From Ophelia neglecta (taxonomy: Eukaryota), in NCBI GenBank assembly GCA_965285935.1, contig OZ260665.1, positions 40,114,001-40,178,000 on the forward strand: a stretch of 64,000 nt of DNA, in the 5' to 3' direction. Both the position numbers and the translations under genes were made by a program. Position 1 is the stretch's first letter. Every line of letters begins with the position of its first letter. Positions 1 through 64,000 of this stretch are shown here, one piece after another. The notes beneath the pieces are model-generated. The model worked only from the letters and a program-made list of their open reading frames with translations, was not told where the DNA came from and did not search any database.

Positions 1-3000
1 TTCCTACAGACGTTCAGCGAATACTCCATTAGCACATAGGCGTCTTGATGTAACAAATCCCTTGGCAGCCAATTGGCCTATCAAAGGTCACAGCCTCTTG
101 CCGGCGGCGATTTAAGAGTCCTTCCACCATTTCTGATCTTAGAAATTGTCACAAGGATGTTATCAACTCTCTTGTAATGTCCCCTGTTAGGTCGTCTGCT
201 CTGAGTCTCGTCGCTCCAACTTTTGTTATACCTGTTTAAGTGTTGCCTCTCATGAATAAAAGGACATCATATGGTTCGTTACTTAAAATGATAAAGAATG
301 GGATTAATTTCAGGTCACTTTCTTGCCTTTACTATTTCTTGTTCCCTTAGATACTGTGAGAAATTCGTTTTCTTCAACTTAATGTTGCCGTATAGAATTT
401 GCATTATTTGAGGACATTTTGTGATGATATTACGATATATAAAAATATGCAAAGCCTTACCACAATACCATGGAATATGTTGGCGTTAAGCTGGATCTTA
501 GTTTTAATGTACATGTATATAACCTCTGTAGTCTTAAGACTTTTCAAGATGGACGCCAGGACAAAGAACCGATCTTTCTGTCTAACCACTGAGAGCGTTA
601 CATTCATTTTCCTGATTGTTCCAATACCTTTTACCAATAAAATGCTGGATTGCATCACTGCTCGTGACGCAAAGTGAGTTGTGAAAAGTCATCATGCATT
701 GGTGTACCACTCGGTGCGTGCTTGGTAGAAATACACAATCTCAGAAAAAGACAGTAGATGATACCTATATTGAGCTCGAGAGCGTCAGGTAAGAGCGGGC
801 AGATACGGGCGTCGCTGGGGTGAACCCGGTCTGGACTATCACAATGAGAACGTCTTCATGACAAGAGTATGCCAATTCCCTTGAAATACAATTCGTAGGT
901 ACTTGCAATCAGATTTTCAACTTTTATTGTTGAGATCACCAAAATAGACCAACGTATAGCTTCAATGGCTTTTTTCAAACAGTCAGTTCCATATTACATA
1001 TCATATATTTGAAGTAAAGGTAAATTTTTATAACATTATATATAAGACATTGTATTATATAGGCATGAAGCCATTTTCTCCGTGATTGTTTGCCACCGCA
1101 TGATCGAAATAAGAGGTTTTACCCATTCTCTAACTATCTAATCTGACTTCCGTCTATTAAGGTACTACGTATAAAGTTTATTTGAAGCCTTATGTTCGGA
1201 AGAAAACATTGTTGGAAGCCAATGCATGTAACGAGCAGTAGCCTTCAGACATTTCATTCTTCGCAGCTCACATTATATCAATAAAATTAAAGAAATCTCC
1301 AACAAATCATCCTTTGGATGGTTCCCAGGCGGCTGAACATCATGAAAAATAGCTTTATAATTGAATTGAATTAGTTTAACTGACCTTTAACGTTAAAATG
1401 TACAGATTAATTTATATACATAATCAGGCCTCGACGCCAGCAAAGCTCCAGGCTGTGTCGCTGGCTGCCCTGGTATGTAATATTATACATATATAATACA
1501 CAATAGATCAACAGAAGGAGAAAACAAGGAAGCAAATTGAGTTCATCAGATGGAAAGGGTACATTATTCGTGCTTCTCCTGTGCATCTTGACAATTTGAC
1601 AGTGAAATATAACAAAAAATAACGCTAAAACGTCCAGCTAATACACCATTCTTTAGTTGAACAGCCAAACTTTCATTAAATTTTTGCTCTGCCACAAATA
1701 AACGTAAAGACCTAGCCTTGGAACAATCCATTTTTTTTCTGGACCTGGAGAGACGACGCTGGAGACCCACTGTATCGTGGAATGCATGCCAGTGAAGACA
1801 TCATCTCTGCCACAGCCACAAAGGACATGGCTGACATTGGTGTATTACTAAACATATAACATACATAAAGGTCACTGTTTCTTTATTATATATAACTTTT
1901 ACCCCTTTAAGATGAAGTTCCTCTAATTTCATAAGCATGTGATGCCTTTAGTGAGATACTGTGGGAGCAGGTGTTAAAGGCCTAACAGAAGTTCACAGAT
2001 ACACGTAGAGTTAACTCTGAAGTACCGAAGGAACTCTAATTCACTAGAACATTAAGAGACATGCAAGTGCTATGCTTTCACGGAAAACAAACTGGAGCGT
2101 GTGAGGAATATGATTTTGTTGACAAAAATTCTTTGTGTAATATACTTACAGTTTTAAGTTCAAATAATGATGTAGCTTGTGCAATTTTCAGTTCACCCAC
2201 AGACCCCCTGAAAATAGGATCAATACCTTAGTCAGTGGTTCTGAAGTTTTAACTTTCTACTTCATGTATTATGTTCGTAGTGGTGAGGTGAGGGGATTTT
2301 CTTTTATTGAGATGCTGCTCATGTTAGAAAATGGACCAAAAAGCGTATTTAACACACGGTTGTCCTGTATATAATACATAGGAATATTTGACAATTCTAG
2401 CAAAAATATAATGAATGCCACTCCAAAGATGAAGTGCATCTTTAAAAGATATGACAATTGTCTCTACCACCGGGTCACCAGTTCCTGAATTTCCTTGATT
2501 TTACATGCTTATTCATATACCATACTGGGTCTTTGTCACTCAGAGGATTTATTTTCATCTGTATTTGGACCAAGATTAACATAAACTTGGTAGAAGAGTT
2601 GGAATTAAAATCACCACATAAGTAAATGGTTTTGCTAATTTTCATCCTTTATTAGAAACAATGTCATATCGAGGTAAACCAGAAAATGTTAAATATCCAT
2701 ACCTGGTGATATATTTTTAAGCTAGTATAAGTCCGATAAACCAAGATTCAGAATTCAATATTATATATGTTAAATTATCTTAATAGGAGTAAGTAATACA
2801 CAGTCCCCATGTATATAATGAGCAAAATAAATATCGTCCTCATGTAACTCACATTTGTACAATCATTCCCTCCATGATCAGTGTGAACGGTAATAAAATT
2901 ATTACATCCTTTATACATTAAAGGGAGCATACACAAATACGTCCGTAGCCCTGCAACAGCTCAGAGATGTACTCAGGGGCCTCACGATTCAGGGCATTGA

Positions 3001-3902
3001 TTGTACATGCAAACTTTTTCGCGGTATTTGAATGGAAGCAGGTGTAATAATCAAGTATTTTGATAGGAGTAACCAATCTAGTAGCAGCCTTTTAAGATTA
3101 AGCTTTATGATTATATGACAGGTATCCAAACCCGTTTTTTTTACGATGAACCCGTTACTCTGGGACCTGTGCGCTTGTCCTGTCAATGTCATCTGCAGTG
3201 ATTGCAGGAATAAGCTTTTTTTCATTGTTGACCTGATTTTGAGGATATAATCTTCCCCGTTGATATATCGCCCAAGGTTTCAGGTGGGGCTAATTAGATT
3301 ACAAATACGTTGTAAATACGGTGTTTGTCCCAGGGTATAATGCATTGCGTGGCGATATTGAAATAAAGAAGCATCCATGTCCTAATTTGTTGCTTATTCC
3401 GACATCCACTTGTTCTTGCGGAACTTCATAATGCCACTAAATACCGACCTTTTATCCTTGATTCCTTGGTTGTGTTTTGCTTTACAACCGACATCTGTAG
3501 GGAAAGTATGTGATAATTCTGGCTGTATCGCACTCATAACTAACTTCACGGACATTTTTTCCAACTCGGTTTACAATGGACAAAAATGACACGGCTTCTC
3601 GTTTCTTTGTTAACACAACTACTTATTGACTTCTAGTAAATATCTATTATGCTACTACTAAACTTATGTACTAAACGAAGCCCCACCACAGGCGACCAGT
3701 GACTTAAAGCTAAAAATACCGCTGTTGTTATGCCAGTATTGCTCTCATATGCTTTGCGTTGCCATTAATATTGCTAATATCATCCCCAATCCGATAATTC
3801 CCGGCAGTGTCTATATTTCATCCAAGGGGCTTATGTATATTGGAAGTGCAGACATTTCATCTTAACATAGGTTCAGGTAATAAGGTTCTTTATTATCTTC
3901 AG

Positions 3903-4073
3903 ATTCTGGAAGACTGGCGGTATATTGCCTTGGTCATAGACCGGCTGCTGTTATACATCTTCCTGGCCGTGACGATAGCTGGCACTGTCGGCATTCTTAT
4001 CAATGCACCGCACATCTTCGAGTTTGTTGACCAGCAAAAAATTATGGATAATCTAGGTCCAAAGGGTGTATAG
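3903..4073 (+). CDS. nAChR non-alpha (beta1-like) subunit, gene A: terminal TM4/C-terminal exon, copy a (upstream exons outside window)
   Basis: Acceptor ttctttattatcttcAG (3901-3902), phase 0. Reads ILEDWRYIALVIDRLLLYIFLAVTIAGTVGILINAPHIFEFVDQQKIMDNLGPKGV*. EDW..A.VIDRL is the nAChR MA-TM4 motif, and G.L..APHIFE.VDQ matches the C-terminus of the Drosophila beta1 (ARD) group. Confidence 0.9.
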   Translation: MLEDWRYIALVIDRLLLYIFLAVTIAGTVGILINAPHIFEFVDQQKIMDNLGPKGV

Positions 4074-4707
4074 GTCGTTTGTAAATGAACAACTTCCCTT
4101 ACAAAAGTACCATGGAAGTTGAACCTACTACACTGGCTTTAAATAACAAGCCGCTTAATCAACTAGTCATAATGGGCTGAATGAGCGGGTCAAAGGTTGA
4201 AAAGAAATCTAACACCGATAGTAAAGATTGCTTCTATAGTTATTGTGATGTTTTGTTTTAAGTGAAATCATCATGTTTGAATGTCGACAATGTTCTTCAA
4301 AAGTTGGGTCAATGCAGAAGATTATACTTACTGGGACAACGTTAGACCAATGGTTTTCTTTTGAAATGGACTCGGATGACTGATGTTTCTTAGAATGTTT
4401 GAATGTGCAAGCGAATATTTGAGCTCATTTCACTGCGATATTCTATCGTGACTTCAATATATCCGTCGTTGACATATGTCATTTTTATCACGAAGTTGCG
4501 TAGCCATGTCTATGTGCCTTACCTTGAGGTTTTCAAGCATTGGACCCACAAAAGCCTGGTACTATGGGACTAATGCAAATATTTTTTCACCAGTCATCGC
4601 ATTCTTTGACATTGATTCAATTTTGAACGGAGGACGCTGGACCATCATTTGCCCTCATAAATTGACCATGTTCTACCATGTTTGCAACGAGGTGTGGAAT
4701 TACAATT

Positions 4708-4772
4708 AATAAATGATTAAAGTTACTTAAATAAATCTTAATATCATTGATAGGAAAATGCTGTTTGTGTTT
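4708..4772 (+). terminator. Polyadenylation signal cluster for terminal exon a
   Basis: AATAAA 4708-4713, ATTAAA 4716-4721 and AATAAA 4730-4735, followed by GU-rich TGCTGTTTGTGTTT 4759-4772, about 640 nt after the stop codon. Confidence 0.6.
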
Positions 4773-5048
4773 ATCATTATTTGGAAAATATTTAGTGAAT
4801 GTGCCCTGCGTTCATAATGCCTTATCAATACATGGTCGACGGTATTCCTTGACGTGAGTCAGACCAGAGAAGAAAGAAACCAATTGTCAACGTAGGACGA
4901 AGAGGAATTATACCCTATGAGAGCTACCATTTACTGAACTCACGTTAGACTCTCCCAGGCCATATTTCATCATCGTGTCAGACTCCTCGGCCTTTACCTT
5001 GTTTATTTGTTTGTTCCTGATGGATTGGGACCATTTTGAAGTAAAGTT

Positions 5049-5086
5049 CTAGATTAACGATTTTCTTTTGTCTGCCGGGTAGCCAC
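5049..5086 (-). repeat. Dispersed short repeat, core GTGGATACCCGGCAGAC (probable transposon-end remnant)
   Basis: Related copies at 5785-5800, 25523-25539, 33472-33486, 33715-33750 and 49535-49544 (all +). This copy aligns with 33715-33750 over about 36 nt. Confidence 0.55.
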
Positions 5087-6472
5087 CCCGCGTGTCTTTC
5101 GATCTTTCGGAAAGCGCAACTACTTAATAATGGATTTTCTCTCGATAAACACATGGATAAAACATGAACAAAAAGTTCCTATATGCATGCTTAGGGGAAA
5201 TTGGCTTTAAAATTATTGTTACTGAACACATTCACCTGAAACATTCAATGTTATATCAGACTGGGGCAGACCCACATGTGGAACTGTTCACTCAAGAACA
5301 TTGTAATCATTTACTGAAAATATGTGAAAACAATAGAACCTGAATACTATCAGTCGAAAAGGTCCACTATTGTGAATTGCATCTACTCTATATAGTAACC
5401 TGAACATGAACTTTCTAAAAGAGAGCCATTGATTGTGTTGTGATCTTCCTCCCGTCCGGTAGTATCTGTAATAGAACTCAAAGCATATGCTATGCTTACT
5501 GGTGGACAATTTATTTGTATACTACATGAATTTCCGTCTAAGCCTGCAGACCTCATAATCCGTGGTCGGCCATTTGAACACCAGGGTTAAGTGTTCCGGT
5601 TATAATGAAACGTAAAAGCACACTTTCCAACAAATTAACCACAACTCTTGACATTTATATCCCATATAATGGAAAATAGGAATATTTCTATGAATGCAAG
5701 AAATGAAAAGTTTACTACTGGAAACTCAAAATGTTCTCTTTAGTTATAACTACATTTTTGTCTTTATTAGTCTCTTAAAAAGAAGTGGATACCCGGCAGA
5801 TAACGTCCTTACTTGTTAATCAAATTGGCCAGAAATCATGAACCGACAGTTGCAGGGCGACCAAGAGCAACCCCCAATTCCCTTACTTTAAATAAGTAAT
5901 AACATAAAATAACATCAACGAAACTGCTGGAAATTTCGGCGATATTTTTAGTTTCTAAAATAAAATAAATAGTAGTTACATCACTATAATTTCTGAATTA
6001 TTTGTTGTTGTACGAATTGTAAAACAATAATATTGATGCCAGAGTGTGAAAGCTAATAGTCTGGCTATGTGCATTCCCATATTTCCCATTTTCGGCAACT
6101 CACATGGTCATATTCGCAGGAGAATTCTGTACAAATCCAGGAAAAAAAATAGTCAGCTCAGTTGGATTCTTTGCAATGTGCTTGCCACTCATGTCGCTCC
6201 CCCATCTCGAAAGTAGGTCAGTTAATTCGGTACTACAACCTATGTGAAAGCCTTCACGTTCATTGTGTGAAAAGAAAGACTTCATATTACTAACATTTAT
6301 TTATCGTCATCCTGTTTTTTGTAGTAGATAAGATTTTTAGCTGTCAGAATGAAGAATTGAAGTATTTAGGCAGAAACAAATTGGTTCTATTTTGGATTCA
6401 AATCATCAACACGTGGTAACCGGTCTTTATGATTTTTGAATTTGACATATGGTTAGCTCCTGGGTTACAGAA

Positions 6473-6630
6473 GCAGCTGTTTACAGGTAGTCGGAGCTTT
6501 CGCTTTCTAGTCGACAGGTGAGCCCGGGGTCCCCGTTCTGGCGCGGCACTACGTGGCCCTCTGAGTAATAACCTTAATCTCGTTTTTCCCCGCCTCCCAG
6601 GAGACTAGTTGGTGCCCGACGAATGGGAAA
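6473..6630 (+). mobile_element. Decayed tRNA-derived SINE-like remnant
   Basis: GC-rich patch. GCGGCACTACGTGGCCCTCTGAGTAATAACCTTAATCTC...CTCCCAGGAGACTAGTTGGTGCCCGACGAA loosely resembles the conserved central domain of metazoan SINEs. A/B boxes are poorly preserved. Confidence 0.35.
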
Positions 6631-8286
6631 GCTATTGTTGAAGGAAATAAAGTTATCAGCGCCAAGGCAAATGTAGCAATGCTTTGTTCACTGCTGTCCA
6701 ATATTTTATAGGTAATAGCGTAGTTATAGGGAGAGAATTTGGCGGATATCTTTGTTATCCGAGTTATCTTTCCGGAAAAGGCTACCAGTGAGGCTGAAAA
6801 ATAATGTTTATAAGTGTTCCATGCATCGCTTTCTAACCACGACAACTAAATATAGTTGATGATTTATATTTGTGATGCCTAACGCATGCATATATTGAAC
6901 GAAAGTTTTTAACGTTACTCGTCACGGACACATATATTCTTATGAATTTAACTATATCTTGAAGTAGTACCTACCTGCTGGCTGGACATATAACTATAAG
7001 ACAATGACAAAGATACAGTTATTATCATATGAAAATTATCCTGAAGTAGGTTAAATGGTTCGTTTCTTGTTCTTTGTAATTTATTTTAACTATTACTTAT
7101 TGTTTTGTTCCTGTAATAGCCAATCAACATTTCCACTTCATGGCATAAGGTGCCATACAGTTCGCCATTAGAGTCCATGAAGAGCCGACACCACATATTT
7201 TGAAAGGTCAAGACATCGATAAAAGTAGCCAGTAGATGGAAATAGTTGACTTTCAGCTGGAATCAAGCATTTACTTCCTATGACAAAATACAGATAAATA
7301 AGATTTATGATGTTTTAATTTGTTGCTGGTCGCAGCCTTCCAATAGGTCTTGAGAGAGGCTTTGGCCCAATTGTGTCATGGGGTGTTTTATAACCTTCAG
7401 CATCGAGTTTTATGTACAATGGTCACAGAGAGATTGCGATTGGTCAAAATTCTAGAAGTACCTGACAGCTTGCTCGTATCGGATGTTGCTCATATAATGT
7501 ATACATTATCTAAGTAAATAGGGTTAATACCTAGCATGTAGCTCACACCATACTCCTGGGCACGTTGTTAGAAGCTAATAAATGGACGTAAATGGGGTTT
7601 AACATTAGAAGAGAACACCTACCAATAACCTGTGCTCTGTTTGATACAAAAAGTACCAGAATACAAAGATAAGTTGAATAAAGTCCCGGCAACCTTAAAC
7701 ACATTTGAACAAATAGCTGCTCTCCAACTCAGTTCTCTTTCTTTTCCTTTTTTGCGGAAGTGACTTACATCTTTCCCACATTCCAAGTTCTTAGAAAGTT
7801 TTGTACTGCTAAGGTCGGTCCTTTACAGCCCTCATCCCACCCCATCCCCTCCCTCCTTCTTTCAACTCATTATTTGTCTTTCGTCTTATATATATGCCTA
7901 TGCTAGTTGTCGTTCGAATACAAACTAGTGTTTCCTCGTTTGAGTCGTTTTAATAGTTCATTTCGGAATTAAGGAGGCTGGATGAGCTGGTTATATTGCT
8001 TTTTTCACCAGTTTGCGAACAGATCTGCACAGAGAGTGGTATAAATGTATTTTGCATATACAGAATGTTATTGATTGCATCAATTTGTGTTGAGACTCCC
8101 ACATCCTGTCCAATCCCCCCCCCCCCTCCCCCGTTAACAAAGTAAGACATTGAACGAACAAGAAACAGTATAAGTTACGTTTTCTGAAATTCTAGTTTGT
8201 TTATATTTATGAATTATTTTTGGAAATAAATACCATTGACTTAATGTATTAACAAATTAAACATGAATGTTTTTTATCATTTTCAG

Positions 8287-8478
8287 ATCCTGGAAGACTG
8301 GCGGTATATTGCCATGGTAATAGACCGGCTCATGTTATACCTCTTCCTTGCCGTGACGATAGGTGGCACTGTTGGCATTTTAATTAATGCCCCTCATATC
8401 TTCGAGTTTGTTGACCAGGACCGGGTCATTGAAAATCTTCAGGGCACCACCGATGGCGTCCTGAAATCCGATATTTGA
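8287..8478 (+). CDS. nAChR non-alpha (beta1-like) subunit, gene A: terminal TM4/C-terminal exon, copy b
   Basis: Acceptor gttttttatcattttcAG (8285-8286), phase 0. Reads ILEDWRYIAMVIDRLMLYLFLAVTIGGTVGILINAPHIFEFVDQDRVIENLQGTTDGVLKSDI*. Identical to copy a at 40 of the first 44 residues; VDQDR.IE is the beta1-type tail. Confidence 0.92.
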   Translation: MLEDWRYIAMVIDRLMLYLFLAVTIGGTVGILINAPHIFEFVDQDRVIENLQGTTDGVLKSDI

Positions 8479-8493
8479 TTTTAATCTTATCAT

Positions 8494-8646
8494 AAGCCCG
8501 TGAGCACCTGCCTCCTTGTAACGATTGGAACTATTTCAATGGTGCGGGTTCAGGTTGTGTTTAGTTACTTTTAAGAGCTTTGGCATCGGTGAGAAAGCAA
8601 ACCATCAACCCGCACTTTCGTTTTGTAGGTGAGTGCTCACGAGCTT
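8494..8646 (+). other. Long imperfect RNA stem-loop at the start of the 3' UTR of terminal exon b
   Basis: Nested arms: 8494-8507 with 8633-8646 (13/14 bp), 8520-8524 with 8618-8622 (5 bp), 8541-8550 with 8607-8616 (10 bp). Confidence 0.65.
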
Positions 8647-11199
8647 TTTCAGGCGTCTTCTGGGGCATTCTGAGGCTATTTTGGTACAACCAAATTAAGT
8701 TTGTTAACAGGCCAAGTGCCAGCTAATATGCAATGTATTGACATGACCAATGCCAGAAAAATTATAATGCCAAATGGTTCTACCCTACTGCAGTGTGGCT
8801 TTACTGGATCTTTCTCCTAACACCCTTCGAACCTGGTGTGATTTCCTGCGAATAACTTTCTTCTCATAACGTCTGGGTTTCCGTGCGTCCAATGTGGGAC
8901 AACACCGGCTGCTATTTTCCTCTTGATTGATAATTACAGCACATGTGGATATTTGTGTGCTGAAAAGGCGTAATTCACGCCGGACATACGGTTGGATGTC
9001 ACGTGTGGTGTTGACGACATCTCATTGGTTGGTCAAAAAGCAATAACTCATGATAACTTTGACCTAATTACACAATGACACCGCCGCGTCATTTCATCCG
9101 TACTACTGTGTTCGCACGGGTATACATTTACCTGTACACTGTTCATACTAACACTGACTCTTTATACACCCTGTATCTTAAAGCATAGCGTTCACGGAGC
9201 AAAGCTTATCATCACCGATAGTGACAGTGCAGTTCTGATGCATGTGATTTTATTTTCTCTGTCATGGTTCAAAGTGCTTGGGAACCGTTATAACAATCAA
9301 TTATAATCTAATGCAGTATTCCTAAAATTAACGGCGCGCTTTTCCATTTTGAGGGCAACTGCGTGATAAAAAATTGACGAACTGTATCTGGTCCATGCAC
9401 TTGCTTGTAGCTTTTTTATCAAAAAAAAATAATTATAAAATGAAAAATCTATTCTTTTTTTTTCGATTTGAAACTCGTTTTTCTATTTGCAAAGGCATTT
9501 TCAACTAGTCTGTTTATACCACTAGTGCCTGAACGGAGACTTGTTCTCTCAATGAGGCTTCGCTGAATTTCTTCCGCCGTTTAATTGATTTTGTTGTTGT
9601 TGTGTATTGGATGTTCAGATAAACAAATTGTAGGAATATTATTCTGTGTCGATATGGCACATATGCTGTGTTTAAATCACCAAGAAGGTATGTGAAAATA
9701 ACATACCCAACTTTCTTCTTATAAAAGTCCTTCTTTATTTCCTTAGCTTTGCTTTGCGCCAGCTTTTCAAGCACAAAGTTATTTAATCAACAACTTTTCG
9801 CTTTCTTTGATAACTTTCATGACCAGATGATTTCTGAAACTCCTGTCTATAGTCATATCACCTTGCTTTCCTTTACTTCGGCTTGCCATTTGCTTCAAAT
9901 CATTTCTAAATTTCCTGTTCTACTAGACTAGCCCTTATCAACCTTCCCTGAAATACCATTTAACCATTTGGCTTCACAAATCAATTTAGTAAATAAACTA
10001 AGTTCATCTAGATGGCTGGTTGACATGAAATAATCGGCATTTGTGCTGGTCACCAACATACCATTTACTATTAAACAAACTTAATTCCTGAAAGGGTGAA
10101 TGTAACAGTGGTCTAACATGAGAGGCAAAAAAAGCAAATTCAGCCAAAATGACTCTAACCCTAAACAAGTTGTATTTCTTTCTTGGTCGTAAGTTGGATA
10201 TAACTCAATCAGAAGATAAAGCTAATTATTTCTCAAACTTAGAAATAAAATGTCAAAGGTTTTACCTTAGCAGGTCATGGAATATTTGGTAGCTTTTGTG
10301 TCAAAAAAAGTTGCTCCCAGCGAGTTTAAACATAAGTTACTTTAGTGCTTTAACACGAGTTGCAATTATCTGTTCAAGCAACTTGAAAAAATACCAATTA
10401 CCATCTTATTTTCTAAAACTATTTAGTTAGGCCATTGTTGCATTCGACCCTCAATAGAAACTCGTAGTCAAAGTAATCAGGTGCATTCTTTGCGGCACAT
10501 TTACCTATCTAAGGTTAGCGACGTAATCACACGTAAAAGGCATTTAGGCATAAGTGTAGTTTTGTTTGACAACCTTGAATATAGGATATTATTATGAATA
10601 CACTATTGTATATAATGCTACAACAATGTATATTTGAATTTGGGATGGGTCATATAATGTACAGCACATATTAGGTTTTTGTCCATCAAACGACTCGTCA
10701 TTTGTATATTATAACACTGTGTATTTTGATGTTTTCAAGGCAATGGGTTTAAGGTATAATCAGACTGCTAAAAACTGCTATCTCACATGTTCTGAATTTG
10801 TTTTACATGTAACATAGATATAATTTGAATTTTCTATTATCGGGCATAGTGAGAGCAAAACATAGGTTTTAATTTTCGTTTTGATGTGATATGTTTGTCT
10901 CGTGTAGGCTTAAAACAAGTCATAGATTTGCATCATATAGATATAAATTTTTGACGAATGCACACTATAAATGTTTTGCATCGAATATTTTACTCAAAAA
11001 TCATATCGTAATTATTGACTTGGTGGACAAACTGGTGCCTCAAATTTATGTGCAGCAACTTGAGCGGGGTGAATGTATTGGAAAGGGATAGTTGACCGCA
11101 GTCGATGTACATATATTACAGTGTTATAAGTGTACCCGACTATGGTTGGGCGATGCTACATGGAATTAACATTGACTGGATTAATTCGTATCGAAATCA

Positions 11200-11250
11200 A
11201 TTAAAGGTAAACCATGTTTTGGTTCTGTGTATAGTTTTCTGTTTTTTGTC
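11200..11250 (+). terminator. Candidate distal poly(A) site for terminal exon b (alternatives near 11650 and 11872)
   Basis: ATTAAA 11200-11205 followed by a GU/U-rich run (TGTTTTGGTTCTGTGT...GTTTTTTGT). AATAAA at 11872-11877 also has a GU-rich downstream element. AT-rich background makes chance hits likely. Confidence 0.35.
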
Positions 11251-14200
11251 ATCATTTTTGGGTATAGAACACAATATCTGAAATATCCGATGTGTGGAGT
11301 TTTTATGGCTGACTTACAAAGAGTTGATCAAGCCGCTTTTTGCTTCAATTACGGATGACATAATCAATACTTTGTAAAATCGTGCGTGTTTCTTTTCATA
11401 TGTGTTATTATTTGACTGTATTTACTCGCCGATTTGTTGTTCCTTAAAATCTTTATGCCTTTTTCAGTTCGTGTAGTTGTATATTACAACTAGCTTGATC
11501 CACGAGATGACTTCATTTTCAATTACAACAGTATATAGAAAATAAGTATTAATATGGCTTCATAAGCAACACACATATAAATGTATATGGCTTTTAAAAT
11601 TGCTTACGAAGACTACCGATGGCTTTTTAATTTCAACTGATTTAAAAAAATAAATAAATAAAACATGATTTGTAACATGATTCCATGATCTTGTGGCGTC
11701 ACATGGGCAACATGTCTTTGATAGTGGAGTTATGAAAAAACTCTTGGATCTTTGGCGAGTGCCCAGTGAATGATATTTTGTCTGAGATGGAGGGAGTTTT
11801 AGTGTTTATGATTACTGACAGAATTTTAGGGCGGTTTGACATCTATTAATGCCCAGGCTGCAGTAATTCTCAATAAATTTTGATATATTTTGTAAATCCA
11901 TTTATTTGCGTTTTGTTGTAATTATATTCAACTTACTTTAAACATTCTGCGAAATGCACACATCGAAATGGTCCGGTTTCTGCTTTGTGAAAAAGAAGTA
12001 AAACCGTGAGTGGGTACCCAAGATTGCTCAATTAAATAAGGCCAGCTTAGAACATTAGAATCTCTTAGCACACATCAGTTTCCAAACCATAATGTGACAT
12101 AAGATTGTGACGGAGTTATATACATATTTATATGTAATTAACATAATACAATATCACAAGCAATGTGAAGTTGTCTAGATTTTCCATGATGTGGCTCAAG
12201 CAGAGGAACGAACAATGCGATTCGAATCTCAAGCACCACAAGTGGAAAATTGATTGTGAACATTCAGTCCACCTCTAAAGTCCAAGCACTGAGTTAAATT
12301 GGTAAGTGGGTGGAATAACTAATGCAATAGTTCAAAGTGTTGCGGAAATGGGGAAAAACAATTGTTTTATAAACACAGTTCCTCTGCGAATCATCTGAAA
12401 GACGAAAAAACACAAAACAATGAAGTATTTTCCATGTTTTGGCGTTTATTTTATTCGATTATACAGGAAAAAAGTAGATTACGGTCAAATTTGATGACAT
12501 GACAGGAAATTTCAGGGTGTCACATACGTTAGAAATACATTTTGTAAAGCAAGGAAAATACAAAGAGTTACGAATTAACCTGAGGCAATATTTTCAGAGT
12601 GATCAGTTATATGAAGTAAACCACGATTTTCTTTTAAACATCTGAAAAGCATCTAATGGACGAGAAAATATAGAATTTCCGTTTTCCTCATTATTACATC
12701 GGATTTGACTTTGTCCTGAAAAGTATAGGTCAAGGTCATGTTTGGTGGCACAAATGGTGTCGCTCCCTATATGCTGGCATTACATTATGAGCGCCGAGCT
12801 GTTAAAATAAGGGTAGAGCGAGGTATGAAATACCATTTTCAAACATGAGTGGATTTCCCCTAAATGTTAATCAGTTCATACCAAGGCTTAAACGTAAACG
12901 AGTCCGGAAAACTTCACTTTCTTAAGTTGTTCACATGCTGACTTCCTCGTGTTCGCAAATCTAAAGTAGTTTATGCGTTCTCGATCATTGTGTAAAATGT
13001 ACCAAGTGCCACCATGTTTCTGTAGGCCTAGCTGTAATATTACCATAAAAACGTTACTAGCTACAGCTTAGTGACATGTATGCAGTAAAATTGCTGAAAT
13101 ATATTGAACGTATAAATATGATCGTATAAATACGTTTGATATACCAAACAAGTGAAACTCGGGAGAAAAGACTCTTGTTTCCAGTAGGTAAAGATAAATC
13201 CATGCTAGCTCCACAAATGAATCCATCTCCTCGGGATAGTGGACAAGTTGTGGTTCTCAAACTACCGTAAACTGCACGAACAAGAATTCAACAATAAAAA
13301 AACTGAAGCAGTTTCTGGTCGGATTATTGAGAATTACACTGCATACGTGTCAACGGGTTACTGTCATTCTCGGAAAATGTTCTCTTACTTAGAAATATTT
13401 ATCCCGATCGATTGATGGTAGCATGACTAATGATGAACAAGACGAAGTTGCAAAAATGGTATTCAGAATTGGCCAGACTAAGGGTCAATGAAAAACAACG
13501 AATAAAACGATTATGGAAATGTACCAAGACGACGTCAATGTGGTATGACCTTCAAATGTGAAAATTTGGAGAAAACATTTACGAAGACACCACCAACAAA
13601 ATTATTAGTGCAAGTACAAATAAGTACATCTATATAGATATAGGGTTGTGTTTCAATGGCCATTATGGGATTTACTGCGGCACTCCGTTCCGTTTTTGCA
13701 CAGTAGGAAGTTTCTAATGTGCCATGCACGCCTTGCTATTCCCCAGCCTCTATTAAGAACCGACTTCGAGACTGTGACATTTGTCCTCCATTGGTTCACA
13801 TTTGGATATAGAGTTGGTTTAGCAGCCCTAAATGCCGGCTCGGAAAGACAGAAAAACGTCAAATGTTGCTTTCACCAATTGCATTAGGTCTCTGACTATT
13901 CTATGGACGATGTAGGGCGCCCAGCGACTTCGTTATGGGTGAATTGATGCCAAACTAATTCGATGCTGCTTGTCTGTAGACATTTGAAATCAACTTTCAA
14001 GAGACTAGTTCGGCCTACGAGAGACACGGTGAAGTAGACGTCGAACGAGGAATAACTGCAAAATTAGGCAATTTTGTCTCATTTTGGCCCGAAGAATACT
14101 TCAATAGTCCTTAACCAACAAGCAGAGATAATCCAACAATTCGGCAGGCTTTCTAATATAAAAAATAACCTTTTTATTACACACCTTCCAACCTTTAAAG

Positions 14201-16991
14201 ACCTTGTAAAATGCCAACTTCGTCCACTTCTATACCAAAGAAATCTGATATTTTTAACCAAAGCAGTATCGACTGGAGTTCGCTATTTCCTATTCGCGGT
14301 GAATAATTGTGTAATTTCATTGATAGGCCTATAGACTGAACTTTATGATGGTCTATTGTTGTAGTCAGTGCATTGTACTAAAGTCTCTTAATTTTGTATT
14401 ATACTATTTCGCGGAACAAAGTTTGGTATAGCCGGAGGCAATGGGCCCCTTAATATTAATGTTTGATAAGCAGTTAATAAAAGGAAAAACCTATAAATAT
14501 ACTTTTAAAAGCCTGTCGATTTCTGGAATGGAATCATTGTATTTACCGCTACAGTCAAGATAACGAATAAAATACATCATGGATATAAGGCAATCTATAA
14601 ATTGCATCAATTCGATCAAATCTTATTTTTTTTACTAAATGATAGGTTGCTTTCCACGCGTTAACTCACCAATCAATTAAAAGCAATATAGTTAATTTGC
14701 TTACGTTATTAGTTTCCAAAAAACATGGGCGATGACTAGATTGTGCCTACTGGTGCACAGCAACAACGTAGGCCAGGTTCCCTCTAGCGGCAGACAACAG
14801 AAGCGCCATGCCAACCAACTCAAAATAACTGCGCCGCCATGGAAATAAAGCTCGTTGACAATGATGATAATGCGTCACGAACACTCTATATCAGTGATTT
14901 TTTTGAACAAGTGCGCCTTTAAATGACAGCAGCCATTTTGAAAAGAGCATATTTAGGAGTGAGCTTGAGCGAGTCGAGATTCTTGTCTTTGATTTAGACG
15001 TTAACGTCGTGGCAGTAGCAGATAGGCCACAAAGCAGGCTTTGGTCGAGGCAAATCGATCGGAGAACGCATTAGGGCGGGTGTCGGTGAATAGTCGTGAT
15101 TCAGGAGGCGAGTCGACAACACAACTGCCCTCATCGTGAGATATACGGGCCTCATTGGGCCCGAACTAGGCCATGGGTAACGCTCCAGAAAGATTATGTC
15201 CCCCATATAATCACCCGTCTTCGGCAGCAAGAGGTCGGGATAGGGATGCTCAAAAATGGCATTAACATGTACGTGTTAGTTTGCGGGTGATTACTTCCAA
15301 AGCTTAAAGAAATGTTTTTGGAGCGGATAGCTTCAATTCTATAACTGGCTGGACTGTTAGTTGGCATTAATAATCATGGCAAAATCATAACAATATCGAT
15401 ATAATGTGTATTGTATTGGAATGTTATAATTCGTTGTTTGCGTTACTCGCTTCGTAACCGAACGCTGAGCCATCGACACATTACATTGTTGACACTTTAC
15501 TGTAGCTACTGCAATAAATCAGAGAAGAGGCAGTCGTGTGGGCGACTGTGAAACCCACGTAGTCCTCCCCTGGGCCTGCCAAATTCTCCCTCGGGCCAAC
15601 GACTCCCTGGAGGCCAATATCCGTGCACAAGATGAGAAAATAACATTAATTATAGCCATGTCTATCCCCCAGTCTTAGTAATCAAAATTCTCACTGGATA
15701 TGATCAAAAGAAGTCTAAAACAATATTCAATTAACGACGGTCTTTATCGTAGCTTGCCCTCCGTTCGATGATAAAGGTGTTTTTAATTTCATAACTGTTT
15801 GTGTAAAAAGGTACGCAGGCCTAAAACGAAACCTACGGGTATTTAAAAACAACTTAGTTATCATGGGAGCTTTGTATTTATTACGACATCTACACCTTAC
15901 ACGCGGGTGGGGTATCAGATAACCAGACCATCTTTGGGGCGGATGCACCAATTGAAAGCACACCTTTTTTTGGCTGGGGGAGGCAGATTGAATCTCACCA
16001 TGCGTTTTGTGGGGACTTTGGTCAAACGAGATTTCACTTTACCGCTTCTGAGTTACATTTATCGCTTTGAGTGGTAGCTCTCTAACCCGAAGACTGACCA
16101 CGACCACGCTGGCTATCTTATATACGTGCTGGCCTCTGGCGGTCAGTGATCAGAACTTCTCGCTTCATACATTTATAGACAGAAAGAGTGGCGTTCAAAG
16201 AACGGCATAAATTTATCGAGGTACTATCTTGTTAATACTTCCCATGATAAACTCGCGCTTTTATTTTGATGGCTGGTTAATATAACCCAATAATACATGC
16301 CTCTTTCATTATCAGGCTAAGCATTTAATAACTCATATTTACCACAGTTTACAGAAAGTATCGTTTTTCGTCCAGTGGTTTACCTAGGTCTTGTTATCGA
16401 TAGACGAACGTATTTTTCGCGTAAATAATTACAAGCACATAAGTATAATTTAACGCTTTCGAACTGAAAATTGTTCAGGAATGTTCGCTGCAAGAAGTTT
16501 GGGAGCAGTGCCGGGGAGGGGGGGGGGGGGTATGGGGGTGTAGTGTGGATATCTAACTTAAGTCTTCATGTATGTGATCCATGATCGAAACAAATAAAAT
16601 CCCGAATATAAAAATAAAACATACTGAAAAATAAGGGAATATATATCACACGGGAATTTAAGCAGGGTCCAACACGCTCCCATTGATCATGAGATTGGTG
16701 ATTGTGACCTATGTTGCACTTCATTAGATTTGAGAAACCCATCGATTTCATCTAAATCATTGCAGGTAATTGCCTCATCATGTTCACAGGGAGCATTCGT
16801 GGGTCGCACTGCCGCGAACTTTGAAATAAGTTTGACCCAGCCTGTATGCTCTTGTGATCTGACACTTATTCGGACACTTACTCCAAAAATAGGAAACACG
16901 ATGCAATACATGTGTAACAGGGATATATGAGCAGATCATGGTCACTCAACCATGATACCCCACACTCCTACTAGCTTGGCAAGAAGGGGTT

Positions 16992-17220
16992 ACCCCTTTG
17001 GCCAACTTGGTATAGCTGTTGGCTGGAGAGTGAGAGGTTGCCGGTTTAAACCCCGCTGAGACCACCGGTTGTTACACATGCAAGCTTTAATAGCATCACT
17101 GTCCTTACCTTCCGGGTTTTCCATGGCTACCCTGAAGACATGCAGTTAGATGAGACTCTGCCTTAAACCCTAAATTAGGGTCTGCCTTGAGCACAGAAAC
17201 GATTCATAAATTAACAACCT
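16992..17220 (+). mobile_element. tRNA-derived SINE (V-domain-like)
   Basis: A-box-like TGGCCAACTTGG 16999-17010 and B-box-like GGTTTAAACC 17043-17052 at tRNA spacing. TCCGGGTTTTCC...AAGACATGCAGTTAG (17111-17149) resembles the V-SINE core. No complete cloverleaf. Confidence 0.6.
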
Positions 17221-20179
17221 GTGGGAGTTCAGCGATGCATTTTGGCATAGGTCACGTGACACACGACAGCCAATCAATCAATAGTCCACTTCAAGCGTTG
17301 TCATGGTAATTGCCTCCGGTGACGGCGACTAAAGCACCCGGTTTCTTTCGAGATCAAACACTTACTGAAGAATTAGGAGTTAATCGGAGAATATTGAGCA
17401 ATCACTCTTGTCACAAGTAGAGCAAAGGGGCAGAATGTTCTGCCAAAACACGACGTTAGATTGTCGGCTAGAGTCACACTTCATCGCGTCACATGTTTTA
17501 TTTTTGAGCATAACAGGTTTTGTTCCTATTAAAATAGCAAGGAACAGTATCCTAATCCTTTATAAGTGGAAAGGTCAAGGACTAAAAGTAGCAAACGCTG
17601 AGAGCACTCTCAAATTATGACAATTACTGTAGGAGCAGTCACCAATTACAGCGCGCTATGGCAACTACAAGTTACATACGTCATCAGCGCCGATCTTCCT
17701 CCAGCGTTTATCTGCCAACGATAAACACCGCTGACGAATCTGGTACGATGTGTCATTAGTTAGATAAAGAAACATATCTTCTAGAAAGATTAGAAGATAT
17801 TGTCAATTCATATTTTCAATGTACCCGCACTGCAAAGAACAGGAAGAGAGCGAACATACGTGAGTTTCGTTTGATGACTAGAACTAGAGAGCAATAATCA
17901 TACCTTTGTTCATGAAAAGTCCATACCGAAAGGCTTTCTATGAAATTGGCTATGCTTATGAGGACAATTAACTTCTAATTTCCCTTTTCACCTTCAAAGC
18001 GGGTTACACATTGGCTAAATTCCCAAGCCTAGTCTTTTAGTGGTAATTACTTTTGTGTGAGCGGATTCAAAAGGAGCAAGGGAAGGACGCCAATTGACTG
18101 AACAGAAAGAAGATGGCCATTTCAGAGGCAAGAGAATTCAATTTGAAGAACATCAGAGCGATTACACGCACTTATTTATGATAGGCCTATTACTGAATAA
18201 GAAGGGGGACTCACAGGGACATGTTATACCGTCCTTGTTGCAATCCTTTGCACGAAATGGACGAAAAAGATGTCCAAGATTTAGTGTTTCGCATATTTTC
18301 TTCCGGGCACTGCGAAATATATGTGGTCAGGGACTGGGAGGACATTTCTCACTCAGTCGGTTATTTGTATTTTCATAGTATTTCTGGTCAACATTGGGCG
18401 TCTTGAAATTGATTGTAGCCCATGGGCTTTTGGCATATATTTCCAGTGAACAAAGTGCGTTAAAAAACAGAGGAACGGACCTCTTGGCAATAACATCCAT
18501 TTTGGGTGAAAGTTCAACTGACCTTTTGATAAAATACGATGTGAAATCGTGCGTTTATCAATATAAGTTGTAAAGTAATCCTATAATATCTGGCCCTTGG
18601 TCCCTCCACAAACACACAAATGTACAAGAACAAGGTTGTTATCTCTCACTACCTCTCTCACCCGTGTCTCATTCTCTATACGATCATTGCCCGAAGCCCT
18701 TGGCGAAATTGGAAGAAAGTAAACAATTTCCATATAGCTTTTCAAGCGTCCAGGCTTCAGAACTGCTGTACAGAGCTAAAATCGTGGATGTTGTCTTAAG
18801 TGAACAATGGAATGGTGGCTCCCCCGTTAGCGATTTATTTCTTAGGAGGAGTCATCCTGGCAAATCATTTCATTTTGTACTAGTTTATTGGATATGGAAA
18901 TAAAAAGAACTTGACTTGAATAGTCTATAACAACTTGGTTAAAACCTGTTCCCAAAAGGCCGGATTTCTTTCTTCAAATGAAGAATAGAAGGCCTTATGA
19001 CTACCAATTGACACCAAAATGCGAAAAAAAGAAGGATATTGATTGAAGCTGTAAAACATGTTTGACGAATAGGGTCTAAGCCTATAATTACGGCAGTTAA
19101 GGATGAAACTTCAGTACGAAAACACGTAGGCTGAATAAAATAGCAAAGAAAAAAGTTCCCATTTGGGTCGAGGCCAACGCCAATAATTGAATTGAGATTA
19201 TTTACCAGAGTACATGTTCTTCCCTTCAACCAAATGGATAGACTTTGGTGGAACAAGCTGCCTTTTAGTTTGAAAAGACAACAACAATTACGAAACTGAT
19301 ATAACACAGTGTAAAACCAATTGATGGTGCGACATGGCACAAAGTATCTTACATGTGAACCCAAAGAGCATGCAGAAATTTCTGCCAAATACGCAATTGT
19401 TACTTTTTGTAAAAAATGTCAAATTTTCTCCAACGAGTGTTCAGGGGTGTAGGTATTATAATATCCAGAAAGTCGTGCTCAGATAAAGACCCCAGTTTAT
19501 ACCTAGTCAGGCTCGATCCACCAGAAGCCGATAAATCTGTCCCATGAGGGGGATAGCAGTATGTTAAACTACCGTGTAATGGGATTGTAAGACCCGCATA
19601 TAAGCTTATCTTAATGCATTAATAAATTCACATTTTTTTCTCATTCTTTAAAATAATGAACGACAAATATCACTTTAGCTATGCCCACAGGCTTCAACTT
19701 AAAAGGTATTTATTATTTTGAAAGAAAGGGGTATTATGATTCAATTTGGGAAGTACAATCGAATCTACTTATTTTCATTTTAAACAATTCACACTGCAAA
19801 GTACCTTTTCATGAGCAACTTTACAATCCATATATGAGGACACGTTTCTATAATCAACACTATTTAATTTTTAAGTTCATACCTTTCATAGTGGACTTAT
19901 TACTTCTATAGACTTGATGGTGACGGCACTATATGAGGGCGAGGGCTTATTGGGAATGATGTAAAACGGCGGTTATCATATCATTTTCAAATTGGTAAGT
20001 GTGCGGGCAAAAGACGTTTCCGAGGTAATTCTGCCGAGCTCAGTAGGTTGGTATTCTGCCTTAATAAAATTTACCCTCTCCTTTCATGAGTTAAATCTTA
20101 GCAGACCGTAAGCCTCAATCATATGGGGCTCTAGTCCCTCGAGGGCACATCGCGGAGAATGTCCACAAACTGCAATTTC

Positions 20180-20430
20180 ATTAGTTACTATGGCAGTCGT
20201 TCTTGCGGTTGGAGGCACTGCCACTCCAAATCAATGCAGGGTCACAATTGACTCGGTTCCCGCACACGATGGTTTGCCGCCATGTTTGACGGCCATTCGG
20301 CACAGTGCGAGTCGGCCGGACTTTTCTAAGGTATCGCCCAAACCGAGCGCTTCGTTCTTCCCGCAATAATGCCCCGAGTCTAAACAGAGGCTCCCGCTGT
20401 CGTGTGTTTCAGTTTGTGTCGGCTGGAAGG
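20180..20430 (+). promoter_or_regulatory. Candidate distal promoter of nAChR alpha gene B
   Basis: CpG-rich patch in AT-rich DNA, YY1-type GCCGCCATGTTT near 20277-20288, initiator-like TCAGTT 20409-20414, followed by a donor at 20708. Confidence 0.45.
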
Positions 20431-20708
20431 GTTGCGATAATGGCCTTCAAATGAACACCCGTGATTCTTTATTGTGGCCGAATGCAGCGGAAGAAATTTA
20501 GACCTGTGTTCCTCCTCTGGCGCGAGGAAATCGAGCACTTGTGGGAGACTTGTAGGGAGCGACAATCAAGCGACAAGTGCTTTCTATGGCAATTTCCACA
20601 AGTCGGCAGCTCATAATTTTGTTATCAGGAGGAGAGTATGGCATTTCATTAAAGTTCAGCCCGAGTGTGAGTGGCCAATGTGGTCTTCAGTTGGCCCCAA
20701 ATGAAAAG
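20411..20708 (+). other. Putative non-coding first exon (5' UTR) of gene B
   Basis: Starts at the Inr-like TCAGTT and ends at AAG|GTTAGT. A matching acceptor gtttttttacAG| at 21653-21654 lies 97 nt before ATG 21752. Confidence 0.45.
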
Positions 20709-21751
20709 GTTAGTACTTGTTCAATGACTCTTGTCGGTGCAAAGTAGACCAAGAGGGTGTGTGCAAAAGAGTATGCGTCCCCGATAGTCTCGCTCCAGTA
20801 CATGTCATTTATGATAAATCGATCCTATGATAATCATATTAAAGGTATATAATTAGAGGAAATACATCTGATCGTGATATGAATGTCAATTGGCGTCGTG
20901 TCCACGATCTACAATACTTAATTCGATTGCCTTATTAGTACATGACATTGTAGGCAATGTTGCAAGAAGTTGCACAAAGGGTGTGTAATTATTCAACCCT
21001 GGGCTATGTTCTGAGCTATGTTTTAACAAGTTTTCACCTTAAGACAGGTGTATTGACTTGTGAATTCCACGTGGTGTTCCCTAGCAGCTATACAAAATAA
21101 ATATCCCTTTTAATTCTATAGAAACGTTCATATTCTCCACGCTAAACGTTGTCCATCAACAAACCAAACGGACACCCGGTCTCAAATTTTATTTTTCACT
21201 TAACATAAATGAGCATAATTGTAGTAGATTTATATTAATCTAGATCTCTTGTTCATTTCTCTTAGGCTTATGATTGCTTCTTTTACCTTCTTCATTATAC
21301 TGTGTTCGTGAACACTCTATCATTGTATGCTGAACTGGTTCATTAGATATCAAGACTATTTTCTAAATAAGTGCACAATCTTTCGGCTCGAATTCGCGAG
21401 GTCTTTACCGTCGATATCACTAGGAGAGCGTGTATGCCTGGGGCAGCCACGCCTCGCCCATGTCGTTCTGTTAACAATAACTAAGTTAAGCCTTCCCCTA
21501 CGGCAAACATCTGGCTAAAGTGTGAGAAAGAATCCTGCAAAACATGCAACGAGTTGGGAAATTAAATTTGGCCGTCATAATATTGAGAAATGAGTCTATG
21601 AGCGTGTCCGAATCACCATGGTCCGAAAATGTATTTGATGACGTTTTTTTACAGGCTGACATGTCAAGATTAAATGTGGACTTGCTACTCTGAAAGAGTC
21701 ATTTTAGGAATATCCGGAGTTATCTTCAAAAACATCGGAAGCCGTAGCAGC

Positions 21752-21818
21752 ATGGCGCCAGCAGCAAGACACGTATTTGCTGGCGTGGTTTTTGTCGGCT
21801 GGGTTTGTCTTCTCCAGG
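21752..21818 (+). CDS. nAChR alpha gene B, coding exon 1 (signal peptide)
   Basis: AGC-ATG-G Kozak context, MAPAARHVFAGVVFVGWVCLLQ, then a phase-1 donor G|GTGAGT. Joins in frame to the phase-1 acceptor at 43056 to give ...[17 protein letters not shown] weaker in-frame ATG at 21674 would add 26 residues. Confidence 0.75.
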
Positions 21819-22434
21819 GTGAGTAAACTTGATCACTTCCTGCAGTTTGTTTAATGTATACCACTATGAATGGTAAACATAAAGCATGTTCCCATTTTTA
21901 TAATAAGGTGATTCGGATCAATGTAGTATGTGCTCTGACACGCTATTTCACGACAAAGCCCTGTTAAACATGTCTCACTAGCTATACGTCTGGATATTGA
22001 CGCACCATTATCAAGAAAAGCAATTTAATGCTTGGTAATCCATAGTGTTCTGTAGATGGCGGTGCCGCCTCAGCGAACAACAGACCAAATGATGGGAACG
22101 GTTCAGTAGAATGGAACCTCACATCATTATTCCCCACGTAGCCTATACTTTATCAGAATAGTTGTTTATCGCTTGTTCAAAATTGTGTTATACCGGTTGT
22201 TCTGGGAAGCAGCAGACGACCGATTGGTGTATCCAGGTCACTGTGTCCTTACTTTCCTGTCGGCTACGCAATCCCTTATTCCATCAACCGAGATCTGTTG
22301 ATCGTCCATAATTCACCACGTTTGGACCGTTGGGGTTCTTCATTAGCAAGGCCTTATACCACAATATCCTTGGTCGTTATTTTGCTTTGCGATTTGGTGC
22401 CTCTTGCTGTCTTTCATAAAGCCCTTTACTTAAT

Positions 22435-22748
22435 TCCGGCGCCGTTCGCCGAATTCCCGGTTTATTTTTTTATACTGCATTTCTATTTCTTCAGGTGTCT
22501 TGTTTATAAGCCAAACTTTCAACCAATGCACCGGGGTAATGTTAATATTCAAAAGTAGGTTTATGTCATTTATATTTATCGAAGAATACAGTAGATTGCT
22601 AATGAAAGGACTCAACTTTCTTGATTGCAACACAGTTGGTTGTCCACACTGCGGGGGCCGTTCGGGAAATTGTACACAAACTATAAGTTCGAGACAACGT
22701 CCTAATCGGCAATGAAGGGCCTGTGAATAATGAGCGAAAGGCGCCGGA
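22435..22748. mobile_element. MITE-like element with 15-bp terminal inverted repeats
   Basis: TCCGGCGCCGTTCGC (22435-22449) and GCGAAAGGCGCCGGA (22734-22748) are 14/15 complementary. Interior non-coding; no clear target-site duplication. Confidence 0.45.
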
Positions 22749-25700
22749 CCTATCATAGGAGGACACTGCTCCCAATCTTATAATGACAATGGGTTACTAG
22801 GAGGCTAAAGGCAATACATCTTCTCTAAGAATTCAGCGCCTAGGACGCCATTAGCGCACACCTAGAGTGCGCCCGTTTGGACGTCAGCGCGCATTGGACG
22901 AATTGTTTGATGTAAGTGGGTTAAAGAGTCTGGCCGAGGCGTCTATAATAGTATTTCAAGGTCACCCTAAAAAACATAAAGGATGTTTAGTTTTCGAATG
23001 TTTGGTGGCATAATCATACATTTTCTTTTAGTTAAATGGCAGGTTGTTCTTCTAAGGTATGGGCAAGACTACAAATAGTCTGGGGTTATTCGAAAAATAA
23101 TTAAGTACACCAGTATCTCCGGATTAACCTAAAGTGCGTAACTGTATAATATACTTTTATATTAATATGCATGTCGGAGTAACTTATCCTTCTTTTCGTA
23201 TTGTGGAACAATGGGACCACATTTTGTTAAGCCAATTAGTTTGTGTAATTATTTATACTTGTATACAACTTATCCAAGGTTGAGTGCCGATCCCGCTAAT
23301 ATGTCTACAGTGTCAGAGAACGTTTGTATTTAACTGGATTCCTTGTTCAACCACAACTGTAACAACAACAAACTACTCTAAACGACTATATCGTGCCAAG
23401 TATACATTGAGAGCTTTCGAGTTAATCATTCTGATTTAGTATTCAACATATGGACAAGAGGTTAATAGTTGCATGGCAAGGAAGTTAACATGGAATTTAG
23501 TGTTAGGCAAGCAATTTGGCTTTTTTTATAACAAAACTCCTTACACAAACATGACCTGTCTACCGACACGTATACATAAGCACATTTGAAAGTAAAATAT
23601 ATTTGTTTTAATAGGTGTGTTATGAAACTTTTGAAGCATTTTGCATATTAGGTTGGGCTCTGCTTAGAATTGCAGCAAGACACCATGAAAAAGGACATAA
23701 ACATCATGATAGTATATTGTTTTCGTGTAAAACTTAATATTTGAAAAAATATGATATTGCAAGTTATAATTATTCAGGTATCTTTAAATTCTTATTTGGT
23801 TTAAACATATTTGATTGGGATCCGTCGAATAGTCCATGCCTAGTGTAGTGGTCCCTCCCTAAATCTCCACTTTATACTTACCATATCTATAGCAATATAT
23901 GTGTTATCACAACCTAGTCGTGGCCATCATAGTGTTTTAAATGGCTGTTTAAATGGATCAGGAAGACTCTAAATGTGTCTAGGAAGGATATGGGCCAAAG
24001 ACTGTTTCCTTTTCTTAACATCAATCACGGCTAGCAATTAAGACAACATAAGACCAGAATACAAAATATGCCTCCAGATTTTCAGAGTTTCTTTTTTTTT
24101 GCCCTAGAAATCGTAATCCCGGATCGTTATGGGTCGCAGACTTGTTTGACAGGTGGCGGCTGGGAACGTCTCAGAACCGGCTACTGGGGGGGATAAATAC
24201 GTTAAAAATCCCTCGCCGATGATCATTCATCAAACTTGCGGGGCGCGAAATCCTACTGAGGTTTTGCCAAAGAGGATAATACTGAATTTGGAAAGCTGAA
24301 CACGTTCGAATATGGGGCCAAATTATTAATAAGTGTCAGAAAGTCTGACGGTGGAGAGTGATTTGAGCTTTCATTCAATACCTTATATTGGCAAAGGTGC
24401 CGCCTAAATCATTGCAGAATTCTATACGGTGTCTGATCCCCATTCTGGCAGCAACATGCTAAGCGTACATTTATACAGAGTGCCTCCCTTGCACATGTAT
24501 GCATGTATCATTAGATGATTTCATTACCAGCGGGCGACTGATTTCCTCTTTACCCCTGGCTGAAGTTTCCACATGATGGATGTGTCGCGCGATTAAAAGC
24601 TTGAGCGGCGTGAAAGAAATGTGAAAGGAACGCCAAGTCCTTCGGTAGCCTGAGTAGCACAGCCGAGAGCAACGCTGCTTTTGACTCCATGATCCTGTGT
24701 TTGCTTAAGGCGGTCTGCAGCAATTAAAAGTCCCTCGGTAGTATAAAATAGGATGGATTGAGTTGAGTAACCTATGAGGAGTAATATTCTAAGAATGATC
24801 GAATCTCGTAGGAAGGCTGCCTTATCGTGATAAATCACAGAACAGTGTCCTTCAAATAATTGTTTGTAGGTTGTCCCATGGTCGTATCCTTAACAATGTG
24901 CCTTCGGCACTGCATGTCCAGTGATACTTTATTCGAATTAATTGATCAATTGTCACTTGACCATTGTTTCCGGTAAGAAGTAGCATACCTAATACTTAGT
25001 AGATTCTTTTAAATTACAGTTATGTATGTAGATGCAAACATGAACCAGGCAATTTTTAAGTTTTTCTGCTTCAATTAATTGAATGGGTTGTTCATTATAG
25101 AAGTCGCATTAGTATCCAGCTAAATTGCATTCGGCTGTAAATTTGCTGCGATTAGTCTGACATGTTCTAGTTACAGACTTAATTCGCCTTTGACGTACAC
25201 TGGTGGCATTCATTTCGAGTCTCTGATTGCATATTTCTCAAGGGAGGGCATGCATTAGGGACCGGGCTTTGGTACTTTGCTCTGGAAATTTCTTATAGGG
25301 CGTAGAACCTTTCACGGGTCGATATTATGTTGTGTTTAAAATCGACAATCTGAGTCACATTAAACTCCTCTAATCATTGGACAACTCTTTTCAGGTTAGA
25401 CTATTTAATTATGTCTATTCATATATATATACATATATATCTATATTTGCCAACTTTGCGGGAATTGGTTAGCTTTTTTTCTGTCGACGTCTTAATTTTC
25501 CTCTTCATTTTCAAACACGCCAGTGGATACCCGGTGGACAATACAATATACGAAACAAGCAATAATTATCTGTACCATATTGAAATTTACCGCATTGAAT
25601 TATGAAATAAGACCATTGAAGCCCTGATAAAATGTCTTTTAGGCAATCTAAACATACGTATCTTTTGGAAATAAGCTGCTGCCATGAGCTATTTATATTA

Positions 25701-28700
25701 GTGGCGCATTTTAATAGAGATGCAAGCCTTGTACATCTCCGATTACACTTTTGTAAAGTTCACTACGACTTCAAAAAACATTTTAAACAGTTGTTGTGGG
25801 AATGAGGTTTTCTTCTCTTTTTTATATGAGGAATTATGTCAAAATACAAGGCTAACCCCGATCTCCCTGCAATTTTGGAAAGAACTCCGCTATGGGTGTG
25901 TTTTTCGCTTAGGAGTTTATCACCCATTTGCACACCGTTCGATCACTCCTGACATTATAACGCCGACACCTTTTGCAGTTGTTTACCCCACGACCATTCA
26001 AGGTGCCTCCTTATCTTGGCGTTTACCTTGCAGGACCCAGGGCGTTCATGTAGGTCTCATCATTGCATAATTGAGCGATATTTGGTAGAGGGACTAGGCT
26101 TGTTAGAGGTGATGGATGGGGTCTTGGAGCGATAGGCACCCAGTGATAGGTTCTCCTTTCAGGGGGCTGAGAAGACATTGAATGCCATCCCGACCGATTT
26201 TCGTTTGGGAACTGCCCATAAGACTGTCTGCCGCGTTCTTGACAACAACCTTTTCTCGAAGCAGTTCAGCTAATGCCCTGTACGCATAACTGTAAAACTT
26301 ATCAAAAATGTCTCATTATCAGGGGAGGCTAGGAAAAGTGTATAGTCTTAGTTCAGCTATAGGCCATTTCCTGATTACCTCTGCCGAGATAAGTTTTTAA
26401 GCCATACTATTAAATTGCAAGCTTCATGAGTCTTTAAGAATGTCATATTACCAGTTAATCACAATGCTGAATAATGTTCAACTCCGATTTGATTCCAATA
26501 CGTTTGACCTTACCCAAATAATGGTTGACCTTCATTGTTTGTTTGATCGGTAATTAAAAATCTTTGAATAATCAAAAATAAGTACAAAATAATGACATTT
26601 TTTGATAAAACGCATCTCTCTAACGTTGATACGTTCTTTTTCCGGCTACACTATGCTTTCGGTGAATTATAATCATTATGGTATTTTGTCAATTGCTGGA
26701 TTTTTGTTGAAATATTCATGCCGTAGCAGCCGGCTTTCCTATGAGCAATCGCTTCATAAGGAAGATAAATGATATCCGTCTGTGGTTATGTTCACTTGTA
26801 CTGAATCTATTAGGCGCGCTATGGCTATATGTCTCCTAATCAAATGCCTTCTGAACGATGTGGCTGAACGCAATAATGCATAATATTGTCCCACACAATG
26901 TCATTGAAGTAATTATTTTCCATTCGATATGTTCACCTGACAGATGCTGCATTTATATTACATTTTGTCGCTGAGTGAAGACATGAAATAATATTAGTGG
27001 TGTTACATGGCATAGTAATGGTTGTTCTAGAAATTGGAATTATGTTTTTCACGTTAAACACGGCCACAAATGAAATGAGTTCGGTAGTAAACATTCATAT
27101 AAAGAGCTACATGACAGTTTTCGTCAATCATCATGTAAAAATTTACCTGTATTACCAGCATGAAATTGATATCACCAGCTACGACGAGGCTCAGACTGAC
27201 AATTTTGTCAACACTGTCATTGATGGCCGAAATTAGCAACGCCCAAAGTGGCCAAATGCAACACCGACGTCAATTAGGCCTATCTAGATTGCCTAGCAAC
27301 GAACACTGGTACCAAATATAGCATCTGTGTGAAAATATAACAACCCGGGTTACTTAATTGACTGAAATTTACATTGCTTTTTACTTGTAATGAATAAAAT
27401 CAATCAAACTAATTGCACGTGTAGGCAACGTAAATTATGCTGCTCGGGTGATGCCTAAAACGGACAGATCGGTTACAGTTGACGGGAGAGTGCAAAAATC
27501 TGGTAAGGTTTAGGTGATGCTCTAACAATTTTCCATCAAAAAAAATCAAAGTGCTTGTAACTTCCCTTTATCGAGGATGGATATCGATATCAACTTCTGA
27601 ATATTATTTATATATTCAAATACTATTGTTCTTTTCTTCATCTTAAAGGCTTGGCTTTTTCTACGAGTTGAAAAGGAAACTTTGAAAATAACACGTTTTA
27701 ACCTAGTTTCATTGGCTTGGCGGAAATTCTATAACCAGATTTAAGGATTTCCGTTGTAATGCTTATTAATTAATATATTATCCGTTATATTAGGATTTTG
27801 ACTGTTCTCTGGTCGAAGTAAGAATATTGTATTTCACAAATGGTACTTGTATAAGCAGACCTTGTCCTTATCCGAAATGGATGAGGAATTTCGTTTCTCT
27901 AGTACTAGTCCTATAAAGGTTTATGGTACCCCCGGTAATTTTTTACAAATAAGACACACGTATTTAAATTATAGTCCCTTTTCAATGCACATGTATTCAT
28001 AAGCAAACCTATAGTCTTTTTTAGGCATGGTTAGAGAATGCCTTTTCTTCAGTCATATAATTGTTTTGAGAATTCTTTAATCAAGCCATATTTTGATAAA
28101 ATAGAAGCAACAAAACCAAAACCTGCACTTTGTATGAGCTCTCCCTGGAAGCATTGAACCAAAAAATGTATCCTATTCCGTTATTTAACCTTTTCTTCTC
28201 TGCAATGCACCTGTGCAGAAATTCTCAATTTAGGGACGTAATCACCGCATAACGTTTAATTCGGCCGGTATAAGTACCCAATGTAAGAAAGGTTTCGGTT
28301 GAAGCCGCTTCTGATCCTCTCGTCCAAGAGAGCCGTGTTTGTCGTGATCAGAATACTGCCTGGCAACAGATGTAATTAGACTCGAAGCGCCCACCCCAGA
28401 CTTGTACAATTTCCGCCTAGGGCAATTCCATTTGGAAATGGGCCGCGTGTAGGAGGAGCGGAACAGATTTGTATACAATATTTACTTTACAATTTGTCCC
28501 CTAATACCCTAGTGGTAATTATAAACTCCCACCCCAAAATGAAAAGCTTCAAGTCATACGTCGATCACGTGCACATTCACTGCATCCTAAAAAGGGAACT
28601 GCCCTTGATAACTTTTGTCATTTTTGCCTTTGTCGGATATGACTGTAGAGTAAATTATATAGGTTGCCCCCTAGGCTACCGTTTTCCTGCCAATGGTAAT

Positions 28701-29620
28701 TGTATGATTTCTTTGCAATTATGTAACGGCATTATCGGACCCGGACAGCACGCTTCCTCTATTCGCGGATATTGCGAATGCAGGACACAGCGAGACACGT
28801 TTAAATTACATCCATGTTAAGAAAGTTTGCTGGATGTCGTCTGCTTTTTTCCCACACCGAATACGAAACGTTACTAAGAACTTTCTTGCTTGGCTTGTAG
28901 GGGAAATGTGGGCAAATACGGCCACGAGGACGATGACGGCCAGATCGCGCACTCTGTCATCCATCCGTCCCTTAAATCAATATGAAGACTACTTATGAGA
29001 GTTTTCCTGAAATGGTCCCTTGCAAGCGCATGGTTTCGCAGCTTATTAATACAAAGGAAGAAATTGCACTTACTATATATTTAAAGTGTACATACATAAT
29101 ACTTCATCGATAAAATGTATCCCCAATAGTCTACAACTAATTCATATGTTTAAAATGTAATGCGTGTTTAGTCGAATATTTAATAGAAATAAGTTGCCAT
29201 AATTGGCCAATTTTCTTTTTTTTCTATAGCTAGAGAACTACAGCCGCATCCGTCCGCTGTAAACAGGTAAACAGAGCGCTTTAGCAATGATCCCTGTCTT
29301 CGGGTCACGACATCCTTCATTAGTTTTTGTGTTTTCATGTATCTTAATGATTCATTGGACAATTATAAATGAGTATTTTTATAGTTCTCCTAGATGTGTA
29401 AAAGATATATTGCCACTCTCACATTTTTAATGTTTTTGAAGGCCTATTCCGTAGCCAAACGACTTAAACAAAATATAATTTATGGAACGCGTTATGTGAC
29501 ACGGCCATGACGTTATGTGTACATGCTAACATGGACAAACGCCAATTGGAATATATATAAACAACAAATGATATTGATTGCCAAATCATGTGTGAATGAC
29601 TATTTCATCCAATAAGTCGT

Positions 29621-30105
29621 TTAACCCTTTATGCCCTATGCCCCAGGCATAGTATCACGTTTTGCCCGCGCCTTTGTGCCTCGTTTCTTGACACCCGCGT
29701 TTCTGGAAAAATAAATTGCAAATTTCCTTCGCTTGCCGCGTTGTTTCACGTTTTTGACACATATAAGCCACGCTGGGACACGTTTGACAGCTGACCACAA
29801 CGTGTTAATTACTAACACCACGTAGCAGAAACTTTGCATAATGTAGCATAATGTTTTTTCCTATGTTGCAACCACGTTGTAACAACGTATTACAAAGGTT
29901 GTTGCCACATTGTAGAACCCGGTAGTACGTTTTGGGAAAAAGGCCGCAAATTTTGAACATGTCTAAATGAACGTTTACAGTTCAGGTTTAGTCACGCGTA
30001 GTCACGTTTTAGCCACGTTGCTCCGCGTTTGATCACGTTGTAACCACGTTTTGCTACGTTTCTGCTACGTTTTGCAACTCGTAATCACCTCGTATGATTA
30101 TAACC
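29621..30105. repeat. Degenerate ~11-bp CACGTT-core tandem array, probably within a non-autonomous DNA transposon
   Basis: Many CACGTT/TACGTT units, densest at 29990-30080 (GTCACGCGTAGTCACGTTTTAGCCACGTTG...). Central near-palindrome TTTTGAACATGTCTAAA, and TTAACCCTTT at the left edge. Confidence 0.6.
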
Positions 30106-33100
30106 ATTGCATCGAATTTCTGTCTGAAAAAGTTCGACAGACATTGACAGTATGATACACGGGAGTTGACGGGAGTGGTCGGGTTGGGGGCCTGGGGTGG
30201 AGCTTGCGTCTCTCAGCGGCTTTGATGTAGTTAATTATCTATTGCTGACAAGTAAGTTATAGTACTCGTTTTATTGTGTCTAACTCTCTGTGGTGCTGTT
30301 AAGGTAACTTTTCCGTTTTTGAGGCATTTTAGTAAAAAAAAACCCAAGGGGACTCTCAAGTGAATAACTCTCAATTTAGCCTATGATATCACCCGCGGGA
30401 GATACCCGTACTGGTGTCTTTATAAACTATCTGGCTGTGCTCTCAGGCGCCATCTTGCTACATGGCGGGCACATAAAGTCCAGTTTGGATGACGACCGGC
30501 GTATAAACTGCAATGAAACACGCCACTTGTCCGCTCCGCTCGGTCTTAGCCATAGGTTATTAGCTAGCTTGACATGCTGTGAGCTTTTTATTGGACATGG
30601 TGTCTTTTATTTCGCATGATAAATCACATACATTGATCCTTTTAATTGCAACCACCGAGTACAAAGACCAGATCGCATGAAAGTATAAACTCTTATTATG
30701 TTACTATCGCTATACGGGAAAGTATTTTCATTCCTGCTCGTTACTATTGAATTTGATGGGGAAATTGCTCTGACCCCCGAGTGTTAAAAACAAATGGTTT
30801 AGTTATGAAACTAAGAATGACATAAGATATTTTCAGCTAAGAATTTCCTTACAGTAACGGAGGGACACAGCCCAAATTGAGGCTTGGCTATATAAGGCAA
30901 AGACATCAGTATGCTAGGTTCCATAAATTAATATTATGAAGCAAGAGTTCTAACCTATGCTATATAATTAAAGGATGCATAAGTATTTATTTTCTGATTC
31001 ATATAACTGGTAAGGGTGTGGCTATAAATGTCCGCTATTTTGTAACTGACAAATCTAATCAATTCAAAAAAATTCAAGTATGTATTTTGTTTGGGGACAA
31101 GATCTGATCGGCTCGAGGTAGGCCCGATCTTGTCGGGGATATCGGTACATTTATTTCGTTTTGATCTCGTGGCAGTATTATAATGTCGGGGGACATCATG
31201 GCGTCGATTTAGGATAGTGATCAGCGATCCTCCAATACTTGATCAAAAACATAATCAGCTAGTGCTAGAGGAAATATGAAAGTGAAATAAAAATCGTCTA
31301 GACTAAATTAGTTACGGATGACTAATTTTGTTCTTGGTATGTGAATATATTTTCGACACAGTAGCTCCAACTGAAGCAGTAATCAGAATTTAGATAAAGA
31401 TTTAGTTTTCAAGCAGTGTTATTAAAAAAAAGTGGTCGGCCGTCTACATGGAGGCTGTTTTGTCGACGGTTATTTCCCTTTTACGGTATTTCGTACTGAT
31501 ATCGATCATTTTTATTCATCAACAATTTCTATAATATGTAATTATAACCGCATTATACTTGCGAACTGGTACTAAGAACTGATACTTAATTCGTGCCATC
31601 CTGAACCTTATCTGTGAGAATTAACAAAAAGCAAGCTACAACTTTTATCAAAATTGTAATTCCTCTTTGGAGAGACAATTGCTCAGATATTATCTTATTT
31701 CAGTAAATTCCCGATGACAAGAAAAGTGCCACTTTGAAGTATCAAGAGCAGTACAAAATTCAACCGATAATATAAAATACGATTATTTTCCAATTAAAAA
31801 TGTCAAAGGTTACTTAGCTAGTGCTAGATCTATTTTCTTTCTTATTGATAACTCAATTGAAAGCTAGGCTAAAAGGTCGTGTCTCTCTAATGGCCTCGAA
31901 TGTATACCAATAATCAAAGAGGACGCAGATATTTCTGCAGATACTCATTGTATATGAACGCAGAACATAACAATTTCAACGCTGACAAATAATATTGCTT
32001 CTGGGACGAATAAACTTGCGAATTCCGGGATGTATAACCGGAGCTTCGTTTATCAACCTGTAGCAAAATATCGATGTAGAGCAAAGTTTGAACAGACTGA
32101 CATAAATTCGCAACGTACTTAGTTTAATGCCTGCATTGCGCAGTGAAGAGCCGGCAAGGGACTCCTTTTTGTACCGGTCAATGTTTTCTTCTACAGTTCA
32201 CATCTTGAACAGCAATTTTGACTTTGATCAACAATACCGAGCTTTCAATCATTTCGCTGGTCCCTAGCGCCATTGGCCTCTCAAGTTGTCTTGCGTCTCA
32301 GCGAGATCGTAACTATCGCGGCAGCCATTTTAACGTCCACGTTCACACTCTTCGGGTATAGCCGAGGGCTTGTAATGTCATCCCTCCCTAGTTGTGTATG
32401 ACTGAACAAAGACTGAAGGTGAATTATCGCGAGTTTTCGATTATCAAAATGTAGGTTAGGAACATAAAGAAACAGTGTACGTGGTGAAGGAGTCGATGGC
32501 TATCGCAGTATGTGGCTGACATGATGTATCATGTTTTACATTTACATACAAACAAACGGATCAATAAAATCCACCAAATGACAGATCACCTTTGTTTAGT
32601 TGAAATAATCTGTTCTATAATGAATAAAAAAGAAAGCTGTGGCTCAAGGCTGCAAGTGTTACAACCAAACCATAATACTCATTATTCACAGGTCTCAGAG
32701 CTAGATCTCAGAAGGAACTGAGAAAGAAAAACCTGACAATGAATCAATGTTGGGGGCTTTCTTGCAGTAGATGTGGAATTTTTTGGAACAACAAAAATGC
32801 GGTTAATAACCATGTCTCTTACCTTTGTTTATAGGAAAAAAAATATTTATAATATAGTGTGTGAATTCAATTCCATTTATTGTATTGCAGGGAGACGGTT
32901 TTTTTTATACATATTGTTTTTATTGTGCGGTTTTGATACAGTATGCTTATATGTGAAAATGTGTATCTTCCCAGCCAATCAGTTAAGCGCCCGGTTTCAA
33001 CACTTCAGTAGGAATCTACAAACACTAGTTTCAAAACCTTACATAATAGTTGTTGCTATACCCTTCTATGTGCATTATGTATGCACATAGGAGGCTTTGC

Positions 33101-36100
33101 AGTGCATAAAGTTCTAACGATAAAATAAACAATTTGGCCTACACAATTATTGTTTCTGTAGTTTTAGCGTTTATACACTCTTACCACTGTTTTCAACAAA
33201 AAACGAGAATGCACTTCCGACAAAGAACCATCAGTTTATTGGGAAGGCGCCATAAATTGCCCGACAAGGCAGAAAGTAGCCACACGAAGGAAACTACAAA
33301 ACCTCGTACGTGCGTCATTTCCCGAAATTGGTCTTTACAAACGGCATTGGATACTGCTCACCAAGCAAACTAGACCAAGTCCCAACATCTGATTCTTCGT
33401 CCTTATAGGACTAGCAGGCTCCGCCAAATGTGCATAGGGATGTGTGAATTTAATTTTAAAATGATGGAAATGATACCCGGCGGATGAAACAAAATTGTTG
33501 AACAAGAATAACAATATGAATAACCAAGTGGACCCAGATTGGTCTGAGACCGTTAACTGTAGGTGGAAAAATAAATTATATTTAATAATTTGGCCACAGC
33601 AAAAACGGCCACTGCTTTAGCTGAATAAGACGAATAATTAACATATAATATTAGTTAAAATGAGATATTGTTTTCTTTTTCTACCATATTAATAAAATAT
33701 TGCATAAAAACGTCGTGAATACCCGGCAGACAAAGCAAAGAGATCACTAGGAGCATATATATAACTATACCCCAAGAGTGAAATAGCCTGTTATCAATTT
33801 ATAATACTCAATTAAAATTCATACTACCCCGGATTCATACACATTCATTACTAATGAAAAAACGGAAATACCTGCAATGATCTATAATTACTCAGTCACC
33901 AGTGATTATTCTTTAAACCCTTTTTGCAATTTGAATGACATTTCCTGGTTGACGAGTTTGCATTGTTTGCCTGGCAGACTCTCCATTAATAATTATATGA
34001 AAATATATTTATCGAGTAAAATATAATTATGAGATTAACACTTGCCATCTTGCCAGTTACCCATAACCTGTCTTGTCATCCACTCTGAAAATAACCAAAG
34101 CGTCTGACCAGCAACAACCAAGTCAAAAAATAAGATAGTACATTAATAATCACAGTGCCTTAGAAAAAAATACGTTGCCCATTGATTTTCCATATGTGTA
34201 TTTACATGCCAACCTCCTACACTAAATCATTCTGTATGCAATAGAAATAACTTTAAGCACAACCTACGGGAAGACCAATCAACATTCCCAGAATGCCACA
34301 TAACCAGACATAATGTCAATCGTACCACTCCAGATAAGTTCCGCTTGTTGTAGACCTATTTAGTCAACAGGTTGTTTATCTAAAAGGGTGTTTGCTAATT
34401 GAATTGATAAAAAGAATAGTTGTCCCCCTGCTATAAATCGTTCAGTTGAAGACCATAGACGTGTCGGATATTGCTATTTTAAGTCAACAAGATATAGCAT
34501 TTTGATGTTGTTCATATATAGCAGGGGTTGGTCACGTGTACTGTAGCTTTTGTTTAATATTAGGCAAAGAACAAAGCCATTGCATCCTATATACTCTGTC
34601 CATGAGAGCTAAAACTTTGCCACTGGCACCAGCGTGATCCTTGCTTCTCGCTCTGCTGAATAACAATCCGGATTTAAGTATAACAAATGGCTGAGGTTGG
34701 CACCTCGGGCTACCGTCTTATCAAGTTAAATGGGGCCACTATATCAGTACCAACCAACCCTAACTCACCAACATTTTCTATAAGGTGATTCATTTTCATC
34801 ACACATCAGTGGGAGATATGCAGTGACCTCTGGTGATATCATTTAAATAATGCATCGTTCTCACGTGATCTAAGAGCCATTTGGGAATAACAAGGTGTCA
34901 AAATGCGCAAAGGGTGGTAACAGGAGTTATAGTAGTATTTGTTGCATGATTCTAAACCGTTCTCTTACACGTTTGCGTTTCCATTGTAATAGATATAAAG
35001 TTGTAAATTATTCATGAACAAATCATACCTTTTCGTGAGAATCTTAGGCATTTGCTAAACTGCAATCTTCGTGTGTGCCTTAAAGTTGCGCAACTGCATA
35101 GAAATAGAAAAAAGAGATATTAATTACTTAAGCAAAATCACTAATGGCAACGTAAACGAGTTACAACTCCATAGGGTAACTTATAAAATCATACTTGAAT
35201 CCTGGAGATGTATTTAAAGTCTTGTCATCTCATGGCTCAGAAACATTTGACACATTTAATTTGCTTGAAAACGATATACATCCGTAGCCAAGCGAACCGC
35301 AACACCCTGCAAGCAATATTCCGCAAAAAAGACATGTCAGCCCACAATTTCAGAGAAACCTACTTATTCTATGAGCATAAAAAGTGGCGCCTAGTTTGAC
35401 TATATTGGGTTCTCTAAACTCATTAGTTTTGGTGATAGCCATGAGAAAAATGAGCAAAGATAATAAGGCAAAGTCATAACAAGGTAGTTTTTTTAAATAA
35501 CTGGGGCTCAAATGACCTTTATGGCTGAATCTGTAAGTAGTTAGACCAACATAAATGTCGTTTACAGTCCGAAAAACGGAATGTTTTATATCCGAAAAAT
35601 TCCAATAGCGTGACACGGCTCATGGGATTTCGGAAGTAGAAGTATTGCTAAATCCGACATATCTATCCTTTTATTTGTATTTCATGATCAACTCATAATG
35701 GAACTGCGAGTACCACTTGCGAATTTATTGATTTTTCATTGTGATTTCCTCTATGAATCTGTGTCGGTAATTTGGCAGCACTTGGAAAGTCAAGTGGTAC
35801 GCCCTACTATAAAATAAATGCCAACTTGTCATAATGTTGGAAACAAAATAGATATTACACATTGGTACGAATAGTGGAACTTAACTGGGTTTAAGTTGTA
35901 TATTTAAAAAACATCTGACATGAATTCATGCTGAATAAGGTATTTAATACGCACATTTATGATCGCTTGCTATGTCCATGCCGAGAATAAGCGGCGGTTA
36001 CGTTGTAATTCATTATTTAAAAGTAACAGGTAATATATTAGTAGTTAAAACATTTAATCAACATTTTACCCATGCGTACAACTTTAGCCCTACTAATGCT

Positions 36101-39100
36101 CTAGACTAGTCACGTGCAGTGCTGACTCCTGAAACATTAGTAGTTGAACAAGGCTTAATGATGTCATCTCCGGCAGGCAGGATTGTCATTAAAGACATTA
36201 AATGTCACTTCAAAACAGACATTTTTTCTCCCGGGACCCCAACTTTCAGTTGACACAGATCATGTCTAAAATAATATGTTCTATTTCCCTCCGCTCTTAT
36301 CAAAATTAAAGATGTTTCCATCAAATTTAGGAGTAAGAAATTAGAATGATTTCTAACTGCATTTGTTCTCCAGGTTAAATTTTCTGCTAGCCTTGTAGCT
36401 ACCTGATAGAAAGTGACAAAACTAATTAACACTTGTTGACTCTTAACCTAGCTTTGTAAACTAATGGCAAATACGCCATATGGAATAGCACAAGGTGTTA
36501 GTTATGTTTAAATTCAAAATAATTATACATTTCGTAATAAAAGCTTAATCGTAATTTATTGATTGCGTTATTATTTTTCAATGGTATAAAAGGAATGATG
36601 GTTATTATTTTGCTCGAGAGTGGGGCTCATTGTTAGTATTATTACAATCTAGGTTCCTTTAAGTAAAATTGGAGTTTAGTTTTTTTTCCTCGGCGTCGAG
36701 AGGGTTGTTGTGAGGTTTGGTGTCATTTCTCATGCTTTTACTTTGATAGCGCACAAGTCATTCCCTCTGAGACCAGTTTTAAATTGAAACTTGCCTTGAC
36801 TTACAATTGTATGATGTGATTCATTTAAACGTGGTGATACACTGATAGATGAGATATCCGGGAAAGAACGAAATAATGGCATACGTTTATCTCATCTACC
36901 ATTACACTGATCTTCAACCTACGGGTAAATGTTTTTATTCCATGCCGAGCATGCCATATACCATATACTTATCAGGGTTTTGATTGTGTTACATACTTAG
37001 TCATCTCAATATAATTACCTTACTTGCCGTATACTTTAGACATCAAATACTCATGAAAAGCAACACAATGTACTAATATCTTTGAAAAAAATATAATAGA
37101 CTACTGTTAGTGTAACTAAATTTCTCTTTCTTTTGTTGGGTTTGAATGAGAATAGAAAAAATGTCCATTCTATGTGTGCTCGGTGGCGACGATGGGTCAT
37201 ACAGAGGGTTAGAGAGATGGAGTGTGTGTATGTGGGGGGGGGGGGGGTCAAATTATGCTTTCACGTGATGGCCCTCCCCCCACCCAATCCAGCAATGTTA
37301 GCTATCTGATGCAGTTAGGCAAAGGGAAATTTCCTATCATTGGGAAATTCGTCACTTATGAAAGTAACTGGCTATTTTTAAAATCGTTTATGTTTTATGG
37401 AAGAATTCATCTGACTTCGAATCATCCATTGCTAAACGTCCAACATGCATCATCTTCAGGGTAAAAACTGATGCCAGAAAGGTCACAAAGGCTTTCTTGA
37501 CGAGCATGCCTGATCCAAAGTGCTCTAAACACACTGTGTCTACAACTATAAAGTACAACAAATCGATCGAATGTGGAATGAAGTTTTTTCTAGAGACATT
37601 CAGACGTATAATGCAAATGAATGTGAGAAATAAGAAAAAGTTTCAAACAAAGCAATCCCTCAGACAATCACGTCAGCTGCAGGTATATTTCTTCATGACG
37701 TTGTGATCTCTGAGCAATAAAGTCCAATTCTGGGAATTCCGAGCAGGCCTTTCCTGCATATTTATTGTCGCAAGGCGTTTTCTCTGCGAGATTTATTGTA
37801 GACATATGGCCGTTTTGATTTTTATAGATCTCATTGCATGCTGTAGTCCCATTTGTCCCCTCAATCGAAGGCAGCCAAAGGGACATAAGTCTCGACGGAA
37901 ACATCCATTGTTTGCCATATGAAAGGTTTAACGAGCCCGGTGGTTTCGATTGCGCCTCCTTTAAATGGGGGTGGCAACGGTCACACTGACTGTCTGAGGC
38001 CAGATTGGGGTCCCCGACCCGTATTACTAAGGCAGGCCAAGGGAATCACACTCCAAGGACAAATAATTTATACATAGCACAGCAAAAGGAACAAAAACGT
38101 GCCCGCAAAACCGTATATCTTAATGAGCGAAGTATTCTCATAATGGCTTCTTAAACAGCACAATAAAATTTGTGTTTTTTTACCTAACATCAACGGTTGT
38201 TTGAATATTCCATAAATACCGTTATATATTAAGGAATTATAACTTATCTTCCTGTTAGAGCCAATTGTTCATTAAACAATATTTTATTGTTATTTCTCTA
38301 GCACGTGGAACCAACAAGCTCAAAACACTCAAGGGCCTCATACAAGCGAAAAACGCGAGTGAATACCTGATCGACAAAGAAGAAACATTACATAAAAATA
38401 GTCTATTTAATTGTTTTAACGAATGCATCTGATAAAGCTGTAGGTAAATCATGGATGAAAAGAACGAACATTATCGGGCATAAAAAGGATCTCTGGGAGA
38501 CACTGCGCTAAATTGGATATTTCTAAATAGTTATGATCATGTTTTAGTGCCCAATACAAATTATGTAACAATAGCATAAATAAAAAATTACGAAATAGAA
38601 CAGATGAGTAGAGGGAAGGAAACTCGATCGGCACAACATTCCCTCTCATTATAAAGCGCAAACTCAAAATGTTAACATATTTACAATGACTTGACAGTCA
38701 AACCAAACATTTTTAACAGCAAACAAAATGATAAACACGATGTTTGTCGGATAGAAGGGCTAACCGACAGCTTTAATCCTCAGCATTGGTAGCCAGTAAT
38801 GTTTTCCCTATAGCGAATCGAGGAAAAGAAAACGAGAGGAACTTTCCAATAGGTGTAACTAAGTCTAATTTTTATTTCTCGCTGTCTCTATTTTTTCCAG
38901 GTATTTATTCGGCCTCTGAAATAGGTTATTTCTAATGCTGCAGCCTCCAAGTTTTGTAGATTATCAATGATGTGAAAGCTCTTTGGGACATTAAAGAAGC
39001 ACATTCCTCCCAATAAACACTCATTTATTTCATCACGTGGATCACTGACTACCTTTTAGTGTGATGTTTGATGACATGGATTAGTCTATAAGTGGAACTG

Positions 39101-40771
39101 TCAGGCGTGGACGAATTTTGACGTGTTCAATAACTTGGCCACCATAGGACACGACTGAACTAGGTTTATAATTTGTTGGAAAATCGGAAGCGCTCTTATT
39201 TTTATTACTCTTGCCGAATTCCTAACATTGGGAAATCGCCATTTATAAAAGTAATTGGTTTGTTATCAAAATCGTATATGTGACATGGTAGTTTACTGGT
39301 TTTTTTGCCAATGGAACCTGCTTTAAGTCCTCAAAATCTAAAGTTGTTATTGACCTAGATTATGTAAGTTGAATTCATCCATATGTCATCTCCATCTCGT
39401 CAATTCACCTTACACCTTTCACGTATCGGATGCATAGGCCAACGTTCAACAAAAACTTCCCTAACTTTGGTGTTAAGTAGACCAGAAGTGGCAAAAAGAA
39501 TTTGAAAAAAAGCGTCCGGCGAGCATTCAGTGTGTGACTTAATTCCCCATAAAGTCTGCCCGAAGCTCTCGTCGACAAAAACACACAGACATCGGTTTGA
39601 TTGTATTTTGTCGTTTTCGATTGCCCGAGTGGATTCTTGAAGCAATCACCTGATAGGTTCTCTGGCTTATCTCGACAAGCCTACACTTGAGGTTTGTCAG
39701 GAACGCCAGTCCCGTGAATTGCGACTGATGAGGTGGGTGTAGATGACCTTGTCAAGGTCACTCGGCTCCGTTCAACTCTTCATTGATATGGCTCATTTTG
39801 CTTTAACAGCGTTCGAATAATTGTCATATACATCGGAAACTGGACGGGAATCCGATTAGTCCGAACCGTATATAGGTCTATTTATTGACGAAGGACGATA
39901 AATCGAACTCTCCATAGAAGCCAAACTAAACTGATTACTTTCGCTAGATTACGATAGGTATGAAAATTAGTTTCTGGATAAGGGTGACATAAACAGAAAC
40001 CCCTGAATACTTTCAAAGCTATCTAAAGGAGGGCATCTAAATTGGCAGTGGATCTAACTTAAAGAGTCACATTTGCTGCTAGTGCCTGCCATCTGTAGGC
40101 CAAGTCAATTTAAAGGCGATGACTTTTGGTAGCCCCGAAGTATGACTGCTACGGGCTGAATTATGAAAGTAGGCTCAGGCCTGACGCTGATTTAACGTCG
40201 ATCTGAAGTATTTTTGTCCGGCTGAATTTTACACCAAAAATCCACCACAAAAAATAGGAACAAGAAAAAATTAGAAAGGTCGAGGTCGCCGCATAATAAT
40301 GCTGTTTGCTGCATTGACAGTGCTCTGGCCGCACAATAATCCCGTATGCCGCAGTGACCGCTGCACAGCAGTGGCTATGACTACCATGCGCAGAAGTTAG
40401 ATAGGCCCATTTTTCACTGCCAAATACTGACATTTTAACGATCCTATCGACAATATCCCTTGCGCGAAGTACGGATTGATTTAAGATCAGCCTAATATAA
40501 GTATCATTGTGCCGCGCTAACTTAAACTAGGCGTAAACATTGTCACGTGCTGACTGTACAACGTCAGATATGGCCGGAAGGGCTTCCATCTGGAACTACT
40601 TTATTAATGCTCCACTGAAAAGAAATCTGTTTAGGCCTAAACGAAATGATAAAGACCCTCATTTTGAATACGATGTTCCACAATAGGGTCGATTTTCAGT
40701 GGCACTGCTTTAAAAAAAGACCTCAAGTTTGACTTTCCACAGGTGAATTTGCACCCTAAATTGTGGTCAGT

Positions 40772-40830
40772 GCCCACCCCAACCCCCTACCCCCACCTCC
40801 ACCCCCTCCCAACCCAACCTACCCCCTTCC
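40772..40830 (-). repeat. C-rich low-complexity tract (G-quadruplex potential on the minus strand)
   Basis: More than six runs of 3-5 C with 1-3 nt spacers. Other G/C homopolymers at 8115-8132, 16513-16538, 37234-37247 and 59554-59571. Confidence 0.6.
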
Positions 40831-42639
40831 GGGCAGATATATCATATGCTTGTATCACAGCTTGCTATCAAATGCTTGTATCACAGGCACTCTCGTGTAT
40901 TTGAAATCATTCCTTTTTTAGATACCCGAGAACTGGTATTTTTAACAGGCCGATTATGATACAGCCTCCATGCATTAAGACAGGCTGTGGATATTGATGT
41001 TTCTTTTCCATTAAAGTCGTCACACTTTCCAATGTGTGGGGCCAGACAAAGCACACATGTCAACTGACATGACACAACAAATGGATTCCCCTTGTGTGAA
41101 ATAAGATCGGGTTAATACTTGGCTGATTTCGGACGTATAATTCACATTCTCCAAGACTAGTTTAATGGAAAGGATATTTGCAGTCTATCTACCATTTACC
41201 AATAACGCTCATTATTTAGAATAATTTCACCGAGAAAGTACAGATAGACAACAGCAAAAGATCAAAAAACGATGCATTTGGGCTACAATAACATAGATGT
41301 TCTTTTTATAATCAAGGCTCACTACGCTACTAAACAAATTTGCCTGCGTCATTTCCCAGCAAGCTGTGCGCGTTTTATTTCCTGGAACATGTCGGCTATC
41401 TTGTTATTGTGTTGATATGTGCTTTGCTATTGGAATAGGCGATGACTAACATTACAATCTTCTCGATAATCATATCGGCCGGTATAGTCGGCTGAATTGC
41501 TTTTACCGTGACAACTACTTCAACGGAAAGAGAAAGGATGTTGCTTGACTAACGAAGTTTGTTTGCTTTGATTTTCTAGGTAAACTACCCTAAATGTTAA
41601 AAATTGAATAAACGCTTTTGTCTTACTCTGCAGTTTGAATCAAGACTCTGCCAGGCCTTTTGCCTGGCGCCCTGTCGGTAATGTTACCAGATTGACAATA
41701 GAGCATATTATTTTTCTCCATGATGTACATTAGATTCAGTAATGTTCGAAAGTTACGACAAACTCCATCTCGGTAATGTTTGCTCCTGTAATATCATGGC
41801 TGTTTGAGAGCGGTGAAAACCCCCAAGGATCATCCCATTGTAATTTCCGACTCTGCCAGGGTCATTTCTTACCATGCTTTTTGTCTTGCGTTTACGCACA
41901 ACGATTGTAGTTCAATAACCTTGACAGAAAGCTAATTCACCTAAAAATAATAAGCGGATATTAAACCTAAAACTATTTGTTTACTCTGCCAAACGCCCGA
42001 GAAGGAGCGTTAGGTTGGGCTGGTCTTTTCTCTGCGATGCAGAGAGGGTGAATTCCAACTGTTTGGCTGAGCAGTCTGGTTCCTTGTCGTGCCTCAGTGT
42101 AATGTGGTCCTGTATTACTCTGTATTGATCCACCTTCTTACTCAAACATTCCACCAGATGTCGGAGCAGCCCCCTTATTACTGAGATGAACTGCAAACAA
42201 GACCATGGCAAAACTGTCCTAGAGCAGGGCACCCTTTTACAGCTGTCACACTACGCAACTCTCGCTCAGTCTCAAGTTCCCAATGATATGGCACTAGTGA
42301 TAACCGCATAGCGCAATAGTAAATCTCAAATCCATATTGCTCAAAGTGATTTACGATTATTGAGCTTCGATGCAGATGTATTTATCAAGAGATATCATAC
42401 ATGCTTGCGCCTGAGAGGTATCTTAGGGGTACGATTTACAATCAGGGCAGGGTCTGATAGACAGCACAGCCCGTGATGATGGGCAAGGGGCCCCGGGAGC
42501 CACCAGTCTTCTCGCTTGGTCGATAATTGCAAATCGATGAGAATCAGTCTCACCAGCCGGGCGTGTTTCCCTTATCTGTCGTCAGGTGTAAAAAAATTAT
42601 CAACGGTTCCTGAAAATACCAATATCATTACGTTTCCGA

Positions 42640-42991
42640 AACCTGAGTACCGAAAAATGAGCCCTTTCTATCACTCCAGTGGCGCGCGCAATAAACTTCC
42701 TTTATGCTGCAAGATGGCGCTGCACAGATAGTTTCCCGGCGTACCGTGGAGCTGTCATGCCGGCAAGTATAGACGCAGGCTTCGGGCATGGGACTTCCTG
42801 TTGTCCTTTGCCGATTCGAGATGCACGAACACTATTAGAGAGTGATTTGATCGTACTCTTAACCTTTGTCTCCATGTGGAAGCCGGTTTCACTAGTATAC
42901 GGAGACAGTCTGTGCCTATGCCTAACCGCTTGAATAGTGTGTCCTGTTTTGTGGCTACGGAGTAGTTATTGATACAGTGTCTGTTCAGAAA
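42640..42991 (+). promoter_or_regulatory. Candidate proximal (internal) promoter of gene B
   Basis: GC/CpG-rich patch with GGCGCGCGC, YY1-like AAGATGGCG 42711-42719 and ETS-like ACTTCC sites, just upstream of in-frame ATG 42992. Confidence 0.35.
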
Positions 42992-43055
42992 ATGGCTTTC
43001 GTGATACGCAGACAAAGTGGACAGGTCATCTTATGTTTGATTTCTCTTCTCTTAG

Positions 43056-43201
43056 AAACATGTGGCAATCCAGACGCCAAGAGGCTGTATGAAAATTTAT
43101 TAAAGAAGAATGGCTACAACAAGCTGATCAGACCCGTGGGAAACAATACGGACCAACTGACGGTTAAGCTCGGTCTCAGACTATCTCAGCTCATTGATGT
43201 G
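43056..43201 (+). CDS. nAChR alpha gene B, coding exon 2 (mature N-terminus); possible 5' extension to ATG 42992
   Basis: Acceptor tttctcttctcttAG| (43054-43055), phase 1. Reads (E)[48 protein letters not shown], then donor |GTGAGT, phase 0. NPDAKRLY is typical of invertebrate alpha1-4/alpha8-group subunits. Confidence 0.95.
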
Positions 43202-46200
43202 GTGAGTACTACATTAATATACAGGGCTTCTTATTAAATTCAATGAATAATGAAGAAAGCTTTATGATAATGGTTGTCAAGGGGTAGGAATGCATCTGGC
43301 GATCAGATCTCCCTTCTCATTGCCAGTTGCCAAGTTTTTTCAGAGCGTACACGATGTTACATTAATTACATGGTACTACGTGTGTATTTTTTGCATTGAT
43401 TCCACGGACTGAACCCTTGTGTTACGATGCTGTTGTGCTCTATCCAAACCATAAATCAGTGCTATATAACCCCGAGGCTTTTCCCACACCTGGTACTTTC
43501 AGTGACATTTAGTCACATTTCATGATGCAGGGTTACATTTCATCCGACTGTTCACTTCATATAACAGTCACGTCGGTCTGAAATAATAGTTCCGGCAGGT
43601 AGCAAAACATACTAATGGGGTTTCTGTATAACACTATTCATGGCTTACTCTACAGGGAGAACCACATTATTGAGAAAAAGGTGTTTATTCTCAACGGTAA
43701 GTGGATTTGGGGCTCAACCCCCCTGCGAGTGTTTTATTTTCGAGCTTACCAAAGGGACTATCGAGATAATAACCATCTGTTCCTGCCAGTTAGGGTATCA
43801 GTCTCTCGAGACGCCAATTTTACTATCCAATTTAACTCTAAAGAGAATTTGGCGTGACGGGATTGCCTTTACACGCATTCTACGCAGAACATCCTTAATT
43901 CCTATTTGTTTCCTTTATTATCACTCGGCACGCCACATACAATCATTGTCTATTACTCATACACTTGTTCACAATAATTAGGTTCGATTACACTCTCACC
44001 TTTTATTACAGCCAACACAGACTCTTAGGGCAGATATTAATAAGGACACGTTGATTATTAAACTTTTCCGAAAGAAATAAGAAAGTTCACCTGTCTTGTT
44101 GTTTATGTGAGTATCGAGGGCACTGAACCAATATAAACGCACACGTGATCTTTTTTTGTGACTATGCATCCAAAACAAGTCCTTTCTACCCAGGTATACA
44201 TAATCATATATGTTTACTAATCTACCTTATGGATAACTATAGTTAGAACTCCCCCTGAATTAAATAGCTTATATATATATCTATATTTGTATATCAACTG
44301 TAAATGTGTGTAATCTCGTTTAATAGGCAATTTAGACCCATTAATACTAATTGGATGGGTTTGTATAGATCTTAAGAGGGAATAGACGTGACAAGGCACT
44401 AGGTTCAGATCCTGTGCTCGGAATTTTCTTGCTGAAATTTGGCTACTGAAAGGTCTTTGGTGATGGATTTTTTTTTGACATTATGTAAATGCTCCTGTTT
44501 AGACGTGGTATGCTCCAGGGAAGTCACTGCCACACTAAGTTCACCTTATCCCTGCCAGTCACATCTACTGACAGTTAAAAGACGCAACAATAGGATCGTT
44601 GCTCATGCATTAGACGGCTAATGCACCGTCTTAATCCTGTTAGATTGGAGGGTCGTCCCCGGGGAGGATTCTCTACGAGGCCATCGCCAGTCTGTTCATT
44701 GCTTAATATAGCCGCAGGAGGTGTGGCGTTCCCCAAGGCACGCTTATTGGGTCACCGCATCAAATAAGAACGCCATTGCCTCGACTTGACCTACAGCAGA
44801 CCTTCAATGCGTAATTGATTTCAGTAGAGTTTTATAGTCTCAAACATCCATATACAGTTCAGATATTTGGGGTTTACCTTTATTTAGTTTGGCAAAATCG
44901 TTCAAAAGACAATTCTGATGTTCTCTACCAAGGCTGTAACAACAACTGACAAATGAGCTCAGTGCACTGATATTTTAGACAGAATCGATTAAACGAGGCG
45001 TTAGGATAAGAACAGACGGGACGGTTGACGCGATGAGAGTTCAAACCGTACACTATCTTCCATGAAATCCTTGGAGAAGTACACTTTCTCGCTTTCCTTA
45101 AGAGTTGAATATTTTCCTAGCTATATTTCCACATCGTTCTGGGAATACAGTAGGCTTTCAATTGATGCATGGTGAAGTGCAATTACCAATGATACTGGAT
45201 CTCCTACAAACCTCTCCTCGGTGTTGATTTAAATGACATCCATCTTCCAGAATGTAGGGGCACATTAATTAGCCCCCTAAATGTAATACCTGACTTGGAG
45301 GTATGATTTTCTTCGCCTACTATAGTCTTCTCCTAGAGGTCGAGAACCTTGGAGGTCAGTTTATGACACACGAATTGACACCTTCAACACTTTTCAGTTT
45401 CCTACAATAAAGCTGTCTATTTCAAAAGACAACGTGACACTGACTTAAATGTGAAAATGAATAAGCCTGTTACTATTAGGCATTGAAATTTGTGATTGGA
45501 ATAAGTCAATGATCGCCCAAATTGTTCAAAACGTAATGAAGACATAATATTTATACGCCCATTTATATCCATAGAAAGGACATTTTGGCAGCTGTTCGCA
45601 ATTTCCTACAGCCGTTGGAGGCACGTTCTTTGACTAACAGGAATCATTAGGGTATGAATTTTCTCCTGTTTTTTTAATCCAGCATGCGAGGTTGTTGTCG
45701 GTATTACATTTGCATCCGTCTTATGCCTAAACTCTTTGAAAATGGGAGATGAGATTATGTGTAGTCGGGCGGCAGGAAGGGTCTCCCATTGGGTCATCTT
45801 CCCCATGATGAGGGTCATTTCTCCTAAGTTGACCAGTCAGGCAGGACGCTTAATACGTCGAAGATCTGGACCAGGGGGCATACAATCTCTACCCAATCCA
45901 CAAGAGTATATACCCAGTCGAGGCTTTAACTAGAACATGAAGCTTGGTTCCCCATTGGTCATGACCGAGTTGGAAATGATGCCTGTGATTTTTGCTCGAT
46001 ACCGAAACGAGACAACCGGAGGTGCATATTATGGCCTAGGGCGGTACGGGTATTTTGAATGAGAGATTTTATTGGAATCAATTTTACGTTATAGTCTCAA
46101 TTCTCTCTCTTTTGCAAGAGTCTGATATAAGACAGGCTGACTGATCTTATTACTGCTGTCTTCCTTTGTCCGTCTAGACGGCATAATAAAGTTTGGTTAT

Positions 46201-49200
46201 CTGGTATCAGAGATTTGTATGGCATCGTTTATTGCCGATAATTGGCTAACATCGGATTTGGTGCGGGCAAACGAAATCATGCAGGGAATAGGAAGGTGTT
46301 TGGCCCCATTTATCTAAATATCATTCCTGAAATGATGGCAAGATCCCGCCATGCCAATGGGTCGTTCCCTTCAAAGCCGGTAGCATCTGCATGGGAAAAT
46401 TGGGAATTTATTCAGCCGGCGGCCTGGGAAAACAACGGCAGTCATGGCCCAAATCACAGCAGCATTGATCATCAGGGGGATATTGTCTATCCTTGGGCTG
46501 CCTGGCCCAAACGTCGCACAGTTGGAGAAAATGGAGAAATATGCCCACCAAACGATAATATTTCACTACACGAGATGCTCTGTTGGGATTGCCTTGACTA
46601 TGCCAAGTGCGCGTGGCCCAGAACATTGTGTTAAAAGAGAGTGTAGATTTGTCTTCCGATTACTTATTTTTTGTACTTGTGCTTTGGGCAAGGAGTTTTC
46701 TGAATGAAGAAGAAGAGCTCTAATCCTGCAATTCTTCCGGTTGACCTACTAAGGGGAGGAGGCATTAAAGCGTTAAAAGACTCGGCTGATTACCGATTAG
46801 TGTGGGTCAATGGGCTTTTGGTGTTTTAGGGTCACTGCATATATGGATGACCACTGACTACTTACTGGTGAAACTAATGTTCACCGGTGCTGCACCATTT
46901 CGTTATTGACCTTTGAATTAATGTCACCAGCTGACCCCCCTTCCCTTATAGCGTGGTATCAGTGTCATCAATGCAGTAAATCACACATCATTCCAGTGGC
47001 GTGATAGCCCGGCTCCCCGCTCGCTCCCGGCTATATCAGGCCAATCTTCTTTATGCCCTTCAGCCGCCCTGCAATCTGCTGTCTGCATGGTCAACCTGCC
47101 CGTTAATTACAGGATCAGTCCTTTTTGGTGTCCAATCTACAGAACCAGGGGGTTTAGGGACGCATATAAGCGATAGGATTTAGTCCAGGCTCACCAAATC
47201 CCCAAGCAATGCCGATGTCGTGCCGATATAAAAGTCGGCCACTGGTTTACTTTTCATACGAGGCACTCATTCGAAGTGGTAGAGGTTCATACAAAAGGTC
47301 GCTGATACATTGCGACCCAAATCCAAAGTAGGAAAAAGCCTTCAGGCACCCGATGGGAACAAATGGGAAAACTGTGTTCCGCTTAAATATTGACATCTAC
47401 TCCATTTAGGCGGCGTTGTCTTTACCGGGGAGTTGTTATCAGTAAGCGGTGTAGGCTTAACTTGATTGCAAGCCTGTCACTGGAAGGAGGATGTCGTGAA
47501 TACTATAACATGACGACCGCTTTCAGGAGAGTCAGAGAATTGATGTTTTGCAAGAGCGCATTAATGTTCAAAACGTCTGAGACACACGAGTACGTTGACA
47601 TGGAGACTCGATCGATCCTGCAAGTAACACAATGTTTACAGCAAACACAAACACTTTCTTGAAATGTTAGTTTATGACAATGCAGCAGCATATGTTCAAC
47701 GTGCCATTCCTTATTATGTCATTGACATTTTGAGGCAAACTTTGAAATAGACATAGAACTAGTTTGCCGATATTAAGAACACTAATGAGTCTACACCGGC
47801 AAATTGAGGAAGTACTTACAAGAAGGCTTCCGCCATCTCGACTTCTACTCATATTCCTGTCATTTTCACGTACGTGCGCAGGCCATATATTGGTTAAACT
47901 TATATAAGGAAGTAGTCAGTTGCTGCAATTAGGAATGATTGTCTTATTCAATATTGATTACGCAAACCAGCTTTTCTCCTTATGTTAATTTCCCAGCTGT
48001 AAACATGGAAAGAATCAATAAAGTTTTTTGCTCGAATATAAAGGTAAATACAAATTTATGTATTTTTTCTATGCGAAATTTCAACCATATTTGGAAACAA
48101 AAACCATTCCTTCACTCTAGTTATTGGGCACTTATGAGTTCGTGATGCAGATACAAAAGCCTTTCGCGTTTTTGTCAAAGTCACTTTTTTCTAATCCCGT
48201 AAGGGTCGCTAGTTTTTCCCGATTGGTGTTGACATTAGTGTCACGTTATCCAAGGTTCTACTGCCCTGAGTTCGTGTTCTGTCGGTTTTTATTCCGCCAT
48301 CGGATATCAAAGTGTATGACTTGAAGGTATGAATTAAAAGGCCAGCGGAGTGAACACGGTGCCCCCATTTTAGTCCTATATCGAGCGTCCAATGTGCACA
48401 CAAAGCACCGTGTCTAATTGACCTATTGCCTAGCCCGAGAAATCGTTTAAACACATTTATTTGCTTCATTATTCTTAGTAAACATATTATTTCCCTCTTT
48501 TCCCGAGCTAGTGCGGTTGATGATCGTCAATAATAAGATGACTTCTGGCTGGTTGGTCCCACATTTATCAGATATAGAAGAGACAGCTCACGTCCTTTTC
48601 ATCACGCTCCTATTCTATGTCGTGGAACACCACGGCTCAAATTTTAGGGTCAATCGTATAAAACCGGATACAATCACGACATTTGGCTTATATACATAAA
48701 TCAAAATTCTCCCTGATATTTACCGATTGCAAATAAATTGTGAGAATCGCAAAGCCTTTATGATCTATTTAGATTGGTATATGAATGAGAAAATCTTTGG
48801 GAGACAAATCTGTATAAAGAGCCCATTTATTTTCGTAATAATAGACCTGTTATAATCTATGAAATATACATGACCTTTAATCGTTTTAAAATCCTTCAAT
48901 ATGGAATTCACATCATACAACTGATAATTTCACTTATGTTTTATTTAACGCACAACTTAATATATGGTGTAATATTTTTTGTATAATATATATAACATCA
49001 CTGGATACGCCTAATAATGTTATCATAAACACGTAACTAAAATTATCACAATTCAATGAAACTAACTCGTGTTAACGGTGACCGTTCATTGCTCAACGCT
49101 CAAAAAAAGGTAACTCGTCTTTTGAATACAATTCACCCTTTTTTGTATTGGTTCAATGGTAGTTCTTGTTTCTTTCTCAAGTCCAGACTTCCCTGTCTTG

Positions 49201-49545
49201 ACACAATCTAACATTTATGGCAAAGCGTTCGATTGCATGTCACGTCAGTTAGGACAATTATAGGTATCGGAATGTGTAGTGACAGTGTTCCATGGGCCTT
49301 ACAAGCTCCATCCTGCATTTCCACACGTCCCTAATTGCAGATATTGACAGATAATTGATTACCGCAGAATTTCCACTCCCGTCTAGCTGTAGAAATAAAT
49401 TGATGCTAAACATTCATATTGTGCAATTTCCACCTAATTGCCTTTATCGGAAGATGGAACGGGGTACCAAAATCTGCTGACTTGCATTCAGGGAAATATC
49501 GGTCTTACCCGCCGAGGAGCGAGCCATTTCCAAGCCCGGCAGACG

Positions 49546-49728
49546 ATGGCCTACTCAAGGGCATTAAGGGCATTTAACTTACCTCGAAAACTTACTTTAC
49601 CTCGAAATAACGTAGTAATGGTTTATGCCATTACTATTTTAATGACATCAAAATTCATTGCTAGGACTTCGAGGTAAGCTTTCGAGGTAAGATAAATGTC
49701 CTTTATGCCATTGTGTAAATGTGGCCAT
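49546..49728. mobile_element. Fold-back MITE (PIF/Harbinger-like ends) in intron 2 of gene B
   Basis: Imperfect inverted arms of about 60 nt: ATGGCC..GGCATTAAGGGCATTTAACTTACCTCGAA and TTCGAGGTAAGATAAATGTCCTTTATGCC..GGCCAT. Each arm has two TTACCTCGAA units, and there is an inner 9-bp hairpin TAGTAATGG/CCATTACTA. Confidence 0.7.
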
Positions 49729-51495
49729 AGTGGTATAGTGTGTGCGTAGGACACTGGAGCAGTATCATATTGGCCATCTTCTTGCAATGATTTGAACTGC
49801 GTCTGTCGTGTGCCAGATAACCTCGTGCTCACATTGACCGTGTCCAGAGTGGATGGAAGTCCGTTCGATAGCACGTTAAGCCGATAATTTGGCGGAGTGA
49901 TAAACTTAAGGCCATTCAGCTGAGATATTGGAGAGAGATCCAATAGAACCAGCAGAAGCTCACGTCCAGGGCGTGTCTACACAGTGCTTAGGCATACTAT
50001 CTTGGTGTTAGGATTTTCTGCCAAGTCCAATTACATTCCTACATGTCGTCTAAAGATTTAAGTAGCAATGAAATAAGACTGAGCGAGATCTCTGTGCTCA
50101 AGTGGCTGCTGGAGACCTTACAAGTGCTTTGCTGAAACGGAAGCTTTAAATTTCGAAATCATCATTGAAACGGTAATCCTGGATATCGGGCAAACACTAC
50201 AATGACACTGATCAGTAAAGTAAATTCATTCAGTTCAGTGATTACATCCGACCCCTGCCTTTAGCATTAGTGCACATAATGTTTTTGTCAAAACTGCCGG
50301 CGACCCTGAGTGAAACCATTCACAATCAAACGTTGAAGCCCATTGGAAACCATTGCATGTGTGCTTAACCAAATGCTCAAATTTGTACTTGACCTAAATT
50401 TAATTGACGATTTAATTCAGTTCAACCGTGTTTGAGCAGGTAAATCCGCATTAAATTGGTTCTAGAATACCATTTGCCATTCCTCAAAAGTTCAAGAAAA
50501 ATAAAATTAAATCTTTCACCCAGCTGATTTGTCATGTGATGACGGCAGATATACATTGTGGTCCTCTTTCTTATTTGCATTTTTATGTGACCCCTAACTT
50601 TCCAAGCAAGGTTCTCAAGGCATGCGCACGTTGATCTGATATGCAGTCACAAGACGAAGTAAGGTTGAAAATACTAGGACTTCGTATCTATCTAGCATTG
50701 AATAAATATATGTCCCTACATTTACTGAAAATGCAAATGTGGTCCATGCCAAGTATGCTTAAGGATGTTTTTCTACATGCTAAGGCAATTAGGGCTTTAT
50801 GCAAATAATTACTAAATGCAAATTATCATGCGGCACCAGTGTGACAGAAAAAAACACCCTTAATCTAAGCATAGGCATATTTGTTACCAGAAAACGTGCA
50901 CACTTTAGTCCTCAGGATTGGTTGTTTATTTCGCTGGGTTGATGGCACAGTTAAATTGAATTCAGACGTTATATTGGAGTAAAACAGGCTTTGCCGCAGC
51001 TGTATCCTGATACTGCCAAATGTGTTTCCGTCCTTAGTTTACTCATACTTGAGTCATAATCAGCAAATTACAAAATCTTGTACTTTTTCTTCCTTGCAGT
51101 GTATTTTGCTCATGTGAATATAAAAAATGTGTCCGAAATACAGTGCAGTTTGTAGCAATTAACCGAAGACCATTTTATTACAATCCCTTCGGCATAAGGT
51201 GAAAAATGTTCAATTACAAGTCGGTACAGACCTGGGGCATTATCACATGATATCACGGAAATTACATTAAGCTATTATCCAGTGCAACATCTTCTCCTCC
51301 AAGGGTCTCGTATTCTCTCAAAACCACGTGCGTTTTTGCGTTACTGGGTGCAGTTTTTACCTTAAACTGACACACTCATGGCATGGCTCCCGCCTACAAG
51401 GAAATCAACTAATGTTCTGTTCTATTTGTTCAACAAATAACCTGGTAATAGCGTCTTTCCGAAAACAAATTGATACTATTTTCATTTTCTTGCAG

Positions 51496-51540
51496 GACGA
51501 GAAGAATCAGATTATGACTACTAACGTTTGGCTCACTCAG
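51496..51540 (+). CDS. nAChR alpha gene B, coding exon 3 (45 nt, loop D)
   Basis: ttcattttcttgcAG|DEKNQIMTTNVWLTQ|GTAAGT, phase 0-0. This is the canonical 45-nt nAChR exon. Confidence 0.96.
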
Positions 51541-52253
51541 GTAAGTTGCTATGGTAACCGCTTCAACATGTCACTTAAATTGGTAATTACGTCGGGTAAA
51601 GAAATTTCATAGCATCACCGACTCATTTATTGTATAAAGGCATCATTATATCATTGTCTTCAGAAACAAACCTTACCGGTTTGTTACAACCTTAACACTG
51701 AATATAGCAATTGGAGTGACCGAAATTGAATTACATCGCCAGATATATGGTTAGTTCTTGGCTCATGAGTAACTGAGCGCCTGTCTTTGGTTTGTCATAT
51801 ATTACCTCGTGATATTGTTGAAGTACAGCATTCACACTTTGCCGTATTTCAAATTAAAAAGAAACACAGTATCTTTGAACGAAAGAGACTTGGTAATAGT
51901 CCATTATGTAATATATTTTTGGTGAAATAGATGTGTTGATAAATGTGTCTAAGCAGGCCTACCTACGTTGAAATGGACTCAATTGTTCAACCGATGCTCG
52001 TTAAATACACATTGGGTGAGGTAAAATTTATACCAGCCATGTACATAAAACACATCAATATTTATAGTAGTCCAAGGCTTTTAATCGGAGCAATTTGTGC
52101 ATATGACTCGCTTGTTTTGATTTTCAGAAAAAGAAAACAAAACAACAAGTGACATTGATAAAGTCATAACAAAATCAACAACACGAATTAGCAATATAAA
52201 GAGTACAATATATGATTTTTCTATTTTGAATATGTTTTAAAATAGCGGTATTA

Positions 52254-53002
52254 TCAAAATGGTCGCCATTTCAAGATACCAAGATGAGGCAATATACGAC
52301 ATAAGCATTTCCAACAAATATCATCATCCCCAGACGATACGTATAATGTGAAAAGTTTCATAATCTGATTTTTACAACGCCTAGTTGAAAACTTCCAACC
52401 CCGAGGCAAACAGAGGTACAACACGAGCCTTTGCCTTTTTTTAAATGAGTGAAGAACACCTCTTAGGAGCATAGCCCGTAGGCCCATAGCTATGACTAGA
52501 CAGTCTACACCTTAATACACTCTTCCAGCTGAGCTTAATCTGTGAAACTCGCGCGAATCGATAGATAATCAAGAAGCCATCAGAAGGGCAGTGGCATAAT
52601 TAATTTATATCTCCAATAACTTTCAAATGACAGACGACGTATCTTTAAAAGTGTCACGAATGCATCACTCTTATGACAGACAGGTGTGTCTGACTTTCTC
52701 GGTATCATCGAGGGCACATGTGTAGTTCATAACACGACAAACGACACAGACTACCTCTCGATGGGAATGTTGACACTCAAAGCAAAACCCCGAGTTACCA
52801 AGGTGCCTCATAAATGTAATTGCTAGGTACAAAACCAATTTAAAAAATGGCCGATTTGAAATTTCTGATGATACATCTAAACACGACTGTGAAACCTACA
52901 TACTATACAGGACGTCGACTAAGTATATTCCGGCAACTAAACCTTTGGAAAACTCTACTATCAGGTATATGGAGGCCATCTTGATGATGGAGGCCATATT
53001 GA
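52254..53002. mobile_element. Degenerate inverted-repeat element
   Basis: TCAAAATGGTCGCCATTTCAAGAT (52254-52277) is an imperfect reverse complement of ATCTTGATGATGGAGGCCATATTGA (52978-53002). Confidence 0.35.
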
Positions 53003-56000
53003 AAAAGTATTTCAAATGTAGAAAAAGAAGCAGTCATCGGAGTAAGCACTGTGAACAGAATATTTCAATAGCAAATTGGTCAATATTTGTAATGTGCACA
53101 ATTCTGACAAGAGAAAAACCTCCTTTTGTCATAAAAAGGCAAAACATAATGTTATTTGCACTTTTAATTTGGCAAAAAACATTAAGAATTCAGGTTAAAT
53201 GTTTGACTTGATTATCCTGAAACAAGAAAGATGCATGCCATGTAATTCCTTAGGAACGACGCGCCAAAACCTATTAGTGAGTTTTAATATTTGGCATGCT
53301 TTTTCTTCAATTGGAAAGATTCAGCTGTTGTTGACGAGCTGATGTGGCGAGTATCAGTCTCTGCTCACCTATGTCTCCTAGTAAATGGCAGAAAAAACTG
53401 CTTAGTGACAAGGAACTGAATTGCGGCGTTTGCCTGAAATGGAGCCAGTAATGATATATTTACTATTAACATTTCTGCTATCAATATGAGGAGAAAGAAT
53501 TACAATTTTCTTCTACAGTCGGTTCAACGACACATTGTATGCCTTTAGGCTAAAGTTGATGTAAACTTATAATATCACCGTGTAAACACATTTGAGTCTG
53601 AATTTGTGTAGGTTGACTATATAATAACCTTGTTATTGGGATTATTTTTCTTCGTTGTAAAGGCTTATATTTCGGCTTATATCTAGATACAATAACTGGC
53701 AGAAATACAATTTGACCTGGCCCATTTTGCGAAAGTTTTGAACAAGACTAGATTCTCGAACAAATGTTGTTCTTCTGGTTTCTAGAGTAATTATTATAGA
53801 GGAGAGAGGGGGAATAACAAATATCTGGGCATCAGGCAGTAAACCCGTCCATCTGTTTATCCATATGGACCTATGAATTATCTGTAACTATCTCAATTCC
53901 TCTCATGGATATCTCCTGGCACGGCAGTGAAAAAGCCAGAGCTCTCACAATGAGACGGAACAAAATGTACTTATTGGCAGAAAGCTAAATCTTACAATGT
54001 CTTTTGCACGTACATGCAGAACGTATGTCTCATGATACTCATAGAGTAGGAAATCAGATGTTAATATGGTCAACTGGATGGCAACCAAAATTGGAACAAT
54101 TGCTTTTAATAGCTGTCCTGGGTTATGTTTAGTATTATCATAAAATCCAAGAAGTATGTACAAGTCCGCTTGAATATTGGACATTGCAGAATACCCTGTT
54201 ATGCTTGCCTGCTGCATTGGCCGTGATTGAGCCGCCATTTAAGCCCGTTATTAATCACTAAGCTTGATTAATATTCCTACGAAGGATTCTATATGCAGCT
54301 GGTAAGAACGAAAAAGGCCCAGTATTAAATACGTTCTGTAAGGTATAGTAGACTTGCCTTTCTAGACATGTTGTTTTCTACTCTACCATATAATGAAGCA
54401 CACTCGACATTGCCTGTGCGTCGGTATTTGTTGTAATTAATAATCAAAAAAAGAACATTATAATTATGAGAATTGATGCTTATTAAAATGCATTATACTT
54501 TGAACTTGAATTCATAGTTTGGCCTGCTGATTGACTTACAATGCTCATATAAGTCTCTTCTTTGGTCCTACCTTAATTATATAATCTGTAAACATCGGCT
54601 TTGTACGCTGAAAGACCAAGCTATTGGTCACGAGACGACCATTCGCAGGGCGGCTGAGTAGTTGGTAATTTCGGGGCCTTCCTTTTCAAACAGACGTTTC
54701 TGGCCCTTTGTCTGACAGATTAGGGTCCCCTGGGATCATCTTGTATGACCGGAGATAATGTAATTTCATTCCGAGCAACAAAGAGCAGACCCCGCAGAGA
54801 AATCCCACGGTGAGGCGATGTGAAGACGCTGACAACAGAGGTTTACGCCCGGCTCATCGGGCTTTATCGCGTGACTTTTTCCTGGTCCCTCATTCACACT
54901 ACTTTCCTTTGTTGACAGAAGACGAGTTCATGAAAAAAGAGTAAATTGGACAATTCGCTAAAGGCCGGTCGTAGCCAGTATAGTCCAGCTATGCAACCTA
55001 TACTCGCCTAGACACCTTATATCAACCAGCTCTTATCCAGATTACATGTCAACTATCACAGGCTGCGTTCGAACAGAAATACTGTAGTTAGTGATAGACC
55101 TAGATTTTTTATAGCCTAGGTCTAGATACAAAAATTGGTATATCACTGTCGTTTGGTAAAAATAACTTATGCATAAGGCCTCACGCGAAAACCTCCCATC
55201 CTTATTCCAATGAGACACTTGATCTTAAATTTGAGTGATATGCAATATTGGTGTTGAGCATGAAAATACCCTCTGCCTAACCAAGTATTCGGTTTTTCTA
55301 AGTCCCGAACTTGATCCTTCCTCAAAGATCGAGTCAGTCGCTCGACGGTAAGTAGCTGAGCTATTGATCTCAGCATTCCCTCCTCCGGGACTCACATATG
55401 GAAGAGGAATTTGTTCCGGAAATGGAAGAGAGGGCCGCAATTTCCCGGCATTCCCTTCCCTTTCCGCTCGGTACAGACGCACATTTATGATAAAGTATTT
55501 CGATTAACATGTTTTTAAATATCTGGCTGGCAACCTTTACCACAAGCTATCCTGCAAATCTGCAGCTGGGTGTTCACTTTGAACAGTACTTCAAATAACC
55601 ATACTGGCGTAATGGATTTTGAAACTTTTGCAATCCCAAGGTTAAAGTCACGTCCTTGGGAGACCAACAGATGCCTCGTGTCTTCACGAACCTTTCTATT
55701 GAATACCTTGTCCAAAACACCTTTTATTGACATTCGTACTTGGCTCGTTTCTTGCTGGATTGATAATTTAAACAAATTTATGCTGCCACGGACATATCTG
55801 TGTATTAAATGATTATTGTCATATAGATTTTTTTTGTTGAGTTTGCTTGTTTCTATAACGCGCATGCTCATTTGAAGAAACACATGTTCCGGTTGATCAA
55901 TGCGATTTAACTCGTGTCCATTGACAATCGCTTTTAGCCGAAGCTAAATGAATTAAGTGCAACAATGATTGCTGAAACTTAAATCGACTGATTTCGATAT

Positions 56001-56418
56001 TGTGTCGTATTTAATGAACTGCTGTACATAGACAAAGCACATGCATAAGAATCAACTACGTTATTCAACACTTGTACATTATTCAATGCCGTCAAAGAAC
56101 TTTAAAAAGACATGGAAGTCAGGCGACTTGAGTTTTATCCCAAACCAGTTAGGAGCTTTGCTGATATTATTTTGTTGTAAAGATATCTGTGCATATTCAC
56201 CCATCCCTATCCGAAACTCATTTAATGCTAATCGTGGTTTGACGAGTAAGCCTAGTTAATAACACAGTTCCCCCGGGAACAGATTATAGATGTTCTCCAC
56301 TGCCTTTATCCTAACAAAATGCAACATTTCGTCACCATACTTTATATGCGAGATGCGGCAAAAACATGTTTTTTTTAATACTGGGCATACGCACGGATTG
56401 TAGGCTACGACACGATGG

Positions 56419-56645
56419 NNNNNNNNNNNNNNNNNNNNNNNNNNNNNNNNNNNNNNNNNNNNNNNNNNNNNNNNNNNNNNNNNNNNNNNNNNNNNNNNNN
56501 NNNNNNNNNNNNNNNNNNNNNNNNNNNNNNNNNNNNNNNNNNNNNNNNNNNNNNNNNNNNNNNNNNNNNNNNNNNNNNNNNNNNNNNNNNNNNNNNNNNN
56601 NNNNNNNNNNNNNNNNNNNNNNNNNNNNNNNNNNNNNNNNNNNNN
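56419..56645. other. Assembly gap (227 N)
   Basis: Run of N. The ORFs spanning it are artefacts. Confidence 0.99.
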
Positions 56646-57397
56646 TTATTTGGCTCGAGATCAGACAACGCTCATTCGTCAAGCAGTACTCTACTTTTTT
56701 TTTGTGACACTGTGGCTTGTCGGAAAGTCAATTTACAGCACACCTTGTGATACTTAACACATTGGTACTGCGTGGTAACGATCTCCATAAACAAAGGCAA
56801 TGACCGGTCCAGACAAAACGAAATGTATTGGGGTCTTGCAGGGCCTGTAGCTTTGTCAGATATTTACTGGATCTGGAAAATTACAGGCTGAAATAGCGTC
56901 AATAACCACTGGATCGACATTCATGTCATCCGGCGTCTGCCAAGGCATTCATCAGTTGTCACTCTCAAAGGCAGTCATTTCGAGAGGTGGGACAACAGTT
57001 TGTTGTCCGTGAGGAGTAGTCAGTCGGAGCAAGCCAATCAGCTAGCTTGTCACATTACGTCAGCTCCCAGCGAATTGCACGATTTACGACTCTGTAAATA
57101 AGACAAGGAAATCACCGGGAATCTGTAAGCTCAACAGATAGCTTTGGTTTAGTAAAGCGCACACCCAGCCGATTTCTGAGTTTAATGAAATCCAATGTAA
57201 ATCACACCAAGCTGTTTGAAACTTTATTCCCTATTCTTATTATGTACATGAACATTGTTTCCGCCAATCTTTTTAAATGGAGCATTTAGTTAATATCACA
57301 TAATGTTTGTATAAATATCTGTCTCAATTGGCGACTTTCCTCTGTACTATTAAGTTAAAGTAACTTGGACTTTTTGTGCTCGTCCTGCCACTAATAG

Positions 57398-57507
57398 GAG
57401 TGGGATGACTATAAGTTGGAGTGGCTACCTGAAGAGTACGGTGGCGTTGATCGTCTGTACGTACCCTCCGAGGAGATATGGCTGCCTGACATTGTACTCT
57501 ATAATAA
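57398..57507 (+). CDS. nAChR alpha gene B, coding exon 4a (110 nt, loop A), mutually exclusive copy
   Basis: ctaatAG|[38 protein letters not shown]|GTAAGT, phase 0-2. Joins exon 5 to give YNNADG. Confidence 0.95.
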
Positions 57508-58273
57508 GTAAGTCCTAATTCAGCAGAATTTCTCTGCCAGTGGAAATTCCCTACACGGTTTGTATTCCCTGTTAGATGTTTATATGTTGTGCGTGATGCA
57601 TTAGAATTGTGCCTGTAGACCATAGCGCTCGCCAGACACACGCGTTAGTTATTGTGGTTTTTTCCAATCAACTCGTTAACGTGCATGAACTTAATGCCAT
57701 TTTGTGATTGATGCGAAATGGTTGTTTTTATAATGTCATGTCCTGACGCAAAAAAATGGAAATGAACATTGCTCATACGCAGTGTTATTTTTGTGATTAC
57801 ATATTATTGTACATATTCTTGAAGTTTTGCATACTTCTTTCTTCTGTTAGGCCCATGTCTATGTAGGCCTAAAGGCCCTTGGACCTTATATGTTTGTTTT
57901 TAGCATTATTAGGTACTTGTAAACCCCTGTAGTCCCAGGTATAAAGTTGAAAATCTTGCGTTTATTGAAAAATAAATGTGGATTATTGGATTAGAGTATC
58001 GAATTGTTGATACTTGTTTGCGAATAGACTAGTCGCAATACCGTTAACGGACTTGAAACCATTCCAGTAGTGAATAATTTTTTTTTTAATTAACATTGTT
58101 TGAGCACACAATGGCCTTCAGAATGCTTGTTTCAATTTCTTTTCTTTTGAACAATTAAATTGACAGGGTAAAATTCAGCGAATTGCACTCAACAGAAATA
58201 TATTAATGTAGTTTTTGGATTGATGCAACATTTGCAAATTTTTTTGCAACTTTATAGCTAAGGGTTTAAAGGT

Positions 58274-58309
58274 ACGATAGCCTTTTTGTTCCTTTAAAAA
58301 GGCTATCGT
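58274..58309 (+). other. Perfect 14-bp hairpin between exons 4a and 4b
   Basis: ACGATAGCCTTTTT, 8-nt loop, AAAAAGGCTATCGT. Confidence 0.8.
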
Positions 58310-58485
58310 TATTGCATGGACGTGTCACTGCAAAAGTCAGCAACCGGTGTTATACCTCAGTGAACGTGAAAATGAATGTACATCTATGATTATAATTGTC
58401 ACTGCATGAGTATTGCTGTTTTTTAGTAAAGAAGTTTAAACTGCATGATGTGATTAGTTAAGTATTGTTCATGTCTTGTGAAAAG

Positions 58486-58595
58486 GTTTGGCACGACACT
58501 GGGCTAGCATGGATCCCGGAGGAGTATGGGGGTATAGAGGCGCTGACTGTACCTGCCTGGGACATCTGGCTCCCCGACATTGTCCTATACAACAA
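58486..58595 (+). CDS. nAChR alpha gene B, coding exon 4b (110 nt, loop A), mutually exclusive copy
   Basis: gaaaAG|[38 protein letters not shown]|GTATGT. Same length and phases as 4a, open frame, 23/36 residues identical. Confidence 0.88.
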
Positions 58596-61500
58596 GTATG
58601 TGGTCATAGGAAACCACTAAAACACTAACCAATTACTAGATATAAACAAACTTGTATAGGCAGACAACTGGTGAGATACTTCTAATACTCAAGGAGCCCA
58701 TTAATCATCCCGAGTGGAACAACTTCACAATATGCTTTTGTGAAGAATTGATTTGTAAAAGGCATTTCAACATTAAGTTTATTAATCAAGTAGAAATCTT
58801 ACCATTACTAGATTAGACTATACTTGTAGTTTAACATCCTTACTGTACATTGCGTCTTTTTATTACACGTGTGCTTGATGTATAAGTTGCACAATATAAT
58901 CATAAATTCTATTTTCAGCCATTTTGTCATAGCAATGTGTATTTCTGACCAAATCTGATTAATCGCATTCAGTGAGCATTTTTAATCATCTAAATATTTA
59001 TTGTTTATGCATTTGCTAAATATACATCAAGACACATTTATCATAAAGCACTTGCACCATCAAAAGAATATGCTTCTCTGCACAAGCGTTGCTTACATAA
59101 AGAAAATGAAAACAAACTTAAACATTTGAGATTAACCCAGTTGCACTGAATATTTCACAAGTACTTCTGATCATGTTTAAGTAAATGTTCTTATATTTCA
59201 GCCCAGTCTTTGAATTCAGCCCCGTGGCTTGGTTTAAACGATTTTGCTTCGCTATTTAGAAATTTTTAATCTGAAATAATCATAGGAAATGTGTCTCATG
59301 CATCAGTTCTGCCTTTCACCTAATCATTATCACGCGCATTAGCCAGGTAAATGCCAGACGACACTTCCAATGCCTGGGGCTCCTTCCGGTTACCACGCTG
59401 AAGAGAAACCATCGTGATTAATGCAATCCTTTGAAAAAATTCGTCTGACTCGCCAGATTAAGACATAATAAGCACTAATGTCTGTACCACGAGCCCCGGA
59501 GCCCTTGACTGAGGTAAACGACTGTCCTTGTAACGGGTAGCACAGGCGACTCCGGGGGGGGGGGGGGGGGGCTGGAGGGATAAGGGGTGGGATTCGACAT
59601 TTGTTCGACCAGTAGTAGTCTTTCAGGTGTAAGGAATGAAAGCCTCAATATCCCCTTCCAAGAAGAGGCAAAATGCGTAGAGCCCCACCCTTTTGAGAGG
59701 ATGCCTCGGTACCCATCCCAGCCCTCACCTTGATGGGACCCCCACTCTCCTCTGCCGAAAATGCTCCCTCCGCCAGCGGATAGACTGTATAGAATACTGA
59801 AGCTCGCCTGGCAGATTGGATTCCCTGGGTAGCATCACAAGTCAGAACCGGCCGACGATTAGCCATTCTTCGTATCATACGTCTCTCCTGCAGCTTTTTG
59901 CCTTCCAATTTCACAAACCTTCTCAGAAATCACATGCTAAAGCATTTTTATGTCATTCGCGAATCAAGATACACGCTTATTACCATCAGTAAATGCATTC
60001 TATTGTCTGCCCCCGCAACGTCCTCATTGGTAAATGGTACACTGATATTTCTCATCGGCAGTGAAGCAACTATAAAAACCCAAATTAGACATTTCAGCAT
60101 GCCTCTCGGTCTCGCCCCTGACACGACTCTCCATTCATCATTATATAATGAAATGTACTTTAGGAATAGTTTCATTGGCCTAGGGTTGACTAAGATTTAT
60201 AGAAAATCCAATGGAATTTGAAAGATTTTACAATGCAGAAAATAGTTTAGGTAATATTGAGCTAGTTAATATTCAACAATTGATCTGATCATTCATGCCC
60301 ATGTGACAACCCAGAGAGAGGCACGGTGATGTTTCCAAATGGGTGCGTCCAATCTCAGATTAATGTCGTAGGATGCTAGTGCCGGTACGAGAGACAGACT
60401 CGGGCCTTTCTCCTGCCCAGCAAACTGCTGACGATGAGAAACCATGTCATGCTTTAGTCACCCATCTGAGAGGACTCCCTTACAAAAGCGTCGATAAGCA
60501 GCCAAAAGTAACCTACAGACTCATAGGCCTAGTTCTTAGGGAGAAAAAATCGAAACGGGATATTATACTTCCGCGATCGGATTTCAGGTCTATGCTAAAT
60601 TCCTCCCGCGTGCGATGAAAATCCATTTATTGATTGTTTCATTTCTTGACAAACAACATTTTATAAACGTGTCATACTAATTATTGTTTTTGTCTCTTCC
60701 TAGGAGCGCCGGCGGAATACTTCAAAGATGTTTTCTTTTTTCAGCCATCGATTGATATTGTTTCAGTCGTCTGAGCTTGAGCATGCGCTGAAGCAAAAAG
60801 CAGAATGGAGTTATACAAAGTTGTCACTTGCCACTGTCACACCGGATGCACTTTAAGCTCTCAGAATCCCATTGGCTTCCTCGCCAGTCTTTTCATGTTA
60901 TTCCAATAAACTCTTGATAAAGTGGTATGTCTCTTACAGGTCATCCTATCCTAGCATGCTTGGACGTGTTTATTCTTTGTGACTGATCCATATTCCTGCA
61001 ACCTAGCTGTACAAAACAGCAATCTTTATTTTATATGTATGCATTTATATTCCTATACAAGTATTATTTATCCTCTTCCTATTTGAAATTGATTTCGTGT
61101 ATGCCTCTTTCCATATGTTGTATGACTTTAATAATTCAATGTTTTACTGTTCTTCCTTCTGCCTCGAGCTCTGATACATTTACCTAAATCAGTTTTACTT
61201 TTTTATTCCATGCATACCTTTGTCTCGTATCCTGTTTCTACTAATTGCCTGTCAACTCGCTAAGGTTTCCTTCCATTCCAGGTGTTTTATTGCATGTGAA
61301 TCGTGTCTAATGGTTTTTCATGTCACATTTTCTTCTATCTACCTATCGTATATTTAATTTCCAATAACTATAAGTCTTGGTATGACTCTTACTTAAGTAT
61401 TTGATTTTTACTACCGCATCTTCTATCTATAATTTGAATGTAGCCTTTGCTATGGGCTGGTTTTTAGAAAAATGGCTGGATGTCTCTGCGTCTTAAAAAA

Positions 61501-62002
61501 TTGAAACCTCGTGTATTTATTAAACTCTAAAGAGCTAGTATAATTAATGTGTAAACAATTATATCAAGAAGAGACATGCCCTGAAGCTCATGTCTCTCAT
61601 TTATTGCCAATCCAATCACTGTAACCTATCCAAAATATGATGATTTTTTTTCGGAGTGATCTTGTAATGTATTGAAAATATGATCGGAAACAACCAAGCG
61701 GCGTAATATTTGCCTATACCTCGGGCTAAGTTCAGAGAAAAAAAACGAGCATCCATACATGTTTATCTCAAGTTTGAGAACTTGATATTAAACTGAGAAT
61801 TGCCTCTGTTCTATAGAGCCACCCCATCCGACGTTTGTCATCCCTCCCCTTCAATGAGTTTGATGTCTTGTAAGACTTATCACCATTTTGTTATCCTGCC
61901 AGTTTTTGTTTTGATGTATTAAACTATCTATCTATCGGACGTGCCATAGCCCTGGAGAGATGTAAGCTTTACCTGGAGTTTACACGTCATTGCATTTTGC
62001 AG

Positions 62003-63002
62003 CGCTGACGGTAACTACGAGGTAACTCTGATGACAAAAGCCACAATATTCCCAACAGGCAAGGTTCACTGGGAACCCCCGGCAATATACAAGTCATCAT
62101 GTCACATCAATGTCGAGTTTTTCCCATTTGATGAGCAACTGTGCACCCTCAAATTTGGCAGCTGGACCTACGATGGCTTTCAAGTGGACTTGAAGCATAT
62201 TGGACAAATTGGGGAGAATGATGGTGATGTAATCCAGACGGGTATAGATATAAAAGATTTCTACCGCTCAGCCGAATGGGATTTGTTGAGCTGTCCAGCT
62301 AAAAAGAATCAGAAATATTACACCTGCTGCGAGGAGCCCTACCCTGATATCACATTTAATATAACCATGAGAAGGAAGACCCTGTTCCACACAGTTAACC
62401 TGATTATCCCCTGCGTAGCCATCAGCTTCCTTACTGTACTCGTCTTTTACTTGCCCTCCGACAGCGGGGAGAAGATTACCTTGTGTATCTCCATTCTGCT
62501 TTCTCTCACCGTGTTCTTCCTGCTCCTGGCTGAGATCATTCCGCCCACCTCGCTGGTGGTGCCCCTTATCGGAAAGTACCTCCTCTTTACTATGATACTG
62601 GTGACCCTGAGCATTATCGTCACTGTGATAGTCCTCAACGTACACTTCCGCGGCCCTACCACTCACACTATGTCGCCCTGGGTACGAAAGGTCTTCCTCA
62701 ACATTCTTCCACGCCTATTACTCATGCGCAGACCCAACGTGGACCGGGACAAGGCCCCCAAGGTGGTGGTGCGCACGTGCAATGGCGTAGAGATCCGGGA
62801 CAGCTATGGTGAGGGGAAGCGGCTGAGCCGGGATTTGACCTTTGACAACATGGGCGGCTTCACATCTGCGATTCTGCGAGAGGAGATTGACTTTGAAATC
62901 CCCCCAGCAGCCAGGGCGCAATACGCACCGGAAGTCATCAGAGCGATAGATGGCGCCAAATTCATTGCTGAACATCTTAAGTTGGAGGACGACGCCAGAA
63001 AT
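62003..63002 (+). CDS. nAChR alpha gene B, coding exon 5 (Cys loop, loops E/B/F/C, TM1-TM3, cytoplasmic loop); TM4 exon beyond window
   Basis: cattttgcAG|[15 protein letters not shown]..., Cys loop [15 protein letters not shown], loop B GSWTYDG, loop [10 protein letters not shown] (vicinal Cys = alpha subunit), SGEKITL (cation-selective), ...[14 protein letters not shown]|GTAAGT, phase 0. Confidence 0.98.
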
Positions 63003-64000
63003 GTAAGTTAGGCTTAGTGGAAAACAGGTAACAACAAAACAAGACGCATCAATTTCGTGTTGGCCATACTGTTGCTTTTTTTCAAAGTGAAAAAGAGAAA
63101 TTGCAAGCCAAAGACACATAAAAGAGCCTATCGGGGCTTGAGTTCATCTAAATGCTGAAGACGTATTCTGTTTCCTTTGTTCTGATTTCCCTCGTGTGTA
63201 ATGCGATTAGTATCGTTCATTCTCTACCATCCCTCGCCATTCGTCCCGACTCAACAGCCTCTTTTTGGATTTATTTAAGGCTTCTAATCTACATAATCGT
63301 TCATGGGCAGTGTTCATATATCTATTGATTTGTCTTATTAGTGTATAAATCCCAGAGACAGGTGATGAAAATTCGGATTATCCGAGCGTATTATAACAGG
63401 GAGAGTGACCACATGCCGAGCGATCGAATGCTACTTAGCCTCGTTATTGACCTGTCTTATTTTCCCCCCAATTCATCTACTTATACAAGTCCCAGATCCC
63501 TACACGATTAATTTATTCTGCTCCTGACGACCATTGGCGGGATTAGTAAAGCCTCATCAGACATGTTGTATTAATGTATTGGGAATTAGGATAATATAAT
63601 AATGAACCATGTCCTGCGCATGGGGACTCGGGTGATTAAGATAATTAATTAAGTATGAAACAATTATAAGTGATTAACTGTTTATGTGTTTATATATATA
63701 TTGCTTCCTGAAGTCATAACTAATCAGTAAAATTGTTTTATCTTTAATTCAAAAGAAGTTCAAACAAATCAGCGAAGATATTTGTTGGAAACTAAGTAAT
63801 ATTATAAAAGAAATAACCAGAACACTCAAGCCAACCGCTATACTTTAGGAGTTAACCGTTTTTATAAACAGCTGTGTAAACCATCCTAATAAAGAAAACA
63901 AGGACCGTTTAATTTGAATTTGAAAAATGGGAGGGGGGTAGAAAAAAGTAAACAAATGTCTTCAAAGCTTTAGCCAAAAGAAATTCTGACTATCTAAAGG

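What the first reader, a model, noticed from the sequence alone, without database searches (positions are those of the whole stretch)
3903..8478. Duplicated alternative last exons swap TM4, extracellular tail and 3' UTR of a beta1-like subunit
Seen: two intact phase-0 terminal exons with similar acceptors. They differ at 15 of the first 132 nt (11 synonymous, 4 non-synonymous: L/M, L/M, I/L, A/G), then have different tails (QKIMDNLGPKGV versus DRVIENLQGTTDGVLKSDI) and unrelated UTRs. I found no other receptor exons between them, and copy a has its own poly(A) cluster. Known: TM4 and the post-M4 tail influence lipid sensing, surface expression and allosteric modulation in Cys-loop receptors. 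Inference: splicing-coupled alternative polyadenylation produces two beta isoforms. I do not recall duplicated TM4 exons being described for nAChRs.
Basis: partly seen in the sequence, partly recalled or inferred. Interest (0 to 1): 0.78.

Follow-up and report, generated by a model that had tools for sequence, protein, structure and literature searches.

The report
Duplicated last exon of nicotinic receptor
An annelid worm's copy of the highly conserved nicotinic receptor beta1 gene has two intact versions of its last exon, 4.4 kb apart; both look kept by selection, so the gene probably makes two slightly different subunits, but no RNA data exist to show it.

Summary
Exon a (3903-4073) and exon b (8287-8478) are two intact, phase-0 copies of the TM4/C-terminal exon. 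Both lie behind one gene body, which sits upstream of the window. That gene is the annelid orthologue of the protostome nAChR beta1 subunit.

Homology is limited to 173 nt, made of 21 nt of acceptor plus 152 nt of coding sequence. The flanks and 3' UTRs are unrelated. Contigs assembled from the raw DNA runs, representing two sequence versions, span both copies, so this is not a misassembly.

The duplication is young and lineage-specific. dS between a and b is about 0.4, while dS to the nearest relative available is saturated. Four related annelid species reachable over several kb, including Capitella, and eight long metagenome contigs each show a single TM4 exon.

Copy b keeps the ancestral protein. 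All four amino-acid changes are in copy a, and all are residues seen in orthologues. The ratio of 11 synonymous to 4 non-synonymous differences rejects neutral decay of copy a (simulation P 0.002-0.01). The test on the a lineage alone gives P of about 0.04.

No RNA run exists for this species, so use of both exons is inferred and not shown. This is a new variant of a known kind (alternative last exons created by exon duplication), of moderate interest.

The parts
3882..3902 (+). 3' splice site of exon a: pyrimidine tract plus CAG. This is the only intronic stretch still alignable to copy b. A branch-point-like CTTAAC lies about 35-40 nt upstream.
3903..4073 (+). Terminal exon a, the derived copy. 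Phase 0. It holds the end of the MA helix, TM4 and a 12-residue post-M4 tail, then TAG. Homology to b ends at 4054; the last 5 codons are new sequence.
   Evidence: PF02932 positions 204-233, E 8.8e-5
4074..4775 (+). Putative 3' UTR of isoform a. It has an AATAAA/ATTAAA/AATAAA cluster at 4708-4735 and a GU-rich downstream element at about 4759-4775. It is unrelated to the UTR of b.
   Evidence: motifs only; no RNA evidence
8266..8286 (+). 3' splice site of exon b: a long T-rich tract plus CAG.
8287..8478 (+). Terminal exon b, the ancestral copy. Phase 0. TM4 is identical in protein to the closest relative (L009). It has a 19-residue post-M4 tail of the type seen in related annelids (LQGT..G.L), then TGA.
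   Evidence: PF02932, E 3.2e-5
8479..9997 (+). Putative 3' UTR of isoform b, up to the first canonical AATAAA (9992-9997).
   Evidence: motif only

Best explanation
The last coding exon of the annelid nAChR beta1 orthologue was duplicated recently, in this lineage only. That exon carries the end of the cytoplasmic MA helix, TM4 and the extracellular tail. The new copy (a) sits in the last intron, 4.4 kb upstream of the parental exon (b). Copy a consists of 21 nt of acceptor and 152 nt of coding sequence, and then reads 5 codons into new sequence to a stop. The single phase-0 donor at the end of the large Cys-loop-to-ICL exon can join either acceptor. Joining a ends the reading frame there, and the transcript is probably cleaved at the poly(A) cluster about 640 nt on. 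Skipping a gives the ancestral form, which ends at b. The two subunits would differ by four conservative TM4 residues, by a 12-residue versus a 19-residue post-M4 tail, and by entirely different 3' UTRs. The main functional difference is therefore probably in mRNA regulation and in the C-terminal tail, and less in the membrane helix. Shown here: the anatomy, the single gene body, the correctness of the assembly, the youth and lineage restriction of the duplication, and purifying selection on both copies. Inferred: that both are spliced and polyadenylated, and any functional difference.
For: Gene body and single donor. It is a pLGIC of the non-alpha beta1 type. Both exons are intact, with acceptors in phase. 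Homology is limited to 173 nt and the flanks are unique. Assembly: one 7120-nt contig in each of two DNA runs spans 3400-9000, one with 0 and one with 31 differences. None of the 36 variant sites falls in either exon. dS(a,b)=0.41 and dN=0.05, while dS(b,L009) is saturated. The TM4 protein of b equals that of L009, so all 4 replacements are on the a lineage. All 4 replacements are residues found at that position in orthologues: L 2/99, L 21/99, I 69/99, A 32/99. In a simulation with a neutral and b constrained, P(4 or fewer non-synonymous of 15) is 0.002-0.01, and about 30% of neutral copies gain a stop. Poly(A) motifs lie behind each exon.
Against: There is no RNA evidence at all (notes from other agents on this genome also report no RNA data). 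The exon is short, so the selection tests rest on 15 differences. The a-lineage-only test is weak: 4 non-synonymous against about 5 synonymous differences, binomial P about 0.04, with the polarisation taken from saturated outgroups. The duplication has no counterpart in any relative examined, so conservation across species cannot back it up. The tail of copy a is truncated and partly new sequence, as expected of an accidental partial copy. Alanine scans of muscle nAChR found no critical residue in M4 or post-M4 (PMC9260303), so the protein-level difference may be negligible.
Confidence: 0.6

Rival explanations
1. Copy a is an unused intronic relic. A partial copy of the terminal exon landed in the last intron, is skipped by the spliceosome, and has not yet decayed. 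Only the ancestral exon b is used.
For: The duplication is lineage-specific and young. Copy a lacks the last 13 codons and the UTR of the parent. All amino-acid changes are in a. There is no RNA evidence.
Against: The ratio of 11 synonymous to 4 non-synonymous differences is unlikely if a drifts neutrally (P 0.002-0.01). The four changes are all family-tolerated residues. There is no indel or stop in 152 nt, although local haplotype variation shows about 1 indel per 4 SNPs. The pyrimidine tract and AG are retained, while everything beyond -21 is unalignable.
Confidence: 0.25
2. Copy a, the proximal exon, has taken over as the only terminal exon, and exon b is the decaying relic.
For: The a acceptor is transcribed first and has a poly(A) cluster close behind it.
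Against: Copy b has no amino-acid change in TM4 relative to the outgroup protein, although the synonymous distance between a and b is about 0.4. Its tail still matches the tail type of related annelids. Its acceptor is the stronger of the two.
Confidence: 0.08
3. The pair is an artefact or a case of mistaken ownership: either a misassembly or haplotype duplication, or two exons that belong to two different genes.
For: None found.
Against: Contigs assembled from the raw DNA runs, in two sequence versions, span both copies in one piece. The copies differ by 11% and have unrelated flanks. No receptor exon lies between them. The next nAChR gene starts at about 43073 and has its own TM4 exon beyond the window end.
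Confidence: 0.02

Closest known systems
Mutually exclusive tandem-duplicated exons of insect Cys-loop receptors (nAChR alpha6 exons 3a/3b and 8a/8b/8c; RDL exons 3 and 6; GluCl exon 3). Sources: PMC8505678, PMC6393475, PMC13512814.
   Same: In both, a tandem duplication of a single exon inside a pentameric receptor gene yields alternative versions of one structural element.
   Different: The insect cases are internal exons with both splice sites. They encode loop D, the Cys-loop region or TM2, and they are old and conserved across insects. Here the exon is the terminal one (TM4, tail and 3' UTR). The choice would be coupled to polyadenylation, and the duplication is young and restricted to one lineage.
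Alternative C-terminal halves of nematode Cys-loop subunits. avr-14 gives GluCl alpha3A/3B (PMC8841521). unc-49 gives GABA receptor subunits A/B/C (from my own knowledge; not checked here).
   Same: One N-terminal ligand-binding part is spliced to alternative 3' exon sets, each with its own end.
   Different: The nematode genes swap the whole channel domain (TM1-TM4 and the loop) and yield pharmacologically distinct subunits. Here only TM4, the tail and the UTR are swapped, with four conservative TM4 changes.
Protostome nAChR beta1 (Drosophila nAChRbeta1/ARD) orthologues
   Same: The large exon is 58-75% identical to named beta-like 1 subunits of annelids, molluscs and arthropods. The exon junction ...DDYAE|ILEDW... 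is the same as in annelid cDNA-derived proteins.
   Different: In all orthologues with several annotated isoforms that I checked, TM4 is invariant between isoforms. These were Lineus, Octopus, Haliotis, Pomacea, Babylonia, pectinids, Oratosquilla and Centruroides.

Membership tests
Pentameric ligand-gated ion channel, nicotinic type (Pfam PF02931 + PF02932) | Ligand-binding domain and four-helix channel domain are recognised by the family profiles | tested here: met
   The large exon hits PF02931 (E 4.7e-36) and PF02932 (E 4.5e-59). The upstream exon L003:195-308 hits PF02931 (E 1.8e-11). Exons a and b match the last 30 positions of PF02932 (E 8.8e-5 and 3.2e-5; below the whole-protein cut-off, as expected for a 30-residue piece).
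Pentameric ligand-gated ion channel, nicotinic type | Cys-loop: two cysteines 13 residues apart, containing the FPFD motif | tested here: met
   The large exon reads C-TIDVEYFPFDEQD-C.
Non-alpha (beta1-like) nAChR subunit | No vicinal Cys-Cys in loop C | tested here: met
   No CC dipeptide occurs anywhere in the translated large exon. The loop C region has a single Cys.
Non-alpha (beta1-like) nAChR subunit | Orthology to insect or mollusc beta1, as opposed to another nAChR clade | tested here: inconclusive
   The top named hits are all 'beta-like 1' at 58-75% identity. The next TM4 exons in the same genome are 55% identical or less. No tree or reciprocal search was run.
Alternative last exons (splicing-coupled alternative polyadenylation) | One upstream donor is compatible in phase with two acceptors, and each exon has its own stop | tested here: met
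Alternative last exons | A separate poly(A) signal lies behind each exon | tested here: met
   This is met by motif only: 4708-4735 with a GU-rich run behind it, and 9992. Cleavage sites were not observed.
Alternative last exons | Both spliced forms are present in RNA | not testable with these tools
   No RNA run holds this stretch; only three DNA runs of one sample do.
Classical mutually exclusive exon pair | Both copies are internal, of equal length, and each has both an acceptor and a donor | tested here: not met
   Both copies end in stop codons, differ in length (171 versus 192 nt) and need no donor. The pair is therefore not filed under this kind.

The most novel reading that the evidence does not exclude
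This is a newly born alternative last exon caught early. Within one annelid lineage, one of the most conserved nicotinic subunits of protostomes gained a second TM4/tail/3' UTR module that is already under selection. It would be the first nAChR known to alternate only its lipid-facing helix and extracellular tail. It would also give two mRNAs with unrelated UTRs, possibly for different localisation or regulation.
Probability: 0.5. Interest if true: 0.55.

Novelty: new variant of a known kind. Interest (0 to 1): 0.42.

Why it matters
If both exons are used, this is a natural experiment on what TM4 and the post-M4 tail contribute to a nicotinic receptor. It is also an example of how exon duplication creates an alternative 3' end in a gene that is otherwise almost frozen across protostomes. 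The pair is young, so the ancestral and derived states are known: b is ancestral and a is derived. That makes the four TM4 changes and the tail swap directly testable by expression in oocytes. The expected effect is modest, the pair is confined to one lineage, and expression is unproven, so it is a useful curiosity and not a major surprise.

Tried and rejected
The reads tool could therefore only check the assembly.

Conservation of the pair in relatives: I looked at the closest relative in the databases (L009, 91% identical in the large exon), two further annelid contigs (L010/L011, L013) and Capitella (L012). I also looked at 72 metagenome loci. Each shows one TM4 exon. The 11 apparent 'multiple' hits in metagenome loci are one exon interrupted by insertions, not duplicates.

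Isoform annotations of orthologues: none varies in TM4.

Transposon capture of copy a: the flanks of copy a are unique in the genome, and only a few short repeat fragments lie in the spacer.

A paralogue as donor of the QQK...-type tail of copy a: the next best TM4 exons in the genome are 55% identical or less, so this was rejected.

Rfam scan of 1-12000: no match.

Literature: no paper describing alternative TM4 exons in nAChRs was found.

All searches were done exon by exon by reference, and no fold of a joined model was attempted.
Full report
OBSERVATION

The two exons are exactly as described. Exon a runs 3903-4073 and translates to 56 residues plus TAG. Exon b runs 8287-8478 and gives 63 residues plus TGA. 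Each follows a pyrimidine tract and CAG.

The first 132 nt differ at 15 sites. My own count gives 11 synonymous and 4 non-synonymous differences: L/M at residue 10, L/M at 16, I/L at 19 and A/G at 26.

A sensitive blastn of the surroundings finds one significant match only, 3882-4054 against 8266-8438 (173 nt, 84%, E 1.5e-44). Everything further out, including both 3' UTRs, is unrelated. These are the only two such places in the 762 Mb genome.

WHAT GENE IT IS

The window is G000:C8:40114001-40178000, and the body of the gene lies upstream of it. In the 60 kb fetched upstream, tblastn with four full-length annelid orthologues places the exons as follows, in window coordinates:
- -43299 to -43165
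- -25466 to -25419
- -9811 to -9695
- -8030 to -7030, one large exon carrying loop A onward, the Cys-loop, TM1-TM3 and the cytoplasmic loop

The large exon ends ...NEDDYAE with the donor GAG|gtaggt in phase 0. Annelid proteins derived from spliced transcripts read ...DDYAE|ILEDWRY..., the same junction that either a or b would give.

No receptor exon lies between a and b. The next nAChR gene on this strand begins near 43073 and has its own TM4 exon just beyond the window end. Both exons can therefore only belong to this one gene.

Pfam recognises the ligand-binding and channel domains, and both a and b match the last 30 positions of PF02932. There is no vicinal Cys pair. The best named relatives across annelids, molluscs, a nemertean and arthropods are all 'acetylcholine receptor subunit beta-like 1' at 58-75% identity. 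The organism is an annelid by its best hits: Capitella, Paralvinella, Lamellibrachia, Helobdella and Hirudo.

NOT AN ASSEMBLY ARTEFACT

No RNA run of this species is served, only three DNA runs of one sample. Laid on 3400-9000, a 7120-nt contig in each of two runs covers the whole stretch in one piece. One has no difference from the window and one has 31 substitutions and 8 indels, so two sequence versions both carry the tandem arrangement. None of the 36 variant positions falls in either exon or its acceptor. About 2.5 would be expected, so this is only a hint.

AGE AND DIRECTION OF THE DUPLICATION

The closest relative in the databases is L009, 91% identical in the large exon. It has one TM4 exon, 5.3 kb behind the large exon, with none elsewhere in that intron or in the 6.4 kb downstream. 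Its TM4 protein is identical to copy b over all 44 residues, yet dS(b, L009) is saturated (about 2.4), against dS(a,b) of 0.41. The duplication is therefore far younger than that split.

Three further species were checked:
- The species of L010/L011: a 7 kb intron plus 10 kb downstream, one TM4 exon.
- Capitella (L012): a 3.5 kb intron plus 10 kb downstream, one TM4 exon.
- The species of L013: one TM4 exon, but the contig ends 2.1 kb behind it.

Seventy-two annelid loci from metagenomes, eight of them 6 kb or longer, show no tandem pair either. Of 94 short database ORFs covering this exon, none has the residues diagnostic of copy a.

Copy b also keeps the tail type of related worms (...LQGT..G.L..., as in L014). 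Copy a loses homology after codon 51 and stops five codons later. So b is the parent, and a is a partial copy that now lies in the last intron.

The flanks of a are unique sequence, so capture by a transposon is not supported. I cannot tell whether only about 175 nt were copied, or whether a larger, somewhat older duplicate has lost its unconstrained flanks. Codons 45-51 differ at 10 of 21 nt against 15 of 132 in TM4, while still following the family pattern. That fits either stronger constraint on TM4 in both copies or local gene conversion.

IS COPY A USED?

This is the point that matters, and it is inferred and not shown. These observations favour use:
- All four replacements are on the a lineage and all are residues that occur at that position in orthologues (L 2/99, L 21/99, I 69/99, A 32/99).
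- If a had drifted neutrally while b stayed constrained, about 9 of 15 differences should be non-synonymous. Four or fewer occurs in 0.2-1% of simulations, and about 30% of neutral copies acquire a stop. Gene conversion does not rescue neutrality, because it resets the clock without changing the ratio.
- Polarising with outgroups gives roughly 4 non-synonymous and 4-5 synonymous changes on a, and 2-5 synonymous and no non-synonymous changes on b. Omega is about 0.25 for a (binomial P about 0.04) and about 0 for b.
- There is no indel in 173 nt, although local variation has about one indel per four SNPs.
- The acceptor tract is the only intronic sequence still alignable.
- A canonical poly(A) arrangement lies about 640 nt behind the stop of a, and an AATAAA lies 1.5 kb behind the stop of b.

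These observations weigh against it. The tests rest on 15 sites. The outgroups are saturated. No second species has the pair. No RNA exists.

LIKELY MECHANISM

The single donor chooses between the proximal acceptor (a) and the distal one (b). Any use of a yields isoform a, because a carries its own stop. Cleavage at the nearby poly(A) cluster would make it a true alternative last exon.

The proteins would differ by four conservative TM4 residues and by a 12-residue versus a 19-residue extracellular tail. The mRNAs would have unrelated 3' UTRs. Systematic mutagenesis of muscle nAChR found no critical residue in M4 or post-M4, only cumulative effects at the M4-M1/M3 interface (PMC9260303). I therefore expect the UTR and the tail, more than the helix, to carry any functional difference. 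This last point is inference.

COMPARISON WITH WHAT IS KNOWN

Exon duplication giving alternative exons is well known in insect Cys-loop receptors: alpha6 exons 3 and 8, and RDL and GluCl exon 3 (PMC8505678, PMC6393475, PMC13512814). Those exons are internal and encode ligand-binding loops or TM2.

Alternative 3' halves are known in nematode avr-14 (PMC8841521) and, from my own knowledge, in unc-49. Those genes swap the whole channel domain.

I found no report of an alternated TM4 exon in a nicotinic subunit. RefSeq isoforms of beta1 orthologues in eight other protostome groups never differ in TM4.

This is therefore a new variant of a known kind. It is plausible but unproven, confined to one lineage, and probably subtle in effect.

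PROCEDURAL NOTE

Exons were searched one by one by reference. 

Noticed in passing
window 57398-57508 and 58486-58596 (+): The next nAChR gene downstream has exons at about 43073-43201 and 61974-62993, and its TM4 lies beyond the window end. It carries two tandem copies of the exon ending ...WLPDIVLYN, which covers the loop D to loop A region. Each copy has AG and GT splice sites, and they look like a mutually exclusive pair.
   Followed up: partly
L085:2411-3748, L086:2384-3721, L090:1576-1790, L092-L096 (annelid contigs from metagenomes): In several other annelids the TM4 exon of this gene is interrupted by insertions of 40 nt to 1.2 kb. The two sides of each insertion repeat a few codons, for example INAPHIF on both sides in L085. 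These could be intron gains with duplicated flanks, or small internal duplications.
   Followed up: no
proteins P0186, P0188, P0205, P0206, P0214: Some annelid ORFs of this exon carry in-frame tandem expansions in the post-M4 tail (repeated EFIDQEARIA units) or inside TM4 (TADVT repeats). This suggests the region is prone to slippage or duplication in other lineages as well.
   Followed up: no
window 8118-8133: A C-rich homopolymer-like run (ccccccccccctccccc) lies about 155 nt upstream of exon b. Several unrelated short-read contigs touch or break here (loose ends at 8111-8132).
   Followed up: no
window 3873-3885: A donor-like CAG|GTAATAAG motif lies 20-30 nt upstream of the acceptor of exon a. 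It has no evident partner exon and is probably chance.
   Followed up: no

What the first reader, a model, noticed from the sequence alone, without database searches (positions are those of the whole stretch)
57398..58595. Mutually exclusive duplicated loop-A exons (4a/4b) in an nAChR alpha gene
Seen: two 110-nt exons 978 nt apart with identical phases (0-2), canonical splice sites and open frames. The [10 protein letters not shown] motif is identical in protein while most of its third codon positions differ (CTG/CTC, CCT/CCC, GTA/GTC, CTC/CTA, TAT/TAC, AAT/AAC), which indicates an old duplication with both copies under selection. Including both or neither shifts the frame. The 13 substitutions fall at the end of loop D (E/V), the DYKL/DTGL segment, the LYVP/LTVP position that aligns with Aplysia AChBP Arg79, and SEE/AWD just before loop A. 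Known: insect alpha4 has alternative exons 4/4' in this region. Inference: two pharmacologically or assembly-distinct isoforms, either convergent with or ancestral to the insect case. The ORF track shows neither exon.
Basis: partly seen in the sequence, partly recalled or inferred. Interest (0 to 1): 0.85.

Follow-up and report, generated by a model that had tools for sequence, protein, structure and literature searches.

The report
Either-or exon pair in nicotinic receptor
A nicotinic acetylcholine receptor alpha-subunit gene of this invertebrate (probably an annelid) has two old, intact tandem copies of one 110-base ligand-binding-domain exon that are very likely used one at a time; molluscs and a ribbon worm have the same pair, and it is not the exon that insects alternate.

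Summary
Two 110-nt exons (57398-57507 and 58486-58595) lie 978 nt apart. They share phase, have AG/GT sites and open frames, and 23 of 36 residues are identical. Synonymous sites are saturated (pS 0.91) against pN 0.22. Including both exons or neither gives an immediate stop codon. DNA contigs from sequencing runs span both copies, so this is not an assembly artefact.

No RNA run exists for this organism, so splicing here is inferred. The comparative support is strong. RefSeq isoform pairs of equal length in oysters, scallops, abalones, a limpet, Biomphalaria, octopuses and the nemertean Lineus differ only in this 36-residue exon. Three fetched loci show the same order: conserved 'A' copy, then divergent 'B' copy, then exon 5. 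One of these is the nearest relative with DNA. Full-length B-type transcripts exist in mollusc RNA assemblies.

The B copy evolves about 4-5 times faster than A, and A and B differ at the same positions across taxa.

Insect alpha4 exon 4/4' encodes loop E to loop B, not this stretch from loop D to loop A.

A shared ancient origin is favoured by the tree but not proven (AU test p 0.38).

The scan has noted many other either-or exon pairs in this genome.

The parts
42992..43201 (+). First coding exon: signal peptide, N-terminal helix and beta1. It equals vertebrate exons 1+2 fused, is 70 codons long and ends in phase 0 with donor gtgagt.
   Evidence: ORF; sequence
51496..51540 (+). Constitutive 45-nt exon ('exon 3'), loop D (DEKNQIMTTNVWLTQ), single copy
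54941..54959 (+). Candidate docking sequence in intron 3. Nine bases (CAATTCGCT) are complementary to both copies of the 13-mer, and 16 of 19 bases are complementary to the first copy's surroundings. Weak, unproven.
   Evidence: (I9)
57068..57080 (+). 13-mer CAGCGAATTGCAC, 330 nt upstream of exon 4a (candidate selector)
   Evidence: 2 matches in the window, 0.04 expected
57398..57507 (+). Exon 4a, the conserved 'A-type' copy. It is 89-92% identical in protein to the A exons of relatives and carries the A signature K64, R77, Y79, S82 (muscle alpha1 numbering).
58176..58188 (+). Second copy of the 13-mer, 310 nt upstream of exon 4b (candidate selector)
58486..58595 (+). Exon 4b, the divergent 'B-type' copy. 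It has the same length and phase but a weaker acceptor (aaaag|G). It lacks the A signature (G64, A77, T79, A82) and keeps L87 and Y93.
62003..63002 (+). Exon 5 (1000 nt): loop E, Cys-loop, loop B, loop C with YTCC (alpha type), TM1-TM3 and the start of the cytoplasmic loop. Donor gtaagt at 63003. The TM4 exon lies beyond the window.

Best explanation
Exons 4a and 4b are a tandem-duplicated pair of mutually exclusive exons of one nicotinic receptor alpha-subunit gene. Each mRNA carries exon 3, then either 4a or 4b, then exon 5. This gives two subunits that differ at 13 residues between the end of loop D and loop A (muscle alpha1 positions 59-84). Exclusivity is enforced at least by the reading frame. 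Each exon is 110 nt, and transcripts with both or with neither meet a stop codon within a few codons, so they should be removed by nonsense-mediated decay. The 978-nt intron is too long for steric exclusion. 4a is the conserved default form. 4b is the fast-evolving variant: it replaces the A-type residues K64, R77, Y79 and S82 and the residue after loop D (E59V). The inferred effect is to change the complementary face of the agonist site and the apex loop, and so pharmacology and/or assembly. The pair most likely descends from a duplication that predates the split of annelids, molluscs and nemerteans. Shown: the anatomy, the selection, the frame logic, and the orthologous A/B isoforms elsewhere. 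Inferred: use of 4b in this species, the functional effect, and a single origin.
For: Anatomy and frame. Selection since duplication: pS 0.91 against pN 0.22, Fisher p 4e-10. DNA contigs of three runs span both exons, one of them the whole 57200-63000 stretch. Equal-length RefSeq isoform pairs differ only in these 36 residues in Ostrea, three Haliotis species, two Octopus species, Pecten, Mizuhopecten, Argopecten, Patella, Biomphalaria and Lineus. The genomic order exon 3, A, B, exon 5, with 110-nt exons and AG/GT sites, is seen in Lineus (L033), Tegillarca (L032) and the nearest relative with DNA (L034). Full-length B-type proteins come from Logan contigs of 1.8-3.4 kb, too short to be anything but spliced transcripts (P0034, P0041, P0096). 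A and B differ at the same positions in 11 taxa: positions 63 and 64 in 11 of 11, and positions 66, 77 and 79 in 10 of 11. All 13 differences in the window fall on positions that differ in at least 5 of the 11 taxa. The maximum-likelihood tree puts 4b inside a clade of 20 rows, most of them B exons of known A/B pairs, with 96/95 support.
Against: There is no RNA evidence for this organism. The run search found no RNA holder, and the one 'RNA?' run behaves like DNA of a relative. Two related loci, Paralvinella L031 and L035, have only the A exon, so B can be lost, or those loci are paralogues. 4b evolves fast: dN is 0.42 against 0.09 for 4a between the window and L034. No closer 4b-like sequence turned up in two protein searches. 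4b's acceptor is weak. The AU test does not reject 4a and 4b as sisters (p 0.38).
Confidence: 0.8

Rival explanations
1. 4b is an unused relic, or serves only as a 'poison' exon whose inclusion together with 4a triggers decay. In that case only the 4a protein is ever made.
For: No RNA data exist here. The acceptor is weak. B evolves 4-5 times faster than A. B is absent from two related loci.
Against: With synonymous sites saturated, a neutral copy would have lost its frame and similarity. Instead pN is 0.22-0.32 against pS 0.86-0.91, the length is exactly 110 nt, splice sites are intact, and it matches Pfam above the cut-off. B exons are coding in annotated isoforms and assembled transcripts of other phyla. 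A poison exon does not need a conserved protein frame.
Confidence: 0.1
2. The pair is functional but arose by a separate duplication in this animal's own lineage. On this reading its likeness to mollusc B exons is convergence or long-branch attraction. This is a rival on origin only.
For: The AU test does not reject 4a+4b as one clade (log-likelihood difference 3.3, p 0.38). 4b keeps L87 and Y93 like A exons, unlike most B exons. Lineus A and B are close to each other and group together in the tree. The alignment has only 36 columns.
Against: The maximum-likelihood tree places 4b with mollusc B exons and the L034 B exon (96/95). The A-then-B order is the same in four genomes. The same positions carry the A/B difference in 11 taxa. 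Synonymous sites between 4a and 4b are as saturated as between phyla.
Confidence: 0.35
3. The pair is the counterpart of the insect alpha4 exon 4/4' alternative exons.
For: Only the shared name 'exon 4' and membership in the same broad subunit group. The best arthropod matches of exon 5 are alpha1, alpha3 and beta2-like subunits.
Against: The insect alternative exon encodes loop E, the Cys-loop neighbourhood and loop B. Here that stretch lies in the single-copy exon 5, and the duplicated exon covers alpha1 residues 59-94.
Confidence: 0.03
4. The pair is an assembly artefact or a collapsed haplotype duplication.
For: An N run lies nearby in intron 3 (56419-56645).
Against: The copies differ at 40 of 108 coding bases and their introns do not align. 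Contigs of three runs cross both copies, though these runs come from one sample that may itself be the assembly's source. Other species have the same arrangement.
Confidence: 0.01

Closest known systems
Exon 4 A/B isoforms of lophotrochozoan 'acetylcholine receptor subunit alpha-like 1' genes. These are RefSeq isoforms X1/X2 of Ostrea edulis, Haliotis spp., Octopus spp., Pecten maximus, Patella vulgata, Biomphalaria glabrata and Lineus longissimus.
   Same: The same 36-residue exon is swapped and the same gene family is involved (exon 5 is 65-75% identical). The order A then B upstream of the large exon 5 is the same where DNA was read. The same positions carry the difference.
   Different: These isoforms exist only as database annotation. 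I found no paper that describes them. The window's 4b keeps L87 and the loop A tyrosine (Y93), which most B exons change to T/N and F. At position 79 it has T instead of the molluscan E.
Insect nAChR alpha4 exon 4/4' (Lansdell and Millar 2000, as cited in PMC2045683; also PMC12309072)
   Same: It is a two-way mutually exclusive exon pair in the ligand-binding domain of a related alpha subunit, and it is old and conserved. The 4' form assembles less efficiently.
   Different: It is a different exon: loop E to loop B, not loop D to loop A.
Insect nAChR alpha6 exons 3a/3b and 8a/b/c (PMC1919356, PMC5111602)
   Same: These are tandem-duplicated mutually exclusive exons in a nicotinic subunit. Exon 3a/3b is the 45-nt exon just upstream of the one duplicated here.
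   Different: The 45-nt exon is single copy here, and alpha6 belongs to a different subunit group.
Docking-site/selector RNA pairing that controls mutually exclusive exons (Drosophila Dscam exon 6, 14-3-3 zeta; from my own knowledge)
   Same: An identical 13-mer lies 310-330 nt upstream of each alternative exon, and a complementary 9-mer lies in the upstream intron.
   Different: Pairing is strong only with the first copy. No common partner was found in three other species, and the statistics are near what a scan of 2000 windows gives by chance.

Membership tests
Tandem-duplicated mutually exclusive exon pair | Adjacent homologous exons of equal length and phase with usable splice sites | tested here: met
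   Both exons are 110 nt, start in phase 0 and have AG/GT sites. They share 64% protein identity.
Tandem-duplicated mutually exclusive exon pair | Including both or neither destroys the reading frame | tested here: met
   A stop appears after 6 codons with both exons and at codon 2 of exon 5 with neither.
Tandem-duplicated mutually exclusive exon pair | Both copies kept by purifying selection | tested here: met
   pS is 0.91 against pN 0.22 between the copies. The B exon in L034 is open with intact splice sites.
Tandem-duplicated mutually exclusive exon pair | Mature transcripts carry exactly one of the two | not testable with these tools
   No RNA run holds this gene. In orthologues the annotated isoforms carry one or the other.
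Lophotrochozoan alpha-like 1 exon 4 A/B pair | Order: 45-nt exon, A-type exon, B-type exon, large exon 5 | tested here: met
   The window, L033 and L032 and L034 show this order, although exon 3 was not found in L034 and exon 5 was not found in L032.
Lophotrochozoan alpha-like 1 exon 4 A/B pair | The A copy carries K64, R77, Y79, S82, L87 and Y93. The B copy replaces most of them. | tested here: inconclusive
   4a has all six. 4b replaces four (G, A, T, A) but keeps L87 and Y93, which 8 of 11 B exons change.
Lophotrochozoan alpha-like 1 exon 4 A/B pair | The B copy groups with other B copies in a tree | tested here: inconclusive
   The maximum-likelihood tree puts 4b in the B clade (96/95). 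The AU test does not reject 4a+4b as sisters (p 0.38).
Insect alpha4 exon 4/4' pair | The alternative exon encodes loop E, the Cys-loop neighbourhood and loop B | tested here: not met
   The duplicated exon aligns to alpha1 residues 59-94. Loop E to loop B lies in the single-copy exon 5.
nAChR alpha-type subunit | Cys-loop (two cysteines 13 residues apart), vicinal cysteines in loop C, Neur_chan_LBD plus Neur_chan_memb domains | tested here: met
   Exon 5 contains C-x13-C and YTCC. Pfam scores are 125.6 and 203.6 bits.
Docking-site/selector control of exon choice | One docking site complementary to a selector upstream of each variant, conserved among relatives | tested here: inconclusive
   The 13-mer is present twice. 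A 9-nt complement lies at 54951-54959. No common partner was found in L033 or L034.

The most novel reading that the evidence does not exclude
The A/B exon pair arose once, before annelids, molluscs and nemerteans diverged (over 500 million years ago). It has since served as a conserved splice switch in the main 'alpha-like 1' nicotinic subunit of lophotrochozoans. The frozen A module is paired with a fast-evolving B module that rewrites residues on the complementary face and, in most lineages, the loop A tyrosine. This would give each lineage a second, pharmacologically distinct receptor from one gene. No paper in the searched library describes it.
Probability: 0.5. Interest if true: 0.55.

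Novelty: new member of a known kind. Interest (0 to 1): 0.45.

Why it matters
Nicotinic receptors of molluscs and annelids are studied as models of synaptic function and as off-target sites of neonicotinoids. Published surveys count genes, not isoforms. [quoted passage not shown] These versions differ at positions next to loop D and loop A and around the apex loop, which in muscle receptors affects assembly. This would bear on expression studies, toxicology and gene-family counts. It would also give a clean natural experiment: one constant module and one fast-evolving module at the same site. The pair is already implicit in RefSeq isoforms of other species, and either-or exons are common in Cys-loop receptors, so a specialist would find it useful rather than astonishing.

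Tried and rejected
1. RNA evidence. The run search with exon 5 found no RNA holder. I laid four runs on 57200-63000. Three are DNA of one sample and confirm the tandem layout. The fourth, guessed to be RNA, is a relative at 85-91% likeness whose contigs run from 4a into intron-like letters, so it behaves as DNA and shows no junction.

2. Closer relatives. The contigs of P0002 and P0013 could not be fetched because the files are too large. P0005 and P0031 are not on record.

3. phmmer with 4b against 1.8 billion representatives. The best identity to 4b was 26 of 36, and that hit was an A-type exon. No close 4b orthologue appeared.

4. Word-index search with the 51-residue ORF around 4b. It returned no candidate. 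This blank says little.

5. Other tandem exon 4 pairs in this genome. Close pairs on C12, C8 and C2 proved to be separate neighbouring genes, each with its own exon 5.

6. Docking/selector pairing. It is not supported across species.

7. Extended similarity of the introns around 4a and 4b. There is none beyond the 13-mer.

8. Joined model. All searches were exon by exon by reference, and frame consequences were read from single exons. The N run at 56419-56645 was left as it is.

Full report
**What is in the sequence**

The plus strand of the window carries a nicotinic acetylcholine receptor gene. I read the following exons:
- a first coding exon at 42992-43201 (signal peptide to beta1);
- the family's typical 45-nt exon at 51496-51540;
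- two 110-nt exons at 57398-57507 (4a) and 58486-58595 (4b);
- a 1000-nt exon 5 at 62003-63002, which encodes loop E, the Cys-loop, loop B, loop C with the alpha-type YTCC, and TM1-TM3.

Pfam finds Neur_chan_LBD and Neur_chan_memb in exon 5. Each exon 4 copy matches LBD profile positions 56-91 above the curated cut-off. A tblastn scan of the whole window finds one copy of exon 3, one of exon 5 and two of exon 4, so the duplication is confined to this one exon. The TM4 exon lies beyond the window. An N run (56419-56645) sits in intron 3 and was left alone.

**Check of the observation**

- Both exons are 110 nt, start in phase 0 and end after the second base of a codon.
- Acceptors and donors are AG and GT (gtaagt and gtatgt), and the intron between them is 978 nt.
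- The peptides share 23 of 36 residues.
- Differences by codon position are 10, 7 and 23, and 14 of the 23 conserved residues are spelled with different codons.
- Nei-Gojobori counting gives pS 0.91, which is saturated, against pN 0.22. The contrast is significant (Fisher p 4e-10).
- Reading 4b in the frame left by 4a meets a stop after six codons. Reading exon 5 in the frame left by exon 3 meets a stop at its second codon.

This is not an assembly artefact. Contigs built from three sequencing runs of one sample cross both copies, and one contig covers all of 57200-63000. That sample may itself be the assembly's source.

**Which animal and which gene**

Exon 5 is 82-83% identical to unnamed proteins from public assemblies. 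It is about 75% identical to proteins of the annelids Owenia and Paralvinella and the nemertean Lineus. It is 65-69% identical to mollusc 'acetylcholine receptor subunit alpha-like 1' proteins. The genome is 762 Mb and holds at least 150 exon-4-like sequences. This fits the nAChR expansion reported for lophotrochozoans (PMC6896357). Other close pairs of exon-4-like hits that I examined in this genome are neighbouring genes, each with its own exon 5.

**RNA evidence**

None could be obtained. The run search found no RNA holder. The one run guessed to be RNA is a relative's DNA-like material: its contigs continue past the 4a donor into intron-like letters. Use of 4b in this species is therefore inferred, not shown.

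**Comparative evidence**

This is the main result.
- Clusters of the best named hits contain pairs of RefSeq isoforms of equal length.
- Aligning the pairs shows that they differ only in the 36 residues of this exon. This holds in Ostrea edulis, three Haliotis species, Octopus vulgaris and O. bimaculoides, Pecten, Mizuhopecten, Argopecten, Patella vulgata, Biomphalaria glabrata and Lineus longissimus.
- One version (A) is close to 4a everywhere. The other (B) is divergent.
- Three fetched loci carry the A exon followed by the B exon upstream of exon 5, each 110 nt with AG/GT sites. These are Lineus (L033), the clam Tegillarca (L032) and L034, the nearest relative whose DNA could be fetched (exon 5 is 80% identical). 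Exon 3 was found upstream only in L033 and L032, and exon 5 was not found within L032.
- Full-length B-type proteins also come from Logan contigs of 1.8-3.4 kb. These are too short to be anything but spliced transcripts (P0034, P0041, P0096).
- Two other related loci, Paralvinella L031 and L035, have only the A exon. Either B was lost there or these loci are paralogues.

**How the two copies evolve**

Between the window and L034 the A exon has dN 0.09 and the B exon dN 0.42, while synonymous sites are saturated in both. B is therefore constrained but evolves four to five times faster than A.

Across 11 taxa with both copies, mean pairwise identity is 0.76 for A and 0.55 for B, and the A/B difference falls on the same positions. 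In muscle alpha1 numbering:
- positions 63 and 64 differ in 11 of 11 taxa;
- positions 66, 77 and 79 differ in 10 of 11;
- positions 61, 83 and 84 differ in 9 of 11;
- positions 82, 87 and 93 differ in 8 of 11.

All 13 differences in the window lie on positions that differ in at least 5 of the 11 taxa. A exons carry K64, R77, Y79, S82, L87 and Y93 in nearly every taxon. The window's 4b replaces the first four but keeps L87 and Y93. Most B exons change those two to T/N and to F.

**Where the exon sits in the protein**

The exon aligns to residues 59-94 of solved muscle alpha1 subunits. From my own knowledge of these structures, that stretch comprises:
- the end of strand beta2 after loop D;
- the beta2-beta3 apex loop, which is the main immunogenic region of muscle alpha1;
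- strand beta3;
- loop A, with its tyrosine at position 93.

The likely effects follow from that layout. They are a changed complementary face of the agonist site (positions 59 and 79) and changed surroundings of the apex loop (positions 61-66 and 75-77), which in muscle receptors bears on folding and assembly. This is inference, and no functional test was possible.

**Origin**

A maximum-likelihood tree of 58 exon peptides puts 4b in a clade of 20 rows with 96/95 support. Most of that clade are mollusc B exons of known A/B pairs, and it also holds the L034 B exon. 4a sits among annelid A exons. The alignment has only 36 columns and 4b is a long branch. The AU test does not reject 4a and 4b as sisters (p 0.38). 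The Lineus pair also groups together. A single ancient duplication is favoured by three things: the tree, the shared A-then-B order, and the shared positions of difference. It is not proven.

**How exclusivity works**

- Frame plus nonsense-mediated decay is sufficient, and the frame part is shown by the sequence.
- Steric exclusion is unlikely with a 978-nt intron.
- Both donors look like ordinary U2-type sites.
- An identical 13-mer lies 330 and 310 nt upstream of the two exons (2 matches in the window, 0.04 expected).
- A site in intron 3 (54941-54959) is complementary to nine of its bases, and to 16 of 19 bases around the first copy.
- That site is the best duplex partner of the first copy in the whole 10-kb region (z -4.7) but not of the second. 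No common partner appears in Lineus or L034.

RNA pairing therefore remains a lead only.

**Comparison with what is known**

The alternative exon 4/4' of insect alpha4 changes residues near the Cys-loop, in loop E and loop B (PMC2045683; PMC12309072). Here that stretch lies in the single-copy exon 5. Insect alpha6 alternates the 45-nt exon 3 and the TM2 exon, which again are different exons.

The true counterpart is the A/B exon 4 of lophotrochozoan alpha-like 1 genes, which exists as RefSeq annotation. Four full-text searches and a reading of the lophotrochozoan nAChR survey (PMC6896357), which does not treat isoforms, found no description of it. Subscription journals are largely outside that library.

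**Verdict**

- The either-or reading is very probably right (0.8) on comparative grounds.
- The insect comparison is wrong.
- For this genome the pair is a new member of a kind already visible in databases for other phyla. As a conserved lophotrochozoan feature it seems undescribed.
- The scan has noted many other either-or exon pairs in this same genome, so the phenomenon is common here.
All searches were exon by exon by reference.

Noticed in passing
window 57068-57080, 58176-58188 and 54941-54959: An identical 13-mer lies upstream of each alternative exon. An intron 3 site is complementary to 9 of its bases, and to 16 of 19 bases around the first copy. It is the best duplex partner of the first copy in 10 kb (z -4.7) but not of the second. 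No equivalent was found in three other species.
   Followed up: partly
L034:7087-7196, L033:44373-44482, L032:9734-9843 and RefSeq isoforms: In 8 of 11 taxa the B exon changes the loop A tyrosine (alpha1 Y93) to phenylalanine and L87 to T, N, S or I. The window's 4b keeps both. B-exon acceptors are consistently weak (aag or cag after a poor pyrimidine tract).
   Followed up: partly
L031 (Paralvinella palmiformis) and L035 (unnamed ENA contig): These related genes have only the A-type exon 4, and no B-like sequence lies in the 2-kb intron before exon 5. Either B was lost or they are paralogues. L035 also carries a second nAChR gene about 7 kb downstream.
   Followed up: partly
G000 C7:103.5-104.9 Mb, C12:64.46-64.65 Mb, C2:27.08-27.16 Mb, C2:79.33-79.47 Mb: Dense tandem arrays of exon-4-like sequences suggest large local expansions of nicotinic-receptor genes. 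The whole genome has at least 150 hits.
   Followed up: no
window 56419-56645: An N run of 227 bases lies in intron 3 of the gene. It was left unfilled.
   Followed up: no
window 57434-57513 and 62105-63000 (run X1): A 2015 run of another organism holds contigs 85-91% like exon 4a and exon 5. The 4a pieces continue into intron-like letters, so the run looks like DNA of a relative. No 4b-like piece was laid, though at 85% likeness a fast-evolving B exon would not be.
   Followed up: no
My exon probes found no match there and I did not examine it.
   Followed up: no
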